Below, in pieces: positions 1 to 64,000 of a DNA stretch of 64,000 nucleotides (the first letter of the stretch is position 1; every line of letters begins with the position of its first letter). The DNA lies in the NCBI GenBank assembly GCA_038087875.1, contig CM075991.1, forward strand, positions 1,922,001 through 1,986,000, in the 5' to 3' direction. The notes beneath the pieces are model-generated. The model saw nothing but the letters and a program-made list of their open reading frames with translations, was not told the origin of the DNA and made no database searches. The translations under genes were made by a program, and so were the position numbers. Origin of the DNA: Malacoraja senta. Taxonomy: Eukaryota.

Positions 1-3000
1 CGACTCCGGAGATCCAATGTCGGTTAAAGCACTCCCCCCAAAGGGACGGCTTAAAAAACCCGGAAAGGGCAAACAACCGGTGGAAGAAGCAGGCCCGACT
101 GAAGCCACGGGCTCAGTTTCAACGTCGTCCCAGGAGGACGTTTCAAAAGGGCCAGAAGACAAAGACAAGAAAAGTGAAATGGAGGAACTTTGCATCCTTT
201 TCACAAAGGAATCTGCAAGTATAAGAGAAGAATTGATAAACTTTAAAAAAGAATAAACATTAAAGAAATACTGAAATGTTTTAAAAAAAAATTAAAGAAG
301 AACTCTTAGATTTTGAAGATAAAATCACGAATTTGTCGTGAAGAACTGGCTACCATGATGGATGAAATGTCTGCAAATCTCGATTTACAAATCAAAGAAG
401 TAAACGAGAAAATTAAGTCGATTGAATCCAACCTTAATGCTAGGTTGGATCCTGCCATCACCGCAATAAATCAACAAACTGAAGCCATAACTCAATTGGA
501 GTCAATTGCCGAAACGAGCTCTGACACTACAAATACACTCTCGCCGAGAACAAGCATTTATCAGCTTACTGCATAAAGTAACTGAAAAATGTATTTGACT
601 TGGAGGGACGTCAGAGACGTCAGAATTTAAGAATTGTTGGCGTTCGAGAAGGTAAAGACGGAACTAAAGATCTCCGAGACTTTGCCGCAGACTTATTTTA
701 AAAAGTCTTGAATTTAGATCAAATGCCTTTATTAGGCTGGGCACACAGAGTTCTGGGACGTCGCTCGGACTGAACGCCCCCCCAAGGCAACTGATAGTGA
801 AGTGCAATTTGATCATGTTTTGGATGATATCATGAAAAAAATTGCTGGCACCAGAAATCTTCTGTTTGAGGGAGACAAAATTAGCATATTTAGAGATTAT
901 CCTGCAGAGGTGGTCAGAAGGAAAGCGTTATTCACCGAGACAAGAGGGATTCTTAAGAAGATAGACAACTTGAGATATGGACTGCTGTACCCTGCAAGAT
1001 TGGAGTCACCTATAAGCAGAAGGAACATATTTTCACTAATCACAAGGAAGCATTGGCATTCGCCCAGAATATCGTGGACTCGAGGGATGATTGAATAATA
1101 TTCATATGATATCTTCATCTTGCTGAGAATAAATGGTACTTTATACCGCTTTACTCAAGGACTAATGAAAGCTGGATAACGACAGCTGAGCAAACCTTGC
1201 TATGGACATATTTTTTAAATATTTTAGTACTATTACTAACAATTACTAATTATTAAGAATAATTATGATTATTATTAGAATAATAGTTAAAAATTTGAAT
1301 TGTAAACAAGGTATAATCTAGGTATTTTATTTATACAAACTTGGTATGTTTTTCATTTTTTTTTCAATCAGACTAACATTTGACTAATACTTAGCCAAGA
1401 GAGTAATGTTCTCATTACATGATTACTATCTTTTGGACCAAAAATAGTTCTAATATCAATCCCGTAAATTACTTTTATTGATTTTTTTTTTACTATAGCG
1501 TGGAGCTAGTAATAATTTTTTATAAGGCTACGGAAGTCCTTAGATGGCCAACCACGCTAGTGTGGCTATCACTAACTACACTAATTGTAGATGTAGTTTC
1601 TTCTTTTTTCTTGCACTTTACTAACCCTTTATTTTTTTACTTTCTTTATTTTTTACTTAATACTATCTTAAACTTGAATTGAATTATAAGTATTATTTAT
1701 GGAGATATGTCCGTGAGGAAGATCTATTAGATTTAAAACTCATCTGTCTTGTGTTCGGGTGGAATGTCTGGTTTACTGTGCTGAGCTTTCTGCTCTTTTA
1801 TGGACTACCCTAACCACAAGATGCAAGACGTTAATAGAAAAAACGGGGTTCAATGAATTACTTTTTGTAGCTGGAACGTTAAGGGAATTAATGACCAATC
1901 AAGAGAGGTAAAGTATTAGCACACTTATATAACCATATAACCATAACAGCACGGAAACAGGCCATCTCGGCCCTTCAAGTCCGTGCCGAACATTTTTTTT
2001 TTTTTAATTTTTTTTTTAATTTAAAATAAATACTCCCCCCTAGTCCCATCTACCTGCACTCAGACATAACCCTCCATTCCTTTTCCGTCCATATACCCAT
2101 CCAATATATTTTTAAAGGATAAAATCGAACCAGCCTCCACCACTTCCACTGGAAGCTCATTCCACACAGCTACCACTCTCTGAGTAAAGAAGTTCCCCCT
2201 AATGTTACCCCATAAACTTCTGTCCCTTTAATTCTCAAGTCACGTCGCCTTGTTTGAATCTTCCCTACTCTCAATGGAAAAAGCTTATCCACGTCAACTC
2301 TGTCTAACCCGCTCATAATTTTTAAAGACCTCTATCAAGTCCCCTCTTAACCCTTAACCTTCTGCGCTCCAAAGAATAAAGACCTACTTAAAGTCACTCA
2401 ATGCAGATATAACATTTCTTCAAGAAACACACTTTAAAAACGAAGCACAACATAGATTGAAAGCAAAATGGATTGCTGAAACATATCATTCTTCATTCTC
2501 CCATAAGGCCAGAGGGGTCACAATTTTAATCCGTAAAGGTATACCTTTTAAACACATATCAACTATTGCAGACATTAATGGTAGATATATTATACTAGTG
2601 GGTGAATTATATCTAAAAAAAGTGATTCTTCTCAATGTTTATGGACCAAATTTTGACAACCCTTTGTTTTTTAAGAATACACTTAATACTATCCCGGAAC
2701 TCACACAACAAAATTTGATAATTGGTGGAGATTTAAATTTTACACTAGATTCTTATCTAGTTAGATCATCAAGACAAAGAAAAGTAAAATCCAAGACAAG
2801 CAAATTATTAAATTCATACATTAATACTACTAATATCAAAGATGTTTGGAGAATTGAAAACCCATCCGGAAGGGAATATTCATTCTACTCACATAAAACC
2901 TATTCAAGGATAGACTACTTTATAGTAGACTCTAAGCTTTTCTCATTTACTTATAATTCGAAATATCATAATATTATAATTTTGGACCATGCTCCTTTAA

Positions 3001-4030
3001 TATTTATGATCAAAGTAAGTGGAATGACTGAGAAGCAGACACAATGGAGACTTAATCCTCAAATTTTAAATGATAAAGCATGTTACGAATATCTTATCAC
3101 ACAGATAAATATGTTTTTCAAGACCAATGACTGCCCTGAAATATCTGCCTCCCTCCTTTGGGAAACATTTAAAGCATTTATACGAGGGGCAAGCCTTTTA
3201 TAGTAAAGAGAATCGCGCCAAACAACAGGTATTGGAAATGGAAATAAGGCAATTAGATATGGAAAATGCAATCGCGCCCTCTACGATAATACATAATAAA
3301 ATAGCTGCACTCAAATATAAGTGAAACCAAATATATTCAGATCAAATCATAAAACGTTATCAAAATATTAAACAACTATACTTTGAGTTCGGTGATAAAC
3401 CACAAAAACTATTAGCACGTCAACTCCGGAAACAGGAAGGGGAAAAAACAATTTATAAAATCAGATCAGATACGGGAGAAATACTAACATTACCCAAGGA
3501 TATTAATGATAGATTTTCTCAATACTATCAAACACTTTACTCAACCAAAACGACAGTGTGTTCTGCAGGAATAGAATCATTTTTACAGAAATGTAATCTT
3601 ACAGGTTTAGATCTGAAAGAGAGGGAATTATTAGGGGCTGAAATATCAGTAAAAGATATTGAAGAATCTATTAGATCTTTAAAAAATGGAACGGCCGCTG
3701 GCCCTGATGGTTTAAATAGTGAAGTTTATTAAAAATTTCATGATCTCATCTCCCCACGCCTGCAGACATTATATACTCATGCCTTCATGCAACAGAAACT
3801 ACCAGAAACTTTAAATGAATCAACAATATTACTTATACCCAAAATGGATAAGGACCATGGAGACCCAGGTTCATATAGAGCAATTGCTCCCTTAAACACT
3901 GATCAGAAAATATTAACCAAAATTTTAGCCCATAGATTAAGTTTAGTGATCCATAAATTAATACATCCCGATCAAACAGGCTTTATTCCAAAACGCTATT
4001 CATATTATAATCTGAGACGATTATTTAACA
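1..4030 (+). mobile_element. L1-clade LINE, degenerate and 3'-truncated (copy 1)
   Basis: Frameshifted ORF1 (17-1094; coiled coil, IFRDYPAEV...LLYPARL). AT-rich spacer. ORF2 from ~1821 with APE motifs (SWNVKG, FLQETH, GGDLN, SRIDYF, DHAP) and the start of RT (YRAIAPLN, DQTGF), ending at a DIRS terminus. Confidence 0.92.
1928..2385 (-). mobile_element. 5'-truncated CR1 3' end inserted in L1 ORF2
   Basis: CR1 ORF2 C-terminus (RRLRGDLIEVFK...TRGH), (GGTTATAT)n tail, ACTTA target-site duplication at 1923-1927 and 2386-2390. Confidence 0.88.
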
Positions 4031-4490
4031 TTTTACTTCGGAGTCACGTGAGTGACTACGTGAAGAAGACCTGTCAGGGCACATGCACGTCATTACGTCA
4101 GTCGCATTGGCGCAGACAGGCTGGGAGGAACAGAGTCCTCCAGCAGTAAGTTTGCAAAATCCTGCAGGTAAGTTTAAACTTACTTTTCAGGTTGTCCGTT
4201 GCATGAATCTCTTCTCGCAGGTTCCTGCTGAATATCGAATTGAGCATAACCCGGTGGACCGCGGGGAAATGTTGACCGCGGGGATGCCGGCTTCGGACTG
4301 CGGGAGTGCGGTAGCAGGCGGCCGGTGGGTTTTGCTGGTTGAGTCACGGACAGAACGGTCCGCGACTCCCGAGGTTTAATTCGGGCCGCGGGGTTTTGTC
4401 GACCGCGGGTTATGCAAGCTACCGTCACTGCGGGTCGCTGTTAGGCTTGTTGTTTCGAGTCGCTGACAGGCAGGTCAGCGACTCCCGAGA
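4031..4490 (+). mobile_element. DIRS1-like left-end fragment
   Basis: Begins TTTTACTTCGGAGTCACGTGAGTGACTACGTGAAGAA, the same terminus as the full element at 20533. Right boundary approximate. Confidence 0.85.
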
Positions 4491-5039
4491 TGTGTTTTAA
4501 ATATGGGCGTTTGATAGTGTGTGTTTGGAATAAGCTGCCAGAGGCTGGTATAATTATAATGTTTACAAGACAACATCGATGGAACGGAAAGATTTGGAGA
4601 GACACGGGCCAAATGTGGGCGACTGGGACTTTCTCAAGTAGACTCCTTGTTCAGCATGGACGAGTTGGCCCGAAGGGCCTGTTCTGTGCTGTATAAGGTG
4701 AGACTCCATGCACAATATTCATTGTCGTTGCTTATTGCCCCTGAAGTGAGGGGGAAAATGGGCATACACCATGTTGGTGGGTCTGGACTCACAAAGTCAT
4801 AGACTCCTCGAGCTTGGACCAGCACCTCCACACCCATCATTTCCATCAAACTGTGTAGGAAGGAACTGCAGGTGCTGGTTTAAAACCGAAGATAGACACA
4901 AACTACTGGAGTAACTGAGCGGGACAGACAGCATCTCTGTAGGGAAAGAATGGTTGATGATTCATTTCGAGACCCTTCTTCAGTCTGATATAATAAACAA
5001 TAATAAATCTAAACCAAAATACCCTTCCTATACCCTTGG

Positions 5040-5675
5040 AGCGCCGCACGGCTCGGTGCTGGGACCCAGTTAATCACACTATATATTATCGATTTAGACG
5101 AAGGAATTAAATGTGACATCTCCAAGTTTGCATATGACACAAAGCTGGGTGGCAGTGTGAGCTGCGAGGAAGATGCTATGAGGCTGCAGGGTGACTTGGA
5201 TAGGTTGGGTGAGTGGGCAGATGCAAGGCAAATGCAGTAAAATGTGGATAAATGTGAGGTTATCCACTTTGGTGGCAAGAACAGGAAGGCAGATTAATAT
5301 CTGAATGGTGTCAGATTTTAGAAAAGTGGAGATGCAATGAGACCTGGGGGTCCTTGTACATCAGTCACTGAAATGTAAGCATGCAGGTACAGCAGGCAGT
5401 GAAGAAAGCTAATGACATGTTGGCCTTCATTGTGAGAGGATTTGAGTAGAGGAACAAGGAGGTCCTACTGCAGTTGTACAAGGCCCTGGTGAGACCGCAC
5501 CTGGAGTATTATGTGCTGTTTTGGTCTCCTAATTTGAGGAAGGACATTCTTACTGTTGAGGGAGTGCAGCACAGGTTCACCAAGTTAATTCCCGGGATGG
5601 CAGGACTGACATATGATGAAAGAATGGAATGACTGGACTTATATTTACTGGAATTTAGAAGGATGAGAGGGTATG
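5040..5675 (+). mobile_element. CR1 RT fragment (also 30730-31365)
   Basis: SKFAYDTKLGG and ALVRPHLEY motifs with stops and frameshifts. Confidence 0.88.
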
Positions 5676-5702
5676 TAAATGTCCCCTGGTGCTAGAAGAC
5701 GT

Positions 5703-5830
5703 CTGAAGAAGGTTCTCGACCTGAAACGTCACCCATTCCACGCTCCAGAGACGCTGGCTGTCCCGCTGAGTTACTCCAGCTTTTTGTGTCTATCTTCGGT
5801 TTAAACCAGCATCTGCAGTTCCTTCCTACA
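5703..5830 (+). mobile_element. Penelope-like terminal repeat fragment with minimal hammerhead motif
   Basis: CTGAAGA-AGGTTCTCGACCT-GAAACGTC followed by the recurrent CCAGAGA(C/T)GCTG...GCTGAGTTACTCCAGC block. Confidence 0.7.
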
Positions 5831-6155
5831 CATTAAGTACGGTATTATCTGGTCTGGTTGGGGAGCCTTCAACAACGTTTTTCACTGTACTTTAGTAGGT
5901 GTCAATATTAAACCTGAAGCTAAACCTAAAGCTGTGATGAAACAGCAGGCCGTGATCAACCCCAGCTTATGTTAATAACATAGCTTCCTGTACAGGCTCT
6001 GAAACAACAGCTGGGTGGAAACCCTGCCACAAAAACCATCTGAAAGAACCCAAACGAGCAAAGGAATTAAACGAGAACATTCTGTGCTCAATAAGTCACG
6101 TTGTTCCGGCTGAGAAGCCAAGAGCGCATTCCTTTAAATGTCACAAACACTTCCA

Positions 6156-6463
6156 GTTTAGTTTAGTTCAGAGATATAGGACGTGCAAACAGGCCCTACG
6201 GCCCACCGAGTCCGCACCGACCAGCGATCGCCCGTACACCAGTTCCATCCTACACATTGGAGACAATTTACAGAAGCCAATTATTAAACTACAAACCTGC
6301 ACCACTTTGGGATGTGGGAGGAAACCGGAGCACCCGGGGAAAACTCACGTGGTCACAGGGAGAAGGTACAAACTCCATTCAGGACAGCACCCGTACTCAG
6401 GATCGAACCTGGGTCTCTGGCGCTGTGAGGCAGCAACTCTACCATAACGCCACTGTGCCACCC
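6156..6463 (-). mobile_element. tRNA-derived SINE (HE1/V-SINE-like); also 31846-32153
   Basis: tRNA-like head with B box GGTTCGATCC on the minus strand; (CTAAA)n tail. Confidence 0.8.
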
Positions 6464-6833
6464 TAAATTGCCAAGCATTTTCTGGCTCATGGTCTCTGAA
6501 CTGAAGATGGAGCCAGCTTTGCTCTTAGTGTACGTCACATTGTGACATTAGCTTAACGTTGCAGAATCTGGATTTTATTTATTATTGTCAAGTACGCTGA
6601 GACACGGTGAAAAACATTGTTGTTGCATGCTATTCTGTAAGTCGGATTGGAGTTTGCATGTTCGCCCTGTGACCACGTGGGTTTCCTCCCCTCCATTGAC
6701 TCCATCTACACCTCACGCTGCCTTGGCAAGGCCAGCAGCATAATCAGGGACCAGTCTCGCTCAGTCACTCCCTCTTTTCCCCTCTCCCATTAGGCAAGAG
6801 GTATTGAAGTGTGAAAACGCACACCTCCATACC

Positions 6834-7033
6834 NNNNNNNNNNNNNNNNNNNNNNNNNNNNNNNNNNNNNNNNNNNNNNNNNNNNNNNNNNNNNNNNNNN
6901 NNNNNNNNNNNNNNNNNNNNNNNNNNNNNNNNNNNNNNNNNNNNNNNNNNNNNNNNNNNNNNNNNNNNNNNNNNNNNNNNNNNNNNNNNNNNNNNNNNNN
7001 NNNNNNNNNNNNNNNNNNNNNNNNNNNNNNNNN
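6834..7033. other. Assembly gap, 200 N
   Basis: Run of N. Confidence 1.
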
Positions 7034-7345
7034 CTAAAATCCACGTAGACAACATCCACTGCCCTACCCTCAATGATCATCACCTCCTCACAAACTCAAT
7101 CAGGTTAGTAAGACATAACCTGCCATGTACAAAGCCATGTGCTGACTGTCCCCGATTAACTAATTCTCCTTCAAATGGCAGTAAATCCTATCCCGTGATA
7201 TTCTCTCCAATAGCTTCCCTTACACTGATGAGTTTCACTGGCAAGATCTTTGTCAAGGCTTTCATGGTCTCCACTCTTGCTTCTCTCAATAAAATGGGAT
7301 AAATCCCATCAGCTCGAGGGGATTTATCCACCTTAATGCTCTTCA
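7034..7345 (-). mobile_element. CR1 RT fragment
   Basis: EGRAVDVVYVDF and HGFV motifs on the minus strand. Confidence 0.75.
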
Positions 7346-7857
7346 ACACCTCCTACCGTTACCTTATCGAGAATAGAGTAGACCCAAGCACAGAGAGTGC
7401 ACTGGTTGGTGAAAGTTAAAACTCAGAAGGGCTTCTACTTGAATCGGAGTCGTGAAAACAGGTCGCAGGGTCCAATCCAAAAGTACACAGGCAGAGGAAT
7501 TGAGGACCAGTCAATTTTAAGGTTATATTGGACAAGCCTGGGGTGGCCAAGAATGAGGGGAAGTTTAGGAGAATCCATGAGTTGGATCATTTCAAAATGT
7601 TTAGCTCTAATTAAGTGCTTCCGTGGAATGGTTTGATTTTCTCTGACCCCAGAGGGCTGCCATCTAAAGCCGTGACTATTATGGGTTTATCAAGAGGAGT
7701 TTAAGGAATCCTCAATTTCTTTGCCTGAGAAATGTCGGAAATATTTCCAGCAGACCCCAGAATCACTGCAAGTCACGAGAGTCTGGCTGAGATCTCCCCC
7801 AGGAGATACTTGCCTTCAACAAGGTGCAGTTTGTACTGAGGTTGGGAGAATTAATCA

Positions 7858-9825
7858 GTGCAAAAGGGAGGCTTATCTAGAGTGCCGGGGAGTCTAGAGC
7901 ACATGGGATTGGTGACCCAGCACACCAGAGAAGCCAGGGAGAACAAGGGAGACCTGACAGTGGTCTGGCTTGACCTGACCAATGCCTACGGCTCCATCCC
8001 ACACAAGCTGATGCAGACAGTCATGGCCAAGCACCATGTGCCGGGCCAAGTGGCAGATCTCATCCTGGACTATTACAACCAGTTCAGCATGAGAGTCTCA
8101 TCAGGGTCAGTAACATCAGAGTGGCACAGACTGGAAGTAGAGATCAACACAGGCTGTACCATCTCTGTGATCCTTTATGCCTTGGCGATGAACATGATCG
8201 TCAAGTCTGCTGAGCCAGAGTGCCGGGGCCCTCGGACCAAGTCAGGAGTGCGCCAATCATGAATCAGAGCCTTCATGGATGACCTGACTGTCACCACTGA
8301 GTCAGTGCCAGGAGGCAGGTGGATCCTGCAGGGGTTGGAGAAACTGATTGGATGGGCAAGGATGTGGTTTAAGCCAGGGAAATCAAGGTGATTGGTGCTG
8401 ATTACGGTCAAAGTCATGGGTAGGTTCTGCTTCAGCATCGAACCAATCCTAATTGTCTCCGAAAAGCCAGGGAAGAGTCTTGGCAAGGTGTTTATCAGCA
8501 GCCTGAAGGATACAGCATCAGTCCAGGCAACCTGTCAGTAGTTGGAGAGCTGGTTGAGAGCCGTGGACCGGTCAGGGCTTCCAGGCAAGTTCAAGGCATG
8601 GATTTACCAGCATGGTATCTTGCCAAGGATACTCTGGCCACTGCTTGTTTACGAAGTCCCAATATCCATCAAAGAGAGATTGGAGAGGAAAGTCAGCAGC
8701 TTTTTCATGAGGTGGCTGGGACTGCCCAGGAGCCTTAGCAGCATCGCCCTTTACGGAAATAACACCAAGCTCCAGCTGCCCCTGAAGTCCCTGGGGGAGG
8801 AGTTTAAGGTGACTCGGGCCAGAGTGGTGATGCTGTACAGGGACTCCAGCGATCCCAAGGTGGCTCAGGCAGGGATGGAGGTGAAAACTGGGAGGAAGCG
8901 GAGAGCCTGCGAAGCCGTGCTGGAAGGAGAGTCTCGGATAGGCTACAGAGTCCTGGTGGGAACAGTGACTCGGGGAAGAGCTGGTGTAGGAATCTTCCCA
9001 ACTCCCCAGTTTAACAAGGCCAAGGGGAAGGAGAGCCACGGGCTGGTCCAGGAGGAAGTGAGGGCAGCGGTGAAGGAGGAGAGGTCTAGCAGAGTGGTTG
9101 GCTAGAGGCAGCAGGGAGCCTGGACAAGGTGGGAGCAGGCCATGGACCGAAAAGTCACATGGACTGAGCTCTGGCAGGCTAAACCACAGTGCATCAAGTT
9201 CTTGGTCCAGGCAGTGTACGATATCTTGCCCAACCCATCGAACCTCTTCATCTGGGGCAAAGCGGAATCTCCGGATTGCCCGCAATGCCCAGTCAACAGA
9301 ACGTTGGAACACACCCTGAGCTGCTGCCCAAAGGCACTTGGGCAGGGCTGGTACACCTGGCGCCACGACCAGGTTCTTAAACCCATTGTAGAGGTCATCA
9401 GCGTGGGAATCAGCAGCTGCAGATGAGCACGCCCCACCACCCAGATGATCACCTTCGTGAAGGCCGGAGTGCAGCTGCCAAGAACCACAGTCGTCAGGAA
9501 TCCGTCATGAATCCTGCCGACTGCGCAGGACTGGCAGCTTTCTGTAGACCTGGTGAAACAGCTGAAGTTCGCACAGCACATTGCCACGACCACCCTGAGG
9601 CCAGACATCCACCTGGTCTCAGAGGCGCGGAGAAGGCCTCGAGATGGCTCTGGATCAGGAGAGGAGGTCCATGAGGAGGAGCGAATGCCACCTGAACATA
9701 AGTCGTGGTCTGAGCAACCACGGCTGGGTCGCCTGGGTGAGGGTGAAAGACCCGAAACACCCAATGACCCCCATGTTACATCACTGATGATGTGTTCAGG
9801 AGCATCAAGAGATGTATTTTTTATC
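7858..9825 (+). mobile_element. HERO-like (R2 superfamily, RLE) non-LTR retrotransposon, 5'-truncated, degenerate
   Basis: QKGG...EH, WLDLTNAYGSIPH, GCTIS, FMDD RT motifs; CPQC...H...C knuckle; WRHDQVL and TTLRPDI RLE motifs; C-terminal AEKASRWLW; then 3' UTR. Confidence 0.85.
9732..9797 (+). ncRNA. Permuted hammerhead/K-turn motif, cleavage-site segment deleted
   Basis: GGGTG/GAAACACCC stem III, AAT-GA/TGA kink-turn pattern, ACATCA-CTGATGA. Homologous to 35851-35925. Confidence 0.6.
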
Positions 9826-9898
9826 TATCAGGCTGTAAAGAGTTTGAAGGGAGGGGGTAAGATTTGAGAAGAAACTCTTCTGTCATTGTTCCCATCCT

Positions 9899-10298
9899 TG
9901 TCTTGACGGAACATTAATGAAAGCAGAGTAGACCCAAGGTCAGAGGGCACACAGGAGTCAGGAACAAGTTAAAACTCTGAAGGGATTTTACTGGAATAGT
10001 TCTGGTAAGCAGACCACAGGGTCAAAATCAAAAAATTGCAGCAAGAGGAATCAAATTGGAGAGATCAGACCAAAGGTGAAAACCACAAGTAAAGGTAAAC
10101 TAGAGAACAAGAAACAGCCAGCAAAAATCCAAGACAAAGCACCAACAGAGACAAACATCAGAACTTAATAAGGGAACTCAGACAGTAACACAAATAATGA
10201 CACACTGGTGAAAATACCTAAAACAGGATAAACACAATACAGAACACAGACTATGCCACCCTCAAGTGGTCAGCAGAGGAATTAGCAGGCGGTGTGAC
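9899..10298 (-). mobile_element. Probable solo LTR (related partial copy ~7357-7490)
   Basis: Bounded by TGTC...TGACA. Shares AGAGTAGACCCAAG...AAGTTAAAACTC-GAAGGG with the segment starting at ~7375. Confidence 0.45.
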
Positions 10299-10334
10299 AC
10301 CTTCTGAATCTCAAACACCCCCAGCCGATTGGTG

Positions 10335-10500
10335 TTAGTTTAGTTTAGTATTGGTTAGAGATACAGTGTAGATGCAGGCCCTTCGACACACCGAAACCAA
10401 ACCCGGGTCTCTGGCGCTGTAAGGCAGCAACTCTACTGCTGCACCACCGTGTCGCCCTAAGTTTAGTTTAGTTTAGTTGAGAGGTGCAGTGTGGAAACGG
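10335..10500 (-). mobile_element. SINE fragments
   Basis: (TTTAG)n tails and tRNA-like head sequence. Confidence 0.7.
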
Positions 10501-10509
10501 GTGGGTTTA

Positions 10510-12258
10510 AACTAAAAAGTGGGGGGGGGGGAGTCAACAATGTGGAAGCGTATCCGTGCAGCTAACGGGAAAGAGACTGTAGGAAAGGTCACGTTTAAAC
10601 TAATAGGGCAGGGGGATGGGGCCCAATGCAAGCAGACAGTGGGCCATAAAATGAGGACAGAAGCAAAAGTTAGAAGGGAGATAAGAAAAATTAACCTGAA
10701 AACTTTGTGTCTTAATGCGATGAGCATTTGAAAAAAGGTGGATGAATTGAATGCCCAGTTAGTAGTTAAGGGATATGATATAGTTGGAATTACGGAGACA
10801 TGGCTCCAGGGTGACCAAGGCTGGGAGCTAAACATGCAGGGGTGGTCGATATTCAGGAAGGATAGACAGAAACGAAGAGGAAGTGGGGTGGCATTGCTGG
10901 TTAAAGAGGAGATTAATGCAATAGCAAGGAGAGACATTAGCTTAGATGCTGTAGAATCGATATGGGTAGATCTGCGAAATAGCCAAGGGCAGAACACGCT
11001 TGTTGGAGTTGTATACAGACCAGCAAACAGCAGTAGAGAGGTTGGGGATAGCATCAAGCAGGAAATTAGGGCTGCGTGTAGCAAAGGTACAAGGGATATC
11101 ATGGGTGACTTTAATCTAAATATAGATTGGGCCAACCAAATTGGTAACAGTGCTGAGGAGGAGGATTTCCTGGAATGTATACGGGATGGGTTTTTAAACC
11201 AATATGTAGAGGAACCGACCAGAGGGCAGGCCATCCTAGACTGGGTATTGTGTAATGAGGAAGGATTAGTTGGCGATCTTGTTGTGCAAGGGCCCTTGGG
11301 CAGCAGTGACCATAATATGGTGGAATTCTGCATCAGGATGGAGAATGACACGGTTAATTATGAGACAAGGATCCTGAACTTGAATAAAGGAAACTTTGAA
11401 GATATTAGATGGGAATTGGCTAGGAATGGACTGGTAAATTATACTTAAAGGGTTGACAGCAGAGATGCAATGGCAAAAATTTAAAGACCGCATGGATGAA
11501 CTCCAGAAATTGTTCATCCCTGTCTGGCGAAAAAATAAAACTGCGTAGGCGGCTCAACCGTGGGTAATGAGGGAAGTCAAGGATAGTTAGATCCAAGGAA
11601 GAAGCATATAAATTGGCCAGAAGAAGCTACAAACCAGAGGACAGGGAGAAATTTAGAACTCAACAGCAGGACAAAGGGGTTATTTAAGAGGGGGGTTAAA
11701 GAGCATGAAAGAAAGTTTGCAGGGAATATAAAAATTGACTGTAAATGTTTCTTTGGGTATGTAAAAAGGAAAAGATTAGTGAAGACAAATGTAGCTCCCT
11801 TACAGTCAGAGACAGGTGAATGTAGAATGGGAAACATGGAAATGGCAGGACAGTTAAACGAGTACTTTGGTTCTGTCTTCATTGAGGAAGACACAAACAA
11901 TCTCCTGGAAATACTAGGGGACCGAGGATCTACTGGGAGGGAGGAACTGAAGGGAATCAACATTAGACAGAAAATGGTGTTAGGTAAAATGTTGGGACTG
12001 AAGGGAGATAAATCCCCAGGGCCTGATGGTCTGCATCCCAGAGTACTCAGGGAGGTGGCCCTAGAAATCGTGGATGCATTGGTGATCATTTTCCAATGTT
12101 CTCTCGACTCTAGATCAGTTCCTGTGGACTGGAGGAAAGCCAATGTAACTCCACTTTTGAAGAGAGAAAATGGGTAATTATAGACCAGTTAGCCTTACAT
12201 CGGTAGTGGGGAAGATGCTGGTTGATTATTAAAGATGATATAGCAGCGCATTTAGAAT
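10510..12258 (+). mobile_element. CR1 ORF2 5' half (APE endonuclease to RT start), degenerate
   Basis: ITETW, MGDFN, GSSDH and KSPGPDGLHPRVL motifs; stops and frameshifts. Confidence 0.92.
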
Positions 12259-12384
12259 GTGGGAGGGAACTGGAGCATCCAGAGAACACCCATGTGGTCA
12301 CAAGGAGAACATACATACTTCGTACAGGCAGACTCGCGGTCAGGATCTAATCCGGGCCTCTGGCGCTGCGCCAGTATGCAGCCA

Positions 12385-14351
12385 CAAAGTGTGTTCTCCA
12401 CAATTATCTCACTGTCCTCCATTTCATTCTCCTTGATAAAAACCAATACAAAGTTCTCATTTAGTACCTCTCCAACATCTCCAGACTCCAAGCACAAATT
12501 CCCTTCTTGATCCTTGAGCAGTCCTACTTTCTCCCTGGTTTCCTCCTGTTTTTAATACTGACACTCCTGTTGCAAGCAAGTTACATTTAACTTACCCTCA
12601 TGTAAAAAAATTACAATAGGTGGTCCTGATTTCTGTATGACCTGTGCTATTGCAATGGGAGGATGGCAAGGGTTTCCCGTCAGCTTCATGGATATAAAAA
12701 CGTTGCACGGGATTGCTGTTCTTCCAGCTTCAGCTCCTGTCGGATTGACACTGGGAAGGTGAGCGAGAATGAGGGAGCAAATCCTGGCCGAGTTGCAGTC
12801 ATCTTTCACAAGATGCACCAGCCAGTCCTTCACCAGCTGCTGCACTGTCGAGTTGACATGGCTGTTGATGTGGCTCATATTGTAGCCCCATGGCTGACGG
12901 AGCTTTCTTTGGGCCGCCTCCACCAACAAGACACACGGAGGCACTATAGGCCTCCCTCCTCTCTCACCATCTACTGCTTCCAGTCGGTCTTCACTGAGTC
13001 CACTCCACCGTTCTGCTTCCACCGCCACCTCCTCCTTCACCCCCAGAGTTGCCGACATATGAAGATGTCAGCGACTCTGGAGCAGAAGGTGGAAGAGGCA
13101 ACAATGCATGGGGGAGCTGACAAAGTGACAGCTGACCAGCAGCACTGGCACAGAGTTTTAAGAAATAACAGAAAGTAACAGAAAGTAACTGAGCAGATTA
13201 AATCAGTCAAGAGAAGGGTCCAACCCGTAATGTCACCTCCATGATCTCCAGAGATGTTGCCTGACTCGCTGAGTTACTCCAGCACTTTGTGCCATTTTGT
13301 CCATTAACCTGCATGTCCAGTTCTATATTTCTACCTAGTTTTAAAGTGATTCCAACATGAGTAAAATCTGATTTACGTTAGGATTTATGGAATGTAACCC
13401 TTACATCAATCAGGGAGTGTATGTAAGAAATCCTTTGGGATTTTCTTTAATGTGACTCACCAAAGACATGTTGTGGCATCTTTTTGAGCCTTCGAATTGC
13501 CCACTTGAGTTCTTTATATTCCTCAAAGGCCCTCTGATTCCATCCTCAAATCCTGCGTGCACTCCATTTTTCCATTTGACCAAATTTATAACCTCTTTGG
13601 TTATCCAATGTTCCATTAATTTGTTGTCCTCATCCCTCGTCCCCATGGGAACAGATTTGAACTTCAATCAACTGGTCTTTAGGCGATTCCCACATGACGG
13701 ATGTAGAATTACCACTGACTCAGTGCTCCCACTGTACTCTCCTGAGCTCCTGCCTAATTAAATTGTAGTTTGCCTTAACCTGGTTTAGTACTTTAGTAAG
13801 GTTCAGTCTTTTCCCCCATTTAAAACCATATCAAAGACGATGGAGTTGTGATCACTAGCCCTGAAATGCTCTCCCACTGAAACACCAGTCACCGGGCCAA
13901 GCTCATTTCCCAACACAGGGTCCAGTATGTTCCCTTCCAGGGTCAGACTACCCACATAATTGTTCAAGAAACCCTTACGGATACACCTCACAATAAGCCT
14001 TTTGCAATGAGTAATTTGGAGGCAAAGTCACTACTAAGTCCTCTGTGGGAAATCTGTCTATGTATCTGTTCCACTATCTCCTGCTTGCTACTGTGTGCGT
14101 GTTTGGGGTGGTCTATATATAATCTCATGATTACAGTACAATCTTATTTCTAAGCTTCACTCATATTACCTCAGCAGATGAACCGTCCAATGCGTCCTCT
14201 CTGAGTGCTGCTGTGACAGTCTCCTTTAGTAGTCGTGCACCTCCTCCACCTCTTTTGCCTCCCTCCCGACCATATCTGAAACAACAAAACCCTGGAACAT
14301 TGAGCTGCCACTGGAATACCTCTCACAACCACATTTCCACAATGGCCACAT
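12385..14351 (-). mobile_element. Old CR1 ORF2 fragments interrupted by insertions at ~12555-13410
   Basis: GEHFRASDHNSIVF, IKENPKGF and GEVLNENF motifs. Confidence 0.75.
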
Positions 14352-14576
14352 TGTAGTAATTCACGCGTCTTTATTCGCAATTACAATTGTTAACCTCACA
14401 CGTCACAGCTCTAGCAAGATCTCCGCTGCTGCTGTAGGACACACCCGCGGACTGATGATGATCTTCACTCGCAAACTCCCCTGTGACCCAAACAGTCACG
14501 TGAACTTTCCACCTCAACTGACGAGGGTTCGATCCATAAGTGGCTCAACCACCAGATGGCGCCAAATGACCCACCA
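14352..14576 (-). repeat. Gypsy 3' LTR
   Basis: Follows a G-rich polypurine tract, contains AATAAA, ends ACTACA on the minus strand. Confidence 0.7.
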
Positions 14577-17430
14577 CCCCCCCAGAACCGGAGGAACGAG
14601 TAGGCAGACGAATGAGGCGGCCCGACCTCGTACAATCAGCACCCTTGCTAGCGGAAACAACCGGCAAAGGCATGAGCAGAAGCGGGTGGGATGGCGGATG
14701 CCCCTGACGGCGAGGGAAGGCCACATGCACGGGCTGACTAATGTCCAAATGAGCCGGCTGAAGGCGAGCAACTGACACAGTCACTCGCCGGCTCCCCATG
14801 TCAAGCACAAAAGTCGAGGTGCCGTGCTGCAGCACCCGGAAAGGACCCTCATACGGTCGTTGCAGCGGTGTCCAGTGAGCACCACGATGCAGGAAAACAT
14901 GCTGGCAGTCCATGAGGGAAGAAGGGACGTGCGTAGGAGTAAGTCCGTGACAGGACGTCGGAACAGGGGAAAGCGTGCCCACCTTTTACCGGAGACGCAC
15001 CAGCAGAGATGAGGGCGGCTCCTGCTGCACATGTGCCGCGGGAATGAAATCCCCTGAACTGTAAGCAGGGTGCCATACACCAACTCAGCAGAAGAAGTAG
15101 CCAAGTCCTCCATTGGAGCCGCGCGGATCCCCAACAGAACCCATGGCAACTTGTCCAACCAATGCAGGCCCGTGAGCCGCACCTTCAAGGAAGCCTACAG
15201 GTGTCGGTGAAACCGCTCGACCAAACCGTTGGATTGTGGGTGGTAAGCCGTGGTGTGATGTAGCTGAGCTCCCAACAGCCGGGATATGGCAGACCATAAC
15301 TCGGAAGGTGAACTGTGTACCCCCTGTCAGACTAGATGTCCATCGGCACACCGAAACGAGCAATCCAGAGGGCAGCGAGGGCACGTGCACACATTGCAGC
15401 AGAGATATCATCGAGTGGGACAGCCTCCATCCACCGCGTGAAGCGATCCACAATGGTGAGAAGCTGAATGAAACCCCTGCATGGGGGGCAGCAGACCCAC
15501 GATGTCAACGTAAACCGCCGGTGAGGTGAGGCAAAATTCTGCAAGGGTGCCTTGACGTGATGCTAGACCTTGTACGTCTGACAGGGAATACATGCCCTGG
15601 CCCAGTCGCCGACCTGCTTGTGCTACCCATGCCACATAAACCTGGCTGCCATCAATGCTGTCTTCGCCCGGATGGCAGGGTGAGCCAAACCATGAATCAT
15701 GTCGAACACCCGGCGACACCAAGCTGCAGGGATGATCGGTCTCGGCTGACCAGTAGACACATCACACACAACCGTTGGACCAGCGGCACCAAACCACACA
15801 TCCTCCATCACCAGGCCAGAAATGGTGATGCGGTAGGCGAGCATCTCCGCATCCGCCTGCTGTGCAGCCGCCAAGGCCGTATAGTCAATGCCCGGGGCCA
15901 AATCGTGGACGGCATCGATGGCAGTGAGGGCCAATGCATCGGCGACCTGGTTGCTCATACCCGCGATATGGCAGACGCAGGTCGTGTACTCGGAAACATA
16001 GGCCAAGTTAAGCTGCTGCCTTGATGACCAGGGATCAGACACCTTCGCGAAGGCAAACATAAGGGGCTTGCGATATGTAAAAGCCGTAAAAGCTCTGCCC
16101 TCGAAGAAATACCAAAAAATTTCAAACGACGAGGTAAAGCACAAGTAGCTCGCGATCAAAAGCACTGTACGTCCGTCAGGAGGTCGCAGGTGATGACTGA
16201 AAAAGGCAAGGGGCTGCCAGCCTCCATCAATCAACTGCACCAGCACGTCCCCCACTGTGGTTTCAATGGTGTCAACCATCAGTGCGGTCGGGGCATTAGC
16301 ATCGTCGCCTTCGCCAGCGCCTCTTTCGCGCCGGTGAGAGCGGCCGTGGCCTCATCATCCCAGACGAGGTCCCGCTGCTTGCTGGCCAGGAATTTGAACA
16401 ACGGCCGCATGATCTGAGCAGCCGCTGGCACGAAACAATGGTAAAAGTTCACCATGCCCACAAACTCCTGGAGACGTTTCACCATGGATTGTCAAGGAAA
16501 CTGGCGAATGGACTCAAACTTGTCCGGGAGCGGGACTGCACCATGCGGTGTGACGTGATGGCCGAGGAAATTTATGCAACTAAGACCAAACTGACACTTA
16601 GCCAGGTTGATGGCCAGGCCATGCTCGCTGAGCCATTGACAGGGTAACCGGAGATGAGCACAGAGTGACTGGCGACGAAGATATCATCCACGTAAATAAT
16701 TAGTAAGTCCAAACCATGGCCCACCATGTCCATCTGTCACTGGAAAGCCTGCACACCATTCTTGAGGCTGAACGGCATCCAGAGGAACTCAAACATCCCA
16801 AAAGGGGTGATGAGAGCCGCCTACGGTACGTAGTTCGGATGGACCGGGATCTGGTGACAGCCCCGAACCAGGTCGACTTTAGAAAATAACTTGGCGCTGT
16901 CCAGATGAGCCGTGAAGTCGTGGATGTGAGGATTGAGATGGCGATAATCCCTACAAGGCCTCCAGCCCCCAGACACTTTGGGGACCATGTGAAGCAGATA
17001 GGCCCGTGGGCTGTCGTAGCGACGCACAATACCCATGGCCTCCATCTGACGGAACTCGGCCTTGGTAATTTGAAGCATGTCGGGGGGAGGCCTGCGTGCA
17101 TGTGAGTGGAGTGGCGGCCCAGTGGTGGGAATATGCTGCACCACCCCATGTTTGGGGATGGCCGAATGAAACTGGGGGTGTAGAATGTCAGGGAATTCCG
17201 CCAAAATCTGGGCGTAGACATTGTCCACGGAAGACACGGATAGCTTGCGATCGCCGGGACCACGCATGAGTCTCGCAGCCCAGTCGCGGCGGCTGAGCCC
17301 GAAAGTGCGCAAAAGGAGCGCTTTGAGGCCATCGTAGTTGCAGTCAGCTGGTGGCTGGTGAAGGTAATGGACAAGGCGACTGATAATGTCCTGATCCAGC
17401 GCACGGACCACATAGTAATATTTGGTATCG
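14352..17430 (-). mobile_element. Gypsy/Ty3 LTR retrotransposon, degenerate; 5' LTR missing
   Basis: gag (TKYYYVV...LKALLL), RT (WRPCRDYR, FSKVDL), RNase H (WQPLAFFS, NQVADAL), integrase (HGLAHP, VDRFTRW, RPYEGPF), in Gypsy order. Confidence 0.92.
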
Positions 17431-17432
17431 AC

Positions 17433-18295
17433 AGCCGGAAGTGGCGGCGCTGTCGTACAGCAGCGGCTCACCTGCAGTCCGTCTGTTTTTCCTTTTTTTG
17501 TTGTTTTCTTTTGTCCTGTTTTAGTTAAATTTTAGTTTATTGGGTTGTGTATGTGTGGGGTTGTGGGGTGGGGGGGTGAAACATGACTTTTGTCTCTTCC
17601 TTCGGGGAATGCGACTTTTTCTTGTCGTATTCCCCTTCTCTGCCTCCGTCTGCGCTGAGGCCAAAATGGCGGAGCTGCCGGCCTCCAACTCCAACTGCGA
17701 GCGACCGACCGACCACGATGCTCCGGAGGCAGAGCCAGGACTTACCAGCGCGAGGCTGGCCAACTTCGGGGCTGCGGTGGCGTTCCGGCGGTGGCGACCG
17801 AGGACACTGGTGGCGACCTGAGTCCGGAGGCTCGGCCGCGGGCCCAGTGGACGACATCGTCGGGAGCGCGCAGGTCACAGGTTGGTGACCTGTTTTTCTG
17901 GGGCTCCCGCAACTACAGCTGCGTCCGCTGGACTGGAGGGCGGCAGCTTCGGCAGCTTCGACCACCCCGGGCCGCGGAGTTTGAGCCGGCCCGTCACGGA
18001 GCACGGATTCGGCCGCGGGACTGGCTTACCGTCGCCCGGCGGGGCCACAGCATCAGAAGCCTGGATCGCCTCAGCGCAGAGGGAGAACAAAGCGGGAAGA
18101 GACAGAGACTTTAAGACTTTTGCCTCCATCACAGTGAGGAGGTGCCTGGTGAACTCACTGTGGTGGATGTTAATTTGTGTTTATTGTGTGTTTTGTCATT
18201 TATTATTATATGTATGACTGCAGGCAACGAAATTTCGTTCAGACCGAAAGGTCTGAATGACAAATAAAGGAATCTCTAATCTCTAATCTCTAATC
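17433..18295 (+). mobile_element. GC-rich non-coding retroelement, copy A (Rex1-like tail)
   Basis: 5' CCGGAAGTGGCGGCGC...CCTGCAG, U tract, hairpins, AATAAA and (AATCTCT)n tail. Confidence 0.7.
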
Positions 18296-18643
18296 CATAC
18301 ATGGGGCATGAAATTTGTAAAAAGGGTTGCAATGAAAGTTTGATTCACAAGAATTGGTACTTAGCAACACTTTATTAGTATCATTAACACTTAGTTATAA
18401 TATTTTATTAGTATTATTAACACCTAGTTATATTCATTTAGACAAGTGAAAACTTCCAAATACACGCCGTCTGGAATCTGACCGCCGACCACCAACATCG
18501 AGCAGCCGTCTGCGGTCTGCGGTCTGCAGTCTGCGGTCTGCGGTTTGAGGGCGTCTCTTCAAACATCTCCACATTGGACCGTCAGACATTTCGATGTTCA
18601 CAAATCAGCCTCCACAAGTTCAAATGATTTTTGTGCTCGCGCC

Positions 18644-18860
18644 TGACATTTTAAATGCATCTCCCGTTAATTTAATTCAAAGGAACGCATCATACTTGAA
18701 GTAAGGTCAGTTCATACAATTATATTATGAGGATTAATGAATGGATTTCGATGCAACAATGGCAGACAGTTAACACATCGTTTTCGTGAAGGGACCTTGC
18801 TTCAAGTATTTCGCGTTCCTTTGAATAAAATTAATGGGAGATAAACAATAGACAATGTCA
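18644..18860. repeat. Inverted repeat with ~50-bp arms
   Basis: 18659-18708 is the reverse complement of 18793-18842 with few mismatches; outer TGACATT/AATGTCA. Confidence 0.85.
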
Positions 18861-21800
18861 TTAAAACTCAGATGATTCGAGGCATTTAACACTCCATTCC
18901 ATTCCTCTGACATGAAAACAATGTGACACAATTATAATTACTAAGGATGCAGGAATGGGATCGATGGCAGTTAACAGTCACTAAGACAGTTAGCAAATCG
19001 TTTTTTTTGTCAGAGGAATGCAGTGATGAACGAACGACTCGAATCGAACGTCTCGACTCGAATGACTTTAAACGAACGAAAAACCTGACATACCTTCCAA
19101 AGCTTGTAAAATACCTTACAAAGCTTGTAACCGCTGAAAACATGGAGGGGACACGTCCCATCTGGCCCCCCGAGTTTTCCGCCATTGTATCTTTGCTCCA
19201 CATTGCAAATCCAAAGACATTGTGACAGCATGGGTCCGCCACCCCCGCCATCACGTGCAGGTCTGTGGCCCAACTAGTCTCCGTGAACCACCGGCAGAGC
19301 CGCCGCTGCAGAGTCAGAGAACTGGTCCAACCCCGACCGTCCCCCGTGACCGCGCCCCACGCAAAGTGCAGGCCTGCAGCCCAACTGGTTACCCATGAAC
19401 CACTGAACCTCAGCACCATCATCCCGGGCCTGACCCCGGGCATCCCCTTCCCACACCCAACCCCACCCAATCCCCCCCCCCCCCCCCGGGTGCCCCGGTC
19501 ACAAATGCTCCACCCCACACATGACGGCAACTCACAGTGTGGATAGAACCAATAAACAGGAGCACAGAAAACCCACGCGGCCACAGGGATCGAAACCTGG
19601 CCCCTGGCGTCGCGAGGCAGCAGCTCCAGCAACGAACCCACGGAAACCAACCAAACCACACACCGGCCCCATGTCTCCGTAACGCAGGAGGAAAGCTTCG
19701 CTGCCACAGGGAGCACTGGAGGCCTGGATCAAGCTCGGGTCTCTTGCTGCCACTGTGCCATCGCAAGTTATTGTGAATTTTGGGCCCTTTATTGCATATT
19801 ATGTAGTGTATGATTATTAGTTGTTTTTCCCATTAGTATTGTGCTTATTTATCCCCTTGTTCGGTTATAGCAGACAATCGGTAATAATGACCCCCCTCCC
19901 ATATTCCGTTACAGCGTTGGTTTACTGTGATTAACTGATGTGATTTGCTAAGGGTGCAAGTAGATATTTAAATATGATAACTTTCAAATTTCATAAAACA
20001 CCATGCAATTTAACTATTGCCAAGAGATCCATATAGAATTAGTATAGCAACATGTTCAGTTTACATTTGATGGTGTCACACAGACCAAAAAAAGTGTTTG
20101 GCTCATGCAACTTTAGGGTACGAATATAAATAGATAACATACAGTATTTAATATCAACTACCCTTGACATTGTAAGTCTTGATGCGGGATGTGGACCCCA
20201 AATGTCAACTGCCCTTTGGCTCCTGAGATGATGCTTGACCTGTTGTGGTCCTCCAAGCAGTTTATTTTGCATCATATTTGACAATAATTTTTTTTACTTT
20301 ATTTATATAAAAGTTAATATTTTCAGTGCAAGCGTTGTATCCTGTTCAGTATTTACATTTTCAAGCTATTTTAGAAGCAACATTTCTCCAATGAGCAATT
20401 TATTTCCTGCAAATCTCCAAATTGATTTCCTTGCATCATGCCTGCTTGCCCCAGATCCAGCTGTTACATGAGATGTTTACTTTCATCATGCTTCACGCAG
20501 TCTTCATTTCTTCAAGGCCTTTGGGGCTTAGATTTTACTTCGGAGTCACGTGAGTGACTACGTGAAGAAACCCCGTCCAGCCGCACACACGTCATTATCG
20601 ATCAGACGCATAGCGTTCATGACCGTGTGTGGAGAAGCAGGAGCTCCTCCAGCCGGTGAGTAAAACAAAAGTAAAACAAAAGTCGGAAGATAAGTGGGTT
20701 ACTTTTCACTTACAGGAGCGTTTCCTTCCCGTTTAGACTTGTTTGGTGGAGCTCCACTCAAGTTTATTATGGAGAAATGGGAAGGAGAGGCGGCCAGGGA
20801 CGCACCGTAGTAAAACCCCAGAACCTAAGGGTAGCGGGCGTCAGTCAGGGGAGTCAGTGGCAGCGAAGCCATTAAATCCCGTTGTGGTCGAATGTGCGTT
20901 AAACCGCCGCGGGCGGGCGCAAGGCTGAGAAAAAGAAGAAAAAAAATCGGCCCGACCTGTAGACTCGGAAGAGTCAGACCCGGAGGTATGCCCTCCTCAG
21001 GCAGGAAAGAGTATTACACTGCAAGGGTAAAAAACGTTATAACTCCTTATGGGGCAGATGATTTGTAAAGAACCCCACAGGAGGATTTAAGTCGGCGTTG
21101 GCCAATGAAGTATAGCACAGGAGGTGCCTTGGAACAGGCACAAGGGTGGCCTACAGGAGAGCCATCAGTGCCTGTGCAGAAACATTAAAGAGGTTGGCCT
21201 ACAGGAGAGCCAGTGCCCAAAAATGCCAGAAAAAAGGCAAGTTATGTGTTGGCCTATTGGAGAGCCAGTACTAGAAATGCCTGAACAAACGGCAGCACAA
21301 ACGTGCAATGGTAAATGTGCCAGCACCGACAAATATAAAGAGTAAAAATAATGAAGCGTTGGCCTAGAATTGAGTCAGCGCCAGCAGCACCTGAAGCAGG
21401 GCTGCCTGTCCGTGGGCCTACAAGAGAGCCCGCGCAGGGGGAATCTGGCAGAGACTTACCTGAAACAGGGGAGCCAGAAATTACCCAACATAAAAATTAA
21501 TATCTAGATTTAGATGATGATTTAAATGAGGACCAGAGCCCATTATCAGAGCCAAAAATGTTCCAAGGCTGGCACAAAACTTTGCTGTTCCCAGAGTAAC
21601 AGGGGAACCTTTGAGAGAGGAAATAGCTATGACTATAAATTATCTACTCTCCCATCAGCCCCAGGAATTAACCATGGATGGGACTATCAAAAAATATGAG
21701 ACCCAGGAAATTGTAGCAGTTACAGCAGTGAATAAACTTGATATGGGTAATTTGAGCAGTGGTTTACGCTCACAAGAATTGCAATTACACAAGTGCTGAA

Positions 21801-22239
21801 ATTTCTGGGGTCAGTGGTTTGGATGAAGGTTATATATCGTATTCACAACAAAATGCCTTAGCACTCATGTGTAGTGCGCATTTTGAAATAAATTGTATTC
21901 ATAAAAATGCAATAAGACCAAATATTCATCCTAAGTATGCAGGCTCTGCAAACCATGCAATATACAAATGCTTAAATCTGTTTTGGAGAAAATCTAGCAA
22001 AGAAACTAAAGGATCACCTATGCTGAGCAGAGCGGTGAGAAGGCAGTATCCCTACAGGCGAAATGTGGTGCTGGAGAAGGAACAATCCTATCATTCTCGT
22101 ATACACGTTGACGTGCTGCACCGAGGATACGTGGAGGTTACAATGTGCCTACTAGAAGGGGACAACAACTACCGGTGGCAAACCCCGAGGTTAGGGGGCT
22201 TGGTCTGGTAAGAAACACAACAAATGTTTCACACTCACA

Positions 22240-24122
22240 AATAGGGGGAAGGTTACGATTCTTCCTAAAAGAATGGCAATCAATAACAAATGATTCATTT
22301 ATTCTATGTAGCATTGTAGGATTCAAAATTGAGTTCTCTCCACGTTTGGATCCTCCAATTCAGCATAATTCAAACTGGTCACGGATTTTTCTCAAAGGAA
22401 GTAATGGGTTGATCAAAGGATAATTGAACAATTTTATGCAGAAAAGGATGATATAAATGTCAGGAGAACAACACCATCAGTTTGTGTCAAATATTCTCCT
22501 GGGAATATTCTCCTAGAAAAGAGATGGCGGACGTAGAATGATTTCCGATCTGACAAATCTTAACCTTTATGTACAATAGAAACATTTCAAAATGGAAACA
22601 TTTACTAATGCCATTTAGCTAGTCACAAAGAATTGCTACAAGGCAAGCATAGATCTGCAAAATGCATATTATTCTGTGGCAATGCAAGGTAATGATCAAA
22701 GATATTTGAAATTTAGATGGATGAGTCAGTTATAGCAATTTAAAGCATTGCCCCATGGTCTGATTTCAGCACCAAGATTATTCACTAAATTGCTCAAACC
22801 AAATTTTAGCTCTGTTAAGAGCTGAGGGCCATGTATTAATGGCTTATTTAGATGATATCCTCATTGTAGGGGACACTTTGGCTGCTGCAAAATTGTCAGT
22901 ATCCAGAGTCAAATACATTTTGAGAAATTAGGTTTCATTATTCACCTACAAAAATCTAAATTGTTACCAAGCAAAAAGATTGATTACCTAGGGTTCACAA
23001 TTAACTACATGGTAATCACTTTGCCAAAAGATAAAAAGCTGCAGTTAATTGAAGGTTGCATAAAACCCATTAACGAGGACACACCTTCAATTAGAGAAGT
23101 GGAAAGCTTGCTAGGCAAATTAATTGCAGGGTTTCCAGCGGTCAGGTTTGGACCATTGCATTATCAATGTTTACAGAGAGCTAAGGTACAAGCATTAAAA
23201 ATGAATAGAGGGCATTTTGATAGGCCCATGAAATTAACAATTCAATCCATTACAGAAATAGAATGGTGGATTAACAATGTTTCTAATGCTTCCAGAAAAG
23301 TTCTGGTAGAAACACCTTCCGTCACTCTACAGACTGATGTAAGTGCGCTGAGTTGGGGCACTACTAACATGATTTCCAGCTGTGGAGGTAGGTGGAATGT
23401 GAATGAAGTACCTTTGCTGGAAAATCTGGGAATCAATTACCTAGAGCTATTAGGCGCATTTTACGGCCTTAGAGCTTATTGCACTGATATGGGAAATGTG
23501 CATGTTCAGGTACAGGTTGACAATACTACAGCTGTAGCATACATAAATCACATGGGTGGTATAAAATCAGAATCATGTGATAAATTGGCAAATGAAATTT
23601 GAACCTGGGGTATTGCGAGAAAAATTTGGCTGTCAGCAATATACTTACCAGGTAAAAATTAATACAATTGCAGACAAAAGATCACGTAAATTTAATGATA
23701 ATACAGAATGGATGTTAAATCGGAAAATATTCACACAAATTATCACACAATTTGGAATGCCAGAAATTGGTCTGGTTGCATCAAGATTGAACCACCAGTT
23801 GCCTAAGTATGTGTCATGGGAACCTGATCCTGGAGCAGTAGTGGTGGATGCTTTCTCGCTACATTGGGGTGGTATGTTTCTGTATGCTTTTCCACCATTT
23901 TGTTTAATCCATAAATGCATACAGAAAATTAAACAAGATTCAGCCTCAGGGATTTTGGTAGTACCAGATTGGCCTACACAGGTATGGTACCCACTGGTGT
24001 TAAAAATGATCAAAAAACCCCTTATGGTTATTCCAAAGCAGATTAAACTGCTTGTACACCCTGTGACTAATGAATCACATCCTTTACATTATCGTATTGG
24101 TTTGTTGATTTGCAGATTCTAA
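22240..24122 (+). pseudogene. DIRS pol: RT, RNase H and N6-adenine methyltransferase-like domain
   Basis: SAPRLFTK, AYLDDIL, INYLEL, VDNTTAVAYIN, ASRLN...DAFSLHW...YAFPPF...VVPDWP; several stops and frameshifts. Confidence 0.88.
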
Positions 24123-25105
24123 GAAGGCCATATCTTGGAAAAGGATTATCAGACCGTACGGTGGATGTTATGACAGCAGCCTGGAGGAATAGTACCCAGA
24201 AGCAGTACATTTCCTATATAAAGAAATGAGAGGTGTTTTGTTCAGGAAAGAATATTGCATATAACACAGTAGAAATTTCCGATGTAATAGAGTTTCTTTC
24301 AACTCTACACTATGAATTGAAATTAAGTTAGAGTGCAATTAATACTGCACGAAGTGCACTCTCTGCATATTTAAGCGGTGAATCAGAACAAACTCCAATT
24401 GGAGCACATCCTTGGGTCTGTAGGTTTATGAAAGGAATTTTCAACTCTAATCCTCCCATACCCAGGTATACAGAAATTTGGAATGTAAAAGATGTACTGA
24501 TGTTCCTAAGGAGTTGGAATCCAGTTGAAACCCTGTCATTATCCAAAATTACCATGAAATTGGTTATGCTCATGGCATTAGTTTCAGCGCAGAGAGTTCA
24601 AACATTACAGAAACTCAGAATTGATAGAATGAAAGTAGGGCAAAATGCAGTGACATTCTATGTCTATGATTTACTGAAGCAAAGTAGACCTGGGTTCACA
24701 TGATGCAAGTTGGAATTTTTAGCATATCCTACAGATTCACGACTGTGTGTAGTAACATATGTGAAATGTTACATAGAAACAACAAACGTTTTAAGAGGCG
24801 TCGAATTGGCATTTTTTATTAGTCATAAAAAGCCTCATAAGAAAGTATCAACACAAATAATTTCACGATGGTTGAAACAGGTGTTGAGATATTCAGGTAT
24901 TGATACTGATAAATTTAAATCTCATTCCACCAGGGCGGCATCAACAGCAGCGGCCAGGGATTCAGAGGGGCCAAAAGACCTTATTCTCGCGGCCGCAGGA
25001 TGGGCAAGTGAACAGATGTTTCACAAGTATTACCACAAGGAGATTAAAGATCTCAGAGGGTTTGGTGATGCCGTGCTGGATACAGTATTAAATCCCCCAT
25101 TATAA
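24123..25105 (+). pseudogene. DIRS tyrosine recombinase
   Basis: SAQR, HSTR, AAGW and FHKYY catalytic signature; in-frame stops. Confidence 0.9.
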
Positions 25106-25746
25106 ATGGGCCTAATTTTTGTTATTTTTATTAAAATAAATAAAACCATTAACTGATTACATTCAAATGTTGTGGTTATGCATTGTTGATTGTGCTTACT
25201 CAAATAGAGTCAATCAGTGCAGTGAACACCTGGATTTGAATCCACGGTGTGAAATCACAGAGCTTTGAAATCTTCACGTAGTCACTCACGTGACTCCGAA
25301 GTAAAATAGTAAGATTAAACGAGAACTTACCAAGTTTGAAGTTTGATCTTTATTTTATGAGGAGTAACATTGAGGGATTACGTGCCCTCCGCTCCCACCC
25401 TCATAAAAGGATCAAGCTGGTAGTTCTAAGTCTTTATGCATCTTACTATCATACTTCAGTAATTATCGTCTGTGATTGTCACTCCGCTGCTTTGAAAGAT
25501 TGACGTGTGTGCGGCTGGACGGGGCTTCTTCATGTAATCCCTCAACGTTACTCCTCATAAAATAAAGATCAAACTTCAAACTTGGTAAGTTCTTGTTTAA
25601 TCTTACTATTTAATCTTATGTTTCTCCAGTTAATTCAAATAGAAAACAACAGGCCGACTTCCGCTAAAATCCGAGAAAAACGGGAGAAAAATAACGGACC
25701 GACCTGCAGAGATCGCCGCGGCAGCTTGAGTGACGTCATCAGACTG

Positions 25747-28700
25747 CGACTCCGGAGATCCAATGTCGGTAAAGCACTCCCCCCCCAAAGGGACCGGCTA
25801 AAAAACCCGTAAAGGGCAAACAACCGGTGGAAGAAGCAGGCCCGACTGAAGCCTCGGGCTCAGTTTCAACGTCGTCCCAGGAGGATGTTTCAAAGGGCCA
25901 GAAGACAAAGACAAAGAAAAGTGAAATGGAGGAACTTTGCATCCTTATCACAAAGGAAACTGCAAGTATAAGAGAAGAATTGATAAACTTTAAAAAAGAA
26001 ATAAACATTAAAGAAATACTGAAATGTTTTAAAAAAGAAATTAAAGAAGAACTCTTAGATTTTGAAGATAAAATCACGAATTTTGTCCGTGAAGAACTGG
26101 CTACCATGAAATATGAAATGTCTGCAAATCTCGATTTACAAATCAAAGAAGTAAACGAGAAAATTAAGCCGATTGAATCCAACCTTAATGCTAGGTTGGA
26201 TCCTGCCTTCACCGCAATAAATCAACAAACTGAAGCCATAACTCAATTGGAGTCAATTGCCGAAACGAGCTCTGACACTACAAATACACTTCTCGCCGAG
26301 AACAAGCATTTATCAGACTTACTGCATAAAGTAACTGAAAAATGTATTGACTTGGAGGGACGTCAGAGACGTCAGAATTTAAGAATTGTTGGCGTTCGAG
26401 AAGGTAAAGACGGAACTAAAGATCTCCGAGACTTTGCCGCAGACTTATTTAAAAAAGTCTTGAATTTAGATCAAATGCTTTTATTAGGCCGGGCACACAG
26501 AGTTCTGGGACGTCGCTCGGACCTGAATGCCCCCCCAAGGCAACTGATAGTGAAGGTGCAATTTGATCATGTTTTGGATGATATCATGAAAAAAATTGCT
26601 GGCACCAGAAATCTTCTGTTTGAGGGAGACAAAATTAGCATATTTAGAGATTATCCTGCAGAGGTGGTCAGAAGGAAAGCGTTATTCACCGAGACAAGAG
26701 GGATTCTTGAGAAGATAGACAACTTGAGATATGGACTGCTGTACCCTGCAAGATTGAGAGTCACCTATAAGCAGAAGGAACATATTTTCACTAATCACGA
26801 GGAAGCATTGGCGTTCGCCCAGAATATCGTGGACTCGAGGGATGATTGAATAATATTCATATGATATCTTCATCTTGCTGAGAATAAATGGTACTTTATA
26901 CCGCTTTACTCAAGGACTAATGAAAGCTGATAACGACAGCTGAGCAAACCTTCTTGTTATGGACATATTTTAAAAATATTTTAGTACTAATTATTACTAA
27001 CAATTACTAATTATTAAGAATAATTATGATTATTATTAGAATAATTAGTTAAAAATATGAATTGTAAACAAGGTATAATCTAGGTATTTTATTAATACAA
27101 ACTTGGTATGTTTTTTCTTTTTTTTTCTCAATCAGACTAACATTTGACTAATACTTAGCCAAGAGAGTAATAGTTTCTCATTACATGATTACTAATCTTT
27201 TGGACCAAAATAGTTCTAATATCAATCCCGTAAATTACTTTTATTGATTTTTTTTTTACTATAGCGTGGAGCTAGTAATAATTTTTTATAAGGCTACGGA
27301 AGTCCTTAGATGGCCAACCACGCTAGTGTGGCTATCACTAACTACACTAATTGTAGATGTAGTTTCTTCTTTTTTTCTTGCACTTTACTAACCCTTTATT
27401 TTTTTACTTTCTTTATTTTTTACTTAATTACTATCTTAAATTTGAATTGAATTATAAGTATTATTTATGGAGATATGTCCGTGAGGAAGATCTATTAGAT
27501 TTAAAACTCATCTGTCTTGTGTTCGGGTGGAATGTCTGGTTTACTGTGCTGAGCTATCTGCTCTTTTATGGACTACCCTAACCACAAGATGCAAGACGTT
27601 AATAGAAAAAACGGGGTTCAATGAATTACTTTTTGTAGCTGGAACGTTAAGGGAATTAATGAACCAATCAAGAGAGGTAAAGTATTAGCACACTTATATA
27701 ACCATATAACCATTACAGCTCGGAAACAGGCCATCTCGGCCCTTCAAGTCCGTGCCGAACATTTTTATTTTTTTTATTTTTTAAATTAATTTAAAATAAA
27801 TACTCCCCCCTAGTCCCATCTACCTGCACTCAGACCATAACCCTCCATTCCTTTCCCGTCCATATACCCATCCAATATATTTTTAAAGGATAAAATCGAA
27901 CCAGCCTCCACCACTTCCACTGGAAGCTCATTCCACACAGCTACCACTCTCTGAGTAAAGAAGTTCCCCCTAATGTTACCCTAAACTTCTGTCCCTTAAT
28001 TCTCAAGTCATGTCCCCTTGTTTGAATCTTCCCTACTCTCAATGGAAAAAGCTTATCCACGTCAACTCTGTCTAACCCGCTCATAATTTTAAAGACCTCT
28101 ATCAAGTCCCCTCTTAACCTTCTGCGCTCCAAAGAATAAAGACCTACTTAAAGTCACTCAATGCAGATATAACATTTCTTCAAGAAACACACCTTAAAAA
28201 CGAAGCACAACATAGATTGAAAGCAAAATGGATTGCTGAAACATATCATTCTTCATTCTCCCATAAGGCCAGAGGGGTCACAATTTTAATCCGTAAAGGT
28301 ATACCTTTTAAACATATATCAACTATTGCGGACATTAATGGTAGATATATTATACTAGTGGGTGAATTATATCTAAAAAAAGTGATTCTTCTCAATATTT
28401 ATGGACCAAATTTTGACAACCCTTTGTTTTTTAAGAATACACTTAATACTATCCCGGAACTCACACAACAACATTTGATAATTGGTGGAGATTTAAATTT
28501 TACACTAGATTCTTATCTAGTTAGATCATCAAGACAAAGAAAAGTAAAATCCAAGACAAGCAAATTATTAAATTCATACATTAATACTACTAATATTAAA
28601 TTCATACATTAATACTACTAATACTACTTTTCCCATTTACTTATAATTCGAAATATCATAATATTATAATTTCGGACCATGCTCCTTTAATATTTATGAT

Positions 28701-29721
28701 CAAAGTAAGTGGAATGACTGAGAAGCAGACACAATGGAGACTTAATCCTCAAATTTTAAATGATAAAGCATGTTACGAATATCTTATCACACAGATAAAT
28801 ATGTTTTTCAAGACCAATGACTGCCCTGAAATATCTGCCTCCCTCCTTTGGGAAACATTTAAAGCATTTATACGAGGAGCAAGCCTTTTATAGTAAAGAG
28901 AATCGCGCCAAACAACAGGTATTCGAAATGGAAATAAGGCAATTAGATATGGAAAATGCAATCGCGCCCTCTACGATAATACATAATAAAATAGCTGCAC
29001 TCAAATAGAAGTGAAACCAAATATATTCAGATCAAATCATAAAACGTTATCAAAATATTAAACAACTATACTTTGAGTTCGGTGATAAACCACAAAAACT
29101 ACTAGCACGTCAACTCCGGAAACAGGAAGGGGAAAAAACAATTTATAAAATCAGATCAGATACGGGAGAAATACTAACATTACCCAAGGATATTAATGAT
29201 AGATTTTCTCAATACTATCAAACACTTTACTCAACCAAAACGACAGTGTGTTCTGCAGGAATGGAATCATTTTTTACAGAAATGTAATCTTACAGGTTTA
29301 GATCTGAAAGAGAGGGAATTATTATGGGCTGAAATATCAGTAAAAGATATTGAAGAATCTATTAGATCTTTAAACAACGGAAAGGCCGCTGGCCCTGAAG
29401 GTTTAAATAGTGAATTTTATTAAAAATTTCATGATCTCATCTCCCCACGCCTGCAGACATTATATACTCATGCCTTCATGCAACAGAAACTACCAGAAAC
29501 TTTAAATTAATCAACAATATTACTTATACCCAAAATGGATAAGGACCCTGGAGACCCAGGTTCATATAGAGCAATTGCTCCCTTAAACACTGATCAGAAA
29601 ATATTAACCAACATTTTAGCCCATAGATTAAGTTTAGTGATCCATAAATTAATACATCCCGATCAAACAGGCTTTATTCCAAAATGCTATTCATATTATA
29701 ATCTGAGACGATTCTTTAACA
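25747..29721 (+). mobile_element. L1-clade LINE (copy 2) with CR1 insert at 27697-28145
   Basis: Duplicate of 1-4030. Confidence 0.92.
25827..26849 (+). CDS. L1 ORF1p (coiled coil, RRM, CTD), open for 340 aa
   Basis: DLEGRQRRQNLRIVGVRE, RAHR, IFRDYP, LLYPARL. Confidence 0.85.
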   Translation: MEEAGPTEASGSVSTSSQEDVSKGQKTKTKKSEMEELCILITKETASIREELINFKKEINIKEILKCFKKEIKEELLDFEDKITNFVREELATMKYEMSANLDLQIKEVNEKIKPIESNLNARLDPAFTAINQQTEAITQLESIAETSSDTTNTLLAENKHLSDLLHKVTEKCIDLEGRQRRQNLRIVGVREGKDGTKDLRDFAADLFKKVLNLDQMLLLGRAHRVLGRRSDLNAPPRQLIVKVQFDHVLDDIMKKIAGTRNLLFEGDKISIFRDYPAEVVRRKALFTETRGILEKIDNLRYGLLYPARLRVTYKQKEHIFTNHEEALAFAQNIVDSRDD

Positions 29722-30180
29722 TTTTACTTCGGAGTCACGTAAGTGACTACGTGAAGAAGACCCGTCAGGGCACATGCACGTCATTACGTCAGTCGCATTG
29801 GCGCAGACAGGCTGGGAGGAACAGAGTCCTCCAGCGGTAAGTTTGCAAAATCCTGCAGGTAAGTTAAACTTACTTTTCAGGTTGTCCGTTGCAGGAATCT
29901 CTTCTCGCAGGTTCCTGCTGAATATCGAATTGAGCATAACCCGGTGGACCGCGGGGAAATTGTTGACCGCGGGGATGCCGGCTTCAGACTGCGGGTGTGC
30001 GGTAGCAGGCGGCCGGTGGGTTTTGCTGGTTGAGTCGCGGACAGAGCGGTCCACGACTCCCGAGGTTTATTTCGGGCCGCGGGGTTTTGTCGACCGCGGG
30101 TTATGCAAGCTACCGTCACTGCGGTGGCTGTTGGGCTTGTTGTTTCGAGTCCCTGACAGGCAGGTCAGCGACTCCCGAGA
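29722..30180 (+). mobile_element. DIRS1-like left-end fragment (duplicate of 4031-4490)
   Basis: Same TTTTACTTCGGAGTCAC terminus. Confidence 0.85.
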
Positions 30181-32379
30181 TGTGTTTTAAATATGGGCGT
30201 TTGATAGTGTGTGTTTGGAATGAGCTGCCAGAGGCTGGTATAATTATAATGTTTACAAGACAACATCGATGGAACGGAAAGATTTGGAGAGACACGGGCC
30301 AAATGTGAGCGACTGGGACTTTCTCAAGTAGACTCCTTGTTCAGCATGGACGAGTTGGCCCGAAGGGCCTGTTCTGTGCTGTATAAGGTGAGACTCCATG
30401 CACAATATTCATTGTCGTTGCTTATTGCCCCTGAAGTGAGGGGGCAAATGGGCATACACCATGTTGGTGGGTCTGGACTCACAAAGTCATAGACTCCTCG
30501 AGCTTGGACCAGCACCTCCACACCCATCATTTCCATCAAACTGTGTAGGAAGGAACTGCAGGTGCTGGTTTAAAACCGAAGATAGACACAAACTACTGGA
30601 GTAACTGAGCGGGACAGACAGCATCTCTGTAGGGAAAGAATGGTTGATGATTCATTTCGAGACCCTTCTTCAGTCTGATATAATAAACAATAATAAATCT
30701 AAACCGAAATACCCTTCCTATACCCTTGGAGCGCCGCACGGCTCGGTGCTGGGACCCAGTTAATCACACTATATATTATCGATTTAGACGAAGGAATTAA
30801 ATGTGACATCTCCAAGTTTGCATATGACACAAAGCTGGGTGGCAGTGTGAGCTGCGAGGAAGATGCTATGAGGCTGCAGGGTGACTTGGATAGGTTGGGT
30901 GAGTGGGCAGATGCAAGGCAAATGCAGTAGAATGTGGATAAATGTGAGGTTATCCACTTTGGTGGCAAGAACAGGAAGGCAGATTAATATCTGAATGGTG
31001 TCAGATTAAGAAAAGTGGAGATGCAATGAGACCTGGGGGTCCTTGTACATCAGTCACTGAAATGTAAGCATGCAGGTACAGCAGGCAGTGAAGAAAGCTA
31101 ATGACATGTTGGCCTTCATTGTGAGAGGATTTGAGTAGAGGAACAAGGAGGTCCTACTGCAGTTGTACAAGGCCCTGGTGAGACCGCACCTGGAGTATTG
31201 TGTGCTGTTTTGGTCTCCTAATTTGAGGAAGGACATTCTTACTGTTGAGGGAGTGCAGCACAGGTTCACCAAGTTAATTCCTGGGATGGCGGGACTGACA
31301 TATGATGAAAGAATGGAATGACTGGACTTATATTCACTGGAATTTAGAAGGATGAGAGGGGATGTAAATGTCCCCTGGTGCTAGAAGAAGTCTGAAGAAG
31401 GTTCTCGACCCAAAACGTCACCCATTCCATCGCTCCAGAGACGCTGCCTGTCCCGATGAGTTACTCCAGCTTTTTGTGTCTATCTTCGGTTTAAACCAGC
31501 ATCTGCAGTTCCTTCCTACACATTAAGTACGGTATTATCTGGTCTGGTTGGGGAGCCTTCAACCACGTTTTTCACTGTACTTTAGTAGGTGTCAATATTA
31601 AACCTGAAGCTAAACCTAAAGCTGTGATGAAACAGCAGGCCGTGATCAACCCCAGCTTATGTTAATAACATAGCTTCCTGTACAGGCTCTGAAACAACAG
31701 CTGGGTGGAAACCCTGCCACAAAAAACATCTGAAAGAACCCAAACGAGCAAAGGAATTAAACGAGAACATTCTGTGCTCAATAAGTCACGTTGTTCCGGC
31801 TGAGAAGCCAAGAGCGCATTCCTTTAAATGTCACAAACACTTCCAGTTTAGTTTAGTTCAGAGATATACGACGTGCAAACAGGCCCTACGGCCCACCGAG
31901 TCCGCACCGACCAGCGATCGCCCGTACACCAGTTCCATCCTACACATTGGAGACAATTTACAGAAGCCAATTATTAAACTACAAACCTGCACCACTTTGG
32001 GATGTGGGAGGAAACCGGAGCACCCGGGGAAAACTCACGTGGTCACAGGGAGAAGGTACAAACTCCATTCAGACAGCACCCGTACTCAGGATCGAACCTG
32101 GGTCTCTGGCGCTGTGAGGCAGCAACTCTACCATAACGCCACTGTGCCACCCTAAATTGCCAAGCATTTTCTGGCTCATGGTCTCTGAACTGAAGATGGA
32201 GCCAGCTTTGCTCTTAGTGTACGTCACATTGTGACATTAGCTTAACGTTGCAGAATCTGGATTTTATTTATTATTGTCAAGTACGCTGAGACACGGTGAA
32301 AAACATTGTTGTTGCATGCTATTCTGTAAGTCGGATTGGAGTTTGCATGTTCGCCCTGTGACCACGTGGGTTTCCTCCC

Positions 32380-33090
32380 CTCCATTGACTCCATCTACAC
32401 CTCACGCTGCCTTGGCAAGGCCAGCAGCATAATCAGGGACCAGTCTCGCTCAGTCACTCCCTCTTTTCCCCTCTCCCATTAGGCAAGAGGTATTGAAGTG
32501 TGAAAACGCACACCTCCATACCACTCCCTCTCTCCCTATCCCTCCCCCTTCCCAGTTCTCCGACAAGTCGGACATTTTATCTCTGTTTGCTTTGCTGTTA
32601 CCATCTCCTAGCTAACAATGATCTAGTCTACATGTTCCTTGATCGCCATCCCCTTTGTCTCATTTTCACACCTTACATTTCCTTATCTCTATCTCCCGCT
32701 CCCCTGATTCAGTCTGAAGAAGGATCTCGACCCGAAACATCACCTGTTCCTTCTATCCAGAGACGCTGCCTGTCCCGCTGTTACTCCAGCGTTTTGTGTC
32801 TAACCCCAGATTCAGAGACAGTTTCTTCCCTGCTGTTATCAGGCAACTGAGCCATCCTACTAACAACACGAGCGCAGTCCTGACCTACTATCTACCTCAT
32901 TGGAGACCTTTGACCTATCTTCAATCTGACTTTTCTGCACTAAATGTTATATCTTGCACAAATGTTGTACTTTTATCCTTTATGTGTGGACTGTGAATGG
33001 CTTATGGTATTTATTTTAAGTCTTTTCTTTGACTGGATAGCATGCAAAGAAAAGCTTTCCACTCTACCACGATACTCATGACAATAATAA
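32380..33090 (+). mobile_element. Rex1-like LINE 3' fragment interrupted by a Penelope end (32523-32802)
   Basis: KASSIIRD...LFSPLP...RFRDSFFPAVIR C-terminus; tail ending TGACAATAA. Confidence 0.6.
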
Positions 33091-33769
33091 ACTAAAAAAG
33101 GGTCTCGACCTGAAACGTCACCCAATCCTTCTCTCCAGAGACACTGCCTGTCCCGCTGAGTTACTCCACCATTTTGTGTCTATCTTCAAACTAAAACCAA
33201 ACTAGCGTGAACGAGCTATCGAAGATGGCCGTGGATTTGATGGGCTGATGGGCCTGTTTCCATGTTTTATCTCGAAACTAAACTAAAAACTCAGTAACTC
33301 AGTAACTCAGCGGGTCAGGCAGCATCTCTGGAGAAAGGGAACAGGCAACGTTTTGGGTCAAGAGTTCAAGAGAGTTTTATTATCATGTGTCCCTGATAGG
33401 ACAATGACATTCTTGCTTTGCTTCAGCACACCAGGATATAGAAGGCAAGAATACAGAACAGATCAGTCTGCTAATGCTTTAGATGTATATAAATAAACTG
33501 ATAAAGAGCAAATAAACAGATTACGGGCTACTACTGTTCAGAATTTTGTCCGAGCCGAGTTTAACAGCCTGATGGTTGTGGGGAAGTAGCTATTCCTGAA
33601 CCTGGTCGTTGCAGTCTTCAGGCTCATGTACCTTCTACCTGAAGGTAGTGGGGAGATGAGTGTGTGGCCCAGATGGTGTGGGTCCCTTATGATACTGCCA
33701 GCCTTTTTGAGGTCGAGACCCTTCTTCAGACTATTTTGTTTCTGCGTGATGCTGGCCTGGTACTCATCT

Positions 33770-33998
33770 GTGGGACCATGGTCCAGGGGTAAGTAGGAGG
33801 AGGTGTCTGTGAGCTGGCCCGTCCTCAGTCTGGTCGAGGTCAGCTCGCCAGACTACCACGGCACCTCCCTTGTAAGCGGGTTTGATGAGAATGTCGGGGT
33901 TACTGCAGAGTGAGCAGGGGGCTGTGGGTTCAGAGGGGGTGAGGTTAGTGTAGGTAAAGGGAGTGGTTGAGCCAAGACGGTTGATGTCACACCGGCAG
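33770..33998 (-). mobile_element. Penelope-like ORF fragment
   Basis: NPDILIKPAYKGGAVVVW resembles the IKPADKG motif upstream of the RT. Confidence 0.65.
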
Positions 33999-33999
33999 T

Positions 34000-34338
34000 T
34001 AGAAACATAGAAACATAGAAAATACGTGCCATTCAGCCCTTCGAGCCAGCACTGCCATTCAATATGATCATGGCTGATCATCCAGAATCAGTACCCCATT
34101 CCTGCTTTCTCACCAGATCCCTTGATTCCGTTAGCCCTAAGAGCTAAATCTAACTCTCTGTTCAATACATTCAGTGAATTGGCCTCCACTGCCTTCTGTG
34201 TAAGAGAATTCCACAGATTTACAACTCTCGGGGTGAAAAAGTTTTTCCTCATCTCAGTCCTAAATGGCCTACCCCTTATTCTTAAACTGTGTGACCCCTG
34301 GTTCTGAACTCCCCCAACATCGGGAACATTTTTCCTGA
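34000..34338 (-). mobile_element. CR1 3' fragment
   Basis: FRTEMRKNFF...VVNLWNSL; (TTTCTATG)n tail. Confidence 0.88.
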
Positions 34339-35089
34339 AAATTAGAAAGGTCTGAAGAAGGGTCTCTACCCGAAACATCACCAATGCCTTTTCGCCAGGG
34401 ATGCTGCCTGACCCGCTGCATGGCTCCAGCATTTTGCGTCTATCTTCGGTGTAAACCAGCATCTGCAGTTCCTTCCTACCCTATAAGTCCTATAGATAGA
34501 CACAGAAAGCTGGAGTAACTCAGTGGGTCAGATAGCATCTCTGGAGAAAAGGAATAGGTGACGTTTCGGGTTGAGACCCTTCTTAAGACCTTCAGTTCCT
34601 TCCGACACTTCAAGTCCGATGTTTGGTGACTACTTCTTCCTGCAGTCTCCAGATGGCAGTATCGCTCCACAGCATCCTGGTCACCATCCCACACTGCAAG
34701 CCTCCTGGACCAGCAGTCATTGGAAACACAGTGGAGAATGCCTCCACAGTGGACCAGCCTATCCCATGCAACTGAGAACTACTGCAAACCACTCATGAAA
34801 TCTCCTTGCTATATCAAAGAACCTTTATTGAGCCATCTATCTCAAGGCAGAATGCAGCACTCTCTCAAGATTAGTTTAGTTTAGTTTAGTTTAGTTTAGT
34901 TTAGTTTAGTTTAGTTGGAGATCCAGTGTGGAAACAGAGGCCTTTTAGCCTATCGAGTGCTTGCAAACCCATAATCACCCATACACTAGCTCAATCCTAC
35001 AAACTAGGGACAATTTACAATTGACAGAAGCCACTTAATCCACAAACCCACACGTCATTGGAAAGTGGGAGGTAACTGGACTATATCCT

Positions 35090-36033
35090 ATCACCTAGTG
35101 GTCATTCCCAAGAATACCAAATGTCAATTGTAGTGAAAAACCTTAGGGATTGTAACATCCAGTCCTACTAATCAATCTGAACATCTGGATGAAACCAGTG
35201 ACCGCTGCGAAAGGGCAGCTGACAACCAGGAAAAGACCTCGTGACAGCCTGGAGAGACTGCTGACCGGAGGGAATAGACCTCACCGAGGCTGGCATGGGC
35301 TAGCTCCTCATGCCCGCAGGATCCATCGCTAATCAGCATTGTGGATCCACCCTTATATTGCTACGGAAGGAATCGACTATGAATAAGACAACTAGCACAG
35401 CAATTGACAGAGCAGCAGCACCGGCAGGACATAAGCTACGAAGCTGCATCTGTGGCTGGGAAAAGATAACATCAGAGAAGGGTCTCAAGATCCACCAGGG
35501 CAGAAAAAAGTGCCTGAGAGAGCTTGGTGAGGGGCCTCGCATTGACCATTACTTTCTAAGAGGTAGGCCAAATCAGTCGAGTGAAGCCCAGTGGCAGGTT
35601 AACCACCACAGTCCACAGGGTATCAGCACCCCAGGCGAAGCTCAACCAAGGACTGTCCCACCAACGGACACGAGTCCGGGGCCCAGCAAGCCACAGTCAG
35701 CGTTAGAGAGGAAGATGGAAGGAAAAAAGCCGAATGGAGCAGTCACTGGCTGTGGCTGAAAAGAAAAGATGCTGTCTGGGCTGCCACGTGACCATCTAGA
35801 GGCTAACCATAAGACACACACCCAGGTCTGATCACCCTATGTTGGGCCTGCCTCGACTGAGGGTGTCTTGTGATAAAAGACCGAAACACCCAGTGATGTT
35901 GAGGTACACAACTGAAGATGTGTCTGATTGGTAGCAAAATCAGCTAGTGGTCATCCCCAAGAATACCGGGTGTCAGTTGTGGTGAAAAACCTTAGAGATT
36001 GTAACATCCAGTCCTACTAATCAATAATCAATA
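35090..36033 (+). mobile_element. Internally deleted (non-autonomous) HERO-like element with 87-bp terminal direct repeats
   Basis: N-terminal zinc finger (CICG...GLKIHQGRKKC) fused to the C-terminal HWLWLKRK. 3' UTR homologous to 9690-9800. 35090-35176 is repeated at 35939-36025. Confidence 0.8.
35851..35925 (+). ncRNA. Candidate non-circularly permuted hammerhead ribozyme with kink-turn
   Basis: GGGTGT-C/ACACCC, TTGTG/CACAA, CTGAAGA, GAAA, GTCT/AGAC; C/D-type K-turn closed by CCTCGAC/GTTGAGG. Confidence 0.72.
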
Positions 36034-36220
36034 AGTGTCCTCCTATCCCCATTCTCCCCACAACTTTTGGATCAGGAGGGCACTCAGCGGTCCGGGACCC
36101 GGGGCACGACCTGCCCACTGCTGGCAGACGATGGTGAGGGGACCCGCCCCACTGGGTTGCCAACTGTCCCATATTTGCCGGGACATCCCGTATAGAGAGG
36201 CGGGGCTGGAAGGAGAAAGG

Positions 36221-37053
36221 GTAAAGTAAAGTAAAGTAAAGTAAGTTTATTTATATAGCGCCTTTCAATCAGATTACTGAAACCAAAGCGCTTCACAGAC
36301 AATTAACCATATAAATAAAAATAAAAAGGTAGAATAAAAAAGACACGACACACTATCAGAGACTCAACATGAACATCCCCCCACAGCAGAGTCGACACTC
36401 TCCACTGTGAGGGAAAGGCACCAAAATGTCCAGTCCTCCTCCCAGTCCACCCGAGATCGGGGCCAGTCCGAGGGCTCCGCAGCCAGTCGCCGCAACGGCA
36501 GCCCGATGTTGTAGACCCACCCGCCGGGAAGCTGGAACACCGGCATCGGGTTGAAAGTCCTCAGCGGCCTTGGAAGTGTCTGGAGGGGCCGCTCCCTCCC
36601 CGGAGACTGTGACGCCCGTAGTCTTCAGGCCGCGCCGGTTGGAGCTTCGACTCTGACTCCGCGGTGTTTTCGATCCAGCGCCGCCCGCCCACGGCGGGAT
36701 GCCCTCAGACTGCAGCCCGCGGCTGCTCGATGTTGGTGGTCGGCGGTCACAGCACTCCGGAGCGGCGACCCGGCAAGGCATCGCCCGCTCCGTGTTGGTG
36801 TCCCAGCGCTGCGCCGCCGAAGCTGTGGTTCCCGGCAGGAAACGCCGCTCCAGCCCGATGGAAGGCCGCATGGGGAGAGCGAAGATGCGATTCGGAGGAA
36901 AACCGCATCTCCGACCAGGTAGGACTGGAGTTGAAACAGTTTCCCCACCCCCCCACAGAGAAAGAATAGACCTCCAAAAGAAATGTTTTAGACAATAAAA
37001 AAGTTAGAGGACGGACTGCAGGCAGGCGGCCATACAAACGGCGCCCACTCCTG
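36221..37053 (-). mobile_element. GC-rich non-coding retroelement, copy B (L2-like tail)
   Basis: Same 5' motif and hairpins as 17433-18295. Tail GTGAAGCGCTTT...AAAGGCGCTATATAAATAAA(CTTTA)n. Confidence 0.7.
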
Positions 37054-37099
37054 CACATCCGCCATCAAATATATGTTTGTGGGGGTCGTGTTGTGAGAG

Positions 37100-37302
37100 G
37101 TGACCAGAAATTGGAGAATGCAATGTTCATACCACTGGGGTGTAAGCTGCCCAAGTGGAATGTGAGGTGATGTTCCTCCAGTTTGCGTGTGGCCTCACTC
37201 TGGCAATGGAGGAGGCCCAGGGCAGAAAGGTAAGTGTGGAAATGGGGAGTTGAAAGGTTTGGCAACCGGGAGATCCAGGAGACCTTGGCGGACCGAGCGC
37301 CG
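37100..37302 (-). mobile_element. Penelope GIY-YIG C-terminal fragment
   Basis: RKLEEHHLTFHLGSLHPSGMNIAFSNF. Confidence 0.8.
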
Positions 37303-37321
37303 ACCCTCTGAACAACCCCAA

Positions 37322-37665
37322 CGGCACGGTGGCATGGTGGAGCAGCGGTAGAGTCACTGCCTTACAGCGCTTTCAGCACCGGAGACCCGGGTTCGATCCC
37401 GACTACGGGTACTGTCTGTACGGAGTTTGTACGTTCTCCCTGTGACCTGCGTGGGTTTTCCCTGAGATCTTCAGTTTCCTCCCACACTCCTAAGACGTAC
37501 AGGTTTGTAGGTTAATTGGCTTGGTGTAATTGTAAATCATCCCTAGTGTGTGTAGGATAGCGTTAATGAGCGGGCATCGCTGGTCGCTGGTCGGTGTGGA
37601 CTCAAATGGACCGAAGGGCCTGTTTCCGCGCTGTATCCCTAAACTAAACTAAATTAAACTAAACT
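37322..37665 (+). mobile_element. tRNA-derived SINE, near full length (others at 38051-38118, 38412-38708, 34872-35080)
   Basis: A/B boxes (GGTTCGATCCC), central body, (CTAAA)n tail. Confidence 0.82.
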
Positions 37666-40344
37666 ACAGGCCTGGTTTCAATAACAGATTCCTATCTAAG
37701 CTCATCTCCGAACTTGCGGAACTCTGCAACTGGATCCTCGACTTCCTGACCAACAGACCCCAGTGAATGAGGAGAGCAGACAAATCATCCTCTACGATAA
37801 CCCTCAACTGGTGCCATGCAACTGATCCCAGCCTGGCAGACACTGTTGAAAGGTCCCGACCCAAAGCATCACACTCACCCGTTCCCTCAACGCATGCTTC
37901 CTGACCCGCTGAGTTCCTCCTGCACTTTGTATTTGTCTCAGGATTTTAGCATCTGCAGCTCCTGTTGTTTTCTGGTTCCTCAAGTATCACCCACAGTACC
38001 ACCATGCTGACATGGAGTGGCTCCTTATCCAGCTCGATGCCCACAGGTTAGGGACGGCACGGTGGTGCAGCGGTAGAGTTGGTGCCTCACAGCGCCAGAG
38101 ACCCGGGTTCCATCCTGAATGTGATTATACAGTGGAAAATTGTCCTTGATAGTTTGTAGCTAACATCCCAAATAGCAGTGCAGTACTCCCCTGCTGAAAC
38201 TCAGCTCTGCTGAATGAATTTGAGCTGGATTTCAGAAGGGAAGAACTTAACATGCCCATATCCTGTGTTTGAAGATGAGACATCTTGGTGATCTGTTTAA
38301 TCCTGAAATAAGCATCCAGCTACAGACCTGCCCGACACTAGGATCACCCCCTACCACGGCTCCACCTCAAATCTGCCCCTTCGCCAGAATAAAAAAGGAC
38401 ATGCATGGCAATGGTGGCGCAGCGGTAGAGCTGCTACCCTCGGTAGAGTAGAGTGGTAGAGCAGAGACCCTCGATCCTGACTGTGGGGGCTGTCTGTACG
38501 GAGTTTGCATGTTCTCCCTGTGGCCGCGTGAGTTTACTCCAGGCGCTGCGGTCTCCTCCCACATTCCAAAGACGTGCGGGTTCGTGGGTCAATCGGCTTC
38601 TGTAGATTGTCCCCGGTGTGTGGGATAGAATTAGTGTGAGTGGGTGATCGCTGGTCGGCAAGGACTCGGTGTTCAGAAGGGCCTGTTTCCTCGCTGTATC
38701 TCTAAACAAATGAAAAGATGGTTTACATCAGTCTATTTGCAAATGACTCCATGTGGCTGGCCAAACACCTATTAATGCAGGCTGAAACTCTTTGATATTA
38801 GTACTTCAAAGTGAGATAAGTGATTTGTGTGTGGGAAGGGCTTACTTGCTCCTCTTCGTACCAAGAAGATCACTCCAGAGTCAAGAGTGATTTATTGAAC
38901 AAAAACGGAATAATTAAATTTTTACTTGCAGCAGCACAACATGTCAATAGGTCAATAGGTAACACAATTACAAAATATATTTTACGTTTCAATTAATAAA
39001 AATAAATAAACAGCACAAAACAAATAGCCCGAAGTCTAGAAAGTAGAAACAAGGACCTGCGGACACTGGTTCTACACAAAAGGATACAAAGTGCTGGAGT
39101 TACTCAGAAGGTCAGGCAGCATCTCTGGAGAAGATAGACACAAAATGCCGGAGTAACTCAGCGGAACAGGCAGCATCTCTGGATAAAAGGAATGGGTGAT
39201 GTTTCGGGTCTGGACCCTTCTTCAGACTGAGATACAGGGGCGAGTGGGGCACAGAGATAAGGAAGGGTAAGGTGTGAAAATGAGACATCAAGGAAAACGT
39301 AGAATAGTTCATTGTCAGCTCGGAGAAGGTGGCAACAAAGCAAAGAGAGGTACAACTCTGGAGACCACGGAGGGGCGACATTTCAGGTTGGGAACCTTCT
39401 TCAGACTGATTGTTTGGGGGGGGGGGTTGGAGGAAAGGTGGGAGAGGAGAGCCGGATACAGGCGAGGGGGGGGGGGGAGTTGATAGGCCAATGGTTGGAA
39501 CAACGGCCAGAGATTAAAACAGAAGCCTTAAGTCCCAAGTACAACTAAGGTAGTTCGCAGTTCACAGTTCAGTTGGAGTTCGTAGGGTTCAATCGCCTGT
39601 GGGTTGTTGGATGGAAGTTGCCCCTGAAACATCAGGCTATTAAACACTCCAACCGCCTAATAGGCTCTGAACGAGAGACTTAGAGGCATTGATTTTGCAC
39701 TATTGTCTATTTATTTGTCTGTTTGATATATATATATATATATATATACGGAATATATAGCCTGATGGTTATATATATATATAAATGGACAAATAAATAG
39801 ACAATAATAGAGCAAAAACAATGTCCCCAAGTCTCTGTAGTTCAGGTTCTATTTGGAGGTTGTAGTGTTTAATAGCCTGATGGGTGAAGCTGCTCCTGAA
39901 CTTGGATGTTACAGTTCTCAGGCTCCTGTACCTTTTTCACGAAGGCAGGGGTGATATGAGAGTGTGGCCAGGGTGGTGTGGGTCTCTGATAATGCTGGCT
40001 GCCTCTCTGAGGCAGCGACACCTGTAGATCCCTTCGATTGTGGGGAGGTCAGAGCCGGTGAGAGACATCACGTACGATTCCACAGCAGGCATGATTCTCA
40101 CTTCTCCCTGCCTGTGGCTTGGTTCACTAATTTCCCCACCACACCTCTGGAGTGAGAGCAGGAAGTAATTGCGTCAGGAGCTGCGTCAGCTCAGCTTTTT
40201 CCTCTTCACTGCACCACTGTAAATCAGTAAGGGCCTACGGTCTTTTATTACACGGACGACCCCATGAAATCGCTTGCAAACTGATGTTCCGGTGAGCACA
40301 AGCCGAGATTACTGAGCAGCAAGAGGCACGGCGGAGGATTTACA

Positions 40345-40922
40345 CAAAGATAGACACATAATGCTGGAGTAACTCAGCGGGACGGGCAGCATCTCTGGAG
40401 AGAAGGAATGGGTGACGTTTCGGGTCATGACCCTTCTTCAGACTGAGAGTCAGGGGAGAGAGAGACACATACAGTAGATAAGGAAGTGTGAGATTTTGAA
40501 AACAGGACAAAGGAAATGAAGAATAGATCATTGTTAGCTGGGAGAAGGTAACAACAAAGCAAACAGTGTAGTCGGAGACTGTGAGACTGGTCGGAGAACT
40601 GGGAAGTGGGAAGGGGATGGAGAGAGAGGGAAAGCAAGAGTTACTTGATGTTAGAGAAGTCAATGTTCATACCGCTGGGGTGTAAACTGCCCAAGTGGAA
40701 TATGAGGTGGTGTTCCTCCAATTATGTGCTGGGCCTCACTCTGACAATGGAGGAGGCCCAGGACAGAAAAGTCAGTGTGGGAATGGGAGGGGGAGTTAAA
40801 GTGTTTGGCAACCAGGAGATCAGGTAGGTTTAGGCGGACTGAGTGGAGGTGTTCAACGAAGTGATCGGCGAGCCTGCGCTAGGTCTTGCCAATATACAGT
40901 CCACACCTGGAACAGCGGATAC
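40345..40922 (-). mobile_element. Penelope-like 3' end: GIY-YIG fragment plus terminal repeat (also 44222-44799)
   Basis: IRCSRCG..YIGKT...EHL...KHFNS...LGSLHPSGMNIDFSN*, followed by a repeat carrying the hammerhead core. Confidence 0.85.
40414..40441 (-). ncRNA. Minimal type-I hammerhead motif (Penelope type); identical at 44291-44318
   Basis: CTGAAGA-A-GGGTCATGACCC-GAAACGTC. Confidence 0.7.
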
Positions 40923-41002
40923 AGAAGATTTATACAGCTTTGCTAAAAGGAAAATCTCTTTCGTCTCCAATGAGTCTTACAGGTATCTACAGATGCACCA
41001 CA

Positions 41003-42325
41003 AAAACATAGAAATATAGAAACATAGAAAAATAGGTGCAGGAGTAGGCCATTCGGCCCTTCAAGCCAGCACCGCCATTCAATAGGATTATGGCTGATCA
41101 CTTAAAATCAGTACCCCATTCCAGCTTTTTCCCCATATCCCTTGATTCCGTTAGCCCTAAGAGCCAAATCTAACTCTCTCTTGAAAATATACAGTAAATT
41201 GGCCTCCACTGCCTTCTGTGGCAGAGAATTCTACTGATTCACAACTCTCTGGGTGAAAAGGTGCTTCCTCATCTCAGTCCTAAATGGCCTACCCCTTATT
41301 CTGTTACTGTGACCCCTGGTTCTGGTCTCCTCCAACATGGGGAACATTTTTCCTGCATCTAGCCTGTCCGATCCTTTAAGAATTTTATACGTTTCTATAA
41401 GATTCCCTCTCATCCTTCAAAACTCCAGTGAACACAAGCCCAGCTGACCCATTCTATCATCAAAACCACCTATCTGGGAGCATCACAGCTTGGGACGCTC
41501 AAATGCTCGGCTCAAGACAGAGCGTTGAGGACTCACCCAAGTTCTCTTCTTCCGTGTCAATAGACAATAGACAATAGACAATAGATAATAGGTGCAGGAG
41601 TTGGCCATTCAGCCCTTCGAGCCAGCAGCCATTCAATGTGATCATGGCTGATCATCCCCATTCCTGCCTTCTCCCCATATCCCCTGACTCCGCTATTTTA
41701 AGAGCCCTATCTAGCTCTCTCTTGAAAGTATGCAGAGAACCTGCCTCCACCGCCCTCTGAGGCAGAGAATTCCACAGACTCACAACTCTCTGTGAGAAAA
41801 AGTGTTTCCTTGTCTCTGTTCTAAATAGCTTACTCCTTATTCTTAAACTGTGGCCCCTGGTTCTGGACTCCACCAACATCGGGAACATGTTTCCTGCCTC
41901 TAGCTTGTCCAAGCCCCTTAACAATCTTATATGTTTCAATGAGATGCCCTCTCATCCTTCTAAGCTCCAGAGTGTACAAGCCCAGCTGCTCCATTCTCTC
42001 AGAATATGACAGTCCCGCCATCCCGGGAATTAACCTTGTAAACCATCGCTGCACTCCCTAAATAGCAAGAATGTCCTTCCTCAAATAAGGGGACCAAAAC
42101 TGCACACAATACTCCAGGTGTGGTCTCACTAGGGCTTTGTACAACTGCAGAAGGACCTCTTTGCTCCTATATTCGATTCCTCTTGTTATAAAGGCCAACA
42201 TGCCATTCGCTTTCTTCACTGCCTGCTGTACCTGCATGCTTACTTTCGTAGACCGATGTACAAGGACCCCCAGATCCAGTTGTACTTCCCCTTTTCCCAA
42301 CTTGATGCCATTTAGATAGTATATC
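41003..42325 (-). mobile_element. Two tandem CR1 3' fragments (41003-41462 and 41557-42325)
   Basis: CR1 ORF2 C-termini with (TTTCTATG)n and (CTATTGT)n tails. Confidence 0.88.
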
Positions 42326-42765
42326 TTCCATGTTTCCATGAAACATCTTCCATGTTTCCAATGTTGACATCGCTGTCATCGTCCGTCCTGAAAAGGACGC
42401 AAGCCTCCGTCGACAATCAGTGGGAGCCTTCTTGCAATAGATGATGGTGGTAGCAGAATTAGCTCGGGATACTTCCAGTTTCCAGCCCCGCGACATGGAT
42501 GCTTCTGCTATGGGGCCACTCACCCCAGTCCATCACACAAACCAGCCTCCTCGTCCCATCGATTCAAGAGTCAAGGGTCAAGACTATATTATTGTCATTT
42601 GCCTGCCACAAAGTGACAATAATAGTGGCAAAGACAAGGCCAATGCCCCCAGATTTATGCAGTTCAAAGCTTATTTGGAGGTTGCAGTGTTTAATAGCAG
42701 CTTTTAATTACAGTGATTAACGAATAGCTTCTTCCCCGCTGTTATATAACACTTTTACATGGACC

Positions 42766-42965
42766 NNNNNNNNNNNNNNNNNNNNNNNNNNNNNNNNNNN
42801 NNNNNNNNNNNNNNNNNNNNNNNNNNNNNNNNNNNNNNNNNNNNNNNNNNNNNNNNNNNNNNNNNNNNNNNNNNNNNNNNNNNNNNNNNNNNNNNNNNNN
42901 NNNNNNNNNNNNNNNNNNNNNNNNNNNNNNNNNNNNNNNNNNNNNNNNNNNNNNNNNNNNNNNNN
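42766..42965. other. Assembly gap, 200 N
   Basis: Run of N. Confidence 1.
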
Positions 42966-45900
42966 AAGTGCTGGAGTTACTCAGAAGGTCAGGCAGCATC
43001 TCTGGAGAAGATAGACACAAAATGCCGGAGTAACTCAGCGGAACAGGCAGCATCTCTGGATAAAAGGAATGGGTGATGTTTCGGGTCTGGACCCTTCTTC
43101 AGACTGAGATACAGGGGCGAGTGGGGCACAGAGATAAGGAAGGGTAAGGTGTGAAAATGAGACATCAAGGAAAACGTAGAATAGTTCATTGTCAGCTCGG
43201 AGAAGGTGGCAACAAAGCAAAGAGAGGTACAACTCTGGAGACCACGGAGGGGCGACATTTCAGGTTGGGAACCTTCTTCAGACTGATTGTTTGGGGGGGG
43301 GGGTTGGAGGAAAGGTGGGAGAGGAGAGCCGGATACAGGCGAGGGGGGGGGGGGAGTTGATAGGCCAATGGTTGGAACAACGGCCAGAGATTAAAACAGA
43401 AGCCTTAAGTCCCAAGTACAACTAAGGTAGTTCGCAGTTCACAGTTCAGTTGGAGTTCGTAGGGTTCAATCGCCTGTGGGTTGTTGGATGGAAGTTGCCC
43501 CTGAAACATCAGGCTATTAAACACTCCAACCGCCTAATAGGCTCTGAACGAGAGACTTAGAGGCATTGATTTTGCACTATTGTCTATTTATTTGTCTGTT
43601 TGATATATATATATATATATATATACGGAATATATAGCCTGATGGTTATATATATATATAAATGGACAAATAAATAGACAATAATAGAGCAAAAACAATG
43701 TCCCCAAGTCTCTGTAGTTCAGGTTCTATTTGGAGGTTGTAGTGTTTAATAGCCTGATGGGTGAAGCTGCTCCTGAACTTGGATGTTACAGTTCTCAGGC
43801 TCCTGTACCTTTTTCACGAAGGCAGGGGTGATATGAGAGTGTGGCCAGGGTGGTGTGGGTCTCTGATAATGCTGGCTGCCTCTCTGAGACAGCGACACCT
43901 GTAGATCCCTTCGATTGTGGGGAGGTCAGAGCCGGTGAGAGACATCACGTACGATTCCACAGCAGGCATGATTCTCACTTCTCCCTGCCTGTGGCTTGGT
44001 TCACTAATTTCCCCACCACACCCCTGGAGTGAGAGCAGGAAGTAATTGCGTCAGGAGCTGCATCAGCTCAGCTTTTTCCTCTTCACTGCACCACTGTAAA
44101 TCAGTAAGGGCCTACGGTCTTTTATTACACGGACGACCCCATGAAATCGCTTGCAAACTGATGTTCCGGCGAGCACAAGCCGAGATTACTGAGCAGCAAG
44201 AGGCATGGCGGAGGATTTACACAAAGATAGACACATAATGCTGGAGTAACTCAGTGGGACGGGCAGCATCTCTGGAGAGAAGGAATGGGTGACGTTTCGG
44301 GTCATGACCCTTCTTCAGACTGACAGTCAGGGGAGAGAGAGACACATACAGTAGATAAGGAAGTGTGAGATTTTGAAAACAGGACAAAGAAAATGAAGAA
44401 TAGATCATTGTTAGCTGGGAGAAGGTAACAACAAAGCAAACAGTGTAGTCGGAGACTGTGAGACTGGTCGGAGAACTGGGAAGTGGGAAGGGGATGGAGA
44501 GAGAGGGAAAGCAAGAGTTACTTGATGTTAGAGAAGTCAATGTTCATACCGCTGGGGTGTAAACTGCCCAAGTGGAATATGAGGTGGTGTTCCTCCAATT
44601 ATGTGCTGGGCCTCACTCTGACAATGGAGGAGGCCCAGGACAGAAAGGTCAGTGTGGGAATGGGAGGGGGAGTTAAAGTGTTTGGCAACCAGGAGATCAG
44701 GTAGGTTTAGGTGGACTGAGCGAAGGTGTTCAGCGAAGTGATCGGCGAGCCTGCGCTAGGTCTTGCCGATATACAGTCCACACCTGGAACAGCGGATACA
44801 GAAGATTTATACAGCTTTGCTAAAAGGAAAATCTCTTTCGTCTCCAATGAGTCTTACATGTATCTACAGATGCACCACAAAAACGTAGAAATATAGAAAC
44901 ATAGAAAAATAGGTGCAGGAGTAGGCCATTCGGCCCTTCAAGCCAGCACCGCCATTCAATAGGATTATGGCTGATCACTTAAAATCAGTACCCTATTCCA
45001 GCTTTTTCCCCATATCCCTTGATTCCGTTAGCCCTAAGAGCCAAATCTAACTCTCTCTTGAAAATATACAGTAAATTGGCCTCCACTGCCTTCTGTGGCA
45101 GAGATTTCCACTGATTCACAACTCTCTGGGTGAAAAGGATTTTCCTCATCTCCGTCCTAAATGGCCTACCCCTTATTCTGTTACTGTGACCCCTGGTTCT
45201 GGACTCCACCAACATCGGGAACATGTTTCCTGCCTCTAGCGTGTCCAAGCCCTTAACAATCTTATATGTTTCAATGAGATTCCCTCTCATCCTTCCAAGC
45301 TCCAGAGTGTACAAGCCCAGCTGCTCCATTCTCTCATAATATGACAGTCCCGCCATCCCAGGAATTAACCTTGTAAACCATCGCTGCACTCCCTAAATAG
45401 CAAGAATGTCCTTCCTCAAATAAGGGTATCAAAACTGCACACAATATTCCAGGTGTGGTCTCACTAGGGCTCTGTACAACTACAGAAGGACCTCTTTGCT
45501 CCTATATTCGATTCCTCTTGTTATAAAGGCCAACATGCCATTCACTTTCTTCACTGCCTGCTGTACCTGCATGCTTACTTTCGTAGACCGATGTACAAGG
45601 ACCCCCAGATCCCGTTGTACTTCCCCTTTTCCCAACTTGATGCCATTTAGATAGTATATCTTCCATGTTTCCATGAAACATCTTCCATGTTTCCAATGTT
45701 GACATCGCTGTCATCGTCCATCCTGAAAAGGACGCAAGCCTCCGTCGACAATAAGTGGGAGCCTTCTTGCAATAGATGATGGTGGTAGCAGAATTAGCTC
45801 GGGATACTTCCAGTTTCCAGCCCCGCGACATGGATGCTTCTGCTATGGGGCCACTCACCCCAGTCCATCACACAAACAGCCTCCTCCCCCCATCGATTCA

Positions 45901-46099
45901 AGAGTCAAGGGTCAAGACTATATTATTGTCATTTGCCTGCCAAAAAAAGACAATAATAGTGGCAAAGACAAGGCCAATGCCCCCAGATTTATGCAGTTCA
46001 AAGCCTATTTGGAGGTTGCAGTGTTTAATAGCAGCTTTTAATTACAGTGATTAACAAATAGCTTCTTCCCCGCTGTTATATAACACTTTTACATGGACC
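42966..46099 (+). repeat. Tandem duplication copy 2
   Basis: Matches 39089-42765 but is ~540 bp shorter. Confidence 0.95.
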
Positions 46100-48294
46100 T
46101 CACTTATGCTAGGGCTGAATTCCTGATCTTACAACCTACTTTGTTGCGCCCATGCACTTTTTTTCTCTCTGTATTTTCTCTATAGCTGTAACACGATATG
46201 TTGTACAGTTTATTTTCACTTTTTGCACTACCTCGAGGGCATAGGCTTCAGGTGAAACCCATGCAGGTCACTGGGAGAACGTACAAACTCCATACAGACA
46301 GCACCCGTAGTCAGGATCAAACCCGGGTGTCTGGTGCTCAGTGATGGAAATGGTGGGGTACGCAGGGGTACGGCATTCCCCGAGTTTTCAATTTCCAGCT
46401 CGGGTTTAATGAGTACTGCAGAAAGATTCGAGCTGTTTCTCACTTAATTCAACTCAGACGATTTGTTAACTGCCACTTTTAGCACTTGTTAACAGCCAGT
46501 AGTTAACATAGAAACATAGAAACATATAAAATAGGTGCAGGAGTAGGCCATTCGGCCCTTCGAGTCTGCACCGCCATTCAATATGATCATGGCTGATCAT
46601 CCAACTCAGTATCCCGTACCTGCCTTCTCTCCATACCCCCTGATCCCCTTAGCCACAAGGGCCACATCTAACTCCCTCTTAAATATAGCCAATGAACTGG
46701 CCTCAACTAACTTCTGTGGCAGAGAATTCCACAGATTCACCATTCTCTGTGTGAAAAATGTTTTTCTCATCTCGGTCCTAAAAGACTTCCCCGTTATCCT
46801 TAAACTGTGACCCCTTGTTCTGGACTTCCCCAACATCGGGAACAATCTTCCTGCATCTAGCCTGTCCAACCCCTTAAGAATTTTGTAAGTTTCTATAAGA
46901 TCCTCCCTCAATCTTCTAAATTCTAGCGAGTACAAACCGAGTCTATCCAGTCTTTCTTCATATGAAAGTCCTGACATCCCAGGAATCAGTCTGGTGAACC
47001 TTCTCTGTACTCCCTCTATGGCAAGAATGTCTTTACTCAGATTAGGAGACCACAACTGAATGCAATACTCCAGGTGTGGTCTCACCAAGGCCCTGTACAA
47101 CTGCAGTAGAACCTCCCTGCTCCTGTACTCAAATCCTTTTGCTAAGAATGCTAACATACCATTTGCTTTCTTCACTGCGTGCCGCATCTGCATGCCTACT
47201 TTCAATGACTGGTGTACCATGACACCCAGGTCTCGTTGCATCTCCCCTTTTCCTAATCGGCCACCATTCAGATAATAGTCTACTTTCCTGTTCTTGCCAC
47301 CAAAGTGGATAACCTCATATTTTACTTCGGAGTCACATGAGTGACTTCGTGAAGAAGCCCGCCAGCCCGCATTCACGTCAATACGTCTACGCATGGCGCA
47401 ACAACTGGCTGGGGGATGCGTCGCTCCTCCAGCGGTAAGTTTCAAACACTGCAGGTAGGTTTTGGAGCTTATTTTCAGGTTGTATTTTTTGCTTGCATGA
47501 ATCTCTTTTACAGAGTTTCCTGCTGGATACGGAAATCTGGTGCGAAATCCAGACGGGGGGAAACCGGCTACGGAGGACCGTGGGAGTGTGGGTAGCCGGT
47601 GGCCGTCGGGTTCGCTACCCGAGTCGCTGACAGTGCAGTCAGCGACTTCAGACTTCGGCAACCACTAAAGGGTGTACAGCCAAACGGAGTCTGAGAGGCC
47701 TGTACTCGGACAAGTCAGGCCAGGAGGATTCCCCCTTGACAAACATGGGTACATCCTCGGGCGTTTATCCCAGATGGAGCATGGATAGTGTCCTCGGGCG
47801 TTCATCCCACAGAGGATGCTCCATCATGATATGCTCCATAAAACGGTGCCATATCAGCACAGGTCTCTTCGGGGGCCTGCGGCAGCGCTTGTTTCAGGGC
47901 TGCTTACAAATCTCCCTCTCTGTGGAGGGGAGTGCCAGGGGTCAGTGTATGACTGACTCCGAACTCGGAAGTATGTTCGTGGAACATACTGGAATACACG
48001 CGTGAGGTTCAAGAATGATCTGTCATGGCATCAAGGTTTGCGATACCCTCGCAAACAAAGGAGCCACTGCATGAAAAGTTGGCTCGCAGCAAACAACACT
48101 CACATACGTACACATCCACACACAAATGGTACAATAGACGAAACAAAATGTGCTATATAAAAATAAAAATAGAAAAAATAAAAAATAAAAAAATATATAT
48201 ATATATATACATATATATCTAAATAAACAATAGTAGGGAGGGGGGGATTAAGGGGAAAGCAGCTGCTGTAGAACAAAACGATGATGGAGAACAC

Positions 48295-51200
48295 TCAGTC
48301 CTCTTCTGAGTCCGGGGACAAGGTAAGAGAGTTAACCAGTTCAAAGAAAGGGTTCCATGTATCTAGGAATGTCTTGGTAGAGCCTTTGAGAGAGAACCTA
48401 AGTTTTTCAAGTTTCAGATTGTCAATCACCTCCTTAATCCAACGGGCGTGTGTCGGGGGACAGGTGAGCCTCCAACTAAGCAAGATCAGTCTCCGGGCTA
48501 ACAAGGTTGTAAAAGCTAGGACCCGTTTCACCGCAACAGAGAGGTTGGTATTGGGAGGGGTACCGAAAATGGCTGACATTGGATTTGGAAGAATAGTCTG
48601 GTCATAAGCTCTGCTTATCAATTCAAAAGCACTCCTCGAAAAGGCTGCTAGCTTAGGGCAAGACCAAAACATGTGGCTATGGTTGTCAGGAGATTGACTA
48701 CATCTGTTACAGGTATCATTGACAGCTGGGTACATTCTAGCTAATCTTGCATTTGTATAGTGGACTTTGTAAAGGACTTTGCATTGGATTAGGCCATGAC
48801 GAGCGCATATGGAAGAAGAGTGGATCAAATCCAAGGCAGAGTCCCATTGCTGGTCTGTTAATTGCGTATTCAGCTCTCCCTCCCACGCAGCTTTTAATGA
48901 GGTATGAGGTTTCAATAAAACCGACCCTAGCAAATTATACAAAATAGAGATGCATTTCTTCCGATTGGGGTCTAAAGCTAAGATGATATCAGTCAGGGTT
49001 TCAGGAGGGCGATTTGGGAAGTAGGGAAATGTCTTCTTCACAAAATCCCTAATCTGGAAAAAACGAAAAAGGTGGGAGTTTGGGAGGTTGTAGTTAGACG
49101 AGAGCTCCGCGAAAGATGAGAAGATACCATCCTTATATAGGTTTTTAATACTACTGATGCCATTACTATGCCAGGTTTTAAATGCGTGGTCTATACTTGA
49201 AGGTTTAAAAATGTGATTTTTAAGCAGTGGGGTCAAGATGGAAGGACCCTGTAAACCGAGGTTTTTCCTAAATTGACTCCATATCTTGAGCGAAATGGAC
49301 ACAATTGGGCCTGCACCCACAGATGTTATAGAAAGGGGGAGTTGGGAGCATAGGACAGACCGCAATGGGAGACGTGAACTTGCCTTTTCCATATATACCC
49401 AGATCGGTGGGTGCTCGCAATGATCATTCACCCAATACAGGATTTTTGCAAGTTAGCTGCCCAGTAGTATCGCCTAAAATTAGGGAGGGCCAAACCGCCA
49501 TCACTCTTAGGCGACTGCAGTATCGCCTTTCGGATTCTGACCGGTTTGCTACCCCATAAGAATTTAGATATTGTCCTTTCTAATTTGTCAAAAAAAGATT
49601 TGGTGATAAGTATGGGGACATGCTGGAAAAGATACAGGAATTTGGGTAGGACAACCATCTTAACCAGATTTATCCGGCCCACGAGGGATAGCGGTAAGAC
49701 TGACCAGCGATCAAAATCTTTTTCGGCTTTCTCAACCAGAGGCAAAAAGTTTGTGCGGAACATATCAGATAAGGGTATTGTGATAAAAACGCCGAGATAG
49801 CGAAACCCATCCTCTGCCCTTTTGAATGAGGTTAAAGAGCGAGGGAGCTGCTTAGCCGGTAAGTTAATCGGTAGTAGCTCACTCTTTTGGTAGTTAAGTT
49901 TATAACCAGAGTATGCACCAAACCGTTCTAAAATATTCATAATCACAGGGAGAGAACTGACTGGGTTCAGGATGTACAGGAGCAGGTCATCCGCATACAA
50001 TGAGACTTTATGAGTTGTGTCAAACCGTGTAATACCTTCAAAGCCCTTCTCTGCGTGTAACCAGACCGCCAGGGGTTCTATCGCGACATCAAACAAGAGT
50101 GGAGATAACGGGCAACCCTGTCTGGTACCTCTCTGAAGTGTGAAGTGGGGTGACAGTATGTCGTTTGTTTGTACTGAGGCCACCGGGGACGAATATAATA
50201 GGCTCACCCAGAGAATAAAACTGTTACCGAGGCCAAACCTATCCATCGCTTCATATAGGTACCTCCACTCGACCCTGTCGAAGGACTTTTCGGCATCGAG
50301 GGAGACCACCATCTCCGGGGTCTCATTACTCGAAGAGTGAATGATGTTAAGGAGACGCCTAGTATTATGGGAAGACTGTCGGCCAGGTATAAACCCTGTT
50401 TGATCCAACGAGATAATAGAGGGCATCACTCGCTGAAGACGAAGCGCAAGGGCTTTAGAAAGGATTTTGAGGTCCACATTCAGGAGTGAGATTGGTCTAT
50501 AGCTACCACAAAGCAGGGGATCTTTCTCCTTTTTAAGAATTAGGGAGATGGTAGCCCTCAACAAGGTGGGCGGTAGGTGACGATGTAAAAACACTTCATT
50601 GTACATATCTCTCAGGGCTGATGCGAGGAGGTCAGAGAAAGCTTTGTAATATTCTACAGAGAAGCCGTCAGGGCCGGGTGACTTTCCGCTTTGCAGCGAT
50701 GTGATGGCTGCTTGGACCTCAGCTACAGTTATGGGACCACCCAAGTCTCTCATGGCTTCTTCGTCAATTCGAGGAAGCGTCATACTACTGAACATGTCAC
50801 CTGCAGTGGGGGGACAGTCGGAAGTGTATAGTTCAGTGCAGAATTTAGCAAATGCTTCATTAATTCTGAGAGGATCAGTATGAGTCTCCCCTGAGCTGGA
50901 TCTAATGGCTGGAATTAGCCGTGAAGTCGCCTCTGTTCTGGCCTGATGGGCCAAAAGCTTTCCAGCTTTATCCCCAGATTCAAAAAAGTGTTGCCTAGAT
51001 TTAAGCAGTCGTAGTTTGGCTTTATTAATGGATATGAGGTCAAAGTCTGTTTGTAGCCTAAGGCGTTCTCTATAGAGATTAGGGTTTGGGTCAGATGCAT
51101 ATTTGTCATCAATGTCCTTTATTTTTTGTAACAGATCTGCCGTTTGGAACGTCTCGGTTCTTTTCAGGTTGGAGATAAAGGAAATGAGTTGGCCCCTAAT

Positions 51201-52085
51201 ATAGGCTTTTGAAGCTTCCCAGAGTATACCTCTTTCTATGTCCGGCGAGTCATTCAGCTCAAAATATAGGGTGATTTGGGAGTGCAAGAATTGCATGTAG
51301 TGAGCCTCTGCTAATAATGAGGAGTTGAACCTCCACTTAAAGGGGTTAGTTCGTTTACGAAAATGAAGATCAAGGGAGGTCGCAGCATGATCTGATATTA
51401 CGATGCTATGGTACTCACTGGATTTGATTTTGGAAAGCAATCTATTATCTAAGAGAAAGAAGTCTATACGGGTAAACGTACGATGTACGTGGGAGAAAAA
51501 TGAAAATAATTTAGTCGTGGGGAATATAAATCTCCATGGATCTGTGAGCCCCAGTTGTTTGGCAAGAACATGCAGAGTCTTACCGGATTTAATTAAAGTA
51601 GAGGCTTTATTCGAAGATCTATCCAGTATAGGATCTTGGACCAGGTTAAAATCTCCACCCACAATGACATGGTAATTTTCAATATTTGGGAGAGATGTAA
51701 AAAATTTAGTTATAAATGAGCTGTCATCCCAGTTGGGTCCATAAATGCTTGCCAATATGACAGGTGTGTCTTGCAATTTGCCTGACACCATGACAAAGCG
51801 ACCAGCAGGGTCTTCCACAGTTTTCTGTGGTTCGAACTTAATGTTCTTACGAATCAGGATAGCGGTGCCCCTAGCCCTATTATTAAATTTCGAGTGAAAT
51901 AGTTGACTAATCCAGCCTCTCTTAAGCCGTGTTACCTCTCTGTTGCGAAGGTGGGTCTCTTGGATAAAGAATATATCGCCTTTGAGCTGTTGCAAATGGG
52001 CCAAGATCCTATCAGTTTTGGTAGGACTTCCCAACCCTCTCACGTTCCACGAGACAAATCTAAGAGTATCGTTTGTGTTGGCCAT
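48295..52085 (-). CDS. L1 ORF2p (APE, RT, CCHC), single frameshift near 49430
   Basis: SWNVRG, GGDFN, SDH, QGCPLSP, LYADD, CNRC...HMFWSC; 885 aa + 378 aa ORFs. Confidence 0.9.
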
Positions 52086-52182
52086 TTTTAGCTATATGGG
52101 TAATGCGCTGTAGTTCTGCAAGGACGGAAGAGCACATCGAAGCCAGCTGCCGAGAGTGGGGATGTGGAGGGGGAGGAGGGGG

Positions 52183-52184
<2 letters not shown>

Positions 52185-52243
<59 letters not shown>
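52185..52243. repeat. (TA)n microsatellite
   Basis: Seen directly. Confidence 0.98.
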
Positions 52244-52247
<4 letters not shown>

Positions 52248-55200
52248 AAGTAAAATAAAACAAAACCAACAAAAAAACTAAAAAACAAGAACAAAAACAT
52301 ACACACACGGCAAACAAGTGGAACACATATCATTTAACCATCTTTCAAACCTGAGTCTCCAGACCTGAGATCCCCCATGTCTCAACTGAACCTTAAGTGC
52401 CCATTGCACCAAGGTGCGTTGTCCTCGCTTCCGCATGGAGATATCCGATCTTAACTCCCTATATCACAGCTTCCCAAAGCGACGGAGTCACTCAGTGTCG
52501 ATAAGGTAACATGAAATAAAATAAGTATAGTAATAGTAATAATGACGATGATGATAATAATTTGAAAAACAGAGAGTAGGAATAAAGTAAGATAAACATA
52601 CATTGATAAATGCAAAGTTAAAATAATAACCATAGTGGTTGCACTGCCAGTACCATTGCTAACACTAATAGTAATAATAGCAATGATGATAGTCACAATA
52701 AGACAAAGCATATTAACAAAATGGTGATACTAAATAGACCGGCTAACGTGTAAGTGGAGCCAGAATAACTTCCTTTGGTGTTACATAGTATGTCTTAAAA
52801 TCGACAAAGTATAAAGAGAGAGTTGGCGTTGGAGAAGTTAGCAAATTACAAACTGGGCTGTTGGATTAAAGCGCAACGCTAAAGGCATCAATTATGTTTT
52901 GTTAAACAAAAAAGGTATAAGATAAGATTTGTATAACACCGCCCTGGCTGTAATGAGCTCTTATCAGCACCAGACAGTTCGTTATGAAGGTTAGTATAAG
53001 CAAACTAGCCAGGTGCTGACAGCGTTAGCAGGCAGCTGCTAAGAACAGGAAGGCAGAGACCAAATCACAAACCACAAAGTGGGTCCCTTAAGCCCAGCTT
53101 TATAGCATATGCTGGTGAGGGACCCCTCAAACACGATTACACGTAGACAATATAAGAAAAAGTTGATATAAAATATTCACAAATCCTGGTGATTTCTTAC
53201 CAGCCTCATACATTTCAAAACCGGGGTCTAGCATAATCAGCAATGCTGAACGCTAACCATAGCTAGTTATTAGGAACAGTCAAGCTAAAGTTAGTCCATG
53301 TAATCATAGGTTAACCGGGCCCCTGTGCCACTCGAATATAGACGTACTGAACGAAGTCAGTCATCTGTGGGTCCCGGTCTGCGTCGACGGTAAGATGAGA
53401 TGAAATCCTGAGCGTTCTCGGGAGATGTTAGTCGTCGCCTCTTTCCCTTCCCGGACATTATGAACAGCTTGGCTGGATAATGAAGGGAGGGTTTGAAACC
53501 CAGGTTATACAGCTCCTTCATAACGTCTCGGTACGCGAAGCGTTGTTCAACTATCTCGGGACAGTAGTCTTCGAAAATGTGGAACGGGGTATCTTTGTAT
53601 TTCAGCTTACCCCTCTACCTCCGAGCCTCACGTACCACCAATTCACGGTGAACCAACTCACGGGCTGTGCAGGGCCAGCAAGGTCCAGCCGCCGAATCTT
53701 CTGTTCGGAGAAGATCTGCCAAAACAGGTTAAAGACCTGGATGAAAAAGCAAAAGCTGTCGGACTGATAAAGGCACCATTGACAAGCAAAGCTTCACCAT
53801 TTCGGCGGCAGCACCCCTACGCTTCCATCAGCAGTAAGCGGTTCGCAGAAGCTGGTGGCAGCTCGAAGGCTGAATCCTCTGGGCAGAAGTCTTTTTTAGG
53901 CCCAGGCCAGCCCTCGTGGAAGATGCGCAACCCGCGCACTCCAGCAACCCTACCCCCCAAAAATAAAAATAACCTTATTTGGGGCTGGTGTATCATCACG
54001 TAAAATCAATGACAACACAGAATGGATGATGGATCACAAAGTATTTAATGACATTGTGGCTCGATATGGAACACCGAATATCAAATTGTTTGCATCTAGG
54101 CTCAATCAGCAGTTGCAAACATATGTGGCATGGCAGCCAGACCCAGGGGCAGTAGCGATAGATGCATTCTCACTACACTGGGTAGGAATGTTCTTTTGTG
54201 CCTTTCCTCCATTTTGCCTCATCAGTCGGGTCTTGCACAAAATCCAGCAAGATTCCGCTTCAGGCATTTTTGTAGTGCCTGACTGGCCTATGCGGCCATG
54301 GTTCCCGCTGATGTTGGGAATGATAATAGAACCTTATATGGTTATTTCCAAACACAAAAATTGTTGGTTCATCCCGTGACTCGGGAAGCCATCCTCTGCA
54401 TGGGGCTCGGGTTGTCAGACCAAACCATGGACGTGCTCACTGCATCTTGCAGGGATAGCACCAAAAAAGCAGTACATTTCCTCATCAGGAGATGGGAAGT
54501 TTTTTGTTTAAATGCTAATATAACATATAATAAGGCACGGATAACTGACATCTTGGAGTTCATTTTCAAATGAGTCTTTGACAAAAAATTAAGTTATAGT
54601 GCCATTAACTATGCCAAACGTGCCTTCTCATCATTTTTTGTGGCATAACGAGCATAGCCTTCTCATCATATTTGCTGCAGGGATCGGGACCCACTCTGTT
54701 GGGTTTCACCCTCTGATATCCAGATTTATGAAGGATATCTTTAACACAAATTCACCCAGGCCCAGGTACACGGAAGTATGGGATATTAACGTTGTGTTAG
54801 CACTACTTTGCCGGTGGGCTCCAGCTACATCCTTATCTTTGGCCCGGCACTCATATAAGGTAGTTATGCTCATGGCCCTGGTTCAGCACAACGCGTCCAG
54901 TCGTTGCATAAGCCACGGCTGAACATAATGGTTATATCTACCAACAAATAATGTTCTATGTAAATGAGTTATTAAACTAAGCAGGCTGGGGGTGTTGGGT
55001 CTAAAGCTGGAATTCTGGCATATCCTATGGACCATAGATTGTGTTTTGTCACACATATTCATCAACATTTTAAGGATACAAAGTACCTTAGAGGCACTGA
55101 GCTGGCTATGTTCGTTAGCCACAATAAAACACACAAGAGGGTTTCAGTGCAGACCATCTCCAGATGGTTGAGATTTGTATTGGCTTGTGCAGGAGTGAAC

Positions 55201-56489
55201 ACTGATGTTTTTAAAATCTCACTCCAACAGGGCTGCGATAACATCAGCAGCAAGGTTCATGGAGGTTCTGCTGGACCGCACCCTAGCGATAGTAGGATGG
55301 TCAAATGAGCGGACTTTCCAAACCTTTTATAATAAACCAATTGCCAGGCAGGGTTCATTTGCCAACTCAAGTTTAAGTTCTATTCAATAATTTGCTTATT
55401 ATTTGCTTATTATTAGCATCAATTTCAAATCTATGTCATTTCTGAATGCATTGTTACTTTTTCACTCATCTCTGGTCAACTGATGCAGTGTGTTGCATGG
55501 ACTCGTGTTGATGGCATGAAATCACAGAGCTTTGAAATCTTCACGGTCACTCACGTGACTCCGAAGTAAAATAGGAAGATTAAACACGAACTTACCAGTT
55601 TGAAGTTTGAACTTTATTTTATGAAGAGCTACGATGAGGGATTACGTGCCCTCCGCTCCCAACCCTCTTCTCATAAAGATCAGCTGGTAGTTTCTAGTTT
55701 CTCGAATCTTCGTATATTCAGTTCAACAACAGTTATCTGTGATTTCACACCGCTGCTTTGAAGGTTGACGCGCATGCGGGCTGGTGGGCTTCTTCGCGTA
55801 ATCCCTCATCGTAACTACTCATAAAATAAAGATCAAACTTCAAACTGGTAAGTTCTCATTTAATCTTCCTATTTATCCATATTATACTGCATCTGCCATG
55901 CATTTGCCCACTCACCCAACCTTTCCAAGTCATCTTGCAGCCTCCTAGCATCCTCCTCACAGCTAATACTGCCCCCCAGCTTCTTGTCATCCGCAAACTT
56001 GGAGATGTTGCATTCAATCCCCTCGTCCAAATCATTAATATATATTGTAAATAGCTGGGGTCCCAGCACTGAGCCTTGCGGTACCCAACTAGTCACTGCC
56101 TGCCATTCTGAAAAGGACCCTTTTACTCCTACTCTTTGCTTCCTGTCTGCCAGCCAGTTCTCTATCCACATCAATACTGAACCCCCAATACCGTGTGCTT
56201 TAAGTTTGCATACTAATCTCTTGTGTGGGACAAGTGACTACATAAAGGTATTCCCATGCCAAGATAGAACAGCTAGAATTGTGATAAGGAGTCAAAGAAA
56301 TAATATTTAGGTGGGGATCCTTCTTCAGATAGACTCTGACCAGGGAACACATTCACAGCGAAGGTGATTAAGGAGGCTTCTGCCTTGTAAGTAGTTAAAG
56401 AGTTATTTTACATTTGCAAACCACCCGCAGAGATTTGGATTAGTGGAGTAAAGAGTTTAAGTAAAGCCTTGCCGAGACAGGACAGGAAG

Positions 56490-57383
56490 GTCGGTGGGGG
56501 CGCTGCAAGCCGGGAGCCCTGCCTGCAGCGTGTTAGTTTTTTCAACTTTTTAAATTTTATTAGTGTGTTTTAATGTGTGTTTTTAATGTCTCTCTGTGTG
56601 TCTTGTGTGGGGGGTAGGGGGGAAACCGCTTCGGTTGCCTCCTCCACGGAGAGGCGACTTTTTTCATGTCGCCTCCCCCGTGGCCTGACATCGAGGATCG
56701 GGCGGTCTCTCCTGGAGAAGCACCCAGGGCTTCAGCGGCAGGCGCAGTGCGGATTCACGCCGGGAGTCGCCGGAGGGGAGCGCTCCGTTCACTGGCCCAC
56801 GCCAGCCTGAAGCCGCGGTCTGTGGAGCTCCAGCTGGTGCGGCGTCCGCAGCCTGCGATCCCTCGTTGGAGACCCAGGAGGAGAATAAGCTCCGACCGCC
56901 GGCCCGCGGCCTACTTCTACCGCGGGCGCGGTGGGGACTTACCATCAGGAGTGGGGTCCCTCGCCGGGGACCACAGGAGAGAAGCTCTGACCGCCGGCCC
57001 TGCCGACTGCGGTGCTTTTAGCTGCGGTGCGGCGGGAACTATAAATCTTCAACCGCCGGCCTGCGGCCTACACCAACCTGAAGCCGCTGTCTCCGGTGGG
57101 GAAGCACGATTCAGGATTTACCTGGACTATATCTGGACTTTGCCTTGTCTGAACTTCTGGAAGCCCGCAGCGGCGGCTGCGGAGGGTTGAGTCCCGACCA
57201 CGGGTGAAAATTGAGGAGGTCTGGCCAAATTTTATGGCTCCCACCACAGTGTGGTGGATGTTTGTGTTAAAAAAATTTATTGTGTTTTTGAGTGTTCTTT
57301 TTCATTGTACCGCTGCTGGCAAATTCATTTCACTTGCTCTTTATGTGCAAGTGACGAATAAAACTGATATTGATTGATTGATT
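56490..57383 (+). mobile_element. GC-rich non-coding retroelement, copy C (Rex1-like tail)
   Basis: GGGCGC...GCCTGCAG, U tract, hairpins, GTGACGAATAAA...(ATTG)n. Confidence 0.7.
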
Positions 57384-58602
57384 GTTAAGATATTTCCAGC
57401 CATTTTTATGGTTCAGAACAACCCCAGCTATAGAGACAGGGTTAACACCTTTTAAATTGATAACAGGATAAGATATGAACCTACCAGAAGATGGCCCTCT
57501 TTAAAATGAGGGTGACCCCACGCTACGTACCCCCTGGGGTGCGACTAGAGCGAAACTTGCAATCCTTGGACTAACCACCGAACAGTCTATGCCTGGGATA
57601 AGCAAAGTACAGATCGACAGTTGACCGGACTGATGTACATAGATCACTGCTCCTCTGAAGATAAGATAACAGTCACTGAAACGGCTGTCAACGTTTGGTT
57701 CTTGTAAATACTCCTCGGCAGTAGTTTTTTTTTTCACTTTAGTCTTTATTGCTTTTATGCATACACAAATAAAACACAAATATAACAACAAAACATACAA
57801 CAATGCAGTGAAACGTACAACAGTGCAGCGTGGGGTTCAGTTTACAATTAATGATGCAGTATTCAGAACTATTTTCTTATTAAAACATTTTCCAATAACT
57901 TACATTATTGTCAATAAAATTATACAGTGTTGATGTCTTTATTTATACCTAATCCATTTTCCCCATTTTCTGTTAAACTCGTCTTCTTTCACTCTTAGAG
58001 AATATGTCATTTCTCCATGACAAATATTTCCTGTACTATGTCTAGCCATTGTCTAGGTCTGGGTGTGTCCGCTGCAGTTTCTTGTATTGGCCCTTCTGCC
58101 AGCTGTGAGTAGAATTTTAACCAAGTAATGATCTTCCTTCAGCACCACTGTATTTATATTACCCAGGTATAAAATGGAACACTTCTTGGAGACTATATAT
58201 CCTAATATCTCATTTAATTCTGAATTCACTCTGTCCCAAAATGGTTCTATTTTTGGGCAACTCCAGAAGATATGTGCATGATTTGCGCACGACCGCAGTG
58301 CCACAGGTGCCACAGGTGCGGCCCAGGGTTGTCGCCGAGGGAGGAAGGACGGAGCCGCGGCTCGAGAGGCTAACAGGGGCTAAGAGGTAGGCCACGCACT
58401 GCAAGGGAGCAGTGGACCAGACAGTGGACCAGACAGAAAGAGCGGACGGAATTACCACTAGACAGCCAAACCAGTAGGTAATTTACGGCTGGGGTAAGTA
58501 CTTTCCCATTTATAGGAGGTAGGATTATATAAATAAGGGGTGTTTTAATACAGTAATCCGGGTAGGGGATTCTTAATAGGACCAGTTAATTACTTATATA
58601 AG

Positions 58603-59556
58603 ATGGGCGGCCAGGAGATGTGCCAATACTGTGAGATGTGGGAAATTGTCGACACCATTGATGTAGATGATCCCTACAGCTGCAGTAAGTGTTTGAAGCT
58701 AGCGGAACTCGAGCTCCGCATTGATGAGCTGGAGACCCAACTTCATACGCTGCGGTGCATCAGGGAGGGGGAGTATTACCTGGATGTTTTGTGCCAGGGG
58801 ATGGTCACACCGACCAGTTTAACTAATTCAGTAGTTAGTGAGCAGGGAAAGGAAGGTGTGGCCATAAGCGAGGCAGGTAGGGGGAACCAGGAGGAGATGC
58901 AGCAGGAGCCACAGCCCTTGTCCCTGACGAGCATGACCGAGGCTCTTACTCAATGTGAGGACGGGATCAGGGGCTGTGGGAGGGATGAGCAACCTGGCTG
59001 CAGCACCGTGGATCAGGGGGCCATTCAAGAGGGGGGAGTTAGAAGAAATGCCGTGGTGATAGGGGATAGTATTATTCGGGGGGTAGATAAGGTTCTCTGC
59101 GGCCAGCAGAACATGTCCCGAAGGCTGTGTTGCCTACCCGGTGCTAGGGTTAAGGATATCTCTGCGATGCTGGAGAGAAATTTGCAGAGTGAGGGGGAGG
59201 ATCCAGTGGTCGTGGTCCATGTGGGGACCAATGACATAGGAAGGACGAGGAAGGAGGATCTGCTGAACGAGTTTGAGCAGTTAGGGAATAAATTAAAAAG
59301 CAGAACCTCGAGGGTACTGATCTCCGGATTGCTACCTGAGCCACGGGCCAAATCGGCGAGGGTACGAAAAATTAAAAAGCTGAATGCGTGGCTCAAAGAC
59401 TGGTGTGGGAAAAATGGGTTTGGTTTCTTGGGCCACTGGCACCAGTACTGGGACAGGGGGGATCTGTTCTGTAAGGACGGACTTCACCTGAACGGTGCTG
59501 GGACTGGGGTCCTGGCAAATCATATAACTAGGGCAGGAGAGAGGTCTTTAAACTAA
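58603..59556 (+). CDS. CR1 ORF1p: zinc finger/leucine zipper plus SGNH esterase-like domain
   Basis: CQYC...CSKC, heptad leucines, GDS, GTND, DGLH. Confidence 0.92.
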   Translation: MGGQEMCQYCEMWEIVDTIDVDDPYSCSKCLKLAELELRIDELETQLHTLRCIREGEYYLDVLCQGMVTPTSLTNSVVSEQGKEGVAISEAGRGNQEEMQQEPQPLSLTSMTEALTQCEDGIRGCGRDEQPGCSTVDQGAIQEGGVRRNAVVIGDSIIRGVDKVLCGQQNMSRRLCCLPGARVKDISAMLERNLQSEGEDPVVVVHVGTNDIGRTRKEDLLNEFEQLGNKLKSRTSRVLISGLLPEPRAKSARVRKIKKLNAWLKDWCGKNGFGFLGHWHQYWDRGDLFCKDGLHLNGAGTGVLANHITRAGERSLN

Positions 59557-59645
59557 GTAGCGGGGGGGAGGTATCAAGGGGGGTAATAACGGCAGGGGTA
59601 GAGGAAATAGAGCAGGGTATCAGTGGGGAAACGGAAAATCAAAAT

Positions 59646-62540
59646 GTGACAGGAGGATCCAGAATGTGTGAAGATAAAGCTCTAGATGTAAAAGGGGCAA
59701 AAACAGAAAGGAAGGGTAGTAAAAATCATCTGAAAGTGCTGTATCTAAATGCACGGAGTATTCGAAATAAGATAAATGAATTAACGGTGCAATTAAGTAC
59801 ATATAGTTATGATATCGTGGCCATTACGGAGACATGGCTGCAAGGGGATCAGGATTGGGAGTTAAATATAGAGGGGTACTCGACAATTAGAAAAGATAGA
59901 CAGGAAAGAAAGGGAGGAGGGGTGGCCCTTTTAATAAGGGAGGGAATAACGGCAATAGAGAGGAAGGATATTGCGTTGAAGGATCAGGATAGTGAAACAG
60001 CTTGGGTACAGATAGAGAATAACAAGGGGAAAAAAACACTAGTGGGTGTAATTTATAGACCTCCAAATAGCTGTGACGCTGTTAGTCAGAACATAAATCT
60101 GCAAATAGTTGACGTATGTAAAAAGGGAACTGCTGTAATCATGGGGGACTTCAATTTTCATATTAATTGGGCAAACCAAACTGGGCAGGGTAGACTAGAG
60201 GAAGAGTTTATAGAATGTATTAGAGACGGGTTCCTAGAACAGTATGTCACAGAACCGACAAGGAGGGAGGCAATCTTGGATCTGGTCCTGTGTAATGAAG
60301 CAGGATTAATTAAAAATGTCATAGTTAGGGACTCGTTGGGAACAAGTGACCACAATATGGTCGAATTCCATATTCAAATAGAAGGGGAGCAGGTTGAAAC
60401 TCAGGCTAGGGTACTTAGTCTAAATAAAGGGGATTATGAAGGTATGAGGACTGAGCTGATCAAAGTTGACTGGGATAGCAGACTCAAGAATAAGATGGTA
60501 CATGAGCAGTGGTGTACGTTTAAGGATCTACTGTATAACCTTCAAGAAAAATTTATTCCTATGAAGAAAAAAAGGGGTAAGGGAAAGAACAGTCAGCCAT
60601 GGCTCAGTAAAACTATAAAGGATAGTATTCGGTTGAAGGCAAGGGCATATAAGGTAGCTAGAGATAGTGGGAGGGTAGAGGATTGGGAAGCATTTAAAGG
60701 TCAGCAAAAAATAACTAAGAGATTAATTAAGACGGGGAAAATAGACTATGAAAGGAATTTAGCGAACAACATAAAAACTAATAGTAAGAGTTTTTATAGC
60801 TATATAAAAAGAAAAAGGGTGGCTAAGGTGAACGTTGGTCCATTGGAGGGTGAGACTGGAGAGTTGTTGGTGGGGAACATGGAAATGGCAAAGGCATTAA
60901 ACGAGTATTTTGTATCAGTCTTCACCATAGAAGACACAAAAAATATTCCAACGCTGGATAAACAGGGGGCGGTAGGAATGGAGGAGCTAAATACTATTAA
61001 GATCACCAAGGAGGTGGTATTAGGGAAATTAATGAGACTGAAGGAGGATAAATCCCCTGGGCCTGATGGATTACATCCAAGGGTCTTGAGGGAGATAGCG
61101 GTGGGGATTGTGGATGCATTGGTGATAATTTTCCAAAACTCCCTGGAGGCAGGAATGGTCCCAGTGGATTGGAAAATGGCCAATGTAACACCTATATTTA
61201 AAAAAGGAAGTAAACAGAAGGCGGGTAACTATAGACCGGTTAGTCTAACATCGGTGGTGGGTAAAATGTTAGAGACAATTATTAAAGAAACACTAACGGG
61301 GCACTTGGATAAACATGACTTCATCGGACAGAACCAGCATGGTTTTGTGAAGGGGAAGTCCTGTTTAACGAATCTGCTCGAATTCTTTGAGGAAGTAACA
61401 ACCCGGGTGGATAAAGGGGAACCGGTGGATGTGGTATACTTGGACTTCCAAAAGGCTTTTGACAAGGTGCCACATAAGAGACTATTGCTAAAAATAAAAA
61501 AGTATGGGATTGGGGGTAATATATTAGCATGGGTAGAGGATTGGCTAACAAATAGGAAGCAGAGAGTGGGGATAAATGGTTCATACTCGGGATGGCAACC
61601 GGTAACTAGCGGGGTTCCGCAAGGGTCGGTGCTGGGACCCCAGTTGTTCACAATTTATATAAATGATTTGGAGGAGGGAACCAAGTGTAATATATCAAAA
61701 TTTGCGGACGATACAAAAATGGGAGGAAAAGTAGGGGATGAGGAGGATAGGAAGAGTCTGCAAAAGGATATAGATAAGCTAGGTGAGTGGGCAACAACTT
61801 GGCAGATGAAATTTAATACTAATAAATGTGAAGTCATTCACTTTGGGAAAAAAAATGATAGGGCAAGTTATTTTCTAAATGAGGTGGAGCTGCGTTGTAA
61901 TGCAACGCAAAGGGATCTAGGGGTAGTAGTACATGAATCACTAAAAGTTAGTATGCAGGTGCAGCAAGCAATCAGGAAGGCCAATGGAGTTTTGGCCTTT
62001 ATTGCTAGGGGGATTGAGTATAAAAACACAGAGGTCTTGCTGCAGCTGTACACAGTATTAGTGCGACCACATTTGGAATACTGTGTACAGTTCTGGGGTC
62101 CATACTTAAGAAAGGATGTACTGGCCCTGGAGGCAGTGCAGCGAAGGTTTACAAGATTAATTCCTGCAATGAGGGGATTGACATATGAGGAAAGGTTAAG
62201 TAGGCTGGAACTCTACTCTTTGGAGTTTAGAAGAATGAGAGGCGATCTCATTGAAACATATAAGATCGTGAGGGGCCTTGATCGGGTGGATGCACCGAGG
62301 ATGTTCCCAATGATCGGGGAAACTAGAACTAGGGGACATAGTTGTAGAATAAGAGGGGGCTCTTTTAAAACTGAGATGAGGAAGAACTTCTTCACCCAGA
62401 GGGTGGTTAATTTATGGAATTCACTGCCCCAGGGAGCAGTGGAAGCAGAAACATTAAATATATTTAAGTCTAAAATAGATGGTTTTTTAGCTGCCAAGGG
62501 GATAAGGGGCTACGGGGAGAGGGCAGGGATATGGACCTAG
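59646..62540 (+). CDS. CR1 ORF2p: APE endonuclease plus reverse transcriptase
   Basis: ITETW, GDFN, SDH, YLDFQKAFD, PQGSVLGP, FADD; 964 codons open. First ATG is at 59664. Confidence 0.95.
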   Translation: MTGGSRMCEDKALDVKGAKTERKGSKNHLKVLYLNARSIRNKINELTVQLSTYSYDIVAITETWLQGDQDWELNIEGYSTIRKDRQERKGGGVALLIREGITAIERKDIALKDQDSETAWVQIENNKGKKTLVGVIYRPPNSCDAVSQNINLQIVDVCKKGTAVIMGDFNFHINWANQTGQGRLEEEFIECIRDGFLEQYVTEPTRREAILDLVLCNEAGLIKNVIVRDSLGTSDHNMVEFHIQIEGEQVETQARVLSLNKGDYEGMRTELIKVDWDSRLKNKMVHEQWCTFKDLLYNLQEKFIPMKKKRGKGKNSQPWLSKTIKDSIRLKARAYKVARDSGRVEDWEAFKGQQKITKRLIKTGKIDYERNLANNIKTNSKSFYSYIKRKRVAKVNVGPLEGETGELLVGNMEMAKALNEYFVSVFTIEDTKNIPTLDKQGAVGMEELNTIKITKEVVLGKLMRLKEDKSPGPDGLHPRVLREIAVGIVDALVIIFQNSLEAGMVPVDWKMANVTPIFKKGSKQKAGNYRPVSLTSVVGKMLETIIKETLTGHLDKHDFIGQNQHGFVKGKSCLTNLLEFFEEVTTRVDKGEPVDVVYLDFQKAFDKVPHKRLLLKIKKYGIGGNILAWVEDWLTNRKQRVGINGSYSGWQPVTSGVPQGSVLGPQLFTIYINDLEEGTKCNISKFADDTKMGGKVGDEEDRKSLQKDIDKLGEWATTWQMKFNTNKCEVIHFGKKNDRASYFLNEVELRCNATQRDLGVVVHESLKVSMQVQQAIRKANGVLAFIARGIEYKNTEVLLQLYTVLVRPHLEYCVQFWGPYLRKDVLALEAVQRRFTRLIPAMRGLTYEERLSRLELYSLEFRRMRGDLIETYKIVRGLDRVDAPRMFPMIGETRTRGHSCRIRGGSFKTEMRKNFFTQRVVNLWNSLPQGAVEAETLNIFKSKIDGFLAAKGIRGYGERAGIWT

Positions 62541-63547
62541 GTATGGTTAGTATAGTAAGACCTGAGTGATCTCCTGGACAAGTGTCGATCGCCTGGATTG
62601 GGGTCGGAGAGGAATTTCCCGGATTTTTTTCCCGAATTGGACCTGGGTTTTTATCCGGTTTTTTGCCTCCCCCAGGAGATCACGCGGTTCTTGGGGTGGA
62701 GAGGGGTGATAGCGATATAAAGGGGAGGGTAGTGTCTTGTGTTCTGTGTCTTGTGTCTACTGTTTGTGGGTAAGGGTGTCTGTTTAGTGTTCAGCCATGA
62801 GCGAATGGCGGTGCGGGCTCGATGGACCTGGTGGTCTACTCTCGCACCTACTTTCTATGTTTCTATGTTTCTATGCGTCAGTTTGGCCACATGGCCTCCA
62901 GCATGTTTGCTGCCTTAGAATTTGCTTGCTTTTTATGTTAGGCGTAATAAAGAAACGAATCAAAAATTTCCAATTAAATTCTCTCCATTTTTGTGAAATA
63001 GTGGTCTGTAGTACTACCCACATATGATGCCATTCTTCTACTGAGATTGTGATGTTCAATTCCTTTTCCCACTTAAATTTGACATCAAATGTAGTTTGAG
63101 CTTGACATTCCATTCAACTATGCTAAAGTTTAGAAATAATCCTTCATGTTTTTTGATGATAAGCATTAACTATCACTTCTATCACTGGATTTTTTTCTTC
63201 TAGTGCCTCACTTTTTTTACTTTTTTATTGTAATAATTTCTCAGTTGGAGGTATCTAAACAAGTTTTGCTTCCGAAGGGCAAATCTATCCTTCAAATCTT
63301 GAAAACTTCTTAGGTCTCCATTTTCAATAACAGTACAAAATGCAGTCATTCCTTTCTTCATCCACTCTTTAAATGTTGAGTCGTACATCCCTGGTTTAAA
63401 TTCATTATCCAAAGCTATCCATCTTAAAACTTTTTGTCGTTTATTCAGTTTAAGTTGTTGTAGATGAGATATGCATGTGCCTTTAACATAGTGACCTCAT
63501 ACCTACTAACCACTCCCCATATCACAAGTATATCTACAACCTCCCCA

Positions 63548-64000
63548 CCCACAGATCGCTCTCCCGGATGTATTTGGCCATATCCGGCCAATAGAACTGG
63601 CTCCTGGCGAGAGACACGGTGGCTTCGGCCCCAGGGTGACCGCGGTGTGCGACTTGAAAATAGTGGTCGTGCAGCGCCGCGGGCAAGACCACTTTGTGAC
63701 CCTTCACCACCACGCCGTCATGCAGTACGAGCTCATCCCGAATCAGGAAGTAGGGCACGGCACCAGCCGGCAGTGCCGAACGACGGTCAGGCCAGCCCTG
63801 CCGGATGACGGCAGACAGCTGTTGCAGGGCAGGGTCATTGGTAGTGTGTTCAACCAGGGACTTCATCTGCTGCGAGGGGACGATGTTCAATCGTAGCACC
63901 AATAACTCAGACATTTCATATTGGTGGCGAGCGGTGGACGTCAGCGGGGCGCGAGACAACGTGTCGGCCACGAACATGTCCTTGCCCTTACGATAAACCA
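63548..64000 (-). mobile_element. Gypsy pol fragment (RNase H end, integrase zinc-binding start)
   Basis: ADTLSR, GWP, AHRGHPG...YWP. Confidence 0.85.

Follow-up and report, generated by a model that had tools for sequence, protein, structure and literature searches.

Does a hammerhead core whose strands stand in a non-circular order, in the 3′ untranslated region (UTR) of a retrotransposon, represent a real RNA structure, and if so how is it wired and what might it do for the element that carries it? The question is raised by a locus in the window, a 64,000-nt stretch of the Malacoraja senta genome (GCA_038087875.1, contig CM075991.1, positions 1,922,001 to 1,986,000), which had been predicted to hold such a core with cleavage after C35867. 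All the letters on which that prediction was built are present: GGGTGT-C at 35861-35867, TTGTG at 35868-35872, GAAA at 35883-35886, ACACCC at 35886-35891, CACAA at 35907-35911, CTGAAGA at 35912-35918, and a K-turn pattern with its CCTCGAC/GTTGAGG helix. The non-circular order, the predicted site and the location in a HERO-like 3′ UTR are supported. The motif had been drawn too short, as its real start at 35812 lies approximately 40 nt 5′ of the one proposed. It escapes standard searches, with Rfam at gathering threshold giving no match in the 64,000-nt window. Hammerhead numbering and K-turn nomenclature follow the standard conventions.

The window copy has decayed and belongs to a non-autonomous deletion derivative, 849 nt long, of a HERO-like retrotransposon (Table 1). 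The insertion is 936 nt long and consists of one 849-nt unit with 87 nt of its own tail in front, so that the element is a more-than-unit-length tandem repeat, a feature missed by the original prediction. Its relatives are reverse transcriptase (RT) proteins of approximately 1165 aa, the middle of which is missing from the 849-nt unit, and Pfam gave no match to the remnant ORF of the window. A search of the genome returned 1013 first-look candidates; 40 of them were scored and all were 95-96% identical except the window copy itself. The same genome contains an autonomous family with mostly intact 1181-aa frames (among the best 40 hits) that also carries the motif in its 3′ UTR. Many copies (L009, L018-L021, L023, L040-L042, L047-L049 and others) share one 5′ end, at 35348, and identical flanks, and were therefore amplified within a larger repeat rather than inserted independently.

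Table 1. Features of the HERO-derived insertion, its candidate ribozyme motif and a second, broken copy in the window
Feature	Position	Strand	Basis and remarks
Whole insertion	35090..36025	+	1.1 units, non-autonomous HERO-derived element; boundaries by BLAST against 30 genomic copies and 60 loci
Tail of upstream unit	35090..35176	+	Direct repeat of 35939-36025, 91% identical, period 849 nt
HERO ORF, N-terminal remnant	35310..35759	+	35316-35732 matches P0001 residues 24-162 at 66%; RT/endonuclease deleted at ~35732
HERO ORF, last codons	35729..35785	+	P0001 residues 1148-1166, 84%; out of frame after internal deletion
Outer helix Pa, 5′ strand	35812..35818	+	Pairs with 35919-35925
Hairpin Pb of four-way junction	35819..35844	+	Decayed here; palindrome TGATCA at 35829-35834 in loop
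True stem II, 10.x strand (G10.1 = 35845)	35845..35849	+	Pairs with 35878-35882
K-turn: NC helix 5′ strand; U-G-A strand	35851-35857; 35858-35860	+	Sequence, covariation
Stem III 5′ strand, C17 (35867), stem I strand (35868-35872)	35861..35872	+	Predicted cut 35867/35868
Stem II 11.x strand, G12-A13-A14-A15.1 (35883-35886), stem III 3′ strand	35878..35891	+	Family conservation
K-turn 3-nt bulge, G-A-U, NC helix 3′ strand	35892..35904	+	Sequence and families
Stem I 2.x strand, CUGAAGA core (35912-35918), Pa 3′ strand (35919-35925)	35907..35925	+	Sequence and families
Second motif copy, decayed	9680..9806	+	Model score 61.6 bits and alignment; cleavage site and stem I 5′ strand deleted
Second broken HERO-like element, other lineage	7855-9636	+	tblastn 40% to P0001 residues 470-1067; upstream of 9680..9806

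The HERO-like proteins have a single ORF of approximately 1100-1200 aa with an RT, a C-terminal cysteine-histidine motif and a PD-x-E nuclease motif; RVT_1 is matched in the relatives, and the protein alignment contains the motifs C-x2-C-x7-H-x4-C and RPD...EL. The text of PMC2790886 describes the HERO-clade motif as C-X2-C-X8-H-X4-C and reports an upstream motif as absent, whereas the proteins here carry an N-terminal Cys/His cluster. One relative, P0096, when compared by eye, matches the RT segment given for HERO-1_BF in PMC5678591 (supplement file 6) almost letter for letter and aligns with P0001 at 44-58% identity, which indirectly makes it likely that the element belongs to the HERO clade. 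In the P0096 gene model a C-terminal piece stands at the start and recurs at the end, as a read-through of a tandem array would give. The remnant ORF at 35310-35759 is 64-81% identical to its best relatives (P0001-P0010), of which the named ones are from bony fish, and the intact HERO-like family of the host genome is 66% identical to P0001. The element may possibly have been transferred horizontally. Viral contigs gave no confirmed relative by full-length protein alignment and one weak match by C-terminal alignment.

The motif is a real, deeply conserved RNA structure. To see how widely it occurs we used a protein-selected set of 79 metagenome loci (from the best 80 of 322 matches) and 3 GTDB loci, chosen by C-terminal protein alignment only. 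A loose S-G-C descriptor found the motif in 51 of these 82 3′ UTRs, and in none of 82 reverse complements, 73 coding stretches or 820 dinucleotide shuffles. A covariance model trained on 39 non-redundant sequences (14 of 53 were left out as more than 85% alike or incomplete) matched 62 of the 70 protein-selected loci scanned. By descriptor or model the motif is found in 74 of the 82 loci, the metagenome part again being drawn from the best 80 of 322; the eight loci without it comprise four with less than 60 nt of UTR, two that end inside or interrupt the motif and two that lack it altogether. The GTDB loci (L146, L147, L148) are HERO pieces filed under bacterial genomes, two with the motif, and we do not accept them as bacterial copies; for L148 animal contamination is likely because it contains one ORF of at least 120 aa in 9.4 kb.

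Covariation of stems I and III and of the K-turn helix across families, proposed at the outset as a check, was found. Pairing holds in 92-97% of cells for stem III and for pairs 1-3 of stem I, with two-sided changes, in alignments whose training rows had been required by the descriptor to form these stems; the GAAA that is invariant in the 39 families was likewise required by the descriptor. In a MAFFT alignment not fitted to the structure, 299 cells show two-sided changes compared with 112 in shuffles, and the score drops sharply when the register is slid. All such counts are to be read with the caveat that the families are related and that the genomic loci include duplicates and units of a single array.

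The order of predicted site, GAAA and CUGANGA has already been published as type SGC (PMC10085705) and is therefore not new in itself; the actual wiring does differ from the published one. The original prediction had formed stem II between AGAC and the GTCT that follows CUGANGA, but 4 bp with this strand are possible in 0 of 39 families at offset 0 and in 7 of 39 at offsets 0-4. Instead, the bases before GAAA find a partner for a 4-bp stem II 19-22 nt upstream of U16.1 in 35 of 39 families, against a cross-sequence control of 24% that is inflated by related families. When position 10.1 is placed from Pa and Pb alone, stem II forms at offset 0 in 26 of 29 families and in none at ±1. A partner is present in 33 of the 37 rows of the protein tree, on which stem II pairs 2-4 show 8, 6 and 7 joint two-sided changes; in these 33 rows pair 1 (10.1-11.1) is G-C in 30 and G-U in three, with G10.1 kept in 33 of 33, and C11.1 is found in 61 of 70 model hits. 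Global alignments give a weak result for stem II, with just 54% paired cells (MAFFT) or 46-59% (model alignment), which we attribute to misregistered columns, and the anchored counts are preferred.

The strand after A9 belongs to a different helix, Pa, which begins at offset 0 and is 7 bp or longer in 29 of 39 families (cross-sequence control 13%) and has changes on both sides in 7 of 7 pairs in the MAFFT alignment. The gap between Pa and stem II is filled end to end by hairpin Pb in all 27 families in which both were found. In 0 of 39 families at offset 0 is A9 joined to a stem II strand directly or via 1-2 nt, the strand in question lying in Pa instead. Because the partner of stem II is upstream, and the strand after CUGANGA is in a separate conserved helix, the topology is unlike both the arrangement first drawn and type SGC. 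The 5′ to 3′ order supported by covariation is Pa 5′ strand, Pb, stem II 10.x strand, NC helix, K-turn, stem III, site and stem I, followed by the linker, stem II 11.x strand, GAAA, stem III′, K-turn, NC′, stem I′, CUGANGA and Pa 3′ strand. Covariation likewise supports a perfect four-way junction of Pa and Pb with stem II and the core, inserted between A9 and G10.1. We have little doubt about the structure as described. Single-strand folding recovers Pa, the NC helix and stem III, the pseudoknots being beyond such folding, and gives z-scores of -2.75, -2.26 and -1.24, so that folding energy alone is weak evidence.

The K-turn that had been predicted to continue stem III was confirmed in 28 of 39 families, with tandem G.A and A.G pairs and a bulge that is 3 nt every time even though 2 or 4 nt were allowed. 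It is absent or altered in the remaining 11; in L095, L115 and near relatives it is lost and stem III is linked to the NC helix by a short direct connection. A box C/D K-turn has U.U as its third pair and binds L7Ae/15.5K. The window copy does have this U.U pair; 35897 is C in about half of its family, however, and the third pair varies across families, so the label is not general. In the window the NC helix, which covaries, is separated by 1 nt from the 10.x strand on its 5′ side and by 2 nt from the 2.x strand on its 3′ side. From the text of PMC10085705 we infer that it is the counterpart of the interaction helix between stems I and II in type SGC. Because the NC helix occupies this position, the motif can be understood as a circularly permuted type-SGC hammerhead whose ends would have been joined via the K-turn and which would have been reopened between A9 and G10.1.

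Six versions of a palindromic hexamer form the apex of Pb in 36 of the 57 non-redundant hits, the rate with a shuffled centre being 11%; the other 21 have no palindrome. The versions have been swapped at least six times on the tree, by paired changes. As the central bases of the hexamer cannot pair inside one loop, a kissing contact between two RNAs is plausible and the loop may be a dimer signal.

In the window copy stem II and the junction hairpin are both broken, which was missed when the motif was first described. A35880 is private to this copy, the position being G in 61 of 65 aligned family rows (duplicates included), as are three changes at 35839-35842. The true stem II is calculated at -0.3 kcal/mol here and -7.5 in L026, and the corresponding values for Pb are -1.2 and -13.0 kcal/mol. 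The window copy is probably impaired.

The organisation of genomic copies shows how the motif relates to reverse transcription. Copies longer than one unit are arranged head to tail with one ribozyme motif per unit. In the 849-nt family about a dozen of 60 loci (duplicates included) exceed one unit and two cross the upstream site; L061 consists of two full units and 55 nt. Autonomous units lie head to tail approximately 3.95 kb apart, and one array contains parts of at least four. The 3′ flanks of autonomous copies end at +205 to +209 past the site, without a tail, in 10 of 11 cases, the other continuing into the next unit. At the upstream side we examined 20 autonomous flanks from the 40 best hits, of which 18 extend beyond the unit boundary, 16 extend past the predicted upstream cut and 13 fill all 630 nt examined; the visible 5′ ends are at +328 (twice), +78, +11, -88, -112 and -163. 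From the fixed 3′ ends and the runs through the site it follows that reverse transcription begins within a continuous template and passes over the site. No pile-up of 5′ ends at the predicted site was seen among the 60 loci of the 849-nt family or the 20 autonomous flanks, as a circular template predicts and as an RNA that is never cut predicts equally. Assembled contigs of public sequencing runs, most sharing few sequence words and of guessed RNA status, gave no pile of ends. All 16 autonomous regions shown are seamless at the predicted site.

The unit junction has a single length in 10 distinct loci, and template jumping at the unit boundary was for this reason judged unlikely. By eye there was no clear target-site duplication. 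Among the metagenome loci the ORF restarts behind the 3′ UTR in 12 of the 34 that could be tested, in contigs that may be collapsed repeats. In two further contigs (L140:4980-5106 and L141:168-294) the motif is approximately 1.6 kb from the ORF, downstream in one and upstream in the other, which points to tandem units. The two copies starting at +328 (L162, L180) have different flanks and begin shortly before the ORF; this start is possibly a transcript start or a preferred stop of reverse transcription.

The insertion pattern would be explained most simply by a ligated unit circle. A more-than-unit genomic copy would be read through and the RNA cut once per unit. Four helices (Pa, II, NC and III) would bridge the two products and keep their ends together, with the NC helix acting as the interaction helix between stems I and II and being bent back from stem III by the K-turn. 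Ends held in this way could be joined by self-ligation or by RtcB to form a unit circle, within which the HERO protein would always prime reverse transcription from one internal position, 160-210 nt beyond the site. Reverse transcription rolling round the circle would then yield insertions arranged head to tail, all with the same 3′ end but with 5′ ends at scattered positions. Circles of this kind have been proposed for Penelope elements, and RtcB-ligated circles shown for retrozyme RNAs, in the texts of PMC4209133 and PMC7229834. Taken as a whole, the reading in which a hammerhead ribozyme with new wiring is kept in the 3′ UTR of HERO-clade non-LTR retrotransposons that are copied from circles as proposed is on balance the probable one, and for the covalent circle as template we lean towards acceptance.

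An active ribozyme wired as described could also operate with no covalent circle. R2-type enzymes are capable of template jumping, and the template might be an uncut read-through multimer, or cut RNA held clamped while the RT jumps the nick, with cleavage serving 5′ processing, translation or copy-number control. Uncut templates would fit the lack of 5′ ends at the site, and the 13-nt insertion at or adjoining the predicted site in L045 (matching window 35864-35867), a single case, is what imprecise jumping or repair could leave. According to the text of PMC11167929, the hammerhead of one Penelope element was dispensable for insertion in vitro and unprocessed RNA was the main substrate. Linear multimers could not lengthen arrays, however, yet most intact copies exceed one unit and one array reaches at least four, and the seamless site of the autonomous regions also speaks against this explanation. 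We regard this explanation as unlikely, though worth keeping in view.

Whether the RNA cuts at all has to be judged from the letters that the families keep and those they exchange. N17 is never G in the 22 readable of 24 hits outside the descriptor picks, being C, U or A, and the triplets at the site in 70 model hits include GUC (22), GUU (21) and GUA (19). All four bases occur at N7. CUGANGA is intact in 59 of the 70 hits, of which 39 are training rows selected for the core; the others comprise five U3 variants, three with other changes and three in which it is absent. In place of C3-G8, three related loci have U3-A8 and two have U3.G8. A U3-A8 core covariation is also reported for Penelope hammerheads in the text of PMC4209133, as is an unpaired base at the 5′ end of stem II. 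As the exclusion of G from N17, the fixed G10.1 and the U3-A8 swap are hammerhead-specific patterns, they argue for catalysis. The motif is very likely a hammerhead of new topology, and we predict with good confidence that intact families are catalytically active.

A conserved structure that does not cut, and serves as a folded recognition element for the HERO protein resembling or descended from a hammerhead, would be in keeping with the capture of the post-CUGANGA strand in Pa, and with the long insertions, all of which were reverse-transcribed across the site, so that the template was intact there. Such an element would not be expected to keep a replacement stem II, with its G10.1-C11.1 pair, in exact register, and catalytic-core rules such as those at N17, N7 and U3-A8 have no obvious reason in a binding site, which makes this explanation improbable. 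That the motif is an ordinary type SGC with stem II formed by the post-CUGANGA strand, and the upstream pairings an inhibitory alternative fold, is very hard to credit: AGAC/GTCT with one G-C pair is possible in the window (-2.9 kcal/mol) and four base pairs at some offset in the same seven families, but none of the 39 forms it at offset 0, 9 of 52 sequences cannot form a single pair at offsets 0-3, and the window pairing depends on the private A35880 while the competing Pa is stronger (-8.0) and covaries.

If the HERO motif, a candidate ribozyme, does cut, then the published rule of an uninterruptible CUGANGA block (Eckert et al., PMC10085705, as given in its text) is broken, and non-circularly permuted hammerheads exist in animal genomes, not just in environmental RNA, and so in accessible hosts for study. 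The K-turn would offer a structural answer to the question, left open in the text of the same paper, of an interaction helix that joins stem III directly. The insertion pattern suggests a circular template and internal priming in a LINE clade, a route that has until now been proposed for Penelope elements and retrozymes; copying from an RNA circle would be an unexpected spreading mode for such jumping genes, and the route bears on the growth of tandem retroelement arrays and on RNA-templated gene-insertion tools. The fullest version of this proposal could fall either way: HERO elements would be protein-coding R2-group LINEs that spread via a ribozyme-made RNA circle of approximately 4 kb and rolling-circle target-primed reverse transcription, with a K-turn possibly tuned by host L7Ae-family proteins, a dimerising loop and a further hammerhead topology.

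The closest known ribozymes are those of type SGC (HRIMA-1 and variants), which according to the text of Eckert et al. (2023, PMC10085705) are validated in vitro and absent from genomes of known organisms. Mapped from the text and legends of that paper, both systems have the order of site, GAAA and CUGANGA, a short linker between stems I and II and a doubly pseudoknotted core, and the NC helix would correspond to the fourth helix of type SGC, which links stems I and II on their far sides. Type SGC was built on the assumption, stated in the text, that CUGANGA and its flanking stem strands can be interrupted by at most 1-2 nt, so that block C (stem I strand, CUGANGA, stem II strand) is unbroken; in the HERO motif this block is split, with the 10.x strand coming first, a Pa/Pb junction follows A9, and a K-turn lies between stem III and the fourth helix. 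No earlier example of a helix junction between A9 and G10.1 was found in the text consulted from PMC3088659, PMC13725137, PMC10162972 and PMC10085705, and the text of Forgia et al. (2023) has nothing on inserted helices. Neither a hammerhead form opened between A9 and G10.1, nor any link of HERO to a ribozyme, tandem organisation or circular intermediate, was found in the open-access literature searched by full text, including PMC7650587, PMC4640811, PMC2790886, PMC9004415 and bioRxiv 10.64898/2026.07.22.740005; subscription journals and Repbase Reports may contain an earlier description, as may bioRxiv supplements and the alignments of Eckert et al.

Compared with the HERO clade of RLE non-LTR retrotransposons, the relatives have the same ORF and domain plan and the window element lacks the RT and nuclease. 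With Penelope-like elements and animal non-LTR retrozymes, as described in the texts of PMC4209133, PMC7229834, PMC11167929 and bioRxiv 10.64898/2026.07.22.740005, the HERO elements share head-to-tail, more-than-unit copies with a hammerhead in the repeated part and short non-autonomous derivatives, and also the proposal of a circle with internal initiation and more-than-unit reverse transcription. Penelope-like elements combine a telomerase-like RT and a GIY-YIG nuclease with circularly permuted, often dimeric type I ribozymes, whereas HERO here combines an R2-group RT and a restriction-like nuclease with a non-circularly permuted ribozyme candidate. The LINE ribozymes described at 5′ ends (HDV-like in R2 and L1Tc, twister variants in Schistosoma) tie self-cleaving RNA to non-LTR retrotransposition, as is predicted for HERO. 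Those ribozymes, as reported, release the 5′ end of a linear RNA, whereas the HERO motif sits between the ORF and the start of reverse transcription and must therefore be uncut or re-joined in the template.
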